This document shows, one piece after another, positions 1-64,000 of a stretch of DNA of 64,000 nucleotides. The stretch is taken from the sequence record PP496998.1. The stretch is one strand, 5' to 3'. The notes below the pieces were generated by a model that was not told the origin of the DNA, ran no database searches, and saw nothing but the letters and a program-made list of their open reading frames with translations. Both the position numbers and the translations under genes were made by a program. This DNA comes from Escherichia phage EC.W14-3. Positions within the stretch are counted from its first letter, which is position 1; every line of letters begins with the position of its first letter.

Positions 1-5
1 GTGGT

Positions 6-227
6 TTGAACCATCTCCACGCTGGGTGGGCAGACGCAGGGTTTAATAGCAGTAAGCTGACATTTGAATTCCATAACGTAACCAAGCATCATAGCTTACG
101 AGTTCGTGCTGGTATGCGTGTTGGTCAGATGGTTATGTTTGAGCACTCTCATGCAGGGGAGCACTCCTATGCAGTGAAGGGTCGTTATAATAACTCTGAA
201 GGTGTAGTTGCATCTAAAGGTGTGTAA
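6..227 (+). CDS. hypothetical protein (frame open to window start; may begin upstream)
   Basis: ORF track 73 aa; C-terminus loosely resembles the three downstream 65-69 aa paralogs. Confidence 0.3.
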   Translation: MNHLHAGWADAGFNSSKLTFEFHNVTKHHSLRVRAGMRVGQMVMFEHSHAGEHSYAVKGRYNNSEGVVASKGV

Positions 228-425
228 ATGAAAAAGTGGATTGTTCGTGTACATGATAACACGACTGGAGAGTTAGTAGCTGTAGATTTTGTTAAGACTC
301 GAGAGCACGCACGTAGGGTCAAAAATCAATACAAATCTACTTTTAGACTTAATAAGGTTACACTAGGAAAAGCTATCGTGAATAGTGAAGGTGCTTTTTG
401 TGTTAACAGTAAGGTTTATTATTAA
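228..425 (+). CDS. small hypothetical protein, tandem paralog family A (1 of 3)
   Basis: 65 aa; shares W-V-V..TR..AR..K...SKVYY pattern with next two ORFs; back-to-back with overlapping stop/start. Confidence 0.45.
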   Translation: MKKWIVRVHDNTTGELVAVDFVKTREHARRVKNQYKSTFRLNKVTLGKAIVNSEGAFCVNSKVYY

Positions 426-634
426 TGAGACCGATCACTATGAGACAATTTTGGTTAGCAAAGATTAAGTGGGCATCAGGTGGTATGACTATGACTGCAC
501 TACTCACTCGTCAACAGGCTCGAGATTTTAAAAAGTCTATGTTCAATGTAGACTTAACTAAGAGCATCAGTATTCATAAGGCCAAGGAGTATTCTTCTGG
601 TCGTGTTTATATCAGCGGAAAGGTACATTACTAA
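425..634 (+). CDS. small hypothetical protein, tandem paralog family A (2 of 3)
   Basis: 69 aa; ends GKVHY like neighbours; ATG overlaps upstream stop. Confidence 0.45.
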   Translation: MRPITMRQFWLAKIKWASGGMTMTALLTRQQARDFKKSMFNVDLTKSISIHKAKEYSSGRVYISGKVHY

Positions 635-843
635 TGAAAAAGATGTGGGCTATTCATGTTGTTTGGGATCTTGAGCAACACATGAGAAAAGATAACATCA
701 AATTGTTTGACACTCGCAAAGAGGCTCGTATTGCTAAGAAACAGTTGAAGACTCTGGGCACAATAGTAAAAAGCGCTGACATACATCGCTGGTATGAAGA
801 CCCTAACACTGGTTCTTTTATGTCTAAAGTAATTTACTACTGA
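634..843 (+). CDS. small hypothetical protein, tandem paralog family A (3 of 3)
   Basis: 69 aa; ends SKVIYY; ATG overlaps upstream stop. Confidence 0.45.
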   Translation: MKKMWAIHVVWDLEQHMRKDNIKLFDTRKEARIAKKQLKTLGTIVKSADIHRWYEDPNTGSFMSKVIYY

Positions 844-867
844 TTGGTAGTAGATATGATAACTCTC

Positions 868-876
868 AAATGTATA
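868..876 (+). promoter_or_regulatory. AAATGTATA, near-match to recurrent TAATGTATA promoter-like motif
   Basis: 1 mismatch to the 9-mer; 40 nt upstream of ATG 916 in gene orientation. Confidence 0.3.
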
Positions 877-915
877 TAGAGTACAATAAGAATTTGTATT
901 TTACAGGAGAGAGTT

Positions 916-1245
916 ATGTTAGATTTGAGTAAAGTGGCCCCGCCCACTGAAGAGATTACAAAATCCAAGGTGATGCAACAGTTTTATCATCGTGATATGC
1001 TTGGTCGCTTTATCAAGAATCGTGATGTTGTTGCTTGGTCTATTGGTAATCAGGGATATCTGTTGAAGGTTCTTCAGGTTACAGGCTCAACTGCTAAGCG
1101 AGTTAAGGTGTATGACCCTGAAATGGGGCGTTCTAAGTCAGTAGACCCACAGAACTGCATCGTAATTACCCAGCAGGTAATGGATAATATTGCACGTAAC
1201 GTTGCTAACTCAGTTGAACTTGATGGAGAAAACCCAAATGCATAA
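916..1245 (+). CDS. hypothetical protein
   Basis: 109 aa ORF; GGAG RBS (acaggagagagttATG). Confidence 0.5.
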   Translation: MLDLSKVAPPTEEITKSKVMQQFYHRDMLGRFIKNRDVVAWSIGNQGYLLKVLQVTGSTAKRVKVYDPEMGRSKSVDPQNCIVITQQVMDNIARNVANSVELDGENPNA

Positions 1246-1801
1246 GAATGTTTTTGATTTACCTGAGATTGGTCGTGACAGTTATAGTATGTTAGACCGG
1301 TCTGATCTTTCAATCTCTCGCCTTGAAACAATGCAAGGCATGATTAGTGCAAACAGCCTAGAACACATCCTGAGCTGCTTACAAGCTAACATGGAACTAT
1401 TGCATATCAAAGCTAAAAACTACCACTGGAACGTCTCTGGTGCAGGATTTCAGGGTGTCCATGGTATGTTTGATGAGCTGGAAGATTACGCACGACAGGT
1501 AGGAGATCGTATTGCTGAACGTATGCGTTACCACTGTGTTAAAGTGGATGCTACAGCAGCTAATTATCTTTCTCATGCTTGGTTCTCAGAGGGGAATGCT
1601 GATCTAGACATGGACGGTATGCTCTCTGATATGTGCATGACCTTGATGTGTATTATTGAGAAGATGGATGAGTTTGATGGTGATTTAGCCTCCCACCCTG
1701 TCGATCAGAGTATGCTTCAAGAAATTAATGAAGGTCTTGGCAAGTATTGCTACTTCGTCAAGAGCAACATGTCCCATTCAAGTGGTGACGTGTCTTACTA
1801 A
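1238..1801 (+). CDS. Dps-like ferritin-family protein
   Basis: KNYHWNVSGAGFQGVHGMFDELEDYARQVGDRIAERMR matches Dps ferroxidase-region signature (HWN..G..F...H..F); start set at ATG 1238 overlapping upstream stop. Confidence 0.7.
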   Translation: MHKNVFDLPEIGRDSYSMLDRSDLSISRLETMQGMISANSLEHILSCLQANMELLHIKAKNYHWNVSGAGFQGVHGMFDELEDYARQVGDRIAERMRYHCVKVDATAANYLSHAWFSEGNADLDMDGMLSDMCMTLMCIIEKMDEFDGDLASHPVDQSMLQEINEGLGKYCYFVKSNMSHSSGDVSY

Positions 1802-1861
1802 AACCTCCGCCCTGTCTCCTAACCCGAGGTGGGGCGAACTTATTTATAAGGATATAGATAT

Positions 1862-2041
1862 ATGTTATCAGCAATCGTATGGGGTATTTGGGCTATCTTT
1901 ATTGGTGGTGGTATTTATTGGGCTTCTGGTAAGCTTATTGAAGAAACTCCTGATAAGAAAGGTGAAATTCAAACAGCATCAACCATCATGGTTATTGTAG
2001 CTGTTGTTATCCCGTTCCTACTTCACCTCCTGACTGCATAA
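1862..2041 (+). CDS. small membrane protein (59 aa, two hydrophobic segments)
   Basis: ATG after AGGA RBS; MLSAIVWGIWAIFIGGG...IMVIVAVVIPFLL; below the track length cutoff; preferred over overlapping track ORF 1728-2000. Confidence 0.3.
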   Translation: MLSAIVWGIWAIFIGGGIYWASGKLIEETPDKKGEIQTASTIMVIVAVVIPFLLHLLTA

Positions 2042-2049
2042 GGATTTAC

Positions 2050-2325
2050 ATGTCTAAAGTAATTAAGTTTTATAGCGATCAGTGTGCTCCATGTAAAGCA
2101 ATGGCTCCTACCTTTGAGAAGGTTGTTAAGGAGTTTGATGTAGAAGTGGAAGAGATTAACATCCTTGAAGGTGATGGTCGTGAACAAGCTGTTAAGTATG
2201 GTGTACGAAGTATCCCTGCTTTCGTTGTGCCTGACCGTAACAGTGGTGCGCACTACAGCCTCTCCGGTATGCAGACTGAAGCAAACCTGAAAGCATTTTT
2301 GGACACAGCCCTGAGAAATAAGTAA
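2050..2325 (+). CDS. thioredoxin-like protein
   Basis: CAPC active-site CxxC in thioredoxin context (FYSDQCAPCKAMAP), downstream cis-Pro region VRSIPAFVV. Confidence 0.75.
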   Translation: MSKVIKFYSDQCAPCKAMAPTFEKVVKEFDVEVEEINILEGDGREQAVKYGVRSIPAFVVPDRNSGAHYSLSGMQTEANLKAFLDTALRNK

Positions 2326-2340
2326 TAAGGATATTCACGG

Positions 2341-2997
2341 ATGAATGAACAACTACAAGCAACATTAATCGAAGCTATGGGAAGTGATCGTAGCGTAGTA
2401 AACGCAGCTCGAGTTTCCTTTGGCGTAACCCGTGAAGGTGATTTAAATGAACGTGATGAACGTCTCATCAACTTTCTCGCAAGAGAGAAGCATGTTACCC
2501 CATTCCGACACCCGCAAGTCAGTTTCCGATGCAAAGCACCTATCGCAATTGCGAGACAGCTGGGCAAGCATCAGGTTGGATTCTCGTGGAACGAAATGTC
2601 CCGGCGGTATAAAGATGGAGCAGTTGAAGTCTTCATCCCTAAAGAGATTTTTGCGAGACCTTCGGACCTCCATGCAGGTTCAGGGATTCAACTCATCGAC
2701 GGAGAGCGAGCTGAAGCATTAATGCTGATTAATGATGCATATGAAGCTTCTCTAGCAGCATATGACAAGTTGATTGAATTTATTGCACCAGAGCAGGCTC
2801 GATTTGTTCTTCCTCAGGGGATGATCACTGAGTGGGTGTGGACTGGTTCTTTGTATGGCTGGTTTGAGTTGTGCCGTCAGCGACTCTCCTCTCACGCTCA
2901 ATATGAAGTTCGAGTGTTTGCTAAATCTCTAGATGAAGAGATGGCTAAACTCTACCCAATCTCGTGGGCAGCTCTGAAGAAAACTTTGGAGAGTTAA
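2341..2997 (+). CDS. thyX: ThyX-like FAD-dependent thymidylate synthase family protein (variant signature)
   Basis: APIAIARQLGKHQVGFSWNEMSRRY aligns to ThyX [23 protein letters not shown]; canonical RHR replaced by KHQ. Confidence 0.65.
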   Translation: MNEQLQATLIEAMGSDRSVVNAARVSFGVTREGDLNERDERLINFLAREKHVTPFRHPQVSFRCKAPIAIARQLGKHQVGFSWNEMSRRYKDGAVEVFIPKEIFARPSDLHAGSGIQLIDGERAEALMLINDAYEASLAAYDKLIEFIAPEQARFVLPQGMITEWVWTGSLYGWFELCRQRLSSHAQYEVRVFAKSLDEEMAKLYPISWAALKKTLES

Positions 2998-2998
2998 A

Positions 2999-3247
2999 AT
3001 GGCTAGTAAAAGTATTTGGATTCTGAGTCGTGTTGAAGAGACAGACAGAGGGGAGTACACAGAAGTGCTTTGCTCTTTCATTACATACCCCACAAAACAA
3101 CAGCTTGAAGATGCTGGAGTAGAAATAAATCTTTCTCAATCTCTTTTTGATAAAAAGGTTTCCAAGTCAACAGCCCCATTCTTTGGTTATTACTACACAC
3201 TTGATAGTTTGGAGCTACTGATGAATGATTCTTGTTTGGAGAATTAA
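2999..3247 (+). CDS. hypothetical protein
   Basis: 82 aa ORF immediately after thyX-like gene. Confidence 0.4.
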   Translation: MASKSIWILSRVEETDRGEYTEVLCSFITYPTKQQLEDAGVEINLSQSLFDKKVSKSTAPFFGYYYTLDSLELLMNDSCLEN

Positions 3248-3381
3248 TGTTGGAAGAAGATGACGATGTGTTCTGCACCAAGTGTGGGATGACAGTTGAT
3301 GATGCATATGACCCAAGTGTAGAAATTTGTCCATGTTGCAGAGTATGTGAATATTGCTGTTCCCACAACTCAGAGGATTAG
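3247..3381 (+). CDS. small Cys-rich protein (44 aa, zinc-ribbon-like)
   Basis: CTKCG...CPCCRVCEYCC; ATG overlaps upstream stop; not in ORF track (short). Confidence 0.25.
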   Translation: MLEEDDDVFCTKCGMTVDDAYDPSVEICPCCRVCEYCCSHNSED

Positions 3382-3393
3382 CAGGAATTCCTT

Positions 3394-3627
3394 ATGAAGA
3401 TAAAACATATTACAGATATTCAGGAGGCATTTAGAATGCTTCCTCGAAGAGAGAAAGATAAGATTAAGAAGCTTATTCAAGTCTATGGTCATACATCTGA
3501 AGGTGATGTAGATTATATGCCTGCCACTTTTAGAGAATGCGGAATTGCTCGTAATTTCACATTTGATCATAAAGTATTTCAGCAATTCGTTGACCACTGG
3601 AGAAAAGATGGAAAAGAAAGTCTGTAG
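3394..3627 (+). CDS. hypothetical protein
   Basis: 77 aa ORF. Confidence 0.35.
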   Translation: MKIKHITDIQEAFRMLPRREKDKIKKLIQVYGHTSEGDVDYMPATFRECGIARNFTFDHKVFQQFVDHWRKDGKESL

Positions 3628-3793
3628 CTTCTGTAATAAAGAGAAGACTGTCGCCAACTTTAAACCTAATCCTGTAACTGGTCTGACCCATGTCATGTGC
3701 CACTCTTGCAGGATATATCTTGAAACAAAACACACTATCAATAGATTGCATTATTATCACCCAACAACATTCAAATTTAAGGTTGTGAAATGA
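3608..3793 (+). CDS. small zinc-ribbon protein
   Basis: MEKKVCSFCNKEK...MCHSCRIY, two CxxC pairs; internal ATG of track ORF 3545-3793. Confidence 0.35.
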   Translation: MEKKVCSFCNKEKTVANFKPNPVTGLTHVMCHSCRIYLETKHTINRLHYYHPTTFKFKVVK

Positions 3794-4119
3794 TTGACAG
3801 TAATACATTTAGGACTTCAAATGGAAGTGAAATAAGTCCCGCTGAAGTAATCAATCGGCATAGAAGGCAATTGATCATCCATTCCTATTTGTATTACTGG
3901 TTGGATGACCCTATCTGGTCTGATGATAAATGGCAACAAGTTGCTAATGATCTAGTGGAGCTGCAAGCTCTGTATCCAGAGCCTACCGGAGTCTTTGACA
4001 GTGAGTTCAAAGATTGGGATGGTTCTACAGGGATGCACCTCCCACACAATGAGACTGTTGCTTGTATGGCGACAGCTGTTTACAGGATTCATAAAGATAT
4101 GAACCATGAAGTGCTCTAG
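3790..4119 (+). CDS. hypothetical protein
   Basis: 109 aa ORF, start overlaps upstream stop. Confidence 0.45.
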   Translation: MIDSNTFRTSNGSEISPAEVINRHRRQLIIHSYLYYWLDDPIWSDDKWQQVANDLVELQALYPEPTGVFDSEFKDWDGSTGMHLPHNETVACMATAVYRIHKDMNHEVL

Positions 4120-4291
4120 ATGTGAAGGAACAAACCTTCATTTAAGTAACAAGGTTATCAGAGAGCTTGCCAAAGGCTCTCCAACCAAAGGGAAGAACAA
4201 ACGATTTACTAACGTCAGGGTTTATACAGCAATCTGCAAAGACTGCTTAACTACTGAGTGTCATTACGAAGAAATTGGAGAGCGTAAATGA
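4106..4291 (+). CDS. small zinc-ribbon protein
   Basis: 61 aa; CSRCEG...CKDCLTTEC. Confidence 0.4.
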   Translation: MKCSRCEGTNLHLSNKVIRELAKGSPTKGKNKRFTNVRVYTAICKDCLTTECHYEEIGERK

Positions 4292-5025
4292 GTCGTCGTC
4301 AATCACGGAAAGAATCACGGAAAGACCTTCGTCGAGAAGCACTTGTTACTCGTAAGGGTAAGCGAGAGTATGAAGAGGTGGTTTTAGCAAAGCCTGTAGT
4401 CCCTCAGAACCAGTTTCAGTCTGAGCTACTCAATGCTATTAAGACTAAACAAGTTGTGTTCACAGACGCTCCTGCGGGCTGTGGTAAGACCTTTGTAATC
4501 ACTTCCACGGTTATTGATGCACTGAAGAGTGGTAAGATTCAGAAGATCATCCTGAGTCGACCTTCAGTTGGCATGGGTAACTCTCTTGGGTTACTTCCGG
4601 GAGGAATGCGTGAGAAGTTTGAACCATACCTGATGCCTATCATTGATGTTATTACTCAGCGATACGGTAAGGGATTCTATGAATGCCAAATCGGAAATGG
4701 TAACATTGAATTTGTACCTCTGGAATATCTCCGTGGTCGCTCTTTCAACGATGCCATTGTTATCGTAGATGAGTTCCAGAACACAACTAAGGATGAAGCC
4801 TTCTCCATCATGACTCGATTGGGAGAAACCTCTCAATTGTTCTGTATGGGTGATACAAACCAGCATGATATGCGTGGTCGCGAGAGTGGTCTAACTTGGG
4901 CTACTAACTTTATTGATGAACACGATCTGTATGAGTTTGCTGAGATTGTAGATGGTGAATCAGATGATATTGTTCGTTCTGGTTTCTGTAAGGCGATTGT
5001 TAAAGCAATGGAAAAGAAAGCTTAA
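4288..5025 (+). CDS. phoH: PhoH-like ATPase
   Basis: Walker A DAPAGCGKTF, Walker B IVIVDEFQN, PhoH-type spacing. Confidence 0.85.
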   Translation: MSRRQSRKESRKDLRREALVTRKGKREYEEVVLAKPVVPQNQFQSELLNAIKTKQVVFTDAPAGCGKTFVITSTVIDALKSGKIQKIILSRPSVGMGNSLGLLPGGMREKFEPYLMPIIDVITQRYGKGFYECQIGNGNIEFVPLEYLRGRSFNDAIVIVDEFQNTTKDEAFSIMTRLGETSQLFCMGDTNQHDMRGRESGLTWATNFIDEHDLYEFAEIVDGESDDIVRSGFCKAIVKAMEKKA

Positions 5026-5036
5026 ACAGTAACTTA

Positions 5037-5045
5037 TAATGTATA
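5037..5045 (+). promoter_or_regulatory. TAATGTATA promoter-like motif
   Basis: exact 9-mer 37 nt upstream of ATG 5082, gene orientation. Confidence 0.4.
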
Positions 5046-5081
5046 CTCCTTAGTGTACACTGATATATTAAGGAGTTTTAA

Positions 5082-5399
5082 ATGGCAGATCATGTAGGAA
5101 AGAGAGATTATGCACAAGAAAGACGTACCGCAATTGCCCGTGGTGAGACAGGCGTTGGGAGCAAGAGCGGAGATGCTCAGCGCCACCGTGCACGTCGCAT
5201 CGTTGAAAAGCGCGATGGAAAAGCTGCTGTCAGAGGTAAAGACGTTGGACACAAACGAGCTGTCAAGTCTGGAGGCTCTAATGCGTCAAGCAACTTACGT
5301 GTTGAATCAGTCAGCTCAAACCGTTCAAACGGCGGCAAAAGTGGTGATCGAGCTGGAAAAGCAAACGGAGCTAGGAAGGGGGCGTTGAGTGGTTCTTGA
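5082..5399 (+). CDS. basic Gly/Lys/Arg-rich protein
   Basis: strong RBS AAGGAG; codon position-1 G bias supports this frame over overlapping track ORF 5110-5388. Confidence 0.45.
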   Translation: MADHVGKRDYAQERRTAIARGETGVGSKSGDAQRHRARRIVEKRDGKAAVRGKDVGHKRAVKSGGSNASSNLRVESVSSNRSNGGKSGDRAGKANGARKGALSGS

Positions 5400-5880
5400 T
5401 GACACCTTATCTTACGATGCGGTCACAGGTAACCTATATTACACAAAATCTCCTAGCAAAGGAGTGATGTGGAACAAAAGCCACCCCGGAAAGATAGCTG
5501 GATGTATGATATCGAAAGGCTATATCGGTGTGTATTTCCAAGGAAGACGATGGAGAGCGCACCGACTTATAGCTACGCACTTTATACCAAACCCTAACAA
5601 TTATCCAGAAGTCAACCACATCAATGGGATAAAAGACGATAATCGACTGGAGAATCTTGAATGGGTATCCGCTTCTGAAAACATACAACATTCCTTTGAT
5701 ACAGGGTTGAATAAAGGGCACACTCGTGACAATAACGGAATGACCAAATTATCCTCTGGAGATGTTGTAAAGATTAAACAGATGTATGTGAAGGGTTCTA
5801 GGGATTTTGGCTCTAGAGGTCTTGGTAAGTTGTTTGGCGTGAGCCATACAGCTATACTCCATGCTTTAAAGGAGCTTTAA
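5389..5880 (+). CDS. HNH homing endonuclease
   Basis: HRLIATHFIPNPNNYPEVNHINGIKDDNRLENLEWVSASEN HNH motif; GTG start at 5389 or ATG at 5467. Confidence 0.75.
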   Translation: MVLDDTLSYDAVTGNLYYTKSPSKGVMWNKSHPGKIAGCMISKGYIGVYFQGRRWRAHRLIATHFIPNPNNYPEVNHINGIKDDNRLENLEWVSASENIQHSFDTGLNKGHTRDNNGMTKLSSGDVVKIKQMYVKGSRDFGSRGLGKLFGVSHTAILHALKEL

Positions 5881-5895
5881 GCTCATCGTAATATG

Positions 5896-5925
5896 AGGCT
5901 ACCCAAATGGGTGGCCTTTTCTTTC
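5896..5925 (+). terminator. rho-independent terminator
   Basis: hairpin aggctaccc/gggtggcct (9 bp incl. wobble) then TTTTCTTT. Confidence 0.6.
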
Positions 5926-5959
5926 ATATAAACCAAAATAAACTTCTTAGGTAATAAAT

Positions 5960-6214
5960 ATGTCTATTGTAAAAATCGTAAATATTTTTGATGTAACCAG
6001 AGATGGCAAGATTGTTAAGTGGACTTTCACTAACCACCACAACAAATCAAACAAGATCATCGAACGGATGATTGAGATTAACCCAAAAACAGCTCGCACT
6101 AACGTACTCCTTCGAGGAGCTGATGGAAAATTTATCTCTTATAAGAATAAGAACGTAGAAAAATCTTTCCGTGTTGCAGTAGAAAATCTCATCCCATTCC
6201 CTAAAGGAGTTTAA
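5960..6214 (+). CDS. hypothetical protein, tandem paralog family B (1 of 2)
   Basis: 84 aa; shares KTARTNV(L/M)LR...GKFISY...PFP(K/R)G with next ORF. Confidence 0.5.
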   Translation: MSIVKIVNIFDVTRDGKIVKWTFTNHHNKSNKIIERMIEINPKTARTNVLLRGADGKFISYKNKNVEKSFRVAVENLIPFPKGV

Positions 6215-6215
6215 T

Positions 6216-6500
6216 ATGAATAAGTTAGCTATGGTTCAGATTCGAGACACATACCCTAACCGCCCGGAGCAGAAACCGCGTACTTGGTCTTATCTGTTGG
6301 CTGAAAGTAAGACTATTGACAAATACGCTGTAGGGATTGATGCTATTCCAAATAGTGTCACATTACTCCCTCACAAAACAGCCAGAACTAATGTAATGTT
6401 ACGTGATAGCAAAGGTAAGTTTATCTCTTATCGTGATTCAAGAATCAATAATGAAATTAAATCTGCTGTGGAATTTTTGATGCCATTCCCAAGAGGTTGA
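6216..6500 (+). CDS. hypothetical protein, tandem paralog family B (2 of 2)
   Basis: 94 aa paralog of 5960-6214. Confidence 0.5.
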   Translation: MNKLAMVQIRDTYPNRPEQKPRTWSYLLAESKTIDKYAVGIDAIPNSVTLLPHKTARTNVMLRDSKGKFISYRDSRINNEIKSAVEFLMPFPRG

Positions 6501-6503
6501 GTT

Positions 6504-6662
6504 ATGAAAGAGTATATTTACGTTGGTCAGCGGTGGTTCGGTGATGAATGGGAAGGTGGATACAGCGTTGTGAAAGCTTTTAAGTCTGAAGAAGATGCCA
6601 AGGCATGGGTCTTAAAAGATGACGTTGGCGAGAGAACTTACATTGAAGTAGAGGTGGAGTAG
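6504..6662 (+). CDS. small acidic protein (52 aa)
   Basis: ATG 4 nt after upstream stop; MKEYIYVGQRWFGDEWEGG; short, not in track. Confidence 0.3.
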   Translation: MKEYIYVGQRWFGDEWEGGYSVVKAFKSEEDAKAWVLKDDVGERTYIEVEVE

Positions 6663-6663
6663 A

Positions 6664-7086
6664 ATGCCATTACCAGCTAGACACCAAAACCGTTTCTTAG
6701 TTCTTAAGTGGGATGATATCGAAATGAATCTCACTGAACATGAACTTGATTTGTTCCATGAACTACTGTCAGAGATTCGCTCTGGTATCCCTGAACGTCA
6801 GTATGTGGTTATCAGTGATAAGCACCCTCAAGAGTTTGAAGAAGCTTGGGGTATGAAGTTGGCTTACATTCAGAGAGCTATCCGAGAAAGAGAAGAAGTC
6901 GCTAACCAAAGGGTTGTGGCTCATTTAGTACGAGAGCAACCTCGTGAAGCTAGGGCTAACCATGCACCACCTCCACCTACTCCTCGGATAGTTGTTAACG
7001 GGGCGGTTAGGGCTTACAGTTATGAAGCTACCGCGTTAGATGTGATAGAAGATAACCAAGCATTTACAGATTTACTTTACCAATAA
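6664..7086 (+). CDS. hypothetical protein
   Basis: 140 aa ORF directly upstream of DNA polymerase. Confidence 0.5.
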   Translation: MPLPARHQNRFLVLKWDDIEMNLTEHELDLFHELLSEIRSGIPERQYVVISDKHPQEFEEAWGMKLAYIQRAIREREEVANQRVVAHLVREQPREARANHAPPPPTPRIVVNGAVRAYSYEATALDVIEDNQAFTDLLYQ

Positions 7087-7102
7087 TTTAAAGGAGTATA
7101 AA

Positions 7103-8947
7103 GTGAGCAACCCGGACGCTCTTCCATTTTTGACAGAGATGACTGTCGCTGATATAATCTCTAAGCAAGCAAAGCACGGAGTTAGTTTCAACCGAAGAAA
7201 TGCTCGGTGGTATGTTCACCTCCTTAAAGAGATTATTGTTAATATTGACAGAGAGTTGATTCCTCTCTTACCTAAGATGAGATTAGATGGCTCTACTTAT
7301 ATGAAGCCGTTTAAGAAGTCTGGAGCTTTACAGAAGTGGCCTCAAGCTTATTGTGATAGGGTTGGGCTGAAAAGAGAAGACATTGGTGGAGCATTCACCT
7401 GTGTCGAATATGTAGACTTTGATCCATCGAAAGATGCACGAGTTAAAGAAGCTCTTATGGATGAGGGCTTTCTTCCTCCAGAGTTTAACGTATCTAAGAA
7501 GCCTTGGAATACTTTCGAAATTAAGAAAGATATGAGAAAGTATGGAACATACCAAGCATGGTATACTGCTTGGATGCGAGGTAATGCTAAACAGAAGCAG
7601 ACAGCCGAGATGGTTGACGCTGATATTAGAAAGTTCTTAGAGAAGCATTTTCGGTTTAAAACTAAGAACTACATGAAGGCTTACGTATTTGGTTTGGGAT
7701 TAAACCCTAATCGCCGTAATCCTGTAACGTTTGATGAGATTAAGAAAGCACTAGCCACATCAAACAAGTGGCCTACAGCTCCTACAAACCTCGAGGAGAC
7801 TCTTGAAGAAGGGTTAGGGGGTGAGCTAGGGAGTGTCGGAAGTTTGCTTAAGAGACGCGTTGTGGCGGCTCACAGGCTAGGTCTTATCAGTGGACTCATA
7901 GCAAAGGAACGCGAAGATGGTAAACTTTCGGCAGAAGCTAACAGCTGCGCTACGCCGACTTTTCGATTCAAACATCGTATCGTGGTTAATATTCCCTCCC
8001 GTGGTCTGTTTGGTCACGAGTGTCGCAGTTTGTTTGAGTCTGACTATAACTCAGACAGTGATCACTCTCGTCCTTTCGTTATTACTAACGTTGTTCCTGA
8101 TGGTTGTTATATACGAAAAGGTACTAACGTAATTTACGAGAAAGGTAAGCCGGGGAAGAAAGACAAACCTGTAGGCGCTTACAAATATTACATACCCACT
8201 GGTAAAGAAGTATTCTTAGGGTATGATGGTTCTGGACTGGAACTTCGTATGCTCGCTCACTACCTCATTAAAGAGTGTAGGGATATGCTTGCTGAGGCAA
8301 TTGAAGAGAACAACCCAGCTAAGAAAGCTCTGGCAGAACGTGGTTTAGCTTCTGCTATTATGTATCGTGATATTCTCCTTGAAGGTGATATCCACTCCCA
8401 CAACCAGAAACTTGCTGGTCTTCCTACTCGTGACAACGCTAAGACATTTATCTATGCATTCAACTACGGTGCTGGCGATGCTAAGCTTGGTTCAATTGTA
8501 GGTGGTGGGGCTGACGAAGGTTCAGTGATGCGAGCACGTTTCTTAGCAGAGAACCCATGTATTGCAATCCTCATTGATCGTATGACAGAGAAAGCTGCTC
8601 AAGGATACTTGATTGGAGTTGATGGTCGTAAGATTACAATGAGACGGGATGCCACTGGTAAGGTTATGGTTCATAAAGCCCTTAACACACTCCTGCAATG
8701 TGCTGGTGCTGTTGTTATGAAATATGCTATGATGTTCCTTAACAAGTGGATTGAGAAAGATAAGGTTCGTTGTGCTAAGGTAATTGATATGCACGATGAA
8801 GGTCAATTCTCAGTAAACCGTAATGATGTACAGAAACTCAAAGAGCACACTGAGCTTTGTGTTAAGAAAGCTGGCGAGTATCTGAACATGGAATGTCCTC
8901 TGGCATCTGATTGTCAGATTGGACTTAACTGGATGCATACACACTAA
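7103..8947 (+). CDS. family A DNA polymerase (polymerase domain)
   Basis: Pol A motif A GYDGSGLELRMLAHY, motif B RDNAKTFIYAFNYGAG, motif C DMHDEGQF; RBS AAGGAG; no 3'-5' exonuclease motifs seen at N-terminus. Confidence 0.85.
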   Translation: MSNPDALPFLTEMTVADIISKQAKHGVSFNRRNARWYVHLLKEIIVNIDRELIPLLPKMRLDGSTYMKPFKKSGALQKWPQAYCDRVGLKREDIGGAFTCVEYVDFDPSKDARVKEALMDEGFLPPEFNVSKKPWNTFEIKKDMRKYGTYQAWYTAWMRGNAKQKQTAEMVDADIRKFLEKHFRFKTKNYMKAYVFGLGLNPNRRNPVTFDEIKKALATSNKWPTAPTNLEETLEEGLGGELGSVGSLLKRRVVAAHRLGLISGLIAKEREDGKLSAEANSCATPTFRFKHRIVVNIPSRGLFGHECRSLFESDYNSDSDHSRPFVITNVVPDGCYIRKGTNVIYEKGKPGKKDKPVGAYKYYIPTGKEVFLGYDGSGLELRMLAHYLIKECRDMLAEAIEENNPAKKALAERGLASAIMYRDILLEGDIHSHNQKLAGLPTRDNAKTFIYAFNYGAGDAKLGSIVGGGADEGSVMRARFLAENPCIAILIDRMTEKAAQGYLIGVDGRKITMRRDATGKVMVHKALNTLLQCAGAVVMKYAMMFLNKWIEKDKVRCAKVIDMHDEGQFSVNRNDVQKLKEHTELCVKKAGEYLNMECPLASDCQIGLNWMHTH

Positions 8948-8952
8948 GGTGA

Positions 8953-9321
8953 GTGATGAAAGAAACCAATATCATCTACAGAACATTGAGATGTTTAGCT
9001 AAAGAGAGGGGGATGGAGGATTTCCTCCTCCAATATTATGAAATAACTAAGACTGGAATTTATCCAAAATGGTTTAGTGAAGATCACGGATTATGCTTCA
9101 ACTTTCGCTGTTATAAGAGGTATTACTATTTCACAAAGCATTTAGATATTGACGACATGAAGAATATGTTTAATCAAGAAAAGTTTTTGGACCCAACATA
9201 CCCATTCGGATGTTATCAATATTTTAGAGATAGGGAAAACGGGGCACATCATAAGAATCCAAAACGACGGGCTTGGATTAAAGATACACTGAAAACTCTG
9301 TACAGTATTGAGGTTGAGTGA
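8953..9321 (+). CDS. hypothetical protein
   Basis: 122 aa ORF. Confidence 0.45.
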   Translation: MMKETNIIYRTLRCLAKERGMEDFLLQYYEITKTGIYPKWFSEDHGLCFNFRCYKRYYYFTKHLDIDDMKNMFNQEKFLDPTYPFGCYQYFRDRENGAHHKNPKRRAWIKDTLKTLYSIEVE

Positions 9322-9512
9322 TGAGTGTTCGTGGTTATTATGAATCTTGGGCCGTCTTCAGCGGTGGCTCCACTCTCGTAGCATTAAATGGTCAACTGTG
9401 TATCTTTGAGACAGAGAACTTAGCAATAACCAAAGCAGCAGAGCTAGTTCGAAAGTTTCCAAACAAGACATTCACAGTTAAAAGGATAGAAGTACCTGCA
9501 TTGGTAGAGTGA
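9318..9512 (+). CDS. hypothetical protein
   Basis: 64 aa ORF, start overlaps upstream stop. Confidence 0.4.
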   Translation: MMSVRGYYESWAVFSGGSTLVALNGQLCIFETENLAITKAAELVRKFPNKTFTVKRIEVPALVE

Positions 9513-9695
9513 ATAAATAAGACGAATGAACTATTCTTATTGATTGGTTCGTAACAAGGAGATTGAAGTGGAAGAGATGCCATCGGATTGGTGTTATCGT
9601 CAGAGCGCCATCTGTAATGAACAAGGTCGTCCTGATGAGGCTGAGTTCTATCTAGAGCTAGCCGAACTGTGGAAAGAACGAGAGGAGAAAGAGTG

Positions 9696-9863
9696 ATGGA
9701 AGGTATTTACCGTAAACCGCCTCCAAAATATAACATCCTTTATACTGATGCAACAGGTGAGTTTAGAAGTGTGTTAGTTTACACGGATGAAGAACGAAAC
9801 CAAATGGTTGCTGCTATTGAAGCCAATGGTGGTACAATCATGCGAATTTATAACATAACATAA
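9696..9863 (+). CDS. small hypothetical protein
   Basis: internal ATG of track ORF 9669-9863, preceded by AGGAG. Confidence 0.35.
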   Translation: MEGIYRKPPPKYNILYTDATGEFRSVLVYTDEERNQMVAAIEANGGTIMRIYNIT

Positions 9864-9872
9864 GGAATATCA

Positions 9873-10049
9873 ATGACTGCTTCTGAATTAAAAGAAACCC
9901 TATCCACTGAAGAAGGTAAAGCTTTCTTCTTATCTCAAGTACACTCTATGGGTAAAGATGCCCTTCGCCAAGCAGTCGTTGAGCTTACTGGTGTAGTGAT
10001 TGACTTGAGTATTGAAAATGAAACACTTGAAGCTAAAGTGAACGGTTAA
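9873..10049 (+). CDS. small hypothetical protein (58 aa)
   Basis: ATG after AAGGAA; followed by terminator; not in track. Confidence 0.35.
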   Translation: MTASELKETLSTEEGKAFFLSQVHSMGKDALRQAVVELTGVVIDLSIENETLEAKVNG

Positions 10050-10055
10050 ATAAGA

Positions 10056-10079
10056 AGCTGCCTTCGGGCGGCTTTTCTT
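10056..10079 (+). terminator. rho-independent terminator
   Basis: agctgcc-TTCG-ggcggct hairpin followed by TTTTCTT. Confidence 0.6.
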
Positions 10080-10095
10080 GTCTAAAGGATTTGAC

Positions 10096-10488
10096 ATGAA
10101 TATTGGTTTAGATTATGATGACACTTACACAGCAGATAGACGTCTGTGGAGAGATGTGATAGGATTGATGAAAGGGTATGGACATGATGTAAGATTCGTG
10201 ACTTTCCGTTTCTCAGAGCCTAATGGTTATGATAACGTGGATATCCTCTATGATGCAGAGACCCTGCAAATCCCTGTCATCTTTTGTAATGGTGTGCAGA
10301 AGGATGAGGTGTGTCGACAGTTAGGTTTCTTCGTCGATATCTGGATTGATGACTTCCCTGTTGGAATCCCCAAAAAGGACCACCTAGATGGTATGCTGAA
10401 GGGCGTAAGACTTAATGACCTTAGGGCAGCACCTCCTGTAGAAATAGCCGCTCCTGTGTACTCTGAAGAGCCTTTGGTGATTCGATGA
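10096..10488 (+). CDS. HAD-superfamily-like phosphatase
   Basis: N-terminal DxDxT motif (GLDYDDT) and C-terminal acidic DD motif (DIWIDDFP). Confidence 0.5.
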   Translation: MNIGLDYDDTYTADRRLWRDVIGLMKGYGHDVRFVTFRFSEPNGYDNVDILYDAETLQIPVIFCNGVQKDEVCRQLGFFVDIWIDDFPVGIPKKDHLDGMLKGVRLNDLRAAPPVEIAAPVYSEEPLVIR

Positions 10489-10652
10489 AGAAATATAGTG
10501 TATGGATTAACGAGGAAGAAGAAGGTTTTGATGAAGCTGGAGGGTGGGTGAATATCCTAAACACCGACGACATAGAAGAGGCCGAGAAGTGCGCCCTAAA
10601 CTATAACTCTGGATATTATGAAAGAAATTGGGAATATGGGGAAGAAGAATGA
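10485..10652 (+). CDS. small acidic protein (55 aa)
   Basis: ATGA overlap with upstream stop; not in track. Confidence 0.3.
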   Translation: MKKYSVWINEEEEGFDEAGGWVNILNTDDIEEAEKCALNYNSGYYERNWEYGEEE

Positions 10653-10870
10653 TTTGGGTTCACACTTATAGAATTGGAAAGAAAGGGCTTACTACTATTC
10701 ATACCTCTGAAGACAGTGCTAAAGCATCTCAGGCTGTACTGAAAGGGAAGATCACACCTTATGTAGTCGCTGAAGAAAAGAAGAGTCCTCCAGTTTTGGA
10801 ATACTTAGGAACAGGTAAAGCTTATACAGCACTGGATGTTATTAACAACAAACAAGGAGATGTGGCATAA
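10649..10870 (+). CDS. hypothetical protein
   Basis: internal ATG of track ORF 10628-10870, ATGA overlap with upstream stop. Confidence 0.4.
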   Translation: MIWVHTYRIGKKGLTTIHTSEDSAKASQAVLKGKITPYVVAEEKKSPPVLEYLGTGKAYTALDVINNKQGDVA

Positions 10871-10872
10871 AA

Positions 10873-11088
10873 ATGGAATACATTGATAAATACTCAAGTG
10901 AAGACTCAACCAACGCTGAAGTTTTGTTCGTACTAAAAACAGACTGCCTCGAACATGGTCAGCTCATTAACTTTATGGAGTTGGCAAAACTTAAAGAAGA
11001 GATTGATCAACTATACAGCGATGAGCAATCCAGATTACTTTCCCTGTCCCTGCTAGGTGACTTAACTTGTGATGGGTGTACTATCTAA
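10873..11088 (+). CDS. hypothetical protein
   Basis: 71 aa ORF. Confidence 0.4.
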   Translation: MEYIDKYSSEDSTNAEVLFVLKTDCLEHGQLINFMELAKLKEEIDQLYSDEQSRLLSLSLLGDLTCDGCTI

Positions 11089-11097
11089 GAGGTCTTT

Positions 11098-11601
11098 ATG
11101 GCTGAAGTTTATTTTGCAGGGGATGGTCACTTAGGCCATCGCAACATCTGTAGTTTTCGTAAGCAATTTAAAACCATCGAAGAACACGACAAAGTAATCC
11201 TAGCTGCATTTGATCATGTAACTAAGCGTGATAAAATCTTCTTTACCGGTGATTGGGTGTTTGAAAAGTATGCCCTTGATATCATCGCTGAAGTAAGAGG
11301 AGAGAAGCATCTAGTCTTAGGAAACCATGACAGGTTAGAACTTCTCCCTGATATGATGAAAGTCTTCCGTAGAATCTCTGGTGATTATAAATATAAAGAG
11401 TTTTGGGTAACTCATATTCCTATTCACACTGATGAGATGAGAGGAAAGTTTAACATTTATGCTCATACACACAACCATGTAATTGATGATTGGAGATATT
11501 TCTGTACATCAATGGAGCAAATTGACTATAAAGCTGTTTCTCTGCAAGAGATTAGGAAGGTCTTTGATGAAAGAAGAAAAGAACAAGATCTCATTATTTA
11601 A
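11098..11601 (+). CDS. calcineurin-like metallophosphoesterase
   Basis: GDGHLGH, TGDWV, GNHD and AHTHNH metal-binding motifs in canonical order. Confidence 0.75.
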   Translation: MAEVYFAGDGHLGHRNICSFRKQFKTIEEHDKVILAAFDHVTKRDKIFFTGDWVFEKYALDIIAEVRGEKHLVLGNHDRLELLPDMMKVFRRISGDYKYKEFWVTHIPIHTDEMRGKFNIYAHTHNHVIDDWRYFCTSMEQIDYKAVSLQEIRKVFDERRKEQDLII

Positions 11602-11729
11602 AGAACCTGTAGTACATAAAGATTCTATCAGAGATCAATATAATGAGATGTTAAAGAAACAAGCTGATTCTAATCTTCGTTATCAGAGGATAGTAGAACA
11701 ATCTAACTTTAAAGGTTTACTTGAATGGT

Positions 11730-12147
11730 AACTTATATCCTTTACTTTTTAGCTTTCTTAGGAATAGTCTTTTTATCTATTCTTATTGAATTTGGTTTAA
11801 GTAAGTTAGTTAATTATTTAGGTAATAAGTAATTAATATTCTTTTAAATAGAGAATCAAAGTCCCTAGGAGTCCCTACAACCTAAATCAAGGATTCCTTA
11901 ATTCTCTATTTTTATCTCGCAGGTGGCTCCTGCCCTTCGGTACTTGCAAGGGATTCTGTGAATTGCCCAATATACAAGCCTGCAATAACTTTATCAGCTA
12001 TACAATATATACATTACTAGTGTGATATATCTACTACCAAAGATACTTATATTATATAGTACTCTTATCGGTATAAGCGTAATGTATACTATACATAACC
12101 GCTCAAAGAGAGCAACAATCTTTCAAATTAAATAAGGAAATTAAAAT
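11730..12147 (+). promoter_or_regulatory. AT-rich intergenic region upstream of SSB-like gene
   Basis: 418 bp without ORFs; TATA-rich repeats; TAATGTATA at 12080-12088 (plus) and its reverse complement at 12008-12016. Confidence 0.4.
12080..12088 (+). promoter_or_regulatory. TAATGTATA promoter-like motif
   Basis: exact 9-mer 60 nt upstream of ATG 12148. Confidence 0.4.
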
Positions 12148-12894
12148 ATGTCTATGATTCCAACTATCGCAACCGCTTCCCGTAAATCCAACTACGATGT
12201 AATCCCTGATGGTGAGTACGAAGCACGTATCGTTCGTGTAGTAGGTTTGGGTGTTCACAATCGTGACCCTTGGATTGACCCGAAGACCAAAGCAGTGACT
12301 CCTAAGAATCCGGCTTTCCGTATGGATTTAGCTTTCGAGCTGATTGGTGTTGATGCTACTGGTAAAGATTCCGATGGTAAGGCATTAGAACCACGTCCAG
12401 CTTGCCAGTTCAAGAGCTATGATGTAAACCCACGAGCTAAGAACTCTGGTATTCTTGATCTTTGCAAGATGATTGACCCAAGTATTCAAGCACTGAAAGG
12501 TGATCTATCTTGGTTCAAGGATGTTCTGTTAGGTCAGCCTGTTAACATTCTGGTTAACTCTTATACTAACAAAGCTGGTGAAGTTAAAAACTCCATCAAG
12601 ACCATTTCTCCAATCCCAACCAAATATCGTGCAGCAGTTGGTGAAGCTCGTAGTCCTCTGGTATTCTTCGAACCATATGCTGAAACCGACGAGAACGTAG
12701 CATCCTACCAACTGATGTTCCCGTTCCAGCGCAACCTGCTTACTCAAGCTAATGACGCTAAGAACATGCCTCTGGCTGGTCGTGAAATTACTCGTGCTTC
12801 TGAAACAGAGCAGAAAGAAGCTACTCCTTCAATCCCTACGATTGATAAAGAGCCTGCTTCTACTTACGAAGACGACAACGATAGCCCATTCTAA
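12148..12894 (+). CDS. single-stranded DNA-binding protein (T7 gp2.5-like), tentative
   Basis: 248 aa, host-optimal codons, acidic C-terminal tail ending ...EDDNDSPF (terminal Phe as in gp2.5), strong terminator after. Confidence 0.45.
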   Translation: MSMIPTIATASRKSNYDVIPDGEYEARIVRVVGLGVHNRDPWIDPKTKAVTPKNPAFRMDLAFELIGVDATGKDSDGKALEPRPACQFKSYDVNPRAKNSGILDLCKMIDPSIQALKGDLSWFKDVLLGQPVNILVNSYTNKAGEVKNSIKTISPIPTKYRAAVGEARSPLVFFEPYAETDENVASYQLMFPFQRNLLTQANDAKNMPLAGREITRASETEQKEATPSIPTIDKEPASTYEDDNDSPF

Positions 12895-12915
12895 TAACTC
12901 TCCTTGTTATAGCTT

Positions 12916-12940
12916 AGCCACCTCCGGGTGGCTTTTTTCG
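12916..12940 (+). terminator. rho-independent terminator
   Basis: perfect hairpin agccacc-TCCG-ggtggct followed by TTTTTTCG. Confidence 0.75.
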
Positions 12941-12951
12941 TTGGAGACAAC

Positions 12952-13302
12952 ATGCAAAACACATTAAGTGATAACTTAGGGTTTATCGTTTTCTCAGCTC
13001 TTGTATTCTTTGGTGGTATGAAGTTTAACGAATATCAAACAGACAGCAGTAATCTGGACAAAGAGAAGCACCAGCAAGAGTTAGAGATTGAAAGAAGTAG
13101 AGCAGCTGATGAAGTTGCTCAGAGAGTTCTTACCGGTTTATCTAACTGGAAGAAGAACACAGAAACCGTTTATAAAGAGATGCATTATGAGAAAACTAAA
13201 CCAGTTTTTTATGATGTCTGCGCTAGTGATGACTATGTCCGCATGTTCAATGATCGACAGCAGCAGGCAATCAATGCCCTTACCAACAAACCTAAAAGCT
13301 GA
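12952..13302 (+). CDS. putative i-spanin-like protein (N-terminal TMD plus charged periplasmic domain)
   Basis: LGFIVFSALVFFGGM hydrophobic segment then charged helical region; overlapped by +1-frame lipoprotein ORF. Confidence 0.4.
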   Translation: MQNTLSDNLGFIVFSALVFFGGMKFNEYQTDSSNLDKEKHQQELEIERSRAADEVAQRVLTGLSNWKKNTETVYKEMHYEKTKPVFYDVCASDDYVRMFNDRQQQAINALTNKPKS

Positions 13303-13446
13303 ATGCAGGGTTGACTTACCTTTTTTAGAGAGTGCTCAAGGAAAAGCACTAGCCACTACGTTGGAGTGGTATCAGGACCAGTACACAGAATGTGCTGCCA
13401 ATCACAATGGATTGTTAGAAGCTCTGAAAGAGCGTGGAATAGAATA

Positions 13447-13447
<1 letters not shown>
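13187..13447 (+). CDS. putative o-spanin-like lipoprotein
   Basis: +1 frame overlapping previous gene; MRKLNQFFMMSALVMTMSAC signal with lipobox-like MSAC. Confidence 0.35.
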
Positions 13448-14933
<1,486 letters not shown>

Positions 14934-14943
<10 letters not shown>

Positions 14944-15833
14944 ATGAAGAGGTAAAAGCTTTAAAGAAAGCTCTTGCAATTAAAATCAAACATTTAAATT
15001 TCGTCAGAGATGAGTTGGAGGAGCTATCCAACTTATCAGGATATGAGTTACAGAATGAGCTTGTAGAGTTTCAAATCAATATTGATGGCGGTAAATACGT
15101 AGAAACAACTAGAGCGATTTTACCTAAAGTTACTGGTAACAAAACTTCTCCAGTAGACTACTCACATGACCACACGGAGCAATTAGAAATGGAATCTCAA
15201 GGCAATCCAGCACTGACCAATATGGTGGGAGATTCCCATTATAAGCCTTTAGTAGTAATTCTTAATGGGCCTCCGGGTTGTGGTAAAGATACGATAGCCA
15301 ATGCTTGGGTCAATGCCCATTCATACCATCACAATTATTCAACCAAATCCTTCAAGGAGCCAATGTACAAGGTAGCTGCTGCTGCACTAGGCATACCTCT
15401 AGAAAACTTTCTAGCACGCTATGAAGACCGTGAATGGAAAGAAAAACCTAGACCAGAATGGGGAGGGAAGTCTGTAAGAGATTTGATGATTTCTACAAGT
15501 GAAGACTTCTTAAAACCTATGTTTGGCAACAGCCATATGGGGGATCTTGCTGTAAAAAGCATCAAACAAGAAGGGTTAGGTCAGGATGATATTGTCATGT
15601 TTACTGACGGAGGTTTTGATGCAGAGGTACGAGAACTAGAAAAGAATTTCCATGTCCAAGTTGTACAAGTTCTTAGAGATGGTTGCTCTTTTGATGGAGA
15701 CTCTCGCTCATATATTGAAGGCGAACAGAGAAAAACATATCTACTGTTTAATGACTCAACTATTGAATCAGCAGTATCAGATCTAGATTGGATTATTGCT
15801 CAAGCTCAGGATGATATTTATGGAAGAAGTTAA
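14934..15833 (+). CDS. dNMP kinase-like P-loop kinase with N-terminal extension
   Basis: Walker A LNGPPGCGKDT; downstream blocks resemble T4 gene 1 dNMP kinase (SGKDT...SVRRLMQ). Confidence 0.55.
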
Positions 15834-16638
15834 GCTCCCTGAAGTTGCTATAGTGGACGCTGACGTTCTTCGGTATGAAGTGGGCGCTCTTACTCAGGAG
15901 CATCCCTTTCTTGACACAGGACGTGTTCCAGTTGATTACAATTTCATGATTGAACGACTTCAGTACAAGATCGATACAATCATAGCTCGCTCGGGTTGTA
16001 GTAAGGTTGTATTCTACTTCAGCGAAGGTGGTAACTTTCGTTTCGATGTTGCTAAGCAACAAGACTACAAGGCAAATAGACCTCCCGGAGAAAGACCTTT
16101 TCACTGGCAAAACGTTGGCGATTACATTAAAGCCAAGTACGAATATGTTGAGGTCTTTGGGAGAGAAGCTGATGATGCATTAGCTGAAAGGCAACGTAGG
16201 GATAAGAATACTATCATCTGTACTAGAGACAAGGATTTGTTGATAACTCCCGGATGGCATTATCGCTGGGCTTGTGGAGAAAGACAGAAAGAAGTACCTC
16301 CTCATTATGTATCTGACTTGGTATCATGGCAAAATTTCTTCTATCAAATGTTGATTGGGGATGGGACAGATAACATTCCCGGATGTGGTGAACGTAAAGA
16401 AGTTATGTGGGGCGGTAAGCTCCAGCTACGACGTCAAGGTGTCGGGAAGAAAGCAGCAGCTAGTCTGTTGGCTGGTGTTGCAGATAAGTGGACCATGTAT
16501 CATATAGTACGAATGGAATATTATAAGAAGTTCGATACTGAAGATGAAGAGAAGATGCTCGAGAATGCTCGGCTTCTCTTTGTTGGTCAGACTCCGGAAG
16601 ACCTGTTCGACTGGACATGGTTAGATAAATCTTGGTAA
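15820..16638 (+). CDS. 5'-3' exonuclease / flap endonuclease
   Basis: GREADDALA, CTRDKDLLI, GDGTDNIPGCG motifs of Pol I-type 5' nuclease. Confidence 0.8.
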   Translation: MEEVKLPEVAIVDADVLRYEVGALTQEHPFLDTGRVPVDYNFMIERLQYKIDTIIARSGCSKVVFYFSEGGNFRFDVAKQQDYKANRPPGERPFHWQNVGDYIKAKYEYVEVFGREADDALAERQRRDKNTIICTRDKDLLITPGWHYRWACGERQKEVPPHYVSDLVSWQNFFYQMLIGDGTDNIPGCGERKEVMWGGKLQLRRQGVGKKAAASLLAGVADKWTMYHIVRMEYYKKFDTEDEEKMLENARLLFVGQTPEDLFDWTWLDKSW

Positions 16639-16651
16639 TAAGGATATTATA

Positions 16652-16831
16652 ATGGGTAAATTTGATTATCGTTCATATGATGAAAACTCCTCCAACCGTG
16701 AATCTCGTAAAGACCAAAAGATTAAACATCAACTGTTTGATCAGAGAACTGGTCGTATTCCTCGTGAGGGTAAGGTGAGCCATCGTGTAAACAAACGAGT
16801 TTGGGAAGAAGCTGATTATGGCGAAGTCTGA
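16652..16831 (+). CDS. small basic protein (59 aa)
   Basis: ATG after AAGGA; not in track. Confidence 0.3.
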   Translation: MGKFDYRSYDENSSNRESRKDQKIKHQLFDQRTGRIPREGKVSHRVNKRVWEEADYGEV

Positions 16832-17219
16832 GAAGACTCGCTGTAGTGGAATGTGGACTGAAGCTCGTTACAACTCTTTCATCAAGTCAGGGATTCGTTC
16901 TCTGACTAGAAAGTGGAAGCCCATGTTCGATGCACTAGCAGACGCCAAGACAGAGCAGAAGATTAATCCAAAGACAGGAAGACTGGCAATGCACTTTAAA
17001 TGTGCCATGTGTGGTTCTGACCACCCTGTAAAGGATATGGCTATTGACCACATAGAGCCTATAGTTCCCTTAGATCATGAAGCAACTTGGGATGAAATCA
17101 TCTCTCGTGCTCTGTGTGAGAAAGAAGGTTTTCAGGTTCTATGTAAAGACCCTTGTCATAAGATTAAAACAAAAGAAGAGAATGATGCAAGAAAACAATT
17201 CAAAAAAGGAAATGAGTGA
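16818..17219 (+). CDS. HNH nuclease
   Basis: CAMCGSDHPVKDMAIDHIEPIVP...LCKDPCHKIKT HNH zinc-finger motif. Confidence 0.6.
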   Translation: MAKSEKTRCSGMWTEARYNSFIKSGIRSLTRKWKPMFDALADAKTEQKINPKTGRLAMHFKCAMCGSDHPVKDMAIDHIEPIVPLDHEATWDEIISRALCEKEGFQVLCKDPCHKIKTKEENDARKQFKKGNE

Positions 17220-17439
17220 TGATCAAAAATCTACGCAACAAGTGCTTCGCTTTCGCTATCGCAATTGGAGAGGCGAGGTTGCTGACCGGTCCGTTATTCC
17301 ACTCCGAACCTCCGTTGCTAGCTCCCGTTTTCATAACGGTGGCAAACCTTGTTGGATTATGACAGCGATAGATGTAGAGAAAGATGAGATTCGAGAGTTC
17401 AAACTCTCTGACATTATTCAGTATTACGATTTAATCTAG
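17212..17439 (+). CDS. hypothetical protein
   Basis: internal ATG of track ORF 17077-17439, overlaps upstream stop. Confidence 0.35.
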   Translation: MSDDQKSTQQVLRFRYRNWRGEVADRSVIPLRTSVASSRFHNGGKPCWIMTAIDVEKDEIREFKLSDIIQYYDLI

Positions 17440-17617
17440 GAACTGACATTATCACACAAGCAGATAAAAATAAACTCTTCGACTTAATCCACGACCTATT
17501 AGAAGCTCAGAGCTTTATTGACAATGCCGATACTTGGGAGATGGAAGCAGCTGGAAAAGCTTTTGATGAAAGTGAAGAGAAACTTACTAATTTTATAAAC
17601 ACAATCTAGGAGGGTAT

Positions 17618-17710
17618 ATGAATGAAGAAGTTGTTATCCTTGGAAGTAAATCAGATTGGTTCTATGGAGGCATCTCAGGATGCTTTGAAGATGAACATCC
17701 AGACTTCTGA
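17618..17710 (+). CDS. possible 30-aa peptide
   Basis: perfect AGGAGG RBS 7 nt before ATG; very short. Confidence 0.2.
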   Translation: MNEEVVILGSKSDWFYGGISGCFEDEHPDF

Positions 17711-17763
17711 AGAAAATTGGGATGTATGACGAATTTGATGGTTTTTAAAACTTAGAAACAAAT

Positions 17764-17797
17764 AAAGCCCCTTCCTTTCGGTTGGGGCTTTTCTTTT
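17764..17797. terminator. bidirectional terminator between convergent plus and minus modules
   Basis: agcccc...ggggct hairpin flanked by T-runs on both strands. Confidence 0.6.
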
Positions 17798-17798
17798 A

Positions 17799-20700
17799 TC
17801 ACTCCTTAGGTCGAACTCTTACACGGAGTCTCGATTGACGCTTACTGCGTTCAAGCTTCTCTGACAATGAGCCACGTTTAATCTTAGGCTTCCCTTCGTC
17901 ATTAAACTTCTCCAAGAACTGCAAGTACTCAGTACGATTTGTTGTCTTGTAAGAAGGAATCTTGATATCAGGGTTCTCTTCAATCACACGTCTCATCTTC
18001 GCTACATCATCCCTACCAAGCAACTTACTCTTAGCCTGTTCAGCTGTAGAACCAAAGATCTTCTCCAGTGCTCTGGATTTGTTACCACCTGCGGAAGAAG
18101 CACCAAGTTTAGCAATGGCAGAGTAATCATCAGCACTAAACCAAGCTACTGGATTATCACCATACTTCTTCTTGTTTTCAGCAGCAGTCTGCAATGCACG
18201 TACAAAGCGACGGTTGTTACCAGCCTTATCTGCACCATGAACCCTGTCTAAAACTTCAGCCACACTAGCTAATTCATCCAAGCTCTTCCCGCTTAAGAAA
18301 GCTTTCTCTACTTTATCAGCAAAGACCTCTTCCTGTTGTTTAATGCTTTCCAAGATATCAGAATTTGCTTGAGATTTTTCATCATCAGGTAGAGCAGAAC
18401 GAATCTTCTCCATCTCCAATTCTTCCTCTTGCAGTTTCTTAATATCAGAGTCAACCTTCTGAGCCTCCTCAATAGCCTTCCTAGTATCCGCATCCAAGTT
18501 ATCAAGCTTACCTTCAGTATCTCCAGTAACCTTAACAATCTCTTTCTCGATAGGAGTCATTGATTCGTACTTCTTAGCAAACTTCTCAACATCAGCTTCG
18601 ATACGAGAACGAGCATTCTGATGTTCAGTAGGAGTCATAGGTTTCTCAAGAAGTGCATAACGGTTGTCCATATAGGAACCAGCAAACGCTTCAGCATCCT
18701 CTCTAGATATGCCCTTATCTTCCATAGTACGCATCAGGCGGCGATGAATGTCATCACGTTGACGTTGTACTGCCATAAGATCATTCTCACGCTCTTGGGC
18801 CGCTTTAAGCTCTTCACTGCGCTTAACTCTCTTGTCCACATCAAACTTACGGTTCATCTCTTCCGCTTGCTCGTACATCTTGTTCCACTTGGCCTGACGA
18901 GCATCTTCCTCTGCATCAGTTAAACGACGCTGACGATCAAGGTAATCTGACTCGGCGTTGTGGATACGTTCAATGTAACTACGGAACTTCTCTGGAGGAA
19001 CTGGAGAGTTCTTGTCATGGTGAGCAGCCAACTGTTTCAATGTACGAGATTCCTGAGCCTCACGAACAGGTTTAGGTAAACCTTCCATCATCTTCTCAAT
19101 CTCACTCTTCTGAGCTGCAATAGCCTCTAAAGTTTTACGTTCATTCTCAACAGCAGCCTTAGCATCTGAACGAGCCTGAGCCTTTTTCCTGAGGGTAGCA
19201 AGACGTTCTTCACGAGCCTGTAAGTGCTTAGCAGCAGCTTCGTACTGAGAGTTCTTGTTAGCTTTGTTGAAGGCATTCACTTCTCTGTTGTAGGTGTTAA
19301 TAAACCCATCCCAAATATCCTTCATCTGACCAACTTCCAAAGCCTCTTCCCTACCAGCCTTCTCTGAAGATTTAAACTTCCCATCTACAAAGTCATTCAT
19401 CAGCTTACGCATAGCATCTTTCTGAGCAGGACGTAAAGGTTCTGAATCAATCAAAGCATCAATCTCAGACTGAAGCTCTTTCTTCTGATCAACCAGTTTA
19501 GGAGCATCTTTCTTATCGAAAGCTTTGTTCTCTTCTAGAGCTTGTTGGTACAGTCTATCAAACTCATCCTCACGCTGCTTCTGATACAACCTTTCAGCAC
19601 GACGTTTCAGACTATCCAAGTTAGTTACGTTCCCACCTAAACCTTTCTCTTCAGCACGTAATGCCTTAGTAGCAATGTCTTCTGGCAGACCACGTTCTTT
19701 AACCCATTCAGCAAAATTAGTTCGTACAGTGTTGTTCTTAGCAGTAGCAATACCTTGCTGAGAGGCCAGCTGGTTACGAGCCATTTCTTCATGACGTTCA
19801 GTGTTGATAGCATTATCTTCCTGACGAATACGACGCATCAGTTCCTTAGGATCGCCTTTATAAGCCAAGAAGTTTTCAGCAGTAGCTTTAGCTTTAGCAG
19901 CCTTAGAGTACAGAGAACGAGCAAAGCGTTCTGCACGATCTTTAGTAGCCTGACGAGCAGCACTAGACATAGCAGCTAAACGTTCTACACCACTTGCCGG
20001 TTTAACGTCCTGTACAGCTTCCTTAGGAGCTTTAGGAGCACGAGCAGGTAACGGCTCAGCTTTGACTGTTGGTTCCTCTACGGTTGGTTCTGGAGCCTGT
20101 GCGGCCTCTTCTTGAGCACGTTGCTGTTCCATTGCACGACGCTCCTCTAGAGGGTTACGAGCAGGGAGAGGTTCAGCCTGTGGAGCTTGTTCGACCGGAG
20201 CTTCTTGAGCTGCTGCTGCCTCTTCTTCAGCTCGACGCTGTTCAGCCTGACGGATAGCGCGTCTTTGCGCAACTAAATCACGAGCTGTGAGAGGGGTTTC
20301 TTGAGGAGTAGAAGAAGGAAGATTTTCTTCCGTCACAGTACTAGAAGAAGGCTCCCGAACCGGTTCGGTTTCCACGTCATTTTGCGTCTTAAATTTAATG
20401 TCATCAACAACTGGTTCTTCTTCCATCTTAGCACGAGCTTCATCAGCAGTAGATTTAGCACGAGCAACTTCCAAATCACCACGAGCCAGAGAGCGGATAG
20501 CTTCACTATTAGACTCTTGTTGCTTAACACGTTGAGAACGGGCACGCTGAGAAGAGAAGCGATTCAGAGCATATTTAGCAGCACCGAGAGTGTTCATCAC
20601 CAGACTAGGAGAAGAAGCCTCACGGAATCCATCATCAGTCAAGGAAGTCCAACCACGATCTTGGTTGCTCATGAATTTAGCTGTATTGTTCAGAGTATAA

Positions 20701-22220
20701 GCATCTTGAATAGGATTAAAACCTTCAGGCATACCTTTCAGTTTCTTCAACCCACCAATAGCTTTCTTCATCTCTGGAGAAACATTATCAGCCATCTTCT
20801 GTAGTTCAGCAGCTTTCTCTACAAAGTTATTAAAGTCTTCGCCATCACGAGCTTTGAATCGATTTGCTTCATTGTAGAAAGTCTTGTAAGCATCAATGAA
20901 ATCACGGTCGGCTTGTGTACGGTTCTTAATATCAATCGGACTACCAGTAAAATCACCAGAAGCTCGGAGAGAGGTTAATTCACGATCTAGATTATCTAGA
21001 ACATCTGTAAGAGCTTTCGTGTTGTCTTTGGTGTAGTCAGCCATTGCATCCTTCATAGCAACAGCCTGCTTCTGGTTGTGCTCGTTATCAGCGAATGCTT
21101 TACCACGAGTCTTAGCAGGAGAAGCTAAAGGGTTGAGGCCCGGAATGTTGGAATGTTCTTTCTGAATGGAAGCAGCTTTCTCAGCACGAGCTTGGTCAGT
21201 ATTAAGAATACGCTGAGCAGCAGGAGAGTCTACAGCAACAGCATCTGTAATACGGAATCCATTCTCATCCAGAAGGTTCAGAGCAGAAGCAGCGTTAGCA
21301 GTTTCAGCTTTAGAGTAAGCTTCTTTCAGTTCATCAATATTCTTAGCACTACGAATTAGTTCATCATCAGCAGCAATATCAGTCTTCGCATACTCTGGAG
21401 TGTTCTTGAAGACAGTAGAATCCGGACGGTTAATCAAACCATGAACCCCACCAACTGCACCACCGAATGCAGCACCCATAGCACCTTCTTCGATAGCACC
21501 TTCTAATACATTAGCAAAGGTTGTATCATCTCCATGCTTGTTCTGAGCTTCAGCAGCACCTACAAGAGCGCCACCTTTAGCACCAGCCACTGCGTTAGTA
21601 GCAACGTTCTGACCAATACGTCCAAGTGTGGACTCAGCTGTACCAACAGCGCCCGGAAGGATTCTCTGAGCCGCATAGTTAGCACCACCAACTAAGGCTG
21701 CATCTAGAATAGATTTATCTTCCCCCTCTTCAGGGGTTTGGTCTGCATATGCACGACCTGTCTCACGACCTGCGATGATAGCAGCAGCAGCCAATGGGTT
21801 AGCAACAGTCATACCAATATCACCAGCAACGCCAGCATACTGACCTACAGTTTTACCAATCCCATCCTCAATCTTATCCATACGTTCTTTCAGAAGATTC
21901 TGAGAGTTCTCTTGGATACGCTTACCATAACTAGTTTGTGCTCCAGCTAGATTCTCACCAATCTCAACTAAACCACCAATACCTTTAGCAGCACTAGCTG
22001 CAATATTTGCACCACCAGATTGAAGAGCATTTGACACACCTTGAGCAAACTCACCTATAGCACCACGTTCTTCTTGTTGTGGTTGTGCTACTGGCTGTTC
22101 CTCAGGAATAGAGCCACCTGCTGCCTTATATTGTTCTCTCATTTGAGCTTGTTGCTCCGGAGAGGCATTCAGATACGCAGGAGCTTTGGAAGCTTCTTCC
22201 CACGGTTTAATGTTAGCCAT
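17799..22220 (-). CDS. large internal virion / ejection protein (about 1473 aa)
   Basis: Gly/Ala-rich N-terminal region and long coiled-coil charged repeats; start set at MANIKPW with RBS AGGAGA, track start 22265 lies inside upstream motif. Confidence 0.55.
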   Translation of the reverse strand: MANIKPWEEASKAPAYLNASPEQQAQMREQYKAAGGSIPEEQPVAQPQQEERGAIGEFAQGVSNALQSGGANIAASAAKGIGGLVEIGENLAGAQTSYGKRIQENSQNLLKERMDKIEDGIGKTVGQYAGVAGDIGMTVANPLAAAAIIAGRETGRAYADQTPEEGEDKSILDAALVGGANYAAQRILPGAVGTAESTLGRIGQNVATNAVAGAKGGALVGAAEAQNKHGDDTTFANVLEGAIEEGAMGAAFGGAVGGVHGLINRPDSTVFKNTPEYAKTDIAADDELIRSAKNIDELKEAYSKAETANAASALNLLDENGFRITDAVAVDSPAAQRILNTDQARAEKAASIQKEHSNIPGLNPLASPAKTRGKAFADNEHNQKQAVAMKDAMADYTKDNTKALTDVLDNLDRELTSLRASGDFTGSPIDIKNRTQADRDFIDAYKTFYNEANRFKARDGEDFNNFVEKAAELQKMADNVSPEMKKAIGGLKKLKGMPEGFNPIQDAYTLNNTAKFMSNQDRGWTSLTDDGFREASSPSLVMNTLGAAKYALNRFSSQRARSQRVKQQESNSEAIRSLARGDLEVARAKSTADEARAKMEEEPVVDDIKFKTQNDVETEPVREPSSSTVTEENLPSSTPQETPLTARDLVAQRRAIRQAEQRRAEEEAAAAQEAPVEQAPQAEPLPARNPLEERRAMEQQRAQEEAAQAPEPTVEEPTVKAEPLPARAPKAPKEAVQDVKPASGVERLAAMSSAARQATKDRAERFARSLYSKAAKAKATAENFLAYKGDPKELMRRIRQEDNAINTERHEEMARNQLASQQGIATAKNNTVRTNFAEWVKERGLPEDIATKALRAEEKGLGGNVTNLDSLKRRAERLYQKQREDEFDRLYQQALEENKAFDKKDAPKLVDQKKELQSEIDALIDSEPLRPAQKDAMRKLMNDFVDGKFKSSEKAGREEALEVGQMKDIWDGFINTYNREVNAFNKANKNSQYEAAAKHLQAREERLATLRKKAQARSDAKAAVENERKTLEAIAAQKSEIEKMMEGLPKPVREAQESRTLKQLAAHHDKNSPVPPEKFRSYIERIHNAESDYLDRQRRLTDAEEDARQAKWNKMYEQAEEMNRKFDVDKRVKRSEELKAAQERENDLMAVQRQRDDIHRRLMRTMEDKGISREDAEAFAGSYMDNRYALLEKPMTPTEHQNARSRIEADVEKFAKKYESMTPIEKEIVKVTGDTEGKLDNLDADTRKAIEEAQKVDSDIKKLQEEELEMEKIRSALPDDEKSQANSDILESIKQQEEVFADKVEKAFLSGKSLDELASVAEVLDRVHGADKAGNNRRFVRALQTAAENKKKYGDNPVAWFSADDYSAIAKLGASSAGGNKSRALEKIFGSTAEQAKSKLLGRDDVAKMRRVIEENPDIKIPSYKTTNRTEYLQFLEKFNDEGKPKIKRGSLSEKLERSKRQSRLRVRVRPKE

Positions 22221-22258
22221 AACGTCTCCTTTTATAAATAAAAATGTCCTACCCCCTA

Positions 22259-22267
22259 TATACATTA
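22259..22267 (-). promoter_or_regulatory. TAATGTATA promoter-like motif (minus strand)
   Basis: reverse complement of tatacatta; 39 nt upstream of ATG 22220. Confidence 0.4.
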
Positions 22268-22287
22268 TAGAAGGCAGGACTTAGGTC

Positions 22288-23943
22288 TTATTGAGTAAAC
22301 CAGCTAGTGTCTTCGACAGCTGATAAAGCACCATTGAGCTTAGGATTGGTTGCTGCACCACCAACTGCTTCTTCTGCTTGTTCAGAGAAAACACCTAGAG
22401 GGTCATAGAAACCACCAGAAGGGATTGCACGGTTAACCAATGCAGTAGCTCTCTTCTTATCCATACCAGAACCGATGTAAGCTTCAATCGTAGCTCTCTT
22501 AGCATCAGCAACACCTTTCATTGCAGAGGTGTGACCAACGTTAGCTTGCTTACGAGCATAAGCAAGAGCAGAATCAGTAGGACGCCATCCAGATTTCAGT
22601 GCAAACTTGTTGCCAACACGAACGAAGATTGATGGGTCTTCTGCAAAGTGCCCCAAGTCTTCTTCGGTAAGAGAACGAGTAGCACCGATTTCAGCCCTTG
22701 CGGAGTTCATGATAGCCTGCATGTAAGCAGAACGAGCTGTCTGATAGTCTTTATCCTTAACAGCCTTATCAGCCAAATCCAAGTCTTTGTTAGACTGGTT
22801 AAACAGGCCACCTTTCTCTGCCCACTGCTTAGCAACCGTACCTTCAGCTGTATTCTGAGCAAGACGAACTTCTTTCGGGTTAAAGTTAAAACTCTGAGCA
22901 GCTTGTTCAGCACGTTCAGCCTTAACCTTATCACGATAACCAATCAACTCTTTCTGACGTTCAAAGTTCATGTTAGCTCTTTCTTCAGCGGCACGACGAG
23001 TTTCATCAGCACGCTCACGCATAGTTTGCTCTTGAATCTGTTGACGTCTATCCCATTCAGCATTTTGTCGTTCTTCACGAGCAGCATACAACGCTTCTTT
23101 CTGAGCAGGGTCTACAGCTCTCATCTTCAGTAGAGATGGGTCTCCGTTAGCAATAGCAGCTGCAATCGAGTCTTGAGAGAAGCCTTGTTCAATCAGAGCA
23201 TCACGGTTAGCTTCCAGTTGCTTCTTAGTCTCATCTTGATTAGCCATTCCCTGACCAATCTGGAAAGCTTCAATAGGAGACTTACCTGACATAATGGAAA
23301 GACCTACACCCATCAAACCTGTGTAGAAACTAGAGTTCTGATAGAATGGTTCTTTCTGTAGCTTGTTCCAAGCTTCCGAAGGGTCTTTAGCTTTCGCAAC
23401 TTGCAAGATATCATTGTTAACACGTTCCTGATCTTTAGCACGAGTAGCAGCAGCCATTCCATCACCAGTATCTTGTCCTTGAGCAAGAGTATTAATCACA
23501 CCTTGTGCCTGTTCCACCTGAGAAGGAGTAAACTCCATAGGACCAGCTTCTAACGGTTTAGTAGGAGGTGTTACCGGAAGAGGGTCACTAGGCATAAGCC
23601 CAGCATCCTGTAAACCTTGATCAGTGGATAGGTTAGGGTTAGACGCTACAGGGGCCGGTGCTCCAATATCAATACCTTGAAGACTTGTAGGAGTTCCTTG
23701 ATTCTGCTGTTCCATAAGACGTTGCTGGAATCCCGGATTAACCATAGCAGTCTGATCTTCTTCTGCCTGAGAGACAAGACCCGCAAGAGATGAAGGTACA
23801 GCAGGACGTTGATACATAGAAATATCTGCTGTCTGAGTTGGTCTAGCCATATAAGGAGAGGCCGAAGCCGCTCCCGGATTAACACCATAGAAAGTATTTC
23901 TCGGGTCACGACTTCTGACCTGAGCGTAAGTTGTCTGTTGCAT
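22288..23943 (-). CDS. internal virion protein (coiled-coil rich)
   Basis: 551 aa, RBS GGAGA, in structural operon. Confidence 0.5.
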   Translation of the reverse strand: MQQTTYAQVRSRDPRNTFYGVNPGAASASPYMARPTQTADISMYQRPAVPSSLAGLVSQAEEDQTAMVNPGFQQRLMEQQNQGTPTSLQGIDIGAPAPVASNPNLSTDQGLQDAGLMPSDPLPVTPPTKPLEAGPMEFTPSQVEQAQGVINTLAQGQDTGDGMAAATRAKDQERVNNDILQVAKAKDPSEAWNKLQKEPFYQNSSFYTGLMGVGLSIMSGKSPIEAFQIGQGMANQDETKKQLEANRDALIEQGFSQDSIAAAIANGDPSLLKMRAVDPAQKEALYAAREERQNAEWDRRQQIQEQTMRERADETRRAAEERANMNFERQKELIGYRDKVKAERAEQAAQSFNFNPKEVRLAQNTAEGTVAKQWAEKGGLFNQSNKDLDLADKAVKDKDYQTARSAYMQAIMNSARAEIGATRSLTEEDLGHFAEDPSIFVRVGNKFALKSGWRPTDSALAYARKQANVGHTSAMKGVADAKRATIEAYIGSGMDKKRATALVNRAIPSGGFYDPLGVFSEQAEEAVGGAATNPKLNGALSAVEDTSWFTQ

Positions 23944-23956
23944 ATTTATCTCCTAA

Positions 23957-24925
23957 TTAAGTACTAGCCAACCCACCGATTACACCCCCAGCTAATGCAC
24001 CCCAAGGCCCAAAGGAAGAGCCAGCTGCTGCACCACTCATAGCTCCACCAAGGAAACCACCTTTGCCACCAGATGTTTTAGTAGTTGTAGTTTGTCCGAG
24101 AGCACCGTTAAGTACACCTGCTGCACCGAGTTGGTTATTGATATCTTGCCATCCCCAATTAGCTGCGTTCTGAGCATTCTGGTAGGCATTATCATATTCA
24201 TTCTGTTGTTGCTGTTGTTGCTGCAACCCTGCATTCCATTGATTCATTATTTGCTGTTGAGACAAATTAGCACCCTGCTGACCTAGGTTAGAAAGGTTAG
24301 AACCAATATTAGAAAGACCAGAGAGAGCAGCTGCCTGATTCTGTCTATTACCAGAGAGGATGCTTTCAGCTTGGCTAATAGCCGAGTTATAGGCACTATT
24401 GGTAATATCTGTTGCTTGGCCTTGCATCTGATTCAGAGCATCACCTTGGGCAAAAGACTTAGCCATACGAGCACCTGAACCTTGTTGACCAGCAAACTGT
24501 TGAGCTAACTGAGGAAGAGCATTACGTGCCAAGTTCTGTTGAACCTGTTCATTATTAGCTGTAATGGCTGCTTGCACAGCGTCATCATCATACAGTTGAC
24601 CAGCGAGAGCACCAATCTGCTCTCCAGTAATCCCACCTTGTCCAGAGAGGCTCTGATAACCTTTATAGGCATTATCTAGATAACCCAAGCCTTGACCTGC
24701 TGCATCCATATACTGCTGTGAGAGAGTACCTAGAGCGCCAGATTGTGCTAGGTTGTTAAGTGCCTCTGTCTGATTGTTATTAAACCCTACATTGTCACGA
24801 TAAACATAATCCCCTGAACTAGTATTACCAATCTGTTGGTTAAGCTGGTCAATATACTGTTGAATGTATTCAGGGCGAATCATTTGGGAAGTAGTTTTAC
24901 TACCCCCGCCTCCGAAAAGTCCCAT
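23957..24925 (-). CDS. Q/N/G-rich virion protein (paralog 1)
   Basis: 322 aa; MGLFGGGGSKTT N-terminus, Gln/Asn-rich middle, Gly-rich hydrophobic C-terminus; RBS GGAGA. Confidence 0.5.
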   Translation of the reverse strand: MGLFGGGGSKTTSQMIRPEYIQQYIDQLNQQIGNTSSGDYVYRDNVGFNNNQTEALNNLAQSGALGTLSQQYMDAAGQGLGYLDNAYKGYQSLSGQGGITGEQIGALAGQLYDDDAVQAAITANNEQVQQNLARNALPQLAQQFAGQQGSGARMAKSFAQGDALNQMQGQATDITNSAYNSAISQAESILSGNRQNQAAALSGLSNIGSNLSNLGQQGANLSQQQIMNQWNAGLQQQQQQQNEYDNAYQNAQNAANWGWQDINNQLGAAGVLNGALGQTTTTKTSGGKGGFLGGAMSGAAAGSSFGPWGALAGGVIGGLAST

Positions 24926-24937
24926 ATCAAATCTCCT

Positions 24938-25990
24938 TTAGTTTGCTCCAAATGCCCCTAAGACACCACCTAAGATATTACTACCTGCTGTGGATAACCA
25001 GTTAGACTGACCTTTCTGTTGAGAAAGATTAGAACCACCAATCATAGGACCAGCCATTCCAGATTGCCCACCTGAGTTGTTATAGGAACTCCAAGCATTC
25101 TGAGTCTGTTGATTAGGAGAGAAAGCACCCATACGACCTGCAATACCTAATCCAGTGATACCAGCACCTAGGAGCTGTTGTCCAGTATTAACCCCCGGAG
25201 CAGCATTCTTAATCGTGTACCCAGCCATTGGGCTTACACTATTTAATACATTAAGTTGGTTGTTAAGCTGATTCCACCTATACTGTTGAGAGCCAATAGC
25301 GTTCTGCCAATTAATATCAGCTTGAGCTTGGGCTTGTTGCTGTTGTAGATTACCAGCCATGAGTTGATTCTGGATAGCTTGTTGAGTTGCCTGAACACCT
25401 TGAGCACCAAGATTGAGATTCTGTCCAGCCAATCCTGACTGAGCACCAAGTAAGCCCCTCTGGAAGTTTTGGTCTTGTTGAAGAGCACTGATTCCCATAT
25501 TCTTGCCACTGATAGTACGAGCTAAGTTTGTATTAGCACTGTTCAGAGCAGCACCTTGAGCAGCAGCTCTACGGAGAGAGCCTGAATCAGAACCATTTCC
25601 GAGGGATACATTGGAAGCTGCCTTACTAGTCGCTTGAGCAAGAGCTGAGTTATTCAATCCTTTACTAAAGTTATTAACACCATCAGCAGTTAGACCACCA
25701 CCATTGACAATATTCTGATACTGCTGTGCAAGAGAGTTTAATTGGTCCAACCCTTGCTGTGTACGAGGCGTGTACATATCAGCCAATTGCTTCTGAGTAG
25801 TAGAAGCTGCTAAGTTGTTCAGAGCACCCTGTTGGTTGCCATTAAACCCAGCCAGTTGTTGGGAGATGAATCCCGGATCGTTGTTCTGCATATTCTGAGC
25901 ATTAGCAACAATCTGCTTCAGCAGGGCATCAACCTGAGAGGAAGGGGCCACTGTGGTTTTGCTAGAAGCTGATTTTCCAAATAAAGACAT
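24938..25990 (-). CDS. Q/N/G-rich virion protein (paralog 2)
   Basis: 350 aa; MSLFGKSASSKTT N-terminus, shared GALNNLA motif and architecture with 23957-24925; RBS GGAGG. Confidence 0.5.
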   Translation of the reverse strand: MSLFGKSASSKTTVAPSSQVDALLKQIVANAQNMQNNDPGFISQQLAGFNGNQQGALNNLAASTTQKQLADMYTPRTQQGLDQLNSLAQQYQNIVNGGGLTADGVNNFSKGLNNSALAQATSKAASNVSLGNGSDSGSLRRAAAQGAALNSANTNLARTISGKNMGISALQQDQNFQRGLLGAQSGLAGQNLNLGAQGVQATQQAIQNQLMAGNLQQQQAQAQADINWQNAIGSQQYRWNQLNNQLNVLNSVSPMAGYTIKNAAPGVNTGQQLLGAGITGLGIAGRMGAFSPNQQTQNAWSSYNNSGGQSGMAGPMIGGSNLSQQKGQSNWLSTAGSNILGGVLGAFGAN

Positions 25991-26009
25991 AAGTCCTCCT
26001 TAAAGATTA

Positions 26010-26792
26010 TTACTTTACACCAATGCTAGCCAGACGTCTGAGCACTGCTTGTGTTTGTGGACTGTACTGAGAACCTGCTGCATGTGGTGCACTTGCCCTC
26101 TGAACTGTTTGAGAAGTGGGAGGTTTACCAGCAAGCATAGCAGCTACCCCTAATACTGCATTACCAAAGTTCTGTTGAGGTTTCTGATTTTCGCCTTCCT
26201 GCACTTCATCAGAGTAAAACTCTACTGGATTTCCACCTAAAGCACCTGTCTTAGAAGCAGCAATCTCTGCCTGAGTTGGAGCTTGTGCGGCCTTCTCTCT
26301 ATCTAACAAGTCAGGACTAAACTGATTGACTGGTTGAACAGCTTGCAAAGCTCCAACAGGGTTAGCAATCTGAGAAGCTGCATCACCATAGAAAGGAAGA
26401 AAGTGTTTATTGTTCATGGAGTCAAGAGCTTGTGGAGTAAACCCCTTTTTACCAGCGAACATTTGCTTAGCTCCACCGATACCTTCTGAATAACCAACCA
26501 TTGCTTTCTTAACATCACCATTAAAAGCTTTTAAGTTATCTCTTATGTAACGAGCGCCCATATCAATATTCTTTGCTGGGTCAAGTCTATCTTCTAGTTT
26601 GTAACCGTAATCTTTAGCCAACCCTTTACTGATCTGCATTAAACCTACAGGACCAGTTCCAGAGGCCACTGTAGGACGACCACTGGACTCTCTTTGGATG
26701 ACAGCATGAATCAAAGCAGCAGGAATCCCATACTTCTTTGAAGCTTGCTGTACCATTGGGTCTAGTTCTTCGATACCCATTCTGATTGCCAT
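26010..26792 (-). CDS. lytic transglycosylase (SLT domain), virion-associated
   Basis: AALIHAVIQRESSGRP...GPVGLMQISKGLAKDYGY SLT signature with catalytic Glu. Confidence 0.85.
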   Translation of the reverse strand: MAIRMGIEELDPMVQQASKKYGIPAALIHAVIQRESSGRPTVASGTGPVGLMQISKGLAKDYGYKLEDRLDPAKNIDMGARYIRDNLKAFNGDVKKAMVGYSEGIGGAKQMFAGKKGFTPQALDSMNNKHFLPFYGDAASQIANPVGALQAVQPVNQFSPDLLDREKAAQAPTQAEIAASKTGALGGNPVEFYSDEVQEGENQKPQQNFGNAVLGVAAMLAGKPPTSQTVQRASAPHAAGSQYSPQTQAVLRRLASIGVK

Positions 26793-26801
26793 AATATCTC
26801 C

Positions 26802-27836
26802 TTATTGTATACTCCTGAATATCTTTCTAGCATCTAATATTGGAATACTTAACCCGAGGGCACCACCCCCTCCTAAATCATATTGACTACTCCAAGAGTA
26901 AATCATCCTTCCGAAACCTGTACCGAAAGAAGAGCCATTCATCATGTGAGATCTTGTGTGTTGAAAATACCAACCACTAGCCTTGCCTCTTATTGCTCCT
27001 GCTCCGTAAGATAGTGGTATCATTGGATAGGCCAGAGATGTGTTACCGCCACTCATAGGCATAAATCCCTCAACACTAAAAGGGGTTCTATATGTAGAAA
27101 ATACACACTGAGACCCATTTGGAGAGAAGATATTTAAACCACCATTGTGGGTTGGTACTCCAGAACCATCACAGAAGACGGCAATTCTAACACCACCAAT
27201 GTATCCTGTTTGGTTTGTGTTACCATTATCATGAGACCTGTTCTGGTACACATAAACAACCCTATTGGATGGATTGTATAGCAGCCCTGCTCCACCGTTA
27301 CTCCAATTCGCGTAGACAGTTGCTCGGCTCATATCAAAACCACCAATATCTGGTATTTGAAGAGAACCATTTATGTCACCCTCCCAAGCCCAAATACATT
27401 GACCAACAACCCCAGAATCGGATATTGAGAAATAGTCAGCAGAGTTGGAGAATGTGATTCCATAATTCCTGTTAGCTCTAGGCCATATTTGATACACATT
27501 AAAAGCCATATCAAATACCCAACCGTTTACATTATAGTCCATAGTAACTCTGAAGGTTGAGTTATTAATAACAGATATATCCGTTATCCAATACACATCA
27601 GACGTTACGTTAGGAGGTATGTATCTCTCCCAAACAACAGACCCTGTTGGAACTACAACTATCTGACCACTACCATCCCAACCACTTATAGGCAAGTCAC
27701 AGGTATTTCCACTAAAAGAGAAATTCCCACTGACTCTATTTCTGAGTTGAGGGAATGTGCTACCACTATCGATGTAAATATCAGCAGGTGCCGCTGGACC
27801 CGGACCAACCGGGCGTGTCCATATTCCATATGCCAT
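26802..27836 (-). CDS. virion structural protein
   Basis: 344 aa, RBS GGGAG, in structural operon. Confidence 0.45.
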   Translation of the reverse strand: MAYGIWTRPVGPGPAAPADIYIDSGSTFPQLRNRVSGNFSFSGNTCDLPISGWDGSGQIVVVPTGSVVWERYIPPNVTSDVYWITDISVINNSTFRVTMDYNVNGWVFDMAFNVYQIWPRANRNYGITFSNSADYFSISDSGVVGQCIWAWEGDINGSLQIPDIGGFDMSRATVYANWSNGGAGLLYNPSNRVVYVYQNRSHDNGNTNQTGYIGGVRIAVFCDGSGVPTHNGGLNIFSPNGSQCVFSTYRTPFSVEGFMPMSGGNTSLAYPMIPLSYGAGAIRGKASGWYFQHTRSHMMNGSSFGTGFGRMIYSWSSQYDLGGGGALGLSIPILDARKIFRSIQ

Positions 27837-27837
27837 G

Positions 27838-28806
27838 TTACCAACTCCCTATTCTTATGCGAAGAGTTCCACTCCCATCATAAAAATCTATTCTATTACC
27901 ATTCATCCACAACTGAGAACCACCTGTACCACCCATAACAAAATCACCACCAACAGTAAGTCTCCAGTTAGAACCCCACATAGAACCAGCAGTGATTTTA
28001 TCCGCTGATAAGTTCTGAATCTGAGCATTGGAGATAGATACGTTATCAATCTGTGCCCATTGGATCCTAGCGTTGGCAATCTGAGCAGTTGTGATGTTGA
28101 CGTTCTTTATGTCAGCGAATTCCATCCTAGCTCGCCCACCCTCAAATACGAAGGGGGTATTCCCAGAGCTGCCATCACCAACAATAAATTTGTTAGCTGT
28201 TACTTGGAATTGACTGTTTGTTCCGTTGTTAGTTAACTTGACCCCAGCATATCTTCCGTTGACTGTAGAGTTAACACCCCACGTAGCTTCATACTCAGAG
28301 AGTTTCATATACTGAGAAAGGCTTCCGTTGATATTTTGCAGTTCTGTCTGAACAAGAGCAATCTCTTGACCTTGATCGTTAACAATACCTTCTACTGTCT
28401 GAATTTTAGTTGTGTTACCTTCGATGCTGGTCTTAAAACCAGATACAGTGCTTTCTAGCTTCACAGGGGGTTGAACAGAATTATCCCAAATGTCCTCAGT
28501 GGACAGGTTCCCCATCTGGGTTTGGATATCTGCAATAGCTGTTTCTATCTCTGTAGTAATTCTATTCTCAAGCTCATCAAATTGTAGATTCATTGCATTA
28601 AGAGCTTTAATACGAACATCAATCTCTTCGTGAATTTCATCTATAGCTTGGAACATTTGGTTAGTAGCTGTGCTAACTTTTTGTAATTCATCATACACGG
28701 CTACGTTATATGTTTCTGTGTCCTGTACATTATTGAGAAACCCAACGTTGTACGGGAGTGTGGTGTTGTTGCGACCAGTGTTCTTACGAAAACCACCTGC
28801 ACCCAT
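27838..28806 (-). CDS. virion structural protein
   Basis: start moved to MGAGGF (RBS GGAGG); track N-terminal extension would overlap a terminator hairpin. Confidence 0.45.
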   Translation of the reverse strand: MGAGGFRKNTGRNNTTLPYNVGFLNNVQDTETYNVAVYDELQKVSTATNQMFQAIDEIHEEIDVRIKALNAMNLQFDELENRITTEIETAIADIQTQMGNLSTEDIWDNSVQPPVKLESTVSGFKTSIEGNTTKIQTVEGIVNDQGQEIALVQTELQNINGSLSQYMKLSEYEATWGVNSTVNGRYAGVKLTNNGTNSQFQVTANKFIVGDGSSGNTPFVFEGGRARMEFADIKNVNITTAQIANARIQWAQIDNVSISNAQIQNLSADKITAGSMWGSNWRLTVGGDFVMGGTGGSQLWMNGNRIDFYDGSGTLRIRIGSW

Positions 28807-28818
28807 AAGTTCCTCCAA

Positions 28819-28845
28819 AACAATAAAAGGGGCACGAAGCCCCTT
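28819..28845 (-). terminator. intrinsic terminator/attenuator (minus strand)
   Basis: aaggggc-acgaa-gcccctt hairpin followed on minus strand by TTTTATTG. Confidence 0.5.
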
Positions 28846-28849
28846 GTTG

Positions 28850-31800
28850 TTATCTCCGCCCGCCAACAGCAAACTCTATCGTTAAACCATTGATAGCAGC
28901 ATTACTATTAACATCATTATCTATAACATTATAGAAAAGGTATGGATGGTTCAGTCTCACCGAGACATGCCTGTCAACACCGATCGTATATGTCTTAGAT
29001 GTGTGTGGGTGTCCATATTCATTTGAGAATTGACTACCACCAGCTTCAAATATGTAAGTACCTGAACCAGTTGTCTGAGGTCGGAACCTGTTAATATGCT
29101 TCTGATTCCACTCATTCGTCACATTATCAAAATCTATACCAGTCCTCTCCAACCTCATTTCCAGAGGCTTCTCTATAACAACATCATTTAGCCTGTCATA
29201 GAAGTAATCAAGAGCACCTACATCCACTTGATAGAATCCCTTCAAGAATGAACCTACTATCGTAACCCTCTGTCTAAAGTTTGTTGCATCCTTTCTCCAA
29301 ACGAGTTCTTTAATAGATGGGTCATCCCAAGTGATTTCTTGGAAGTCAGACCAGATTGGACCTCTTTCTAAAACAGGAGGATCAACCAGACCAATACACT
29401 GAGCATATGGGATAGTACGGAATGACCAAGTATCAAACTCGTAGTTCCATACAGCAGCTTTAGTACAAGCGAAGCTTTCTTTTGGCTCTCCCGGACCTAC
29501 GTACAGAACCCAAACTTCTTTCTTATCCTGATGCAAATGCACTCGAGTTGCTAGAGGGTTAACCAGACATACCTCGTTAATCAGCATATTCTTAACACGG
29601 TTAGATGCAATTGACTTCTTAGTTGCACCGTTGTGTAAGATTACATCGTTCTGAGTAACTACGAAGTGACTACCTTCTACTTCAACCACACACTCAGGAG
29701 CAAGGATACCAGAGTCGTTAAAGAGCTTCTTGAACATTAGAGGTTGGTACGTGTTATTAGTCGGAGAACCAATATACGTTTCAAACTCTGTATAAACGAA
29801 CAAGTAATCTTTAAGAGGTAGGATATCAATCAAGCTACCATTAGAATCTGCTAAGTCAATGTAACCAGCATACCCATTCTCTAGAGCCTGAGTCTGCCCT
29901 ACGATGTTAGAAGCTAAGTCCGAAGACACAACTCGATCATAGGCAAAGTCATCCCACAGTGTAGGAGCCTTGTTCTCATTGGCAAAGTTAGACCAACGAA
30001 GACGAAGCGGGTAGTTAGTGGTAACACCAGAAGCATTAGCCTCTCTCATATTCAGAGCAAAAAGACGGTTGTTAAAAGATCTTACTCTCTCACATTTCCA
30101 GTTAAACTTCTTGACTGAAGGGTTTCCATCACTATCCACCACTGTTTGCTCACCCCACCCCGGAAGGTCTACAAAGTATTCTGATTCGAATTCTTTTACC
30201 TGAGGAGTTTCATAGTGAGTTGTAGCAACTGCACAGTTAGAGATAACAGCGTGATACCAAGGGTAGTCATCAAAAGCATCGTAATCCTTCTGAGTCATCT
30301 GACTGACAGTACATGTTACGTTAATCTCTCCTTTACGAAGAGCAACCAGTTTGATAGATTTACCAGTGACTGAAGTTGTAGAAACATAACCAGTTTTATC
30401 AACAGACCACTGATAAGAGTACTCACCTTCTGGAGAAGCTGTGGCTGTAATGACAACCTCTTCACCAACATCAAGAGAAGCGCTGACAATATCTAAGGTT
30501 ACAGATGACAAAGGGGTTGCCAGTAAAGAAGCTCTTGCAAAACCTTCAATGTCATTCACGTTAGAGTAGTCATAGAAGTTATTACCTTCGTACATCCCTG
30601 ACGTATCAATACCGGATGTAGGCTCAGCAAAATAAACCGTCTCTTCACTTTCAGGAGGAGTTACTACTTCTTCCTCTTGAGTTTCTACTGACTCTGACAC
30701 AGGAGCAGCAAATGCCATAGAACTTGTTCTCATTGTTCTTCCAGCTAAATCTACACGTACAGTACAGACAGCAACCCTGTTGCCTTCTTCAGTGGTAGCT
30801 GTAATCTCAGTAAAGCCAGCAAGTAAAGCGTTGATCGTCCCTTGTGTGCTAGTCCCTGATACTGTTGCAATATTTGGATTAGAAGAGGTCCAAGTAATAT
30901 TTTGATTAGGGGCGTTAGCAGGAGAAAGGGTAGCAGTTAAGATATACTGAGAACCTCTACTCACAATAACATCTGACTGGCTTAAAGAGATACTATCAAT
31001 CTGAGGGATGGAAACAACCTCACAAGAAGCAGTCTTAGTTCCGTTATCAGCAGTGATTGTTACATTACCTTCTCCATTCGCTGTAATGACAGCAGTTAAA
31101 GAATTGGCGTTAGGGGTTACGGATACAATAGAAGCGTTATTGCTGGACCAAGTTACAGGAGTCTTGCCAGTAACAGCCGTGAGAGTAGTAGTCCCTCCTT
31201 TACGAATTGTAACAGTGTCTTGACTCAAGAAGATGCCTGAATCACCGTCGATGATATTAACAGCAATCTGAGCCACTACGGATTCGTTGGCAGTAGAGAT
31301 AGTTACTACAAGATTACCTTCTTTCTCAAAAGATGTTAGAGTAGCAAGTTTAGAGTCACTAGGGTCTACCGTAATACTTCCATAGGATGAGTTACTAACC
31401 TCCCAAATAAGATCAGTATTGTTAGCATCAGCAGGGAGAAGAGAAACCTCTAGATTCTTGGTCTGATTGAAGTTCATTGAGATAGTTGATTCTTTAGGAA
31501 CGATCTGAGAAACAACTGGATAAATCTTAATTGAGGCAGAAGCCTTCTTAGTGACTGTAGCAACCTTACGGCTAATATCAGTCAAGCTTTCATCTGTCAG
31601 TTTATATAACTTCTTATCCGTACCTACAACAAGAAAGCTATTACCTGCGCTATAATAATCGAAAGGCATAGAAACGAAAGACAGAGGGGTTAAATCCTTA
31701 TCTTCATCTACATAAGAAAGAGGGGCATTGCCCCCCGTCTTAAATACTCTCTGCTCAACAAATCGAGCATTTATAGCATTAGTGAAAGCATTAGGAGCTA

Positions 31801-31867
31801 AGTCTGTCGGAGCCTGATCAGCGATAATGCCTACAGCACCTAGTGACTTTATTGGATACAGCGCCAT
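28850..31867 (-). CDS. large tail protein with three bacterial Ig-like (BIG2) repeats; possibly tail tube B / nozzle-like
   Basis: 1005 aa; N-terminus MALYPIKSLGAVGII..QAP loosely resembles T7 gp12 start; three about 70-aa BIG2-like repeats. Confidence 0.5.
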   Translation of the reverse strand: MALYPIKSLGAVGIIADQAPTDLAPNAFTNAINARFVEQRVFKTGGNAPLSYVDEDKDLTPLSFVSMPFDYYSAGNSFLVVGTDKKLYKLTDESLTDISRKVATVTKKASASIKIYPVVSQIVPKESTISMNFNQTKNLEVSLLPADANNTDLIWEVSNSSYGSITVDPSDSKLATLTSFEKEGNLVVTISTANESVVAQIAVNIIDGDSGIFLSQDTVTIRKGGTTTLTAVTGKTPVTWSSNNASIVSVTPNANSLTAVITANGEGNVTITADNGTKTASCEVVSIPQIDSISLSQSDVIVSRGSQYILTATLSPANAPNQNITWTSSNPNIATVSGTSTQGTINALLAGFTEITATTEEGNRVAVCTVRVDLAGRTMRTSSMAFAAPVSESVETQEEEVVTPPESEETVYFAEPTSGIDTSGMYEGNNFYDYSNVNDIEGFARASLLATPLSSVTLDIVSASLDVGEEVVITATASPEGEYSYQWSVDKTGYVSTTSVTGKSIKLVALRKGEINVTCTVSQMTQKDYDAFDDYPWYHAVISNCAVATTHYETPQVKEFESEYFVDLPGWGEQTVVDSDGNPSVKKFNWKCERVRSFNNRLFALNMREANASGVTTNYPLRLRWSNFANENKAPTLWDDFAYDRVVSSDLASNIVGQTQALENGYAGYIDLADSNGSLIDILPLKDYLFVYTEFETYIGSPTNNTYQPLMFKKLFNDSGILAPECVVEVEGSHFVVTQNDVILHNGATKKSIASNRVKNMLINEVCLVNPLATRVHLHQDKKEVWVLYVGPGEPKESFACTKAAVWNYEFDTWSFRTIPYAQCIGLVDPPVLERGPIWSDFQEITWDDPSIKELVWRKDATNFRQRVTIVGSFLKGFYQVDVGALDYFYDRLNDVVIEKPLEMRLERTGIDFDNVTNEWNQKHINRFRPQTTGSGTYIFEAGGSQFSNEYGHPHTSKTYTIGVDRHVSVRLNHPYLFYNVIDNDVNSNAAINGLTIEFAVGGRR

Positions 31868-31876
31868 AATTCCTCC

Positions 31877-32680
31877 TTAGCTAATACGTCTCCAAATGTG
31901 AGCTGCTCTGAATGGTGGCAAAGTGTTAATAGGTTGACGAGAGATATCATCACGACCAAGACTTACACTACCAGAGATTGTATGAGTGTGAGTATCATTA
32001 TCAGTTCTCTGACTGTATCCACCACCCGGACTATACCAGTTTGGCGAGCTGTTATGACCACTAGCATCTCCACGACCAAATACCATGTTGTGACTGTGAG
32101 TATTACTGGATAGAGAGAAGCTGGAGCCATTAACTGTCATCAAAGGTACGTTCTCAGTTCGAATAGTATTGAAGACACGACCACCAGTACCACCTGCTTG
32201 GAACTCAACTCTCTGAGCATTAGGGACAGAACCATCAGGGTTTACTACACCAGTACCCATGATAACACCAGTCACTTTAGCCCAAGAGCCAAACCCTAAG
32301 GAGATGGAATCACCGGGGTTAATATCTTCTTCAGTGATGTAGTAAGAACCAATTCGATAGAGCTTATTCTCCATCCAGTTCTTCATGAACGCTTCCATCT
32401 GGCCTTTAGTAACAACATCCTTGTCACCAGTTCCCGGAGTAACGTTCTTGATCATAAGACCACCAACATCCATTGAATCACCAGTAAACTTGAGCTTCTC
32501 TGACATAATCTTAAAGGTGTCAGAATCTATATCAACTGGTTCTGTAACATTGGGGAATGTGTTCTGTAACGTTTGTTTAATGAGGCGGATTTGAGCCGCC
32601 CCTTCGTAGATGTAATCCCTGTCTCTAGGATAGAGCGGGTTTAAGTCGGTAATAACTACCGCATTAGTTTCGATAGCCAA
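31877..32680 (-). CDS. tail protein (possibly tail tube A-like)
   Basis: 267 aa; TTG start after GGAGGTG RBS; position before the large tail protein. Confidence 0.4.
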   Translation of the reverse strand: MAIETNAVVITDLNPLYPRDRDYIYEGAAQIRLIKQTLQNTFPNVTEPVDIDSDTFKIMSEKLKFTGDSMDVGGLMIKNVTPGTGDKDVVTKGQMEAFMKNWMENKLYRIGSYYITEEDINPGDSISLGFGSWAKVTGVIMGTGVVNPDGSVPNAQRVEFQAGGTGGRVFNTIRTENVPLMTVNGSSFSLSSNTHSHNMVFGRGDASGHNSSPNWYSPGGGYSQRTDNDTHTHTISGSVSLGRDDISRQPINTLPPFRAAHIWRRIS

Positions 32681-32692
32681 AAGGCACCTCCA

Positions 32693-33184
32693 TTAATATT
32701 TACCTTCGGTGTAAAGATTAGCTTCTGCAACTCTTCTATTATGAAGACCCTGACTTCTCTGCTTCTCTCCCTTGACCGTTATTTTATCCCAACGAAGAAA
32801 TTCGGAATAAACATCCCCCTTAACATCTCCATTGATTACCTTCCTTAACTTAGATGTGCTCAAAGCCCCACTGCCAACATTGAAGTTGAAAGAAGTGAGT
32901 GCATCAAACTCATGAACTAGTAAAGGAACCTTTATGTTCTTCTGAGTAGCACGAACAGAGTCTTGTGTGTCTCTATCTAGCAGAGCTAGACAATCCTCTA
33001 TAGAATACGTTAATCCTTGTCTAACCGGATAACCATTCATATCGCGCGTAGCCCCTACACATATAGTCCAGATACCTGCGGAATCTTTATAAGCCTTGGT
33101 TCTCATACCCTCATGCTTCATGATGAATTCCATTCCAGCTGGGCTTAAGTTTAATTGTACAGGTGGCAATGCGGCGTTATCCAT
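32693..33184 (-). CDS. GH24 (T4-type) lysozyme / endolysin
   Basis: E..D..T catalytic triad context HEGMRTKAYKDSAGIWTICVG; RBS GGAGG. Confidence 0.8.
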   Translation of the reverse strand: MDNAALPPVQLNLSPAGMEFIMKHEGMRTKAYKDSAGIWTICVGATRDMNGYPVRQGLTYSIEDCLALLDRDTQDSVRATQKNIKVPLLVHEFDALTSFNFNVGSGALSTSKLRKVINGDVKGDVYSEFLRWDKITVKGEKQRSQGLHNRRVAEANLYTEGKY

Positions 33185-33213
33185 TTCTAACCTCCTTTTG
33201 TAGTCCCTTTAAA

Positions 33214-33432
33214 TTAAGGTAGTATCTTTCTCAGAGCGTTAGATTCAGCATCAGGGCAAATAACAACTAAGTTATTTTGAATTGTTCTCTGCTTGCATTG
33301 AGAGCTAAGCTTCTCTACTGGAGCAGGGACAGTTACTAATGGATGAACTGCGCCTACAGGAACTGCGGTGGATACCACAACACCTGCGCCTAAACATATT
33401 AAACCATATGCAGCTTGTTTCATCATTTTCAT
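33214..33432 (-). CDS. small secreted or membrane protein upstream of endolysin
   Basis: 72 aa, hydrophobic N-terminal segment AAYGLICLGAGVVVSTAVPVGA; RBS GGAGA. Confidence 0.4.
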   Translation of the reverse strand: MKMMKQAAYGLICLGAGVVVSTAVPVGAVHPLVTVPAPVEKLSSQCKQRTIQNNLVVICPDAESNALRKILP

Positions 33433-33485
33433 TTGAGTGTCTCCTATATATTAACCTCTTGGGATATAGTAGTTTCATTACTTAT

Positions 33486-33512
33486 TCACCAGTTTTACTC
33501 CTAAAAGCCCCC
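33486..33512 (-). terminator. hairpin after tail fiber gene
   Basis: agcccc-cgaa-ggggct hairpin; short U-run on minus strand. Confidence 0.4.
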
Positions 33513-33525
33513 GAAGGGGCTTATC

Positions 33526-35694
33526 TCACTTCTCTGCTAACTTCGCTTCTAGAACTTCAATACGCTTCAGCAGATCTTGAACAACCTGCATGGTATCTAA
33601 AAGCATTGGAGTTGCATCCAACTCTTTCTGTTCCTGCTCTACCCCATCGTTGTCATGGAATTTACGAGTTTTAACATAAAGAGGTTCAACTTTCTCTGCC
33701 TGCTGTGCAATGATACCACGACGAGTTCTTCCTTGATTATCATTGTTGTACACAAACGATTTGAAATCCAAACCTTTTATCGCACGAATTGCTTCATCAG
33801 GAGAGATATCTTGGATGTTATGTTTCAACTTTTCATCAGATACAGGATTCATAGCAAGAGTATAAGTTCCGGTTGAACTTGGCTGCCAAGTGTAGTAGTA
33901 AATCTCGTTCCTGTTTGGTCGGAGAGTTAAACGACAACCATATTTGTTGTCTTCATCTCCCGAAACATGCCAACAGGAATCAGCAAAAGATCCAGCATCA
34001 TTGTGAATCATCCCTACATGGGTAGTAGTTTTGTATCCACCTTGGGATGCTTGGGAAGCACTCAGTATAGAGTTAAAAGAGTAGTTAGCACCAACCCCTT
34101 GGTTGTCTATAGAAAACGTCCCTCTGCGACTTCCTGTTTCACTCCAAGACATCAATGTTCTAGACCGAGCAACATATCTATCAGAGTTCAGGGTTCCAGA
34201 ATCGTCAAAAGCTAATTGCTTGGTAACTCCTTTGGTTTTATTATAAACATTGATAATCCCATAATAAGCTCCGTCGATATAAGCATCAGTTTGGAGCGTA
34301 GTAGAGGCTTCTACTTCTGAACCTATTTTATATTCAGAAACAACTGAACCGCTAGTTACCCTAGTTCCACCAGCAGGACGGTTTGCATCACTGTTAATAA
34401 CTGACCAAGAGGTGTTAGCAGCAGTAAAACCTCCATGAGCACGAATAGTCCAAACACCTACAAAGTTACGGGTCAGAATCTCCTCAGTGGAGCGACCATA
34501 AATAGGACTGGAACGCGATGCGTCAAAGTTTGTGGATATGTATTTACCTCCAGCCCCCACTGGAGCCACATCGTCTGTAGAGGTGATTGATTGAATTGCC
34601 CCGTTAGTCGCCACCTGCCCCGGAGCGGAGGCTAGTGTTACCATTGTGTGAGGGGACGCATATGTGATATTCGGTGCAGCAGAATCAAACACTTGGCCAT
34701 TTGCAGCAGAATTACCACCATCACCACGGCCATATAAAGCTCTCAGTGACCCCTCTTGGATACCATTTCGGTCAGGAACACGGAAAGTTGTTGTACCATT
34801 TCCGGTAGAATACCTACCCCTCTGATAGATATTAGACAACCAAAGAGAGTCTTCAATTGGGGATAGCAGTTGTGCATAAGCCCATAAATCTGGGTAGTCA
34901 GCACGATTCAAAAGCTGCCCATCCGACACAACCTCAAAAGCTGGGATGAAAGCTCGACTGTCACGTAAATGGAAATCACCAATACCAAAGTTAGAGATAC
35001 CGCTCATCGTAGGACCACCAGAGCCACCACCACTGTTTCGAAGCTGTCTCAAAGTAACCGCATCATAATCACCAACTGCATCAGGGACAGTTACTGGTTG
35101 AGTGAAAGTAACTTTCTGTGTGAGCTGTTTGATATCAGAGTTAATCCCTGTACGAGTAACACCTACCGTACGACCTTTAGAGTCTTTAACATAAGAACCA
35201 ATTGCAGCAAAAGGCAAATCCTCAATCTCAGGACGGTAACGTTTAGAATAAACTGGATACTTAGTTTCTACCCCAGAGTCATTCTGGTCAACAACCTGAA
35301 GACGACCAGCAGAATGAATCTCTACACCTTGAACTGAAGAGGCATAACTACCAATCTTGATTGAGTTATCAGTAGTAACTTTCATCATATCAACTGATTC
35401 TACACCATTAGCTCCAGTAGAACGGAATGGGGTATCATTAACAACCCAAGGGTCTTCTCGGAACAGCGCACCAGACATAATAGGTTGAATCGAATCCAGC
35501 ACAAAATCTTTAGATGCACCCTCTGTTTTAGTTTGATAGGTAGCAGCTGCGTCGGTTTTCTGTAAATATTTTCCGGTGAGGTTAATAGCTCCAGTCTGTC
35601 CATCTACAGTAGAAACCCCAACAACAGCCGCGTCTCTGGTTACAACCACATGAGGCATCATTATACCAGATTTGGGCATTAATTCTCTAGACAT
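33526..35694 (-). CDS. tail fiber/spike with C-terminal intramolecular chaperone (peptidase S74-like) domain
   Basis: C-terminus SDEKLKHNIQDI...RRGIIAQQAEKVEPLYV...LLKRIEVLEAKL matches auto-cleaving chaperone domain pattern. Confidence 0.8.
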   Translation of the reverse strand: MSRELMPKSGIMMPHVVVTRDAAVVGVSTVDGQTGAINLTGKYLQKTDAAATYQTKTEGASKDFVLDSIQPIMSGALFREDPWVVNDTPFRSTGANGVESVDMMKVTTDNSIKIGSYASSVQGVEIHSAGRLQVVDQNDSGVETKYPVYSKRYRPEIEDLPFAAIGSYVKDSKGRTVGVTRTGINSDIKQLTQKVTFTQPVTVPDAVGDYDAVTLRQLRNSGGGSGGPTMSGISNFGIGDFHLRDSRAFIPAFEVVSDGQLLNRADYPDLWAYAQLLSPIEDSLWLSNIYQRGRYSTGNGTTTFRVPDRNGIQEGSLRALYGRGDGGNSAANGQVFDSAAPNITYASPHTMVTLASAPGQVATNGAIQSITSTDDVAPVGAGGKYISTNFDASRSSPIYGRSTEEILTRNFVGVWTIRAHGGFTAANTSWSVINSDANRPAGGTRVTSGSVVSEYKIGSEVEASTTLQTDAYIDGAYYGIINVYNKTKGVTKQLAFDDSGTLNSDRYVARSRTLMSWSETGSRRGTFSIDNQGVGANYSFNSILSASQASQGGYKTTTHVGMIHNDAGSFADSCWHVSGDEDNKYGCRLTLRPNRNEIYYYTWQPSSTGTYTLAMNPVSDEKLKHNIQDISPDEAIRAIKGLDFKSFVYNNDNQGRTRRGIIAQQAEKVEPLYVKTRKFHDNDGVEQEQKELDATPMLLDTMQVVQDLLKRIEVLEAKLAEK

Positions 35695-35734
35695 TTAAAT
35701 CTCCTTAAAGCCCCCCGAAGGGAGCATTGTTAAA

Positions 35735-38293
35735 TTACTCAGAAGGCATTTCAACACGAACTGAAATAAAAGCATCACTCGGGATATCAATAGGATCACC
35801 GTCAGAAAAACCTTCTATCTCATTTCTAGAAAAAACCGGAGAGGTTGGATGGGTTCTGTGATAGGTTTTAACTAAAATAGAACCATCTTCTTTAATCTCA
35901 TAGTCCAGCCAAACCCTAGGTTGTTTGTTGCGGTCAGTAGGGATTTCAAAGCCGCCGTCAATGCCTCCCCATTTTGCATCTGCGTTTAAGCCAAGGCAAC
36001 CGGTAATCAAGTACTCACCAACACCTTGCCGAATGACATTAACCCCCTCAGATTCCTCGTTCGTCTCATATCGACCGTCGGAGTAAATATGAACTACCGG
36101 AGATGCCGCTTTGATAAATCCGTTTACATCAACAGTGGTGTTTTTGTTTGTAAGACAATGGACATATTTTATTGTTCCGTCTGCAATCTTTATTGCGTAA
36201 GATATGCGACCGTATTGTGAGGCTTCGCCACCAGACCCTGCATATGACACACCGTGGGCAATCCAGAAGTTAGTATCCTCTGGCTGCATATACCAGTAGC
36301 AGTTAAACAAGTCTAAAGTAAACAGGCCGTTCCCGGAGGCATGTTGGACACGATCCCCAGTACCACCTACGCCTGAATTTGCTGGGGTGTTACTTAGCGC
36401 TCCAATATTGAACCTTGCACCAGCAGCATCTCCAGCCCCTGTCCCACCATTAGCAATAGGTACATTATCCAGAGTAGAAACACTTCCCAACCCTAGATTA
36501 GAACGAGCACTAGCAGCATTTTTAGCTCCAGTGCCTCCTCTTTCAACACCTAGAGCCAAATCGCCAACTCTTCCAGGCGAGGTACTGTAACATCCCCACC
36601 CATTATTATCCACAAAGAGGTAGGTTTCTTTGTTAGGAGATAGTAATCTACTCTCCCCAGAGGCTTGATCAACTCTATCTATAGATAAATTGGAACGAGC
36701 AGCATCAACAGTAGTTGCCCCTGTACCACCATTAGCTATAGGAATTGTGTTGAGTGTAGCTATGGAGCTTAGACCTAGATTAGAACGAGCACTAGCAGCG
36801 TCTTTAGCTCCAGTGCCTCCTTGTGTGACAGACAGTGCTGTAGTGAGTCCCGTGAGGGATGTTATATCAGAGTTTGTACCAGAAGCGGCAGCACCTAAAA
36901 TTGATCTGGAGATGTTCACATTACCAGTAATCTCATCAGGAGCTTGGTTATTTACAGTAACAACATAAGGTTTCTGAGCCTGTACAGACCCATTGTACTG
37001 AGAGTCTTTATCAGAATCTGGTGCTCTTATTGCCTCCCCTCCAGTCCAATCAGGAAGTCGAATGTTGATAAAATTAGTAGAATCTGCATCGGTAATACCA
37101 TCTGCCAATTTACCCCAAGAGAAGTATTGTTTAGCCCCTGCTTGCCATTCAGTTTCAGAAACAACAGGAAGTTGTCCACTGACAAGGGATGGGCCTAAAT
37201 CTGAAGCAGACTCTTTAGACACTAGACGACCATCGGCTGGAAGAACGCCCGGATAGGAGATATTCTTTGTTGGGTCATAAGGGAACATTACCATCTCACC
37301 AAGATATAGAGAAGGGTTTCCTGTTGGAATGGTAATGTCAATATTACCACTGGAGTCTGGAGAACGGGAATTAACAGTAAGAATTCTACCTTCAGTTTTA
37401 ACAGGAGTTAATGTTTTGTTAGCAGCAACAGTATAAAATTCATACTTAGTAGCTTCCCAAACTAAGACCTTCTCACCAACTTGGCGATACTGAGCGTCAG
37501 CATCAGCTTCTGCTTTAGATTGATATGTCTTGGTGGTTTTATCAAACTTGTCATTAATCTCTTGACGACTGTACTGAGCAACGTTCAGAACATTTCCTAA
37601 ACCTACCGTCTCTTTGTTAAGCGTTAGAGCAACCTCTCCATCAAGAGCTGGACCGCCGTTAATAGAGACAGAACGGACAGATGGGATTAAGTTAGCAATG
37701 TTATCTAGAGTAGTTTTGTGGACGGTGTTGTCATCTTTGTCAACATAGAAACCTAAATCACCTAGCTCTGGAACACCTGTAGGTGCTGTATCCAAATCCT
37801 TAACAGAACCATCTTTTCCGGGATCACCTTCTGGAATACCTAAAGAGATTACACCAGTGTTAGGATTAAAAGAGCCAGTAGCTGGAGTTCCCGGAGGGAG
37901 AGTTGTTACATCAACAGACATTCCTAACAGAACATCAAGCTGATTCTGGACTTCAATAAGTTTTTGGTTAATGAGAGCAACGGCATTATTAGCATCCGAT
38001 ACTGCTGCGTTGGTTTGGGCAATCAGAGTCATCAAACGAGCATCTTGATCCTTAAAATCCTGCTTAAGATCTTCAATATCCTGCTTCATCAGAACACCCT
38101 GTTGATATAGACGCTCTACTTCAGCGATTAAATCATCAATTGTACCAAACTTAGATTCTGCTAGCAGTGCCCAATATTTGGAGTCAGCTGCATATTCTGC
38201 TGCTTGCTTGTAAGCTCCGATAGAGCCTTCAGTAGCACCAAACTGCCCAACGTTATTCACTGCATCAGGTGCTTGGTTATTATAAACGATCAT
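35735..38293 (-). CDS. tail fiber protein
   Basis: 852 aa; internal repeats GGTGAK(D/N)AASARSNLGL; RBS AAGGAGA. Confidence 0.65.
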   Translation of the reverse strand: MIVYNNQAPDAVNNVGQFGATEGSIGAYKQAAEYAADSKYWALLAESKFGTIDDLIAEVERLYQQGVLMKQDIEDLKQDFKDQDARLMTLIAQTNAAVSDANNAVALINQKLIEVQNQLDVLLGMSVDVTTLPPGTPATGSFNPNTGVISLGIPEGDPGKDGSVKDLDTAPTGVPELGDLGFYVDKDDNTVHKTTLDNIANLIPSVRSVSINGGPALDGEVALTLNKETVGLGNVLNVAQYSRQEINDKFDKTTKTYQSKAEADADAQYRQVGEKVLVWEATKYEFYTVAANKTLTPVKTEGRILTVNSRSPDSSGNIDITIPTGNPSLYLGEMVMFPYDPTKNISYPGVLPADGRLVSKESASDLGPSLVSGQLPVVSETEWQAGAKQYFSWGKLADGITDADSTNFINIRLPDWTGGEAIRAPDSDKDSQYNGSVQAQKPYVVTVNNQAPDEITGNVNISRSILGAAASGTNSDITSLTGLTTALSVTQGGTGAKDAASARSNLGLSSIATLNTIPIANGGTGATTVDAARSNLSIDRVDQASGESRLLSPNKETYLFVDNNGWGCYSTSPGRVGDLALGVERGGTGAKNAASARSNLGLGSVSTLDNVPIANGGTGAGDAAGARFNIGALSNTPANSGVGGTGDRVQHASGNGLFTLDLFNCYWYMQPEDTNFWIAHGVSYAGSGGEASQYGRISYAIKIADGTIKYVHCLTNKNTTVDVNGFIKAASPVVHIYSDGRYETNEESEGVNVIRQGVGEYLITGCLGLNADAKWGGIDGGFEIPTDRNKQPRVWLDYEIKEDGSILVKTYHRTHPTSPVFSRNEIEGFSDGDPIDIPSDAFISVRVEMPSE
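36430..36860 (-). repeat. intragenic tandem repeats within tail fiber gene
   Basis: three copies of about 20-aa unit (GGTGAxxAAxARSNLGL / IANGGTGA); visible as repeated APVPPLAIG in antisense track ORFs 36387 and 36690. Confidence 0.6.
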
Positions 38294-38302
38294 ATTATCT
38301 CC

Positions 38303-39055
38303 TTATACACGAGAAGTACGAATACCATAAATATCAGGCAAGCTGCTCTGAAGCCGAGTCATGTTATTCGGAATTGCGATAGGTGAACCTGAGTACTCTT
38401 GTTTCTTATTCTGCTCTACCATTTCATCAAGGATAGCTTTTCCTAATGCTGACCATTTCTGAACACCGTTATCATCTTGAACAAAGAGACAAGCATGACG
38501 TAGGGTGAAGTACAGAAGAAGTTCTGGTGCGATAGTAAGAATAGCACTGGTATCTGTATCTTCGTGGAATTCCGGTGGGTCTGCATAATAGCTAAGAATC
38601 ACTGAGTTTTCTGCTGGAATTAAAGGGCTTCCATCATCAGGATAAACAGGAGTATCTGCTTCAATACTAGGGTAGAAAATGAAACGACTCCCGAAACGAG
38701 CAAAGTTAACAGGTTGGTTATTCCAGTGAGATGGATTAATTGTTCCATGCTGTCTACGATAGCTAATCTCCTCAGGAGAGGTTACTTGGAAGATTGTACC
38801 ATCTTTGGCTCTCATCATCCATTGAGCTTCTAAGTAATCAGGAGGAATATAAGCTACTCCATCTTTGATATCTAAATACACTTCTTTTTCCAGAGGAGGA
38901 ATACGTAAGTTACGATAAATCTCTTTCTCTGCAAAGTTAATAAAGTTTGGAATTTGATTAACAAATTCATCGTCGTCCCTATCTGCCCAGAGGGCCACGG
39001 CCTTCTTTAGCCACCCATAGGTATTGATGGGGTATTGAACATCTGGCATTGCCAT
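38303..39055 (-). CDS. virion structural protein (adaptor/tail, unassigned)
   Basis: 250 aa; RBS GGAGG; between capsid and tail fiber genes. Confidence 0.45.
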   Translation of the reverse strand: MAMPDVQYPINTYGWLKKAVALWADRDDDEFVNQIPNFINFAEKEIYRNLRIPPLEKEVYLDIKDGVAYIPPDYLEAQWMMRAKDGTIFQVTSPEEISYRRQHGTINPSHWNNQPVNFARFGSRFIFYPSIEADTPVYPDDGSPLIPAENSVILSYYADPPEFHEDTDTSAILTIAPELLLYFTLRHACLFVQDDNGVQKWSALGKAILDEMVEQNKKQEYSGSPIAIPNNMTRLQSSLPDIYGIRTSRV

Positions 39056-39088
39056 AGGTTGTCCTCCTTGTTATATGTAGACAAAGAA

Positions 39089-39097
39089 TATACATTA
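39089..39097 (-). promoter_or_regulatory. TAATGTATA promoter-like motif (minus strand)
   Basis: exact 9-mer 34 nt upstream of ATG 39055. Confidence 0.4.
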
Positions 39098-39121
39098 CAC
39101 ACTAGCTTGTATAGGTCTTAA

Positions 39122-39150
39122 AACGAAAAAACCCCGCCCGAAGGCAGGGT
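39122..39150 (-). terminator. rho-independent terminator after capsid/Ig ORFs
   Basis: minus strand ccctgcc-TTCG-ggcgggg hairpin followed by TTTTTTCGTTTT. Confidence 0.7.
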
Positions 39151-39156
39151 CTGATT

Positions 39157-39669
39157 TTAAGCAGGTGTTACACCAGTAAAAGTGCATGTTGCATTGATGG
39201 ACGGGTCAGCTGTCAAACTTGCTTGAACAGTAACTTCGCCACTTGCAGCAGCATCTAAGGTTAACGCACCAGCGGCGCTTACTGTACCGGCTTCTGTAGG
39301 AGTTACAACAAACGTGTAATCCGCAGCAGCAGAGTTAGTTACAGTAAACATGGTAGTGAAATTAGTGGAAGAACCACCAGTTTTACCCGTAATTGGACCC
39401 TTAGCTACAATAGTAGGAGCAGGAGCAACAATTTCAGAAATGGTTGCTGTACCAGAAACACCTTCTAAAGTTGCAGTAATGGATACATCAGTGGATTGAG
39501 ACGCACTCGGAGCAGTATACAAACCAGACTGAGTGATAGAACCACCTCCTGTCACTGACCAAGTAAAGCCAGTTGTTTCGGTAGAACCATCACTTTTCTC
39601 CGCGCTTGCAGTGAACTGCCGAGTAGCCCCTGTCTCTAGACTTGCTAAAGACGCAGGGCTAACAGTCAC
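39157..39669 (-). CDS. Ig-like (BIG2) domain ORF, likely C-terminal extension of capsid protein via -1 frameshift
   Basis: -1 frame relative to capsid gene, open across capsid stop, no own RBS, GTG-only start; BIG2-like sequence. Confidence 0.55.
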   Translation of the reverse strand: MTVSPASLASLETGATRQFTASAEKSDGSTETTGFTWSVTGGGSITQSGLYTAPSASQSTDVSITATLEGVSGTATISEIVAPAPTIVAKGPITGKTGGSSTNFTTMFTVTNSAAADYTFVVTPTEAGTVSAAGALTLDAAASGEVTVQASLTADPSINATCTFTGVTPA

Positions 39670-39680
39670 ACTGTCTACTG

Positions 39681-40739
39681 TTACGCCGCCACCTTTCCCG
39701 CAGCAGTGAACAGAACGCCGGAAGCATACGGGTTGCGGTGACGCAGACCAACTTCCATTTCAATCATCCACTTCTCGTAAGAACCGTCTTTAGCCAGTTC
39801 AGTACGTTTCGGAGCACGCAGAACCATCTGAGTCCAGTCAGCGCTACGGAAGAAGTAAACTGCATCGGTAGGCATCCAACGGTTAACGATGATTTTGTAG
39901 CTCTGGCCCAGCGGGTCAGTGATGCTGTTAACTTCGTAGATGAACTGCTTGGTGTTCTCAAAGATACGCTTACGTGAACCCTGAGTATTTTCTTGCAGAC
40001 CAGCAAAGATCTTAGCATGAGCCGGGTTAATCATGATGATATCTGCTTCAGAACCAGCGGTATACAGTTGCAGAGTCATATCAAAGATATCAGCTTCGTC
40101 GAAACCAATGTTAGTGGTCGGGTTAGAAGCATTCTGTGCAACTTTAACAGTTACTGCACCAGTGTCCGGGTCAGCAGGACCATTCTTGGTCTTGTCAACA
40201 ACGCCACCAGCCAGACCACCGTGAGCACACAGGAACTGGAATGCACCAGTCTTACGAGCTGCATGGGTGTCATTCAGACCAACAACAGCAGGATCAGTTG
40301 CAGAGTTAGTCAGATACTGGTCAGCCAGAACGTCGGTACGAGCCTGACCGGACAGAAGGATTTTCTCGAGGTCACGCTTGATCTCTTTACCTTTCTTCTC
40401 CAGCTGATACATCAGTTCACGACCACGACCGTAGTTAGCGGTGGTGTTAGCAGTATCAGAAACACGAACAACCTTACGCAGAATCTGAGTAACGTTAGAT
40501 TTGATAACAGTCGGTTTCATTTCACCGTCTTCAGCACGAGAGCCTTCGACGTGTGCGTTATTACCGTCAACGCTTGCCAGTGCATCGGTCTGCCAGCTAA
40601 AGATAGTCTGGTTGATAGACTCTTTACCGGTCATAGATACGAACGGGGTATCCTGAGGGGACAGAACAGAAATCCAGTTAGCAAAAGAAAGTTTTTTACC
40701 ATTCTGGTCATACGATACAAATAAAGTTGGATTAGCCAT
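39681..40739 (-). CDS. major capsid protein
   Basis: 352 aa, host-optimal codons, follows scaffold gene, own terminator downstream. Confidence 0.7.
   Translation of the reverse strand: MANPTLFVSYDQNGKKLSFANWISVLSPQDTPFVSMTGKESINQTIFSWQTDALASVDGNNAHVEGSRAEDGEMKPTVIKSNVTQILRKVVRVSDTANTTANYGRGRELMYQLEKKGKEIKRDLEKILLSGQARTDVLADQYLTNSATDPAVVGLNDTHAARKTGAFQFLCAHGGLAGGVVDKTKNGPADPDTGAVTVKVAQNASNPTTNIGFDEADIFDMTLQLYTAGSEADIIMINPAHAKIFAGLQENTQGSRKRIFENTKQFIYEVNSITDPLGQSYKIIVNRWMPTDAVYFFRSADWTQMVLRAPKRTELAKDGSYEKWMIEMEVGLRHRNPYASGVLFTAAGKVAA
39693..39699 (-). other. candidate -1 ribosomal frameshift slippery heptamer G_GGA_AAG
   Basis: minus-strand GGGAAAG in capsid zero frame (gcG GGA AAG) 12 codons before stop; same heptamer as lambda G-T frameshift site. 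Confidence 0.55.
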
Positions 40740-40780
40740 GTTATGTTAGCTCCTATACTATTAATAATTTAATTTGTCGA

Positions 40781-41857
40781 TTAATCTACGAGGAATTTGA
40801 ATGCGTCTTCGTGACTAACGCGACCCTCTGCGAATGCCTTGGCAACCTTAGCGTTGTCGGGCTTATTGGAAGTGCGAGACTTTGCAGCATCAGACTTCAC
40901 AACCTTGCGTGGAGCACCGGGACGTTTAATCTTAGCCATCACCTGTTGCTTACCTTTATCAAATTGGTATGCTTTGTGGAGAGCTAGGAAAATAGACGGA
41001 CGGTTTTCCTTCAATACTTCTTCTTCAGTAGCACCTAAGTCAATTGCGTATTGCATTAAGTTTTGATATAAGTTTTCATCCCAATTTGGAATCTCACGTT
41101 TCAGAATATTAACACATTCAATACTCTTGGCTTGGAAAGCTTCCTGCTCTTTAGCTGCTGCTTCCTGCTTAATACGGACCTGAGCCTGTTCAAGCTGTTG
41201 ACGGCGAGCTGTGTACTTCTCTAGGAAACGTTTGTTTTCAACATATGCTTGAGGATCTTCTACTGCAAGCTTGTCCCAATCAAAACCGTTATAATCTTCA
41301 ATTACTCGGTCTGCTTCTAAAGACGCTAGTTCTAATACATCCTTCAAACCTACTACACGTTCCTCGAATGCTTCCATATGACGCTGAAGAGTTGATTCTC
41401 GTTCTGTCATATCAGCACCAGTAAGATAGCCATTAGAAAGTTCTTCAATAGTCATCTCACGTCCATCAGGAAGGGTGATAACGGTTTCGTAGTCTACATC
41501 AAAGACTTCACCTTCACCGTCAGCAGAATCATCTTCATACTCTGCATCGCTTGAATCTTCTTCCTCTTGTTCTTCTGCTTCAGAGGATTCGTCTTCATCT
41601 TCTTCGACTTCGCCTTCCTCTTCACGATCTTCCCAACCATCTTCATCTTCGAACTTAAGCTCATCGCTTTCACCGAGAAGGTCGGTATCAAAGTCGAAAT
41701 CGTCACCGTCTTTTTCCGGGAACTCATCGTCAATGTCCACTTCTGGTTCTTGTTCAGATTCTAATCGACCGAGTTCTTCTTTGAAAGAACCTTTCAGGTC
41801 ATCCAGTTGGAGGAAAGATTTAAAATCGTTCGGGTCAATATAATTATCTTGTGGCAT
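40781..41857 (-). CDS. scaffolding protein
   Basis: 358 aa, highly acidic Glu/Asp tracts, between portal and capsid; RBS AGGAG. Confidence 0.55.
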   Translation of the reverse strand: MPQDNYIDPNDFKSFLQLDDLKGSFKEELGRLESEQEPEVDIDDEFPEKDGDDFDFDTDLLGESDELKFEDEDGWEDREEEGEVEEDEDESSEAEEQEEEDSSDAEYEDDSADGEGEVFDVDYETVITLPDGREMTIEELSNGYLTGADMTERESTLQRHMEAFEERVVGLKDVLELASLEADRVIEDYNGFDWDKLAVEDPQAYVENKRFLEKYTARRQQLEQAQVRIKQEAAAKEQEAFQAKSIECVNILKREIPNWDENLYQNLMQYAIDLGATEEEVLKENRPSIFLALHKAYQFDKGKQQVMAKIKRPGAPRKVVKSDAAKSRTSNKPDNAKVAKAFAEGRVSHEDAFKFLVD

Positions 41858-42093
41858 TATGAAACATCTCCTGCACTATTGATAGCAGCTTTTATGACCT
41901 CTTTTAAGCTACCAACCATTTTATACTTTTGATAACAATCTTCGCGTTTCTTATTCTCATGAGGTTCTGTTTGAACTATCTCTGTCATGAGTCTTTCTTT
42001 CAATGCCTCTAATGCTGCGTCAAGACTGCCGTTAAGGTTGAGAGCCGCCAAAGCGGCGGCGTGCTCTTTATTAAATTGATGTCTAATGTTCAT
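41857..42093 (-). CDS. hypothetical protein
   Basis: 78 aa between portal and scaffold genes. Confidence 0.4.
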   Translation of the reverse strand: MNIRHQFNKEHAAALAALNLNGSLDAALEALKERLMTEIVQTEPHENKKREDCYQKYKMVGSLKEVIKAAINSAGDVS

Positions 42094-42102
42094 TCGACGT
42101 CC

Positions 42103-44346
42103 TTAGTTTTTACTTCCAAGACGTTTGCCTGGAATCCGTGAATCTTTGAGAGAAGCTTGTTGCTCTTTCTTAGTTACATTAGCTTCTTTCTTTTGGAGTT
42201 CCAAAGTTTTATCCTGAACACGAGCTTGCTGAACAATCTTCTCTTGGTCTACCTGATGCTCCATAACCATCTGCAATTCTTTCAGTACAGACTCATACTG
42301 ACGGACCTGCTGTTGCATAAGAGCTAACTTGTGCTTAGCTTGTTCCAGAGTAGCATTGTTATCCTCTTTACGGTTTTCCAGAGTCATAGCATCTGCTGCA
42401 TTTTCTTGCTTGAACTGCAACTCTTCCTGACGCAGACTTAATTCATCCGCAGCTTTCTGCTGTTCGAATGTAGTACGTTCACGTTGGTCGAATGCATCAG
42501 CAATCATCTTCTGAGAAGAAGCCTGTACGTTCTCAACCTGTGCTTTAGTCATCTCGAGTTGGAGGATTTCCATTGGAGACGGCTCAGGAGGCTGATACTG
42601 TTCCAGAGGCAGTAAGTATTTATGAGTGTCCTTAATACCCATCAACTCAAAGATCTGTGCAGTCATGTAACGGTCTTGCTCCAAACCGAAGAGAGGTGCT
42701 AACTGTGCATCTGCTGCAATCAGCTGTTTCAAGCTAATCAGTTTCTGTGCACGTTCTGCTTTCTCATTAGGAGAGATAGCTACAACAACTTGAAGATTGT
42801 GACGAGCTGGCAATTGTTTCGGATTTACCTGAACCATACCACGAGGGGTTTGTACCTCAATAGGAACTTCACCATTTTCTCTGATAAGGCTGTAAATACC
42901 ACGCATCAATTCAACCATACCATTGTGAGCAATGTTACGACATACCATACGGAGACGGTTCTGTGCAGCATTCATCATCAAGCCTACAGTTGCATAAGCG
43001 TTATCATTCTTAAACACATCAGGGTTGATACCCATGCCTAGTTTGGTTACACCTGTACGTGTCTCTTTAAGCTCCTCAGACATGCCTAGGAGGCCGTCAA
43101 TACCTTGAGGTAGGTTATGGTATGGGAACAGGTCAATAGCGTCCTGACGTTCCATTTCAACCACTCCACCGGGACGGTTATCAAGCAGAGAGCGACGGTC
43201 GTATGCACCAACAAGAGCTTTGTATCGACCATAGTTAGCATTGTTGACGTTATCAATATAACCACGAACTAACGCGGTACGTAAATCTTGAATATCTTTC
43301 GTAATGTCATAGACCGATTGACCATAGAAGGAACCCGGAATCGGATATGGGCAGAAGGTTACAAACGGAATGTGAGTTACTTCTTCAGTGTGAAGGATAT
43401 GCTCACCAGCTTGGATAACCTGATAGAGTTTAGACTCTTTATTCTTATCTAGAACACCAGTACGAATGTAGTGCTCGTAAACCCAAACCATAGAAGCGAT
43501 ATCTTCGGTATCTGTACCAATATCAGCATCAATATCTTGACGCCAGTCAGTACGAGACCAAGCAACTGTAGATTGAGTAGTATCCATCGTGTCTGTCCAG
43601 TCGTTGAATGCTTCAATCTCATCTTTAGGGAAGCCCATAGCAACCAGATCTTCTTTAGAACGACGTACACGATGACAGAAGTATTGTGCATCTGCAAAAG
43701 AGGTAGCATGTTCATCAACAAAGATTTGCTCTGAAGGAACATATTCAACTTTCACACGTTTAACAGTTTGTTCGTAAGTAACTTTAACATCGACTGTACC
43801 GTCTTCATTTTCTTCAGTGAAGACTTCCAGATTCTTGAGTCCACCAGCTTCTAATCCCTGAACATATGCAGCCAATGCTTCCGGTGGTACACCTTCAGCT
43901 TCTTCAGTTTGAGTAGAAGTTTGTTCATCCCAATAATACTTGATAAAAGAGTTACGAGTAACTAGACATTCTTGTGCAGCAGAAGAGATAATATTGTATC
44001 CCGGATTATCACGCAGAAGAATTTGGTTAACTAATTTAGTTGCTACATCAGCAGCATCAGAATCCTGTTGGTTGTCAGCTACGAAAGTAACTGCTTCATC
44101 ACCAGAACAGAATACGTTAATAATATCTTGCAATGTACCGTTAACAGATTCCCAAACAGTACGATCTACCCAACTAGAGCTGCCAGCAGTTACTGGTGCA
44201 GGTAAGTTACCATAGAAATATTCCCAAGCTTCACGAGCATAGCCCTTAACAGCCATGTCCACGTAACCTTGAGCGTAATTAAAACGACGTTGAAGGTCAA
44301 CACGTAACTCGTCCAACACCTCTTCACTATATTTTTGCTTAGCCAT
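42103..44346 (-). CDS. portal protein
   Basis: 747 aa directly downstream of terminase large subunit; RBS GGGAGA. Confidence 0.7.
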   Translation of the reverse strand: MAKQKYSEEVLDELRVDLQRRFNYAQGYVDMAVKGYAREAWEYFYGNLPAPVTAGSSSWVDRTVWESVNGTLQDIINVFCSGDEAVTFVADNQQDSDAADVATKLVNQILLRDNPGYNIISSAAQECLVTRNSFIKYYWDEQTSTQTEEAEGVPPEALAAYVQGLEAGGLKNLEVFTEENEDGTVDVKVTYEQTVKRVKVEYVPSEQIFVDEHATSFADAQYFCHRVRRSKEDLVAMGFPKDEIEAFNDWTDTMDTTQSTVAWSRTDWRQDIDADIGTDTEDIASMVWVYEHYIRTGVLDKNKESKLYQVIQAGEHILHTEEVTHIPFVTFCPYPIPGSFYGQSVYDITKDIQDLRTALVRGYIDNVNNANYGRYKALVGAYDRRSLLDNRPGGVVEMERQDAIDLFPYHNLPQGIDGLLGMSEELKETRTGVTKLGMGINPDVFKNDNAYATVGLMMNAAQNRLRMVCRNIAHNGMVELMRGIYSLIRENGEVPIEVQTPRGMVQVNPKQLPARHNLQVVVAISPNEKAERAQKLISLKQLIAADAQLAPLFGLEQDRYMTAQIFELMGIKDTHKYLLPLEQYQPPEPSPMEILQLEMTKAQVENVQASSQKMIADAFDQRERTTFEQQKAADELSLRQEELQFKQENAADAMTLENRKEDNNATLEQAKHKLALMQQQVRQYESVLKELQMVMEHQVDQEKIVQQARVQDKTLELQKKEANVTKKEQQASLKDSRIPGKRLGSKN

Positions 44347-44407
44347 CTATTCTCTCCCTCGGTTGATAGCTTAAATAAAAGAAGGGAGGACAAACCTCCC
44401 CCTTACT

Positions 44408-45949
44408 TTAGTAACTCTGATTCCATCTGCTTACGTTTGCCTCATACAGAGAAGCACTTCCGTAGCTAACGTCATGCTTAGAGCGACCACGATGTGTAAC
44501 AGAGCACGCTGAATAGCGCATTGCATCCATTAAGTCATCATGTTCTTTAATAATCTTACCAACCTTACGGTGATATCTAGCTTTCTCTTCGAATAGCTTA
44601 GCATTAGCGGCTGTGTTAAAGATTTTAAAGCGTCCACTCATCATTCTTTCTCGGATATCTGTGATTCCCGGTTCTACAAAGAAGTTCTTTTTACCATCCA
44701 TTCCAATTTTGTTGTAGAAGGTCTCACTCTGTACGTTAACTCCTGCATTCTTATAGAATTGAGCAACAGATGAGCCACTACCTTTCTCAATATTGTCCGC
44801 ATCGTGCGGTAGGATGACAGGAATCCACTGACCACGACCATTAATAGCTGGAGCATGATACACTGGAGTAAAGCCACCTTCTTTATATGAGTCGTAAACA
44901 TAGATAGTATCCGTGTTTGCATCGTAAGCTGTCCAAACAGCAGCAGTTGGGTGATCAATACCAATATCAATTGCACAGACACGTTTCCACGTATCAGGAA
45001 TTTCGAATGGTTCACATTTAATTGTGTCATCCGATACATCATAAATCAAACCACTTCCTAACAATGGCATACCTTTCGAACGCATCTCTAACTGCCACGC
45101 TGGAATACCTTCAGTCATATCTTTTATATCTTGGTCAGTGATATGTCCACCTAGGTCTGCATGAGCATCCCACCAAGAAGCGTTCTGGAAATATAGAGAA
45201 CCTGTGTTCTCATCCCCTTCGCCTTTCATAAATTTATCTACCAGTTCAGTTAAACCGTTCTCTGGTGTAGCTGTAATTGTAACTAGACCTTTAGTTGTGA
45301 GTGTACGTGTGACGCACTGTGCGAATATAGCCATAGACTCGTATGGATCTTCTTCGTCTAACCAAATGTAGTCAACTGTTGCACCCATCAATGTGTGTTC
45401 ACCCTGTTGGGTTGAACGGAATTCTAATGTACTTAAACCGTCAAACTCCCCTCTCTCATTTTGATGTTTGATTTGTACGATTTGAAGTTTGTTACCATCT
45501 CGTTCTATCGTGTCAATGACGATAGCATCACGAGGAATGACACCTGTCCCCAATAAGTTTGTATCCTTTCCGATAGGTGTACCAAACAATTCCTTTTGCA
45601 ATACTTTCCTTGTGGAATCCCCTGTAATACCAACTGCCCATGCTAAGATAGGTCTTTTAAATTTATATCCTGTCCACCAAGTTGGGTAGCGACCTGTGAC
45701 ATGACAAGCAAACTCGTATGCCTCGCTATAAGATTTACCAACACGGTTCGCTGCACACAAGAATCTAAAGCGATGCTTCAATCCTGCTGCATAAAATTTC
45801 TTTTGGAAGTCATACGCCTTGAAAGACAAAATCTTATTATACTTCCTCCATTGGTCACGCTCTTTCAACATATTCAATAGTGCTTTCTTTTCCTCTACAC
45901 TAAGATTGTTACCAGTTAGAGCTTCATAAATTTGTTTATCTAATGACAT
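44408..45949 (-). CDS. terminase large subunit
   Basis: Walker A-like CAANRVGKSYSEA near N-terminus, 513 aa, position before portal; RBS GGAGG. Confidence 0.8.
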   Translation of the reverse strand: MSLDKQIYEALTGNNLSVEEKKALLNMLKERDQWRKYNKILSFKAYDFQKKFYAAGLKHRFRFLCAANRVGKSYSEAYEFACHVTGRYPTWWTGYKFKRPILAWAVGITGDSTRKVLQKELFGTPIGKDTNLLGTGVIPRDAIVIDTIERDGNKLQIVQIKHQNERGEFDGLSTLEFRSTQQGEHTLMGATVDYIWLDEEDPYESMAIFAQCVTRTLTTKGLVTITATPENGLTELVDKFMKGEGDENTGSLYFQNASWWDAHADLGGHITDQDIKDMTEGIPAWQLEMRSKGMPLLGSGLIYDVSDDTIKCEPFEIPDTWKRVCAIDIGIDHPTAAVWTAYDANTDTIYVYDSYKEGGFTPVYHAPAINGRGQWIPVILPHDADNIEKGSGSSVAQFYKNAGVNVQSETFYNKIGMDGKKNFFVEPGITDIRERMMSGRFKIFNTAANAKLFEEKARYHRKVGKIIKEHDDLMDAMRYSACSVTHRGRSKHDVSYGSASLYEANVSRWNQSY

Positions 45950-46018
45950 ACTTCCTCCAGTTTAAAAATAGAAAAGGGAAAGTCCCTTCGTCAAAGAACC
46001 TCCCCTTCTTTCCTTTAC

Positions 46019-46492
46019 TTAACTCTCGTCCGCTTCCTCCCCCTTTTCAGCGTCCTCAGAGTTGTCTTCTTCTGGAGGCATAACGTCGATACCAAGTGCT
46101 CCAGTCAAGAAGTCCTTGATTTGTGCATTCAATGATTCTTCGTTGATTACATTCTCTTCCTCAATCTTAACTTCAACAGAGGCCGCCTTAGGATATACCA
46201 GATCTGCAACTTTTGATGCAGCCTTGAATCTAAGATCAGGTGGAATATTAGGATCTTCGTAAATTTGAATTAACACTTCATCAGGAGACAAATGACTTGC
46301 AGCAACACGGTCCAACATTAATTGTGTCAGTTTACCTCTACTACCTCTGGGTCGTCCGAATTTATTTCCCTTTTGAAACTTCCCATTGCTTGGGTTCATA
46401 CCACGGCCTTCAAGTTCTTCCGTTACTCCGGGTAATCTTCCTGTAATCTCAGCTACCTGTGCAGGCGTGAGTTCTCCGTTTTCTCCAAACAT
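46019..46492 (-). CDS. terminase small subunit (putative)
   Basis: 157 aa with GRPRGSRGK DNA-binding-like motif and acidic C-terminus, immediately upstream of terL. Confidence 0.5.
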   Translation of the reverse strand: MFGENGELTPAQVAEITGRLPGVTEELEGRGMNPSNGKFQKGNKFGRPRGSRGKLTQLMLDRVAASHLSPDEVLIQIYEDPNIPPDLRFKAASKVADLVYPKAASVEVKIEEENVINEESLNAQIKDFLTGALGIDVMPPEEDNSEDAEKGEEADES

Positions 46493-46548
46493 TTTATACT
46501 CCTTCTACATTATCAACAACACAAAAAGCCTCCCAACGGAGGCAAATA

Positions 46549-47181
46549 TTACTTACAATCACCAACGGACAGGTTAAACATCTTACCTAGAGCAATCGTC
46601 TCACCTTCCCACGGAAGTTCTGCACCCTTCTCTTCCTCTAAAAGAATAGAGCCGTCGACCAAAAATTTTTCGTAGTCTCGCAGTGCGTCGTCTACTAGCT
46701 CACTCTTGTGAATCCATGTAATTGTTTCTGTACCATCCTCTTCGATTCTAACATCACGATGCCATTCATCTTTGGAGGTAATATAATCATGGAGCATTTC
46801 GTATTCAGCTTCTTCAATCATCTCAATCATTGCACGAGCATAGTCAGGGAGGTGATCATGTTTAGTAGATTCGTATTCAACTACTTCCAGAGTAGAAGGC
46901 TTAGCCCGTGCAACTTCTTCAAGTACTTTTGAGCGATCTTTGTAGTAGTTCTCATATTTATCACCAATAGTACCGACTTGAAGTCCACGGTATTGTTCTA
47001 CTAAACTCATCATATCTTTCTTCTCCGTAATAGTTGGTTTAAGAATACTTCCACTATATAAATCTTGTACAGCCAATCCTGAAACATTTCCCATAGTTTC
47101 TAAATGCTGTAAGCTACAACCAGATCGACATAGCTGTGAATTGTAATCGTTAAGGTCCATCGCTTGGATTAAATTATTCAT
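46549..47181 (-). CDS. hypothetical protein
   Basis: start moved to MNNLIQ (RBS GGGAG). Confidence 0.45.
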   Translation of the reverse strand: MNNLIQAMDLNDYNSQLCRSGCSLQHLETMGNVSGLAVQDLYSGSILKPTITEKKDMMSLVEQYRGLQVGTIGDKYENYYKDRSKVLEEVARAKPSTLEVVEYESTKHDHLPDYARAMIEMIEEAEYEMLHDYITSKDEWHRDVRIEEDGTETITWIHKSELVDDALRDYEKFLVDGSILLEEEKGAELPWEGETIALGKMFNLSVGDCK

Positions 47182-47428
47182 TTGTATCTCCCTTGCTGTA
47201 ATCTTTGTATGTTTCTTTTCTGTAAGTGCGGAATGCTCTGAAGAAGAGCCAACCAAAACTACTTACATCAATTGTAATATCGAAATCTGTTTCATCATCT
47301 AAATCAACAAGACGGCCTAAGCAAGTAGCTTCCATCCCTTCTTCAGAGTCACTGTTGACCACGAAAGCGTATGTCTCCGTTCTGAACCGAGGCACCATCT
47401 CTGATAAAAAGTCTAGTACTAAATTCAT
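47174..47428 (-). CDS. small acidic protein
   Basis: 84 aa, RBS AGGAG. Confidence 0.45.
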   Translation of the reverse strand: MNLVLDFLSEMVPRFRTETYAFVVNSDSEEGMEATCLGRLVDLDDETDFDITIDVSSFGWLFFRAFRTYRKETYKDYSKGDTNE

Positions 47429-47439
47429 AATTCTTCTCC

Positions 47440-48590
47440 TCTGAATAAGAGTATAAAGGGCACATCATAAGACCTACCCGTAAAGGCCACCTCACATTAA
47501 CACCCGTGAGAATACCTGTATTCATTTTCGTAGTCTTCTTCAGAGAAGCTACCGTATTCATCTTCTGTCATACATCCCTCTGATAAAGTTAAGACATAAA
47601 GGGGACGTCATCTTTGATGACTACTTCACATTAAGGCACCCCCATAAAGGCCATGTCACGTTAAGGCCTATCCATCCATGTGCTGTGTTTAAGCTTACCA
47701 CATTTACTACATCTCCAAGTGGACTTATAAAGGGTGTGAACTCTTTCATCCCCGTAAGCTTTGCGTATCCGATAGTACTCATGATCACATTTGAATTGCT
47801 TAATGATTAACTTAATTTTCCACATAAGTTCTCTTTCAACCTTATATATAAGAGTTTAAAATACAGATTTATAAAAAATAAAGATGTATATATCTGTTTA
47901 AAATTCTGATTTGACCGAGTGGGGCTAGCCGCTCGCCGCGCGTTTCCTAAAAGGGGGGAGTCCTCATTTAAAAAAGGGTTATTGGCAATGCCTTTACACC
48001 TCCTTCCACGTTCCAACCTTTCCCCGTGCCTACTCCCCGTTATTCTTTCCCCGTGTATACCATCCTATTCATTAGCTACCCGTTTATTTAGTACCCCTTT
48101 AGAGAGTGAGAGAAAGGCTATACTCTGATAAGGCACAATCATAACAGGTCTAATAATACCGTATTGTTACCGTTCAGCTCCCCATAGTTTGAATGTAAAT
48201 AGTTTCAATAGTAATGATTATGAGTGCAATAATGATGTATGTATTAATTAAGTGGATGATTGTAATTCTTTTAATAATTGCTTTTATTCTTTTCTTTTTC
48301 AGCGTGCCTTTGTGAGCGTAGCGAACGTCTTTGATGTTTGAGTTATACAATTATTTAAGTGGTATATTATTACCGCACTATCTTGCTATGTTTCCCCGTG
48401 GTCTACCCTGCGGTTGTATGCTCCCCGTGTCCTGGTCTGTTGGTCTGCTACCCGTAGCACCAGCGTAACACCCGTAGGATTAGTGTTATAAAGTAACAAT
48501 AGCTAGTAAGCTGATTCTCTGAGTATGGAAGGTTTAGTAAATTAAATTCCTTTAGTTTTCAGTGAGTTATAAGAAAGTTAGAAAATAAAT
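47440..48590. repeat. repeat-rich AT-rich intergenic region between divergent modules
   Basis: at least 10 copies of GC-rich core CCCGT (CCCCGTG at 48022, 48049, 48394, 48423; ACCCGTAG at 48449, 48470); imperfect 20-nt direct repeat TAAAGGCCAC.TCAC.TTAA at 47483 and 47646. Confidence 0.5.
47661..47825 (-). CDS. possible small zinc-finger protein (54 aa)
   Basis: MWKIKLIIKQFKCDHE...WRCSKCGK; lies in repeat-rich intergenic region; not in track. Confidence 0.2.
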   Translation of the reverse strand: MWKIKLIIKQFKCDHEYYRIRKAYGDERVHTLYKSTWRCSKCGKLKHSTWMDRP

Positions 48591-48592
48591 GG

Positions 48593-48621
48593 TTGACAGG
48601 TTTTTCCTTTATTATATAGTT
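48593..48621 (+). promoter_or_regulatory. sigma-70-type promoter
   Basis: TTGACA, 16-nt spacer, TATAGT; about 45 nt upstream of ATG 48665. Confidence 0.55.
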
Positions 48622-48664
48622 GCGATTGTAATTTGTAGTTTTCATCAACCATAAGGAATATCAA

Positions 48665-49537
48665 ATGTCTAAAGTAGCAATTAACCACTTGAACAAAGCA
48701 AACGAAAGCCTTTCCTCTTTAGGCTTAACCGTTGGTAGTCCTGATGCGTGGATGGAAAACGAAAGCGCACGTAAAGGATTCAAAAACTCTGTAATGCTGG
48801 CTTGCTTGATCATTAATTCTACTGCGAACGCCTTACAGTGTGAAGATGAAAGCACGTTCAAAGAGAATGGCTTTACCGATATACAGGACGCTATCAACTG
48901 TTACATTCAGGCAAATTTGGATAGCTGGAATCAGAAAGATTGGCCTGAGTCATGCCGTGATGTGAAAGCTGAATTATCCCGCTTGTCTGTCATGGTTGAA
49001 GCATGGAACAAGAAAAACAAGAAACAACCAATCAAGCCTACTGTTGCAAGTAAGATTATGAAGTCTGTTAATCTGGCAAGTTATGCACTGGTTGCAGCTA
49101 TCGGTGTTAGTGCACTGGTCACGTCTCTTTCTGATAAGGCTATCGCTAGTCCTGCTCCTGCAACTGATGCGGCTAGTGTCTTCTCTAGTTCCATCAATAA
49201 GGGTTGGATGATTTGCAACGGTGCGGATAGTGACGGCAATAATATCGTGCTAAAGATGAAATTTAGCAACGTAACAAATGATGGAGTTCTCTTTCAATCT
49301 AAAACGTTAGATAATCAGCCTAACAGTGATCTAGTTCTCAAGCGTACTGATAACGATGCGGATATGGTGACATTTGGCACTGTACAACGTTATGAAGACG
49401 TTAAAGCTGTAACCAACCTAGTGAGCTATGGCCCGATCAATGAGTCGATGATCGCCACCACGGTTTACAATAACGCTGATAATGCTGTTTATACTGTTCA
49501 CGTTAATTTAGCCAACTGCATTAAGGCTAGTAAGTAA
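48665..49537 (+). CDS. hypothetical protein with central hydrophobic segment
   Basis: 290 aa; RBS AAGGAA. Confidence 0.55.
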   Translation: MSKVAINHLNKANESLSSLGLTVGSPDAWMENESARKGFKNSVMLACLIINSTANALQCEDESTFKENGFTDIQDAINCYIQANLDSWNQKDWPESCRDVKAELSRLSVMVEAWNKKNKKQPIKPTVASKIMKSVNLASYALVAAIGVSALVTSLSDKAIASPAPATDAASVFSSSINKGWMICNGADSDGNNIVLKMKFSNVTNDGVLFQSKTLDNQPNSDLVLKRTDNDADMVTFGTVQRYEDVKAVTNLVSYGPINESMIATTVYNNADNAVYTVHVNLANCIKASK

Positions 49538-49561
49538 ATAACCTATTTTGGGAGTGTAAAA

Positions 49562-49825
49562 ATGGCTATCAAAGAAATTAAGTTATCTAATGGCTTTTCT
49601 TGTTTTGTTGGTGGAAGCTCTATCCTGTTTAATACACTTGATGGTCAGATAACGTTACCTGTTATCACTTTTTGCAGGATGGAATATCAGCCTCTTAAAG
49701 ATTGGCTAGCCTTTGCTGATTTTGAAATTACCCGTGAAGACTTCAAATCAATCTATATTGACGGTGATTTATCACTGGCTAACCTGCTCAATCATGGACT
49801 AATTAAGGGTGATATTAATGGGTAA
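49562..49825 (+). CDS. hypothetical protein
   Basis: 87 aa; RBS GGGAG. Confidence 0.45.
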   Translation: MAIKEIKLSNGFSCFVGGSSILFNTLDGQITLPVITFCRMEYQPLKDWLAFADFEITREDFKSIYIDGDLSLANLLNHGLIKGDING

Positions 49826-50072
49826 TGAAACAATCGCACTGATTGACACGCACAATTACGGTGGCGTTACGCTCTCCTTTGATGAGTCAATCGACTACAC
49901 TTATTTGTCCTTTCTAACTAAGGGTGAAATAAAAACTATTAGCTTTCCTGCGGTCTATTTAGTACAGGATTATCTCACTATTGGGAAGTATTTAGCCCAA
50001 CGCGGGATTCTTCTGTCGCTGGAAGAAGTGGAACAGGTTAGCGTAGCATTTTTTGGCGAGGATAGCAACTAG
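49818..50072 (+). CDS. hypothetical protein
   Basis: ATG overlapping upstream stop (track start 49809 is GTG). Confidence 0.4.
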   Translation: MGNETIALIDTHNYGGVTLSFDESIDYTYLSFLTKGEIKTISFPAVYLVQDYLTIGKYLAQRGILLSLEEVEQVSVAFFGEDSN

Positions 50073-50176
50073 TGATTCATGATTATTTTTGGCGTTGCTT
50101 GTTCGTTGTTACAGTGGCGTTATTCGTCGCTGATATGCTTTATTCTTATATTCTCTAACTATAGGTGATTATTATC

Positions 50177-50542
50177 ATGGGTATTATCAAATTTGTAGTA
50201 AAAGTATTCGTGGGCTTCTTCCTTGTCGTTCTCCTGCTGGGTGTGCTCCTATCGGCTATGGGTAGCGTTAAGGCTGCAACATTCTCCCCTGCTACGGTGG
50301 AAGGTTTACAGTGCACCTATTTGATAGAAAATTATGATACCGGTAAAAAGTCACCTAAAGTTATTATTTTGCATGTAAATGATTTCGATCATGTGCAATC
50401 AGATAGTAAAACTATTCTACTGGTAAATGAAACTACTGGTAAACAAATCACGGTCGATCACTTGATGCGCTCATCGTTAACGCTCTTTGATGAGTCCATG
50501 AATGAAATGGCATCCGGTAATGGTCAATGTGTAAATCCATAG
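50177..50542 (+). CDS. membrane protein (N-terminal TM/signal anchor)
   Basis: MGIIKFVVKVFVGFFLVVLLLGVLL; RBS AGGTGA 8 nt before ATG. Confidence 0.5.
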   Translation: MGIIKFVVKVFVGFFLVVLLLGVLLSAMGSVKAATFSPATVEGLQCTYLIENYDTGKKSPKVIILHVNDFDHVQSDSKTILLVNETTGKQITVDHLMRSSLTLFDESMNEMASGNGQCVNP

Positions 50543-50619
50543 GCTTAATCTTTCTCCTGTATTGTGCCGTAGTCATGCCTATGGTCATAATTTATCTGAT
50601 GCTTTAAATCCTTCCTGTA

Positions 50620-50646
50620 AGCCTCCTAGTGAGGCTTTTCTCTTTT
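50620..50646 (+). terminator. rho-independent terminator
   Basis: agcctc-ctagt-gaggct hairpin followed by TTTTCTCTTTT. Confidence 0.65.
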
Positions 50647-50846
50647 ATGAGGTGATTGTATGCCTTACTCCCTTTTAGCTCGTTGTGGTGCGTTACAGGC
50701 CGCTTATTATTGCTTTACAAGCCGTTTTCTATGATGTATCACGCGCCCCCGCTCTTTTACCTCCTGATTTCTTCCGGTGTCCTACCGACAATAAAATAAA
50801 TTCCTTTATAAAACAGTGAGATGAAAAATAATTTGAAAAAAGGGTA

Positions 50847-50874
50847 TTGACATGATTTTCCTTTATAGTAATAT
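50847..50874 (+). promoter_or_regulatory. strong sigma-70 promoter P1 with A-rich UP-like element
   Basis: aaaaaagggtaTTGACA, 16-nt spacer, TAATAT. Confidence 0.65.
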
Positions 50875-51003
50875 GAATCCCGTAGTAAGCAGTAAGTAAC
50901 AACAAGTAGTAAAAACTCCTCGATAGGTGATTAGCATCACGGTAAAAGGCTTCAACGGGGAGCGGTAGGAATACCGACAGTAAGACGCACAATGAAGGTG
51001 CTA

Positions 51004-51016
51004 CGCTCTTTAAAAA
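51004..51016 (+). promoter_or_regulatory. BoxA-like antitermination motif (copy a)
   Basis: CGCTCTTTAAAAA vs rrn BoxA TGCTCTTTAACAA and lambda nutL CGCTCTTAAAAA. Confidence 0.5.
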
Positions 51017-51052
51017 TCAGGCTAGAAAGTGAAAATATTCTTAAAAAGAGTA

Positions 51053-51081
51053 TTGACACCGAAAACAGCCTGATTCATAAT
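51053..51081 (+). promoter_or_regulatory. strong sigma-70 promoter P2
   Basis: aaaaagagtaTTGACA, 17-nt spacer, CATAAT. Confidence 0.7.
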
Positions 51082-51113
51082 AAGCACTCAGTCAGCGATG
51101 ACTTAAAAAATCC

Positions 51114-51126
51114 CGCTCTTTAAAAA
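51114..51126 (+). promoter_or_regulatory. BoxA-like antitermination motif (copy b)
   Basis: CGCTCTTTAAAAA about 35 nt downstream of P2 -10. Confidence 0.5.
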
Positions 51127-51200
51127 CTTATCATCTTGCCTTTTCGCATAGATTCACGCGAGATAAGGGAAAAGAATAAAAGAAGATGATAAAAAAGAGA

Positions 51201-51229
51201 TTGACAAGCTAACACGATGTGTTAAGCTG
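51201..51229 (+). promoter_or_regulatory. sigma-70 promoter P3 (weaker -10)
   Basis: aaaaaagagaTTGACA, 16-17-nt spacer, TAAGCT. Confidence 0.45.
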
Positions 51230-51241
51230 TAAATGCTACAC

Positions 51242-51254
51242 CGCTCTTTAACAA
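51242..51254 (+). promoter_or_regulatory. BoxA-like antitermination motif (copy c, best match)
   Basis: CGCTCTTTAACAA = rrn BoxA with first T replaced by C; followed by hairpin TTAAGC-atcacc-GCTTAA. Confidence 0.55.
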
Positions 51255-51355
51255 TATGAATCATAAGTTAAGCATCACCGCTTAATCTTCAATCAAATAA
51301 AGCTGATTGATATATCCTCCCAATAGCGGGAACGACGAAAAAGATTAAAAAGTGG

Positions 51356-51384
51356 TTGACAGCGAAAACAACATGATTCATAAT
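51356..51384 (+). promoter_or_regulatory. strong sigma-70 promoter P4
   Basis: aaaaagtggTTGACA, 17-nt spacer, CATAAT. Confidence 0.7.
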
Positions 51385-51474
51385 GAGCACTCACTAAGCA
51401 AATCACCGCTTCAGTGAAAAGCGTAACAACGGCTAACAGTTGCATAGTGTGAGAAAGCACACTGATAGATTTAC

Positions 51475-51487
51475 CGCTCTTTAATAA
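51475..51487 (+). promoter_or_regulatory. BoxA-like antitermination motif (copy d)
   Basis: CGCTCTTTAATAA about 90 nt downstream of P4. Confidence 0.5.
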
Positions 51488-51489
51488 TT

Positions 51490-52305
51490 TAAACATTCTC
51501 CTATATCGGTTGAATATGTTAGATGATAATAACCATCGGATAACATACCAGATAAAACGGTGTAAGATTCTCTAAACTATCAGAGAAAACAATCTTATAA
51601 TCCCTTGCTGGAAACGTCACCACTGATAAACGGATTCATTGAGTGTACGCAAAGATTTAAGCTAATCGCCCACGGTTAAGGGTAGCGGCGGTCATCGCTA
51701 ACAAGGCGCTACAGTGAAAGAAGTTAATCAGGGTAGGCAAGCCCGAAGAATTAACGCTCAATTGAGAGCGGCGGGGAGTGGTTAAAAAGTGGCAAATTGC
51801 TATTTAACAATAAGGTTTAGTGTGAACGTTTACGATGTGAATGATTTGAGGCCACTATTGATGGCGTACATAGTCAGTTTATGTAGTAAACTTGCCGAAA
51901 GATATAAAACGTCAGAACATTAGACGGTCAATGACTCTTTCACAATAGCATCCCGTTGTGGGCGATGGCTAGTGATTGAGAGTTGATACAAAAGGATAGG
52001 CGAGAGCGAAAGCAAAGTAGACGATATTGCCGACGGTTACAATAAACGTAACTAATTAGAGTCGGACGCACTGCCTTATTGTGATGATTGATCATCGCTA
52101 TCAGGTCGGCTTCGTTTATAGCGACTAATTAAAGATACCAGATGAAACATCACGGATAAGGGGGCGGCAAGGTTAACTCCTGATAAGACCGCCCCGCTTA
52201 CCTATAACTACTTAACAACGAGTGGTTATAGTTAAGTTAATAGTGACTTAAACAAGCTCATAGAGAGCGGGGCAATAGCGCCCTTACAAGTGAAAGGTGA
52301 ATATC
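51490..52305 (+). other. ORF-free transcribed leader / candidate structured non-coding RNA
   Basis: about 0.8 kb with stops in all frames (longest ORF about 20 codons), repeated CACGGnTAAGGG and GAGCGGCGGGGAG blocks, hairpin agggggcgg...ccgcccc. Confidence 0.4.
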
Positions 52306-53205
52306 ATGGCTAAAATCTTTACTCTGGTTAACGAATCCGGTTTTAATGCTCTGGCTAACAACATTCGCAGTAATAACGCGGCGATCAAACAAGATGTTTC
52401 TAACTTCCTGTTAGGGCACTTACAGCACTTCCGCAGTAATGGTAAGAAGCTGGACGTATTGCAGTCGGCGGTTGACTTTCTGTTAACTGAACGTTTCCGT
52501 GATATGGATGTTATTGCCACTGCAATTACTTTCTTAACTCCTATCAAGTTTAACACCGATGCGGCAAATGGTCGTAAAAAGTGGATTAATCTGGAAGGTG
52601 AGGCGAAAGCTAAAGAAGACGCGAAAGAAGCGCAAATTAAAACCAAAATGGAACAAAACCGCGCTCGCTGGTCAAATGCTTTCGAGAATTTTGCTTTAGG
52701 CCGTGAAATTGAAGTTGATAATCCTAACTTTTACAAGGGTTGCAATGACAACGTGGCGGCACACCTGCAAATCCCGGCGAAAAACAAGGAAGATTTTAAT
52801 CAGGATATTTACGCTTTAGTTGAACGCTTGAATGCAATCCGTATTGAAGCCAAATTATTGGCTGATGAGCGCAATGGTGCTACCAGCGATAACACTATCG
52901 CCTTAAGTGAAGAAGTGGGCAAAGTTAAGAAGTCATTCGACTCGCTCATCAAGAAAGTCACGGCCTCAACGGTAGCGATCTCTGATAACTACCTGATGAA
53001 CGCATCAAGCAAGGAATTAGAATCACTCGATTCATACGCTGATGAAATGGAAAAGACTGTTGCAGCTATGCAGGAGAAGTTAGAAAGTCTGCGCGGTCGT
53101 ATCTCTTCAACGGTTGCTACCCGTACCGAACAAGCTGCGAAAGCAGAAGAGGAAGAAGTATTGCGTAAAGCGGCTGAAATTATGGCGGCACGTCAAGCGG
53201 CATAA
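52306..53205 (+). CDS. hypothetical protein (first gene after promoter/BoxA array)
   Basis: 299 aa from ATG 52306 with GGTG RBS; host-like codon usage; helical, Ala/Lys/Glu-rich C-terminus. Confidence 0.55.
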   Translation: MAKIFTLVNESGFNALANNIRSNNAAIKQDVSNFLLGHLQHFRSNGKKLDVLQSAVDFLLTERFRDMDVIATAITFLTPIKFNTDAANGRKKWINLEGEAKAKEDAKEAQIKTKMEQNRARWSNAFENFALGREIEVDNPNFYKGCNDNVAAHLQIPAKNKEDFNQDIYALVERLNAIRIEAKLLADERNGATSDNTIALSEEVGKVKKSFDSLIKKVTASTVAISDNYLMNASSKELESLDSYADEMEKTVAAMQEKLESLRGRISSTVATRTEQAAKAEEEEVLRKAAEIMAARQAA

Positions 53206-53229
53206 GTAAGACAATTTAAATAAACATAA

Positions 53230-53262
53230 GGTGCTATCTTAACGGGTAGCGCCTTTTCTTTT
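53230..53262 (+). terminator. rho-independent terminator
   Basis: ggtgctatc-ttaacg-ggtagcgcc hairpin followed by TTTTCTTTTAT. Confidence 0.6.
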
Positions 53263-53307
53263 ATCAGTGCATTGATTCAGTGCATTAATCAAAGAATTTA
53301 ATCAAAG

Positions 53308-53535
53308 GTGATGATCATGTTAATTACGCATACCACGATTTATAGGAATCTTGTCAACGGTCAACATTACCGCCTATCTAAAAAATATGGCGTTGAATGT
53401 AAATGTATTATTACCGGTGAATGGTATCCGTCACCAATGAAGATTGAAACATTGGAACGTGAAGCGATCAGCTATATTATCACGCAAGAAACAACGTTAG
53501 GCCGTATCTTAAGAAAGTTGGGATTGAGAAAATGA
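53308..53535 (+). CDS. hypothetical protein
   Basis: 75 aa ORF. Confidence 0.4.
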   Translation: MMIMLITHTTIYRNLVNGQHYRLSKKYGVECKCIITGEWYPSPMKIETLEREAISYIITQETTLGRILRKLGLRK

Positions 53536-53756
53536 TATTCAGTAATAATTTTGGCAAGTGTCCTATTTGTGAGAAACATCGCAGCACGGGAAACCATCGC
53601 AAATGTAGTAAGATATTACAGCGCCAACGTGATAACAACCATTGGGATACTGTACACGCTAATCAGCGTAAAGAAGAAGTTAAAGAAATGGCTGTTAAAG
53701 CATCCTTTGCCCAATCCACCCGTATTGAACACATCCAAAGGTATCAAGCATTATGA
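53532..53756 (+). CDS. small zinc-binding protein
   Basis: CPICEKHRSTGNHRKC motif; start overlaps upstream stop. Confidence 0.4.
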   Translation: MIFSNNFGKCPICEKHRSTGNHRKCSKILQRQRDNNHWDTVHANQRKEEVKEMAVKASFAQSTRIEHIQRYQAL

Positions 53757-53962
53757 TCACTAATATTTCAGAGTTTAAGAAAGCGCCTTCTCGTCTGTTA
53801 GGTCGTCGTGTTGTGTATCTTTATAGCAATAAAGGTAAAGCTACAACTGGACGAATTACAACAGTAAGTAGTGTTACTAAAGGTTTGCTCAAGTTATGTG
53901 TAGCTATGGACGATGGTACAATCCTGCTACGCAGTTGGAAGTCATTTAGTTTACTCGATTAA
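53753..53962 (+). CDS. hypothetical protein
   Basis: 69 aa ORF, overlapping start. Confidence 0.4.
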   Translation: MITNISEFKKAPSRLLGRRVVYLYSNKGKATTGRITTVSSVTKGLLKLCVAMDDGTILLRSWKSFSLLD

Positions 53963-54031
53963 GTTATTTGTTCAAGCCTGTCACCTTGATGGGCTTGCCC
54001 GATATAATTTATCACTAAAAGGAATAAGGTT

Positions 54032-54475
54032 GTGGCTAAATCTAAAATCAGCATGAAGGGCGGGCGTTGTTTTTCTATATCTGAACTGGAGAAAGAGAAT
54101 CCAAAGGCAACCAATCACGTCAGCAAGCGTAGTTTAAAACGTCGTGCTGCAAAGGCTGAAGCTGAATCCCATATCCCTTCTAGTGTGGCAAAACGTGTAG
54201 GCCATCGTGTCCATCGTGCTGATGCGTTATTGTTAGCCGATCATAAACGTTCTTTGTTAAAGAGCGGGGGAGCAAAAACAGAAGAGGAGAAGAAGTTAGA
54301 AATCTTCTGTAATGGTCGCACCCGTGGTAAACAGAAGTTTAAGGGTAGCACGAAAGACCCGCAGGCTTTTCCTAAGACAAGCCAGTGCGCACCTGATGTT
54401 TTCTACGCAGACAGTAAACACAAGTGGGGCGTTGAAAAATACATTGATCCCATCAAAGAGGCGAGGGTAAAATGA
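54032..54475 (+). CDS. basic protein (possible nucleic-acid binding)
   Basis: 147 aa, Lys/Arg-rich; GTG start after AAGG RBS. Confidence 0.45.
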   Translation: MAKSKISMKGGRCFSISELEKENPKATNHVSKRSLKRRAAKAEAESHIPSSVAKRVGHRVHRADALLLADHKRSLLKSGGAKTEEEKKLEIFCNGRTRGKQKFKGSTKDPQAFPKTSQCAPDVFYADSKHKWGVEKYIDPIKEARVK

Positions 54476-54645
54476 TTTATTCAGAGATTCTAAATAAAGT
54501 CAGAGAGATGCGGCAAGGTGATGCAGTAGTTGATGTTCTGGTCCATCTGGTAGCATCCTTGCAAGAAGAAAACGAATTGGTTAAACAAGAAAACAAGGCA
54601 TTAAGGAAGGCAATAAGTAACCTCTCCAATAGCCTCTCTTTTTAG
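54472..54645 (+). CDS. small coiled-coil protein (57 aa)
   Basis: ATGA overlap with upstream stop; not in track. Confidence 0.3.
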   Translation: MIYSEILNKVREMRQGDAVVDVLVHLVASLQEENELVKQENKALRKAISNLSNSLSF

Positions 54646-54670
54646 TACTATGACGCTCTTTCTGTCGCGT
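54644..54670 (+). promoter_or_regulatory. conserved intergenic motif TTTTAGTACTATGACGCTCTTTCTGT (copy 1)
   Basis: near-identical copy at 61258-61283; contains BoxA-like CGCTCTTTC. Confidence 0.35.
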
Positions 54671-54701
54671 CGTGCCCTCTCCCCATTTGAAGCTTCCGCA
54701 T

Positions 54702-54725
54702 AGCCGCCTTTGAGCGGCTTTTTGC
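54702..54725 (+). terminator. rho-independent terminator
   Basis: agccgc-ctttga-gcggct hairpin followed by TTTTTG. Confidence 0.55.
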
Positions 54726-54786
54726 GTTGCTGTAAGTGCATTTGCGAGTGTATTTATAGCAACGGTCATGTGTTGCTTTCAGGTTT

Positions 54787-54812
54787 GCCCCGGCTACGGC
54801 TGGGGCTTTTTT
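54787..54812 (+). terminator. rho-independent terminator
   Basis: gccccggc-TACG-gctggggc hairpin followed by TTTTTTAT. Confidence 0.75.
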
Positions 54813-54861
54813 ATGCCCGTAAAACAGGAGGTATCAAGTTCTGATAACAACGGCACAGCTA

Positions 54862-55251
54862 ATGTTGACATTGACTATTTATTATGAGGCAGGGAATCAG
54901 CCAACCGCATGTAAGGCTTTAGTTGCGGATACCGTGATAAATAGAATGGCCCAACGAAAACTGACCGCTGAACAGGTGATAAGACAAAAGAACCAGTTTG
55001 AGTGGATTCCGGTACTATTAAAACAGGAGAAACCTTATAAACGTTATGTAAAGCTGATTCGTGATAAAAATCCGATGACTAAGCAAGCCATTGGAGAAAG
55101 CGAGCGGCTGGCTAAACGTGCCCTTAAGAAGAATTATGTTCCGCTGTACAGTGGGACTTACTTTCAGAGTAAGAGCGAAGGGGTGCCAAAATGGTATGCC
55201 AATCCTATGTATTGTGGTGATTTAGTATTTGATAATAGCTCTAGGGAATAA
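54862..55251 (+). CDS. SleB-like cell wall hydrolase (Hydrolase_2 family), tentative
   Basis: IYYEAGNQP..CKALVADTVINR resembles SleB catalytic block YAEARGE...AVA.VV.NR. Confidence 0.45.
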   Translation: MLTLTIYYEAGNQPTACKALVADTVINRMAQRKLTAEQVIRQKNQFEWIPVLLKQEKPYKRYVKLIRDKNPMTKQAIGESERLAKRALKKNYVPLYSGTYFQSKSEGVPKWYANPMYCGDLVFDNSSRE

Positions 55252-55450
55252 TCACTAGTGCCAGATTTGACAAACTAAATTCCTTTATAAACCAACCACT
55301 TAGTAAATTTATTGAAAAAGATGGTAGTATTCTGGGACTATGGGTAATGCTCTGTATATAGACCCTTTGAAAATTTCTTAGAAAATAAGTTTACTAAATA
55401 TAACTTACTTAAATAATATTACTTTTAATCTCTGATAAAGGGTAAATAAT

Positions 55451-55747
55451 ATGACTTTAGAAGTATATAAATTCCTTTTTGTAAGCTGTTTAACTATCAG
55501 CGTTCTAGGATTTATTGTTCTAAGAAACAAAGCAGCAAGCTGGGAAAGAATGTATAAATCCCTAGTCCGAGTGGATGAGATGTATAATGAGAAGGTTAAA
55601 GTAACACTCAACGATCTTATTATGCAAGTTGAGGACAGAAACAAGCGTCTTCAGAACCTCAATCACGAAGTGTTACGCCTTGCTCGTGCTAATGAAGACT
55701 TGCGAATAGCTATTGCTAAGCAGCAGGAGATTAACAGTGATAATTGA
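55451..55747 (+). CDS. membrane-anchored coiled-coil protein
   Basis: N-terminal TM FLFVSCLTISVLGFIVL then heptad-like charged region. Confidence 0.45.
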   Translation: MTLEVYKFLFVSCLTISVLGFIVLRNKAASWERMYKSLVRVDEMYNEKVKVTLNDLIMQVEDRNKRLQNLNHEVLRLARANEDLRIAIAKQQEINSDN

Positions 55748-55748
55748 T

Positions 55749-55973
55749 ATGAACAACGCCCCAAAGGTTTTAACTCTTGGGGATTTAGAATCAGGTGATG
55801 TATTCCAGTTCCCTCTGGATGGGGAGAATTACTATATGTTATCTAGTCAGAAGTTTGGGACAACAGACAAGAGAAGTTATATCAATCTTTCCTGTGGCGT
55901 TATTGCAACGGATGAAGGTAATACAGTCATCAAGAAGGTCAGCAATGCTCGGCTTACCAATAAGGTGGATTAA
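55749..55973 (+). CDS. small protein, paralog family C
   Basis: LTLGDLESGDVF...YYM...NLSCG motif set; internal ATG of track ORF 55713-55973. Confidence 0.45.
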   Translation: MNNAPKVLTLGDLESGDVFQFPLDGENYYMLSSQKFGTTDKRSYINLSCGVIATDEGNTVIKKVSNARLTNKVD

Positions 55974-55975
55974 CA

Positions 55976-56212
55976 GTGAAAGTTAATATTAAATCCGATC
56001 GTACAATGCTTCGCTTAAACAACATGAAGCCGGGCGTTCTATTTGAGCGTAAAGAATCCCTTTACATTAGAACCGACACATTGTACGCAGACAATTATGT
56101 CAACTGTGTTGATGTGGTAACTGGAAAGCTCATTCCTTTTAAACGGGATGAAGTCTGCCAAGTACGCAGCGATCTCCACATAACTAACATAGAGGCTAAA
56201 GATGAAGATTGA
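55976..56212 (+). CDS. small protein, paralog family C
   Basis: GTG start; MKPGVLF...LYIRTD...NCVDVVTG. Confidence 0.4.
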   Translation: MKVNIKSDRTMLRLNNMKPGVLFERKESLYIRTDTLYADNYVNCVDVVTGKLIPFKRDEVCQVRSDLHITNIEAKDED

Positions 56213-56459
56213 TTTGAAGGTAAATGAACCATCTTTGTGTGTTGGTGATCTCAAACTTGGAGATGTATTCCAAATCAGGGAAACACGAGCAGATTTCTAC
56301 ATGGTTGTTCAGCTATTTACCTCACAGATTGAAGAGACCAAGCCTTCTGATGGGGGTTGTGTCGTCCTTAGTCTGACAAATAAGCAAGTCCTTAAGCTTA
56401 GCTCGAAAAGCAAGGTTGTTCTTCTTCATGATGTTGTTATTACTAACAAGGGCAAGTAG
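56202..56459 (+). CDS. small protein, paralog family C
   Basis: VGDLKLGDVFQ...FYMV...GGCVVLSLTN. Confidence 0.45.
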   Translation: MKIDLKVNEPSLCVGDLKLGDVFQIRETRADFYMVVQLFTSQIEETKPSDGGCVVLSLTNKQVLKLSSKSKVVLLHDVVITNKGK

Positions 56460-56678
56460 ATGGAAATTAAAGTAGTTGATTATCCTAAATATGCAAATGC
56501 AGAAGATGTTAAAGGTGGTGATGTTTTCTCTTACGACAGACGTTTCTGGCTGATGTTAGAAGATAAAACTCCCGATGGTTTATGTAAGGCCGCCAATCTG
56601 AACAGCGGTTCTGTTGAAGTCTTCGGTCTATCAACCACTGTTATGCCACGCCCTGATCTGTGTTTATCCCAAAAGTAA
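56460..56678 (+). CDS. small protein, paralog family C
   Basis: VKGGDVFS...FWLML...CKAANLNSG. Confidence 0.45.
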   Translation: MEIKVVDYPKYANAEDVKGGDVFSYDRRFWLMLEDKTPDGLCKAANLNSGSVEVFGLSTTVMPRPDLCLSQK

Positions 56679-56684
56679 CATCGA

Positions 56685-56800
56685 CTTATAGCCCTTGTGT
56701 TTATCAGAGGGCTATGTGAGGGTGTTCCTCATTAACTTATTAATTCAGGCATATGCCACACCGCTAGGGAGAGCTTGCTCGAACATCCGGTGTTAGACTA
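56685..56800 (+). repeat. conserved non-coding element, copy 1 (hairpin plus GCTAGGGAGAG block)
   Basis: TATAGCCCT...AGGGCTATGTGAG hairpin, GCTAGGGAGAG, AACATCCG shared with 61827-61950. Confidence 0.5.
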
Positions 56801-57036
56801 AAACCTGTTCAATTTCGGTAGACTTTCCACTACGTAGGGGTACGTATTGGTTTGGGATTCAGGAGATCTCCTAGGGGTAGGAGGTCTTCACCAGTTGGGA
56901 TAAGAGATAGCTCTAGAACCTGAACTCTTAGGCAGAGAGGGTCGGCAATGAGTACGAGGTCAGAATTAGCCTCCTGACTAGGGCTATCCCTTATATCAAC
57001 TGGCAATAATGCCTCCACTAATAAAGAGAGAACGTT

Positions 57037-57177
57037 ATGAAGAAGTCAACCAAGAGTATGAACCGTCCTGAGCGTATGGATGCAGTAGCAAATGGTGCAC
57101 TGAAGATCGAGTCTGCCATGCTGCGTCTGATGGGTAACATCCGTAAGCGTCAAGGTGGTTGGGTTTACAATAACTGA
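57037..57177 (+). CDS. small basic protein (46 aa), probably highly expressed
   Basis: host-optimal codons; MKKSTKSMNRPER...; not in track (short). Confidence 0.35.
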   Translation: MKKSTKSMNRPERMDAVANGALKIESAMLRLMGNIRKRQGGWVYNN

Positions 57178-57299
57178 TTTAATAAAAGGCTGCCTAGAAA
57201 TAGGTGGCCTTTGTTGTTTTAATTAAGGGTCAACTCTTACTTAAACTAACAACGGGTGTATGGTATTGACAGGCATCGGCACGGAACTTGTTACCAACA

Positions 57300-57370
57300 A
57301 GGTTGGCGAATCAAGACCTCTGTGAAGCTCCGAAGAAATCAAGGCAGGTTCGACTCCTGCTCCCCGACCA
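57300..57370 (+). pseudogene. tRNA-like 3' fragment (T-arm plus acceptor-like end)
   Basis: GCAGG-TTCGACT-CCTGC T-arm then TCCCCGA-CCA; no matching 5' acceptor strand found. Confidence 0.25.
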
Positions 57371-57390
57371 AATCAGCAAGAGGTGCTTAT

Positions 57391-57744
57391 ATGAGAAGCA
57401 TGGTTAAAGATTGGGTAACTAAATCAGGTCTTCGTGCTGTGATTATGCACATGAACGACTCCCACTTTTGTGGATATGTAGAGCTACCAGACAGCTTAAA
57501 ACATAAAAACTTCACCGGATATAACGGGAATGAAGAAGTTTGTTATGTAAGTGTTCATGGTGGTGTCACATGGCAAGATACCCTTGAAGAGATGGATGGT
57601 TTAGATACAATCGGATTTGATTGTGCCCATGCAGGTGATAAGACACGGTTCAACCCTAACGGGGTTCCAAGAACAGAAACGTTCTGCATCAACGAATGCG
57701 AACAAATGGCTGAACAACTAAGAGATCTCGAATCAAATGTCTAA
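57391..57744 (+). CDS. hypothetical protein
   Basis: internal ATG after GAGG RBS; track N-terminal extension would span the tRNA-like element. Confidence 0.45.
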   Translation: MRSMVKDWVTKSGLRAVIMHMNDSHFCGYVELPDSLKHKNFTGYNGNEEVCYVSVHGGVTWQDTLEEMDGLDTIGFDCAHAGDKTRFNPNGVPRTETFCINECEQMAEQLRDLESNV

Positions 57745-57913
57745 GCAAACAATCAAACATACGCAAGCTGGTTACTCTTATATCAACTCTCCTTGTTGTG
57801 GTGCTCGTGTGAATCTGGTTAAGGAAGAGGTTCGTATCGTTCAGCGTGGCGCTACTGTTGTTCGTTCATGCTGTGTCTGTGGTAATGACATTTTTATCAA
57901 AGGTAAAGTATGA
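57737..57913 (+). CDS. small Cys-rich protein (58 aa)
   Basis: SPCCGARV...SCCVCGND; overlapping starts both sides; not in track. Confidence 0.35.
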   Translation: MSKQTIKHTQAGYSYINSPCCGARVNLVKEEVRIVQRGATVVRSCCVCGNDIFIKGKV

Positions 57914-58161
57914 AAAACTTCCAAGCTGCACCAATAACTAAAGTGATCGAAGTTGACGGTGTAATGATGACTGTTCCTCTGAACACTCGTTACATTGCAA
58001 TTGACAAGATGGGCTATGTATGGGCTTGGAAGATCAAGCCTAGTTATAACGCACTGTTTGATGAGTTTGTTTGTACTGGTACTTACAGTCCTACATTCTT
58101 GGGTTTATTTGGAGAGTTTGATGGTAAGCATAAAATCATCACTCTCCCTGCTTGTGCTTGA
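57910..58161 (+). CDS. hypothetical protein
   Basis: 83 aa ORF, ATGA overlap with upstream stop. Confidence 0.45.
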   Translation: MKNFQAAPITKVIEVDGVMMTVPLNTRYIAIDKMGYVWAWKIKPSYNALFDEFVCTGTYSPTFLGLFGEFDGKHKIITLPACA

Positions 58162-58168
58162 GGTTATT

Positions 58169-58333
58169 ATGTTCAAGTGGTTTAAACGTTTCTTCCATCT
58201 CCATGATTGGGAGACAATAAAAGAAATTCGTTTACACATATATAATGAGATTGGTCAAATAGAAGACACAGGTACTCGTTATATACTTCGATGTAAAACA
58301 TGTGGTCATATCACCAAGCGAGATATGATCTAA
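58169..58333 (+). CDS. small zinc-ribbon protein (54 aa)
   Basis: RCKTCGH; RBS GAGG; C-terminal part of track ORF 57995-58333. Confidence 0.4.
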   Translation: MFKWFKRFFHLHDWETIKEIRLHIYNEIGQIEDTGTRYILRCKTCGHITKRDMI

Positions 58334-58341
58334 ATAATTCT

Positions 58342-58417
58342 GCGCTCTTAGCTCAATGGATAGAGCAGTAGCCTTCTAAGCTATTGGTTACAGGTTCGAG
58401 TCCTGTAGGGCGCACCA
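58342..58417 (+). tRNA. tRNA-Arg (anticodon UCU)
   Basis: 76 nt cloverleaf: 7-bp acceptor GCGCTCT/AGGGCGC, D-arm GCTC-AATGGATA-GAGC, anticodon loop CTTCTAA, T-arm ACAGG-TTCGAGT-CCTGT, encoded CCA. Confidence 0.9.
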
Positions 58418-58423
58418 CATTTA

Positions 58424-58538
58424 GGGCTAGTATGGGTGCGGCACCAGAGTTAGTGTATCCCTGTTGAGGCAAGTGCTTTTATAACAGTGGGAATTACTTT
58501 CTTAGTGAGCTTCTGGTTCGATTCCAGATAGTCCACCA
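58424..58538 (+). other. tRNA-like element with consensus T-arm, non-canonical overall
   Basis: TCTGG-TTCGATT-CCAGA T-arm plus TAGTCCACCA end; 5' acceptor partner imperfect; about 105 nt. Confidence 0.25.
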
Positions 58539-58557
58539 AATCTAATAGGAGGTAATT

Positions 58558-58857
58558 ATGAGTTGGGGTGGTGTAATATCCTTAATCTGTATCTTCCTTG
58601 TCTGTATAGCCCTTACAGGCTGCGTACAGAGTCGTCCTGATGGATGGTGTGCAGTAGCAGTGGAAGGTGTTTGTGTTTCTCGCTGGCATAAAGGTAAGAA
58701 GGTTCCTTCTGGTGAAATTGATATGCGCTGGAACGGAGCAACCTGCTCTAATGCTAACCCTTCTATCAACGAAGAGAAATCTACACCGGATAATGTTGTG
58801 ATTGATACAGCGTTGTGGTGTGGTGGCTCTGTAACAACAACCGGTAAGGAGTGGTAA
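58558..58857 (+). CDS. lipoprotein (possible superinfection-exclusion / receptor-masking protein)
   Basis: AGGAGG RBS; signal peptide with canonical lipobox LTGC (MSWGGVISLICIFLVCIALTGC); Cys-rich mature region. Confidence 0.55.
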   Translation: MSWGGVISLICIFLVCIALTGCVQSRPDGWCAVAVEGVCVSRWHKGKKVPSGEIDMRWNGATCSNANPSINEEKSTPDNVVIDTALWCGGSVTTTGKEW

Positions 58858-58858
58858 T

Positions 58859-59107
58859 ATGACAGCTCATTATTGGAATACAAAGAAGCTTCTTGAGGAG
58901 ATGGCTGGGGGTAGTAGAGTACAGCTAATCTCTATGCTTCGAATGGATGCTCGCTCTTTACGCTTTCAAGTGAAGATTGGTAACTTCAGCGATGGTCTTT
59001 ATTATACCTTGAAGGAAAGAATTAAGAAAACTCACTTCATCATGTACGGAATCAAACCGAGAACGTACGTTAACTACATGTATTGGGATACATGCTACGA
59101 TAGTTGA
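58859..59107 (+). CDS. hypothetical protein
   Basis: 82 aa ORF. Confidence 0.45.
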   Translation: MTAHYWNTKKLLEEMAGGSRVQLISMLRMDARSLRFQVKIGNFSDGLYYTLKERIKKTHFIMYGIKPRTYVNYMYWDTCYDS

Positions 59108-59114
59108 GGCTATT

Positions 59115-59336
59115 ATGAAATTAGATTCTAAACAATCACTTAAAACTGTTGAACTATCCACCCTTCCAAATGGAAGTATTTTTGGTCATGATAAACACTT
59201 CTGGATTAAAACAGACTACTTGAACGATGGGTATATCACCTGTGTCAATCTTTGGAATGGCTCAGTGGATGGCTACCGCCCTAGTGCAAAAGTAGTCCCT
59301 CAGCCTGATGCAAAAGCTATAGGTTTGGTCTACTAA
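59115..59336 (+). CDS. small protein, paralog family C
   Basis: LPNGSIFG...FWIKTD...CVNLWNG. Confidence 0.45.
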   Translation: MKLDSKQSLKTVELSTLPNGSIFGHDKHFWIKTDYLNDGYITCVNLWNGSVDGYRPSAKVVPQPDAKAIGLVY

Positions 59337-59345
59337 GGAGTTCAT

Positions 59346-59519
59346 ATGAGCTGTTATGGTGGAGGTGAAGTTTATGATGACGATGATATGGAATCTAATG
59401 GGGAATGCCCTGATTGCGGGTGTGAGACGTTTGATGGTGTATCAGTATATCCTGCCTGTAGTTACTCACCAGTGATCTGTAAAACATGTGGTGATCAGCC
59501 ATGTGACCAATCTTGTTAA
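59346..59519 (+). CDS. small Cys-rich protein (57 aa)
   Basis: AGGAG RBS; CPDCGC...CKTCGDQPCDQSC; not in track. Confidence 0.35.
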   Translation: MSCYGGGEVYDDDDMESNGECPDCGCETFDGVSVYPACSYSPVICKTCGDQPCDQSC

Positions 59520-59528
59520 GAGGTTAAT

Positions 59529-59786
59529 ATGGACGGAGAAATGGTTTCATATATAGCCATGACCTACTTGGTAGGTTGGTGGGTTGCAGTGTTGGTGGTG
59601 AAGTGGTGCTTCAAGAGAGGGAAGTTTAAAACTTTCCTACATACTCCTTGGGGGAACCCTGACGAAACTGCAATGTGGGTTGTGATCTTCTTCTGGCCTG
59701 TTATCTTATTATTCTTTATCATCTTCCCAATCCTACTACTATTTGACACTGTATTATGTAGGCTTACTAATTTTATAGTAAAGTAA
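59529..59786 (+). CDS. small membrane protein (2 TM)
   Basis: two hydrophobic segments (VGWWVAVLVV; VVIFFWPVILLFFIIFPILLLF). Confidence 0.5.
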   Translation: MDGEMVSYIAMTYLVGWWVAVLVVKWCFKRGKFKTFLHTPWGNPDETAMWVVIFFWPVILLFFIIFPILLLFDTVLCRLTNFIVK

Positions 59787-59790
59787 TATC

Positions 59791-60060
59791 GTGAAGGACT
59801 CTTACGAGAGTCCTTTGAGATAGGACTTCAGATCTCCTATCAAACTAACATTCATGTAACTAGCCCATAAGGGCGTTACCCTTTAATAACCCAGCCCACT
59901 AAGGGGGCGGGAGTTTAGTGCTGGATGAGCATAACGCTTATTCCTACAAAGGCAACCGATTGTTAGATCTTACATGCAATATTAATTAATAGGATAAGGG
60001 AGGATTCGTCCCCTCCCCCTATTTTATTGAATCTTTATCTAAGCAAGTCTTATATAAACA
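59791..60060 (+). other. hairpin-rich intergenic region
   Basis: perfect 8-bp hairpin aggactct-TACG-agagtcct, adjacent gatagga...tcctatc hairpin, further GC-rich stems; no ORF. Confidence 0.35.
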
Positions 60061-60076
60061 TTTAATCGGAGGGTAT

Positions 60077-60298
60077 ATGACAAAATGTGAAACACTTATC
60101 AAACATAGTCCGTATCCTTTCAGAAGGGTAACTCTTAGTCAGATAGAGGAAGAAGCCAAAAAGCACTACACTAATTGGGAGGATATGAACTTCCTTCAGT
60201 GGAATAGCGCTCATGGAGATCTGTCTTCAGACATGATAAGGCATTCGCATTATCTGATAATTGATGGTGTGTTAGTTAAAAGTCGACATGGGTGGTAA
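60077..60298 (+). CDS. hypothetical protein
   Basis: 73 aa; RBS GGAGGG. Confidence 0.4.
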   Translation: MTKCETLIKHSPYPFRRVTLSQIEEEAKKHYTNWEDMNFLQWNSAHGDLSSDMIRHSHYLIIDGVLVKSRHGW

Positions 60299-60611
60299 AA
60301 TGAAAGCTCGAAGAACTATATGGACTCCGATGCAGATTGAAAACCTTCGGAGACTAATCAAAGAGTACTCTGTCCAAGAGGTTGCTCAGATTATGAATGT
60401 AACGGAGAATGCAGTTAATACAGCTTGCACTAAGTTCGGTATATCAAGAGCTGTAATCCGAGTTAAGTGGTCTAAAGAAGAAGATCAGTTCCTTATCCGT
60501 AATGCTGGGTTCATGTCTATTCAGAGAATGGCTGACATGCTCGGTAGAAGTTATGCTGCTGTACAGAACAGGGCATGTATGCACCTTAACATTAGCCTCA
60601 AACTTAAATAG
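60288..60611 (+). CDS. tandem helix-turn-helix protein (putative transcriptional regulator)
   Basis: two HTH-like repeats YSVQEVAQIMNVTENAVNTA and MSIQRMADMLGRSYAAVQNRA. Confidence 0.5.
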   Translation: MGGKMKARRTIWTPMQIENLRRLIKEYSVQEVAQIMNVTENAVNTACTKFGISRAVIRVKWSKEEDQFLIRNAGFMSIQRMADMLGRSYAAVQNRACMHLNISLKLK

Positions 60612-60619
60612 GAATCAAT

Positions 60620-60865
60620 ATGAAGATCATCCCAAAGAAAAAGGATAATACGGTACGATTGGAAACGATCATTCCCGGAAACCCCTTTGTGGTACAGCAC
60701 GGAAGTGTCTCTCCTCAATATTATATGAGGGTTGAAAATGCTTCTGGTAATATCCGTATAGCCAGTGGCTGGGTTCCTGTGGTAAACCTTTCCACAGGTG
60801 TACTATCTGTTAAAGGTCTTGATGATCAGGTAGAAATGATTCGTATGTCAGTGGTTCAGGAGTAA
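60620..60865 (+). CDS. small protein, paralog family C
   Basis: IIPGNPFV...YYMRV...VVNLSTG. Confidence 0.45.
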   Translation: MKIIPKKKDNTVRLETIIPGNPFVVQHGSVSPQYYMRVENASGNIRIASGWVPVVNLSTGVLSVKGLDDQVEMIRMSVVQE

Positions 60866-60867
60866 TT

Positions 60868-61116
60868 ATGGGCACTATTCATATTAAAGTTAAGAGCAAA
60901 GAGGAAACAGTCCTCCGTGTTAAAGATCTAAATATGTCAGATGTGTTCACTCTCCAAGAGTGCCATCTTCAAAAGATTTATATGCTTACAGCTAAGAGCA
61001 GGGGCTGTCAACCTGCTGGAGCTGTTAACTTAGGCACTGGAGAACTGCGTGTCATCTCTGGTGATATGGTTGTTGGTGAGAAGTTTAGTAAGGCTGAAAT
61101 TATCTTAACTCCATAG
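60868..61116 (+). CDS. small protein, paralog family C
   Basis: LNMSDVFT...IYML...GAVNLGTG. Confidence 0.45.
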   Translation: MGTIHIKVKSKEETVLRVKDLNMSDVFTLQECHLQKIYMLTAKSRGCQPAGAVNLGTGELRVISGDMVVGEKFSKAEIILTP

Positions 61117-61124
61117 GAAAACAA

Positions 61125-61241
61125 ATGAGACGTAAAGCATATTCTTATGACGATATGATTAACCAGAAAGGCTTTGGTCAACGGCAGCCTGACGGTTCAA
61201 TTATCTGGTTCGTAAACGGACAGAAAAAGGTAGCTAAATAA
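61125..61241 (+). CDS. possible 38-aa peptide
   Basis: short ORF between paralog genes; weak evidence. Confidence 0.2.
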   Translation: MRRKAYSYDDMINQKGFGQRQPDGSIIWFVNGQKKVAK

Positions 61242-61257
61242 GCCCTCTTCTCTCCCC

Positions 61258-61283
61258 CTTTTAGTACTATGACGCCTCTCTGT
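61258..61283 (+). promoter_or_regulatory. conserved intergenic motif TTTTAGTACTATGACGCCTCTCTGT (copy 2)
   Basis: copy of 54644-54670 element; followed by hairpin GCGTAGGGAATTCCCTCTACGC. Confidence 0.35.
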
Positions 61284-61347
61284 GGGCGGCCCAATTTGCG
61301 TAGGGAATTCCCTCTACGCAGCCATGACTTTTTAAGGAATTTCCCCT

Positions 61348-61581
61348 ATGTCTAAAGTAAGCGCAATCGATGCAATCCGTCAACCGTTCCAGTTCCAATC
61401 CAAATCAACCCAAACCTTCAGTGAGCCTAAGCAAATTCGCTTGGGTGGCACAGAGAAGACTGTGTTTGATCTGGCTAAAAACAAGAGCGTTACCGTAGTT
61501 GATGGTGGCACTCTGGTTAACGTTTCCCATCGTATCCGCACTGGCAAAACTGCCAAAGATCGTGCTAAGAAAGGTGAGTGA
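61348..61581 (+). CDS. small basic protein, probably highly expressed
   Basis: 77 aa; host-optimal codons; RBS AAGGAA. Confidence 0.5.
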   Translation: MSKVSAIDAIRQPFQFQSKSTQTFSEPKQIRLGGTEKTVFDLAKNKSVTVVDGGTLVNVSHRIRTGKTAKDRAKKGE

Positions 61582-61823
61582 TGAAAATAGGGAAACCAGC
61601 TAAGGATGTTCTAGCGAAGATTGGTGATATCTCTATTGGGGAAGTTTTCTCAGCTGAGCACTTTTCAAGTTACTACATGAGAATCCCTGACACTAAAGTT
61701 GAGGGTTGCATCATCCCTGCCAACGCAGTTAACCTGAACACAGGACACCTGTCTGCATTCAAACCTGATTCACAGGTTACTGAAATCAAAGATGCCTACC
61801 TCGCCTTTGGTGGGGATAAGTAG
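61578..61823 (+). CDS. small protein, paralog family C
   Basis: ISIGEVFS...YYMRI...NAVNLNTG. Confidence 0.45.
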   Translation: MMKIGKPAKDVLAKIGDISIGEVFSAEHFSSYYMRIPDTKVEGCIIPANAVNLNTGHLSAFKPDSQVTEIKDAYLAFGGDK

Positions 61824-61826
61824 AGT

Positions 61827-61950
61827 AACATCTATAGCCTTCTTCTGAGGGCTATGTGAGTTATTCTGACTCAACTAACCTAATCTTAATATATTTCCCG
61901 TATGGGGCCGATGCTAGGGAGAGGAGTGTTCCTCAAACATCCGTCGGATA
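61827..61950 (+). repeat. conserved non-coding element, copy 2
   Basis: ATAGCC...GAGGGCTATGTGAG hairpin, GCTAGGGAGAG and AACATCCG blocks shared with 56685-56800. Confidence 0.5.
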
Positions 61951-62054
61951 GATATTTTAAGAGCAGGTTATCCACAGATATTGGGTAATATCTTTTTGGA
62001 TTTAAAGCTTGGCTCTTTTCGGAGAGTCCTTTTTTAAATTCAATGAGAGGAAAT

Positions 62055-62207
62055 ATGTCTAAATTAGATTTAAAACTGCTAGCAGCAGCGGTAGTGATTT
62101 GTGCACTAGCACTGGTAACGCAGAGAACATCTGGATTTATTCAGTGTTTCTTTTCTGGGCAATCCACTTATCAGTGGGTTATTGACGAGTGTAAACAACA
62201 GGAGTAA
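62055..62207 (+). CDS. small hydrophobic peptide (50 aa)
   Basis: RBS GAGAGG; LKLLAAAVVICALALV hydrophobic stretch; not in track. Confidence 0.35.
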   Translation: MSKLDLKLLAAAVVICALALVTQRTSGFIQCFFSGQSTYQWVIDECKQQE

Positions 62208-62209
62208 GT

Positions 62210-62572
62210 ATGAATACACGTCCCATTAAGGGCAACGTTAATATTGAAACTCTGAACAAGGTTGCATCAAATCTCGGTGGAATGTCCAACGATGAGCTTG
62301 AGCAAGAACTTGCTTGGATTGCAAATGGTATCAAAGTTGCTAAAGGTAAGATTGCTCGTGAGCAAAGCAACATGAAAGCTCACAAGTATATCATCCGTCG
62401 TGCAAACATGTTACCAGAGCGGGTTGTACATCTTGCCCGTAAAAACTACTCAGAAGCAAAGAAAGCTCTGGAAGAAGCTACTTTCCAGAAGCACCAATTT
62501 ATGAACAACTATCGAAACTTCCGAGATATTTTTTATATCCGTAAGTCGATTGAGTTGATTAAAAACCAATAG
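62210..62572 (+). CDS. hypothetical protein
   Basis: 120 aa; RBS GGAG. Confidence 0.5.
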   Translation: MNTRPIKGNVNIETLNKVASNLGGMSNDELEQELAWIANGIKVAKGKIAREQSNMKAHKYIIRRANMLPERVVHLARKNYSEAKKALEEATFQKHQFMNNYRNFRDIFYIRKSIELIKNQ

Positions 62573-62583
62573 AGGTTGGTATA

Positions 62584-63783
62584 ATGTTTCCAGTAACATT
62601 AGAAGATACTGAAGGTAATGTTTTAACGGTCAACCCTCCTTGTTATGGGTTCCTTCAGCTTCGCAACTATAACGGTGGCGTTGATGAAGACGGTGACGAA
62701 GATGATGACTACTTCGACCCTAACATGTATGAGGCAACTCATGGATGGAATATGCACGTTCGAGTATGGCATGAAGAAGCCAACGTTCGTAGCGCTGACG
62801 GAGAAGAGTTCTTGTTAAGCCGAGAGATGGGTATGTGTAAAATCAAGCATATCTGGAACTCTGGAACTCATATGAAGATGTTAGGTTTTAGACGTTGGCG
62901 TGATGAAAAGCATGTAGCTGAAGCTTTAAGTTGGTGTTCGTATGAAGATGAAGACACGCCTCCTAAGAATAACATTGAACGTTGGAACGACAAAAACCCT
63001 GAACATCGAACCACACCTCGTGCTGTACTGGAAGCTATGGAAGCATTTGTGGACAAAGACCGTCCCTCCTGTTTACGCTGGCACGATAAAGGTTTTATGG
63101 GGGTAGCAACTGAGAACATCCCTGCTGATCGTTGTCTGTTCTATTTGATGTTAGACCGAACCTTCTATTGTGAAGATGAAGAGAGTCAAGTTGAAACCTT
63201 CCTCCATAAATGGTTGGTTGAAGGCTGGACAATCCTTCAGGCTTATGTTTACTCACGAATGGTTAGCACTTACACTAACCTCTTGGGCGAAAAGAAAGCA
63301 ACTCTGGTTGGTAACGATTGGGATGCTTGTATCTTCCCAGCGTCGCTGTTTACAGTCGGCATGGCTGATAAATACGCTGAAGCATTTCAAGTTCCTTGGC
63401 GTCAACAGTCATACAGAGATGGATGCGGTCACTTCCGTGATGAAGACTTTAAGTGGATTCATTATGAGAATAACGAAACAGCAGAATTGCGAGTTAATAA
63501 CTCGATGTTCTTGCCGGTGATGCATCCTGATTTAGTAAAAGATGAGTCAGAAATACTCAAAGGTGACAACCTTCTGGTTACCTTTGCTCGTCGAGTATCT
63601 AAAGATGAAAGAACAGCTGACAGATTAGTCTACGCTTATCGCGCTGAGACTAAAGATATGTTCAATATTTATAATATTGTTCAGCGATTCAGTAGCGGAA
63701 CTCTGGACCAAAGTTCGGAGTATTCAGTGATTCCGTCCTCTGAGTGGGATGGTATTATGAGCGGATTATTTTTAGGAAAATAA
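62584..63783 (+). CDS. hypothetical protein (399 aa, acidic N-terminal region)
   Basis: long ORF with RBS GAGG; no recognisable motif. Confidence 0.55.
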   Translation: MFPVTLEDTEGNVLTVNPPCYGFLQLRNYNGGVDEDGDEDDDYFDPNMYEATHGWNMHVRVWHEEANVRSADGEEFLLSREMGMCKIKHIWNSGTHMKMLGFRRWRDEKHVAEALSWCSYEDEDTPPKNNIERWNDKNPEHRTTPRAVLEAMEAFVDKDRPSCLRWHDKGFMGVATENIPADRCLFYLMLDRTFYCEDEESQVETFLHKWLVEGWTILQAYVYSRMVSTYTNLLGEKKATLVGNDWDACIFPASLFTVGMADKYAEAFQVPWRQQSYRDGCGHFRDEDFKWIHYENNETAELRVNNSMFLPVMHPDLVKDESEILKGDNLLVTFARRVSKDERTADRLVYAYRAETKDMFNIYNIVQRFSSGTLDQSSEYSVIPSSEWDGIMSGLFLGK

Positions 63784-63793
63784 AAGGTTAGTT

Positions 63794-64000
63794 ATGTCAA
63801 TCTCCACAACGATCGTACCTCTTAATCTTCAACAGGATTTAGGGGAACAAAAGTTCTTAGGTCGTGGGTGCTTCGGTATCCACAACTACATGCAAGGCCA
63901 GTGTGTAAATGACATTAATGGTGAAGTTATCTCGGAAGAAGGGCGTTATCGTCGCTTCAACCGTGATATCAACTTGCAACTGGAGATGTTGAATTACTGG
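63794..64000 (+). CDS. hypothetical protein (3' truncated by window end)
   Basis: ATG after AAGG RBS; frame open to end of window. Confidence 0.45.
   Translation, partial: MSISTTIVPLNLQQDLGEQKFLGRGCFGIHNYMQGQCVNDINGEVISEEGRYRRFNRDINLQLEMLNYW

Follow-up and report, generated by a model that had tools for sequence, protein, structure and literature searches.

The question raised by this locus is what a small phage lipoprotein does in the host envelope and, if it masks a receptor, which receptor that is. The window, by which we mean the whole stretch of 64,000 nucleotides analysed from Escherichia phage EC.W14-3 (PP496998.1), matches Escherichia phage EC.W8-1 with 100% identity (PQ030848.1; the record position minus 7244 gives the window position) and belongs to a Kuravirus of the Gordonclarkvirinae, a phiEco32/SU10-like podophage with a prolate head. 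A preliminary description had proposed that one of its early genes encodes a lipoprotein for superinfection exclusion or receptor masking. The gene and its immediate surroundings are as follows.

58342..58417, + strand: tRNA-Arg(TCT), a conserved landmark upstream of the lipoprotein gene, given for context only
58547..58552, + strand: Shine-Dalgarno sequence AGGAGG, separated from the ATG by 5 nt, as seen in the sequence itself
58558..58857, + strand: Rtp45-family (PF24052) lipoprotein precursor gene, 99 aa, stop codon included, from Pfam, phrog, PDB and BLASTP matches
58558..58623, + strand: signal peptide (residues 1-21) and lipobox Cys22 (codon 58621-58623), from the PS51257 pattern

As read from the window sequence, the ORF begins with ATG at 58558, the first start codon past the upstream in-frame stop, and ends in TAA after 99 aa. 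The perfect AGGAGG is a rare feature, occurring at −16..−4 in 5 of the window's 269 mechanical ORFs with a length of 50 aa or more. Residues 19-22 read L-T-G-C and satisfy the PROSITE lipobox pattern PS51257 with Cys22. The mature part comprises 78 aa when the lipidated Cys is counted (77 after it) and contains 5 Cys residues (22, 31, 39, 63 and 88). On all of these points, namely a real ORF with a perfect RBS, the lipobox and a Cys-rich mature domain of 77 residues, the preliminary description was correct. In E. coli, a residue other than Asp at position +2 marks a lipoprotein for delivery to the outer membrane by Lol, and here the residue following Cys22 is Val. The preliminary description did not notice that the n-region of the signal peptide (MSWGGVI) lacks Lys and Arg, and the auxiliary PROSITE rule of K/R within the first 7 residues does not hold for this protein, while at least one K/R is found in all family members outside Gordonclarkvirinae. 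An uncharged n-region is a departure from a typical feature of lipoprotein signal peptides, not from one that defines the family. Because the usual Lys/Arg is missing, efficient export is not certain.

The gene had also been placed right after the tRNA, which needs correction, as it starts 140 bp past tRNA-Arg(TCT). The tRNA-like spacer gave nothing with Rfam or with ARAGORN at default settings. The same arrangement of tRNA and lipoprotein gene is found in Bas90, Paul, SU7 and phiEco32. The phiEco32 orthologue phi32_106, which directly follows the tRNA, is annotated as 'putative phage lipoprotein', so the lipoprotein call as such is old.

The product is almost certainly an Rtp45-family lipoprotein. 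It matches the Pfam family PF24052 'Phage_lipoprotein' with 122.1 bits (cut-off 27; E=9e-36) over residues 3-99 and the complete model (1-80 of 80), as well as phrog_4281 (E=1e-34), a family with no assigned function. The one meaningful match in a PDB sequence search is 9rps_D 'Phage lipoprotein' (E=6.7e-14), which is Rtp45 of phage Rtp, and BLASTP against Rtp45 gives 46% identity over 56 aa (E=2e-17). Identity to Rtp45 ranges from 43 to 47% and is restricted to the core. Matches to armadillo-repeat structures in the PDB (residues 63-98) are spurious and arise from the summing of many sub-threshold repeats. The family is small, with 14 representatives among 1.84 billion clustered proteins in an exhaustive search and only 9 close relatives in a word-indexed protein search. 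Family alignments divide the mature protein into three parts.

58624..58737, + strand: conserved core, residues 23-60, homologous to Rtp45 and containing Cys31/Cys39, from the alignment and the PDB and BLASTP matches
58738..58821, + strand: residues 61-88, an insertion that is absent from Rtp45 and is bracketed by Cys63 and Cys88, from family alignments
58822..58854, + strand: conserved C-terminal tail ..GGSVTTTGKEW, common to Rtp45 (..GSKEWN) in the alignment

In an 18-sequence alignment, Cys22, Gly29, Cys31, Gly37, Cys39, Gly52 and Gly60 are invariant. Cys31 and Cys39 (Cys-X7-Cys) are the counterpart of the Cys30-Cys38 disulphide of Rtp45, and the best-conserved stretch, CVxRWxxGxxVPSGEIDMRxxG, lies directly past this pair. 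Conservation is highest in the Rtp45-homologous core and not in the insertion of ~25 aa, which is variable in both sequence and length across the family. Cys63 and Cys88 co-vary, being either both present or both absent in family members, which argues for a second, putative disulphide that would close the inserted loop. Since the C-terminal '..SG....GKEW' is common to Rtp45, the Kuravirus form is not C-terminally extended, and the insertion is internal. The protein is therefore a further member of the already known Rtp45/PF24052 family, and what distinguishes it from the known members is its podovirus genome, its location in an early block uncoupled from the RBP gene, its long form with a second Cys pair and its uncharged n-region.

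Rtp45 is a family member for which the structural basis of exclusion has been worked out (bioRxiv 10.1101/2025.07.07.663478; PDB 9RPS). It is a lipoprotein of ~6 kDa that binds closed LptDE on the periplasmic side, between LptE and LptM, and displaces part of LptM, while a long hairpin extends up the LptD lumen and displaces the extracellular loop EL4 outward by up to 20 Å (bioRxiv 10.1101/2025.07.07.663478). The block to the RBP is twofold: the conformation is incompatible with binding, and the movement of EL4 needed for the RBP-bound open state is prevented. The cognate RBPs are Rtp44 and RBP-Oekolampad (bioRxiv 10.1101/2025.07.07.663478), and dependence on lptD has been shown for phages with the Rtp44-type RBP module (PMC8594841). 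AlphaFold is reported to fail on Rtp45 complexes (bioRxiv 10.1101/2025.07.07.663478), and the uninformative AlphaFold2 monomer model that we obtained for the lipoprotein (pLDDT 43.5) agrees with this.

A search by tblastn with Rtp44 recovered the expected siphophages along with near-full-length matches of 22-25% identity in many Escherichia podophages of 75-77 kb. In the window, it points to the DUF6453 gene of two adjacent tail genes.

26802..27836, − strand: predicted cognate RBP, a 344-aa DUF6453 protein in the position of SU10 gp19, from PF20051, 9rpt_C, Foldseek and controls
27838..28806, − strand: tail needle (SU10 gp18 equivalent) with a lambda-J-type Phage_Tail_Tip domain (PF09327, 94 bits)

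Rtp44 matches the 344-aa ORF with E=4e-15 against the genome. The product scores 87.6 bits (cut-off 25) against Pfam DUF6453 (PF20051), which is Rtp44's own family, and it matches 9rpt_C, the Oekolampad RBP bound to LptDE, over residues 55-334 (E=1.7e-9). Its AlphaFold2 model (pLDDT 84, pTM 0.84) has 9rpt_C as its sole PDB match at E<=0.001 in Foldseek (E=2.3e-12, probability 1.00, TM 0.80 target-normalised). By gene order and size, this gene is SU10 gp19, located between the needle gene gp18 and the ejection proteins gp20-24. It is part of the late tail operon and directly follows the J-type needle gene, an arrangement that is conserved across the subfamily. In a four-sequence database, the needle matches the C-terminal parts of the J-like tip proteins of T1 (5e-8), Bas25 (5e-9) and Bas01 (4e-4). 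In siphophages, the J-like protein is believed to carry the DUF6453 RBP at its distal end; with a J-type needle and an adjoining DUF6453 gene, the gp18-gp19 pair resembles a 'J-distal fibre + RBP' module on a podovirus, and the needle is the probable docking site of the DUF6453 protein. The lipoprotein gene is 31 kb from the RBP gene, in a different temporal block.

To examine how specific the two families are, we ran six-frame searches of six control genomes, the receptors of which are taken from PMC8594841, with a Kuravirus-only DUF6453 profile and a profile of the lipoprotein family.

AugustePiccard Bas01: receptor LptD (experimental); DUF6453 profile 7e-16; lipoprotein profile 6e-27
Rtp: receptor LptD (predicted; Rtp45 complex solved); DUF6453 profile 1e-15; lipoprotein profile 2.5e-28
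VogelGryff Bas25: receptor LptD (complemented); DUF6453 profile 1e-15; lipoprotein profile, no match
T1: receptor FhuA; DUF6453 profile E>2; lipoprotein profile 16.8 bits on Cor
JulesPiccard Bas03: Cor-type locus; DUF6453 profile E>2; lipoprotein profile, no match
IsaakIselin Bas10: receptor YncD; DUF6453 profile E>2; lipoprotein profile, no match

The DUF6453 profile matches all three control siphophages of the LptD type and none of the three with other receptors. Within the searched genomes, matches to the lipoprotein profile are limited to the Kuravirus under study (7e-35), Rtp and Bas01. Since Bas25 is LptD-dependent with no detectable Rtp45-type gene, the pairing of RBP and lipoprotein is not obligatory.

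Across 50,697 phage records, grouped by the first word of the organism name and with Rtp44 as the DUF6453 query, the two families have near-identical organism counts: 270 records with the lipoprotein and 276 with DUF6453 for Escherichia, 53 and 64 for Klebsiella, 27 and 30 for Shigella, and 7 and 7 for Campylobacter. For the Gordonclarkvirinae of E. coli and Shigella, we used as denominator the 98 records with the conserved short tail fibre at ≥60% identity. The DUF6453 protein is found in 91 of these ~98 records, plus an ECBP2-type variant at 44%, and the lipoprotein in 85 (~85-95), plus variants at 58-60%; SU7, from the genus Suseptimavirus, also has both. Both genes are near-universal in E. 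coli Gordonclarkvirinae, and the placement of the lipoprotein gene in an accessory region by the preliminary description does not stand. From sequence identities, we see no clear pattern of co-variation between RBP type and lipoprotein type across the Kuraviruses. Such a pattern is not expected, since RBP and lipoprotein would bind LptD on opposite faces.

The lipoprotein gene is one of many small ORFs in a + strand block that runs from ~48.6 kb to the window end. The cluster matching this 48.6-64 kb block is the experimentally early, sigma-70-dependent class in phiEco32 (PMC8948821), while gene-level temporal classes for phiEco32 are not given in PMC4331800. Exact copies of the gp36-type middle/late element tAATGTAtA occur on the + strand of the middle block (5037 and 12080) and on the − strand of the late block (12008, 22259 and 39089), and there is no exact copy on the + strand of the 48.6-64 kb block. 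A scan for sigma-70 promoters around the lipoprotein gene returned fewer sites than in shuffled controls and none that is convincing directly upstream. We therefore take the timing from the gene's block and from the map of gp36-type promoters, which together lead us to infer early expression.

Taken together, homology and genomic co-occurrence indicate that the lipoprotein is probably an LptD-directed exclusion factor. The proposal of superinfection exclusion or receptor masking, originally made by analogy, has gained support from the relationship to Rtp45 and from the co-occurrence of the two families. In the mechanism that we propose, the gene would be transcribed with the early sigma-70 block and translated from its strong RBS, and the protein would be exported, lipidated at Cys22 and, judging from its lipobox and the Val residue at +2, delivered by Lol to the outer membrane's inner leaflet. 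By homology with Rtp45, it would then bind the periplasmic side of the LptDE translocon, and the Cys31-Cys39 hairpin region would rise through the LptD lumen and displace EL4, as shown for Rtp45, such that DUF6453-type RBPs could no longer dock. The infected cell, and later its debris, would no longer adsorb LptD-dependent phages. The phage's own progeny would be among those excluded, since a DUF6453 RBP homologue is encoded beside a J-type needle in its genome. The ~25-aa insertion with its extra Cys pair could change LptDE binding.

For the phage itself, we lean slightly towards a model in which the terminal receptor of Gordonclarkvirinae (phiEco32-, SU10- and ES17-like phages) is LptD, contacted via gp19, a protein overlooked until now, on the J-type needle, and in which an early, long-form Rtp45-type lipoprotein, uncoupled from the RBP gene, protects cells and debris. 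With the O-antigen as the first receptor, the case likewise tips gently towards Kuraviruses using LptD as the terminal one. In the papers searched, we found no mention of LptD as the terminal receptor of Gordonclarkvirinae. Two points count against this model. In the BASEL 2025 model the terminal receptor of Gordonclarkvirinae is the LPS core, reached via the short tail fibres, and reported mutants resistant to phage ES17 had lost O-antigen rather than acquired an altered LptD. However, the lptD gene is essential, and loss of O-antigen is the easy route to resistance.

The alternative that survives best, although we consider it unlikely, is that the lipoprotein blocks LptD solely against competing LptD-dependent siphophages (such as Rtp-like phages, Dhillonvirus and Seuratvirus), with the Kuravirus itself making no use of LptD and the DUF6453 protein having another role. 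Proteomics of SU10 virions detected gp16-18 and gp20-24, while gp19 is absent from the 34 detected proteins (PMC4281155 Table 2), and gp19 is not mentioned in the paper on the SU10 virion structure. These observations also count against our preferred model. For gp19 to act as a tip RBP, it would have to be of low copy number or lost in preparation, and it could escape detection for that reason. Competitor exclusion would also suit the lack of linkage between the lipoprotein and DUF6453 genes, another point against our preferred model, as well as the fact that O-antigen-dependent Dhillonviruses of the LptD type have hosts in common with Gordonclarkvirinae. However, the subfamily-conserved position of the DUF6453 gene in the late tail operon, directly after the J-type needle, and a fold that matches only an LptD-bound RBP speak against this alternative, and self-exclusion is the simplest account of why both halves of an RBP/exclusion pair are kept.

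A second and somewhat less likely alternative is that the pair has diverged to another outer-membrane receptor, with the lipoprotein still excluding phages by binding a different beta-barrel or complex instead of LptDE. Identities of ~25% to the LptD RBPs and ~45% to Rtp45 leave room for such a switch, as does the clade-specific insertion with its extra Cys pair in the lipoprotein, and exchange of RBP modules is a known route by which these phages change receptor (PMC8594841). Yet, among our controls, DUF6453 and PF24052 are confined to LptD-type phages, and in BASEL the RBP locus type matches the receptor without exception (PMC8594841). The concentration of conservation in the Rtp45-homologous core instead of the insertion, and the occurrence of the same long form together with DUF6453 in Klebsiella Weberviruses, also favor LptD as the target.

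It is improbable that the lipoprotein binds LptDE mainly to stop or remodel lipopolysaccharide export, as part of early takeover or envelope conditioning, with exclusion as a side effect. Such a role would fit a gene in the early host-takeover block of a phage that depends on O-antigen exported by LptD, as well as the behavior of Rtp45, which keeps LptDE closed with a hairpin in the lumen and part of LptM displaced. Against it, Rtp45-type proteins are not known to inhibit LPS transport, and the link between this gene and the RBP gene in siphophages points to exclusion as the function under selection. Least probable by far is an unrelated small lipoprotein, such as an Rz1-like o-spanin or one with no receptor role, for which nothing speaks beyond its being a small outer-membrane lipoprotein of a lytic phage, and which is effectively refuted by the strong and specific homology to Rtp45 and by the position of the gene: the endolysin gene is ~25 kb away on the opposite strand, and the lipoprotein gene is neither nested in nor next to an i-spanin gene.

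If LptD-directed exclusion and the use of LptD by the phage itself are both correct, the interest of this locus lies less in the lipoprotein alone than in what it implies together with gp19 and the J-type needle, namely a testable LptD receptor for therapeutically used phages. Therapeutic use of Kuraviruses, ES17 and SU10 among them, is being explored, and current models assume the LPS core as the receptor of these phages. The combination of an Rtp45-type lipoprotein with a DUF6453 RBP homologue on a J-type needle leads to the specific prediction of an essential and conserved receptor, LptD. Cross-resistance and cross-exclusion with LptD-dependent siphophages would then be expected, with a bearing on cocktail design and the evolution of resistance. 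A missing component would be added to the SU10 genome-delivery model, and the SU10/BASEL model, in which fibres and needle touch the LPS core or membrane, would be revised. LptD would become a terminal receptor common to O-antigen-dependent siphoviruses, N4-like phages and Kuraviruses ('glycan first, then its exporter'), in support of the N4/DEV pattern whereby a surface glycan is bound and then the exporter of that glycan. As a predicted natural ligand of the periplasmic face of LptDE, the lipoprotein may also be relevant to inhibitor design.

Among known systems, the closest is Rtp45 of Escherichia phage Rtp (UniProt Q333D9; 9RPS chain D, bound to LptDE-LptM), which shares PF24052 with the Kuravirus protein, and the lipobox Cys, the Cys-X7-Cys pair and the C-terminal KEW are all kept. 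The Rtp genome resembles the Kuravirus genome in also encoding a DUF6453 RBP. Rtp is, however, a T1-like siphovirus rather than a prolate-headed podovirus, and rtp45 lies immediately upstream of the RBP gene rtp44, whereas the Kuravirus gene is separated from its predicted partner and sits in the early block. The Kuravirus protein also differs from Rtp45 in its insertion with the second Cys pair and in its signal peptide lacking Lys/Arg. SE-Oeko (bas18_0026) and the Rtp45 homologues of AugustePiccard Bas01 and JeanPiccard Bas02 belong to the same family, and resistance to these phages maps to lptD; their genes are neighbours of the RBP gene, lie downstream of the gene for the J-like tip and encode the short form (~75 aa). 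The long form is also found in Klebsiella Weberviruses (for example, vB_KpnS_ZX2 and FZ10), whose lipoproteins align to residues 8-99, insertion included, with ~39% identity. In this siphovirus background, the lipoprotein and DUF6453 genes are likewise unlinked, at a distance of ~10 kb, and adjacency to the RBP gene is therefore typical of the family but does not define it. The closest long-form relative outside Gordonclarkvirinae is P0010 (49% identity).

On the receptor side, the nearest parallel is the gp56-gp55-gp54 fibre of DEV, a Pseudomonas N4-like podovirus that binds O-antigen and subsequently LptD, its RBP being carried on a J-like fibre, and that is described by its authors as the first podovirus proposed to use LptD (PMC12892993). 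DEV belongs to another virus family and infects another host, no exclusion lipoprotein has been reported for it, and the tblastn search that took Rtp44 as its query gave no match in DEV or in Litunavirus.

As for other exclusion lipoproteins, Cor of T1, phi80 and N15 is a small lipoprotein that excludes at FhuA and is encoded at the T1-like RBP locus, which is of another type. It is unrelated in sequence: tblastn gave no match, the family profile scores the 16.8 bits on T1 Cor listed above, and the best local BLAST alignment covers 19 residues of signal peptide. The analogy with T5 Llp drawn in the preliminary description is sound in its functional logic but not as kinship, as BLASTP gives E=7.8 and hhalign aligns only 27 columns of signal peptide. 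The targets also differ, with LptD predicted here in place of FhuA, and the physical displacement of a loop by Rtp45 has been contrasted with the long-range allostery by which Llp acts on FhuA (bioRxiv 10.1101/2025.07.07.663478). What the Rtp45 type has in common with Llp is the strategy of a small outer-membrane lipoprotein, made by a lytic phage, that engages this phage's own receptor from the periplasmic side, masks its outside and spares the progeny from adsorbing to debris.

Pairing of an Rtp45-type lipoprotein with a DUF6453 protein, the predicted receptor-binding protein (RBP) of the window's phage, extends to Klebsiella Weberviruses, two of which carry the genes at the following positions:

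ZX2 (MW722081), 33493-33711, lipoprotein gene
ZX2 (MW722081), 43319-44272, DUF6453 gene
FZ10 (NC_049840), 39319-39537, lipoprotein gene
FZ10 (NC_049840), 28897-29850, DUF6453 gene

In these genomes, the two genes lie approximately 10 kb apart and are also unlinked, and the alignment of the Webervirus lipoprotein spans the insertion region, the stretch of about 25 residues (61-88) that the Kuravirus lipoprotein has relative to Rtp45. Together, these features suggest that the capsule-dependent Weberviruses may likewise use LptD. The Seuratvirus VogelGryff Bas25 (MZ501110), for which LptD dependence has been established by experiment, encodes its DUF6453 RBP at 17827-18792 on the minus strand, and no Rtp45-type lipoprotein is detectable anywhere in its genome. 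Bas25 either lacks exclusion or achieves it through an unrelated protein.

Within the DUF6453 protein of the window (26802-27836, minus strand), the segment comprising residues 122-139 (NRNYGITFSNSADYFSIS) has several positions that are invariant among Gordonclarkvirinae-type homologues and aligns with the LptD-binding RBP-Oekolampad; it is also the sole low-confidence part of the predicted structure. The SU10 counterpart, gp19, is absent from both published analyses of the SU10 virion, although all neighboring gene products were detected. The SU10 structural model may lack one component of the tail tip.

Among the Kuravirus-type lipoprotein variants (P0005, P0007, and P0008), some carry, besides LTGC at Cys22, an extra upstream lipobox-like motif (..IFIAC, Cys16), and because of this second motif, the cleavage site could vary from one variant to another. 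The lipoprotein gene is itself flanked by small, paralogous early ORFs: the product of 59115-59336 (plus strand) shares 38% identity over 47 aa with that of 56460-56678 (plus strand; E=1e-9) and 27% over 52 aa with that of 55976-56212 (plus strand; E=2e-6), forming a multi-copy family of ~75-aa proteins (phrog_6570/7832/16423). The third gene downstream of the lipoprotein gene (59346-59519, plus strand) encodes an acidic 57-aa protein (phrog_13157) with nine cysteines in CxxC-like motifs, which may be a zinc-binding early protein.

The 140-bp spacer between the tRNA-Arg gene and the lipoprotein RBS (window 58418-58540) is probably a degenerate second tRNA. Its 3' end resembles a tRNA T-arm and acceptor followed by CCA (..TCTGGTTCGATTCCAGATAGTCCACCA), and its predicted RNA fold has an energy of -37.7 kcal/mol (z=-2.1). 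Neither Rfam nor ARAGORN makes a call in the spacer at default settings; with a relaxed threshold, ARAGORN does predict a 'tRNA-Arg(tct)' over the 66 nt from 58473 to 58538. The same spacer follows tRNA-Arg in Bas90, and is missing from phiEco32 (where the gap is 22 bp); in phage Paul, a gene for an HNH endonuclease takes its place. Elsewhere in the early block, GCAGGTTCGACTCCTGC (57344-57360, plus strand) resembles another T-arm just upstream of the CDS starting at 57391 and may be a further tRNA remnant; the scan reported only a minus-strand terminator-like hairpin there.

In the identical genome of Escherichia phage EC.W8-1 (PQ030848.1), both the lipoprotein ORF and the DUF6453 gene are labeled 'hypothetical protein', and several small early ORFs bear implausible automatic names; for instance, ORFs of 187, 84, and 121 aa are called 'integrase', 'autotransporter adhesin', and 'terminase', respectively. 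The record gives both nozzle and needle the name 'tail fiber' and the short tail fiber the name 'baseplate'. The lambda-J-type domain Phage_Tail_Tip (PF09327) is present in the Kuravirus tail needle (27838-28806, minus strand) with a score of 94 bits, and the needle aligns with the final ~280 residues of siphophage J-like proteins, whereas the SU10 paper describes the needle as P22-needle-like with a beta-prism as its C-terminal domain.
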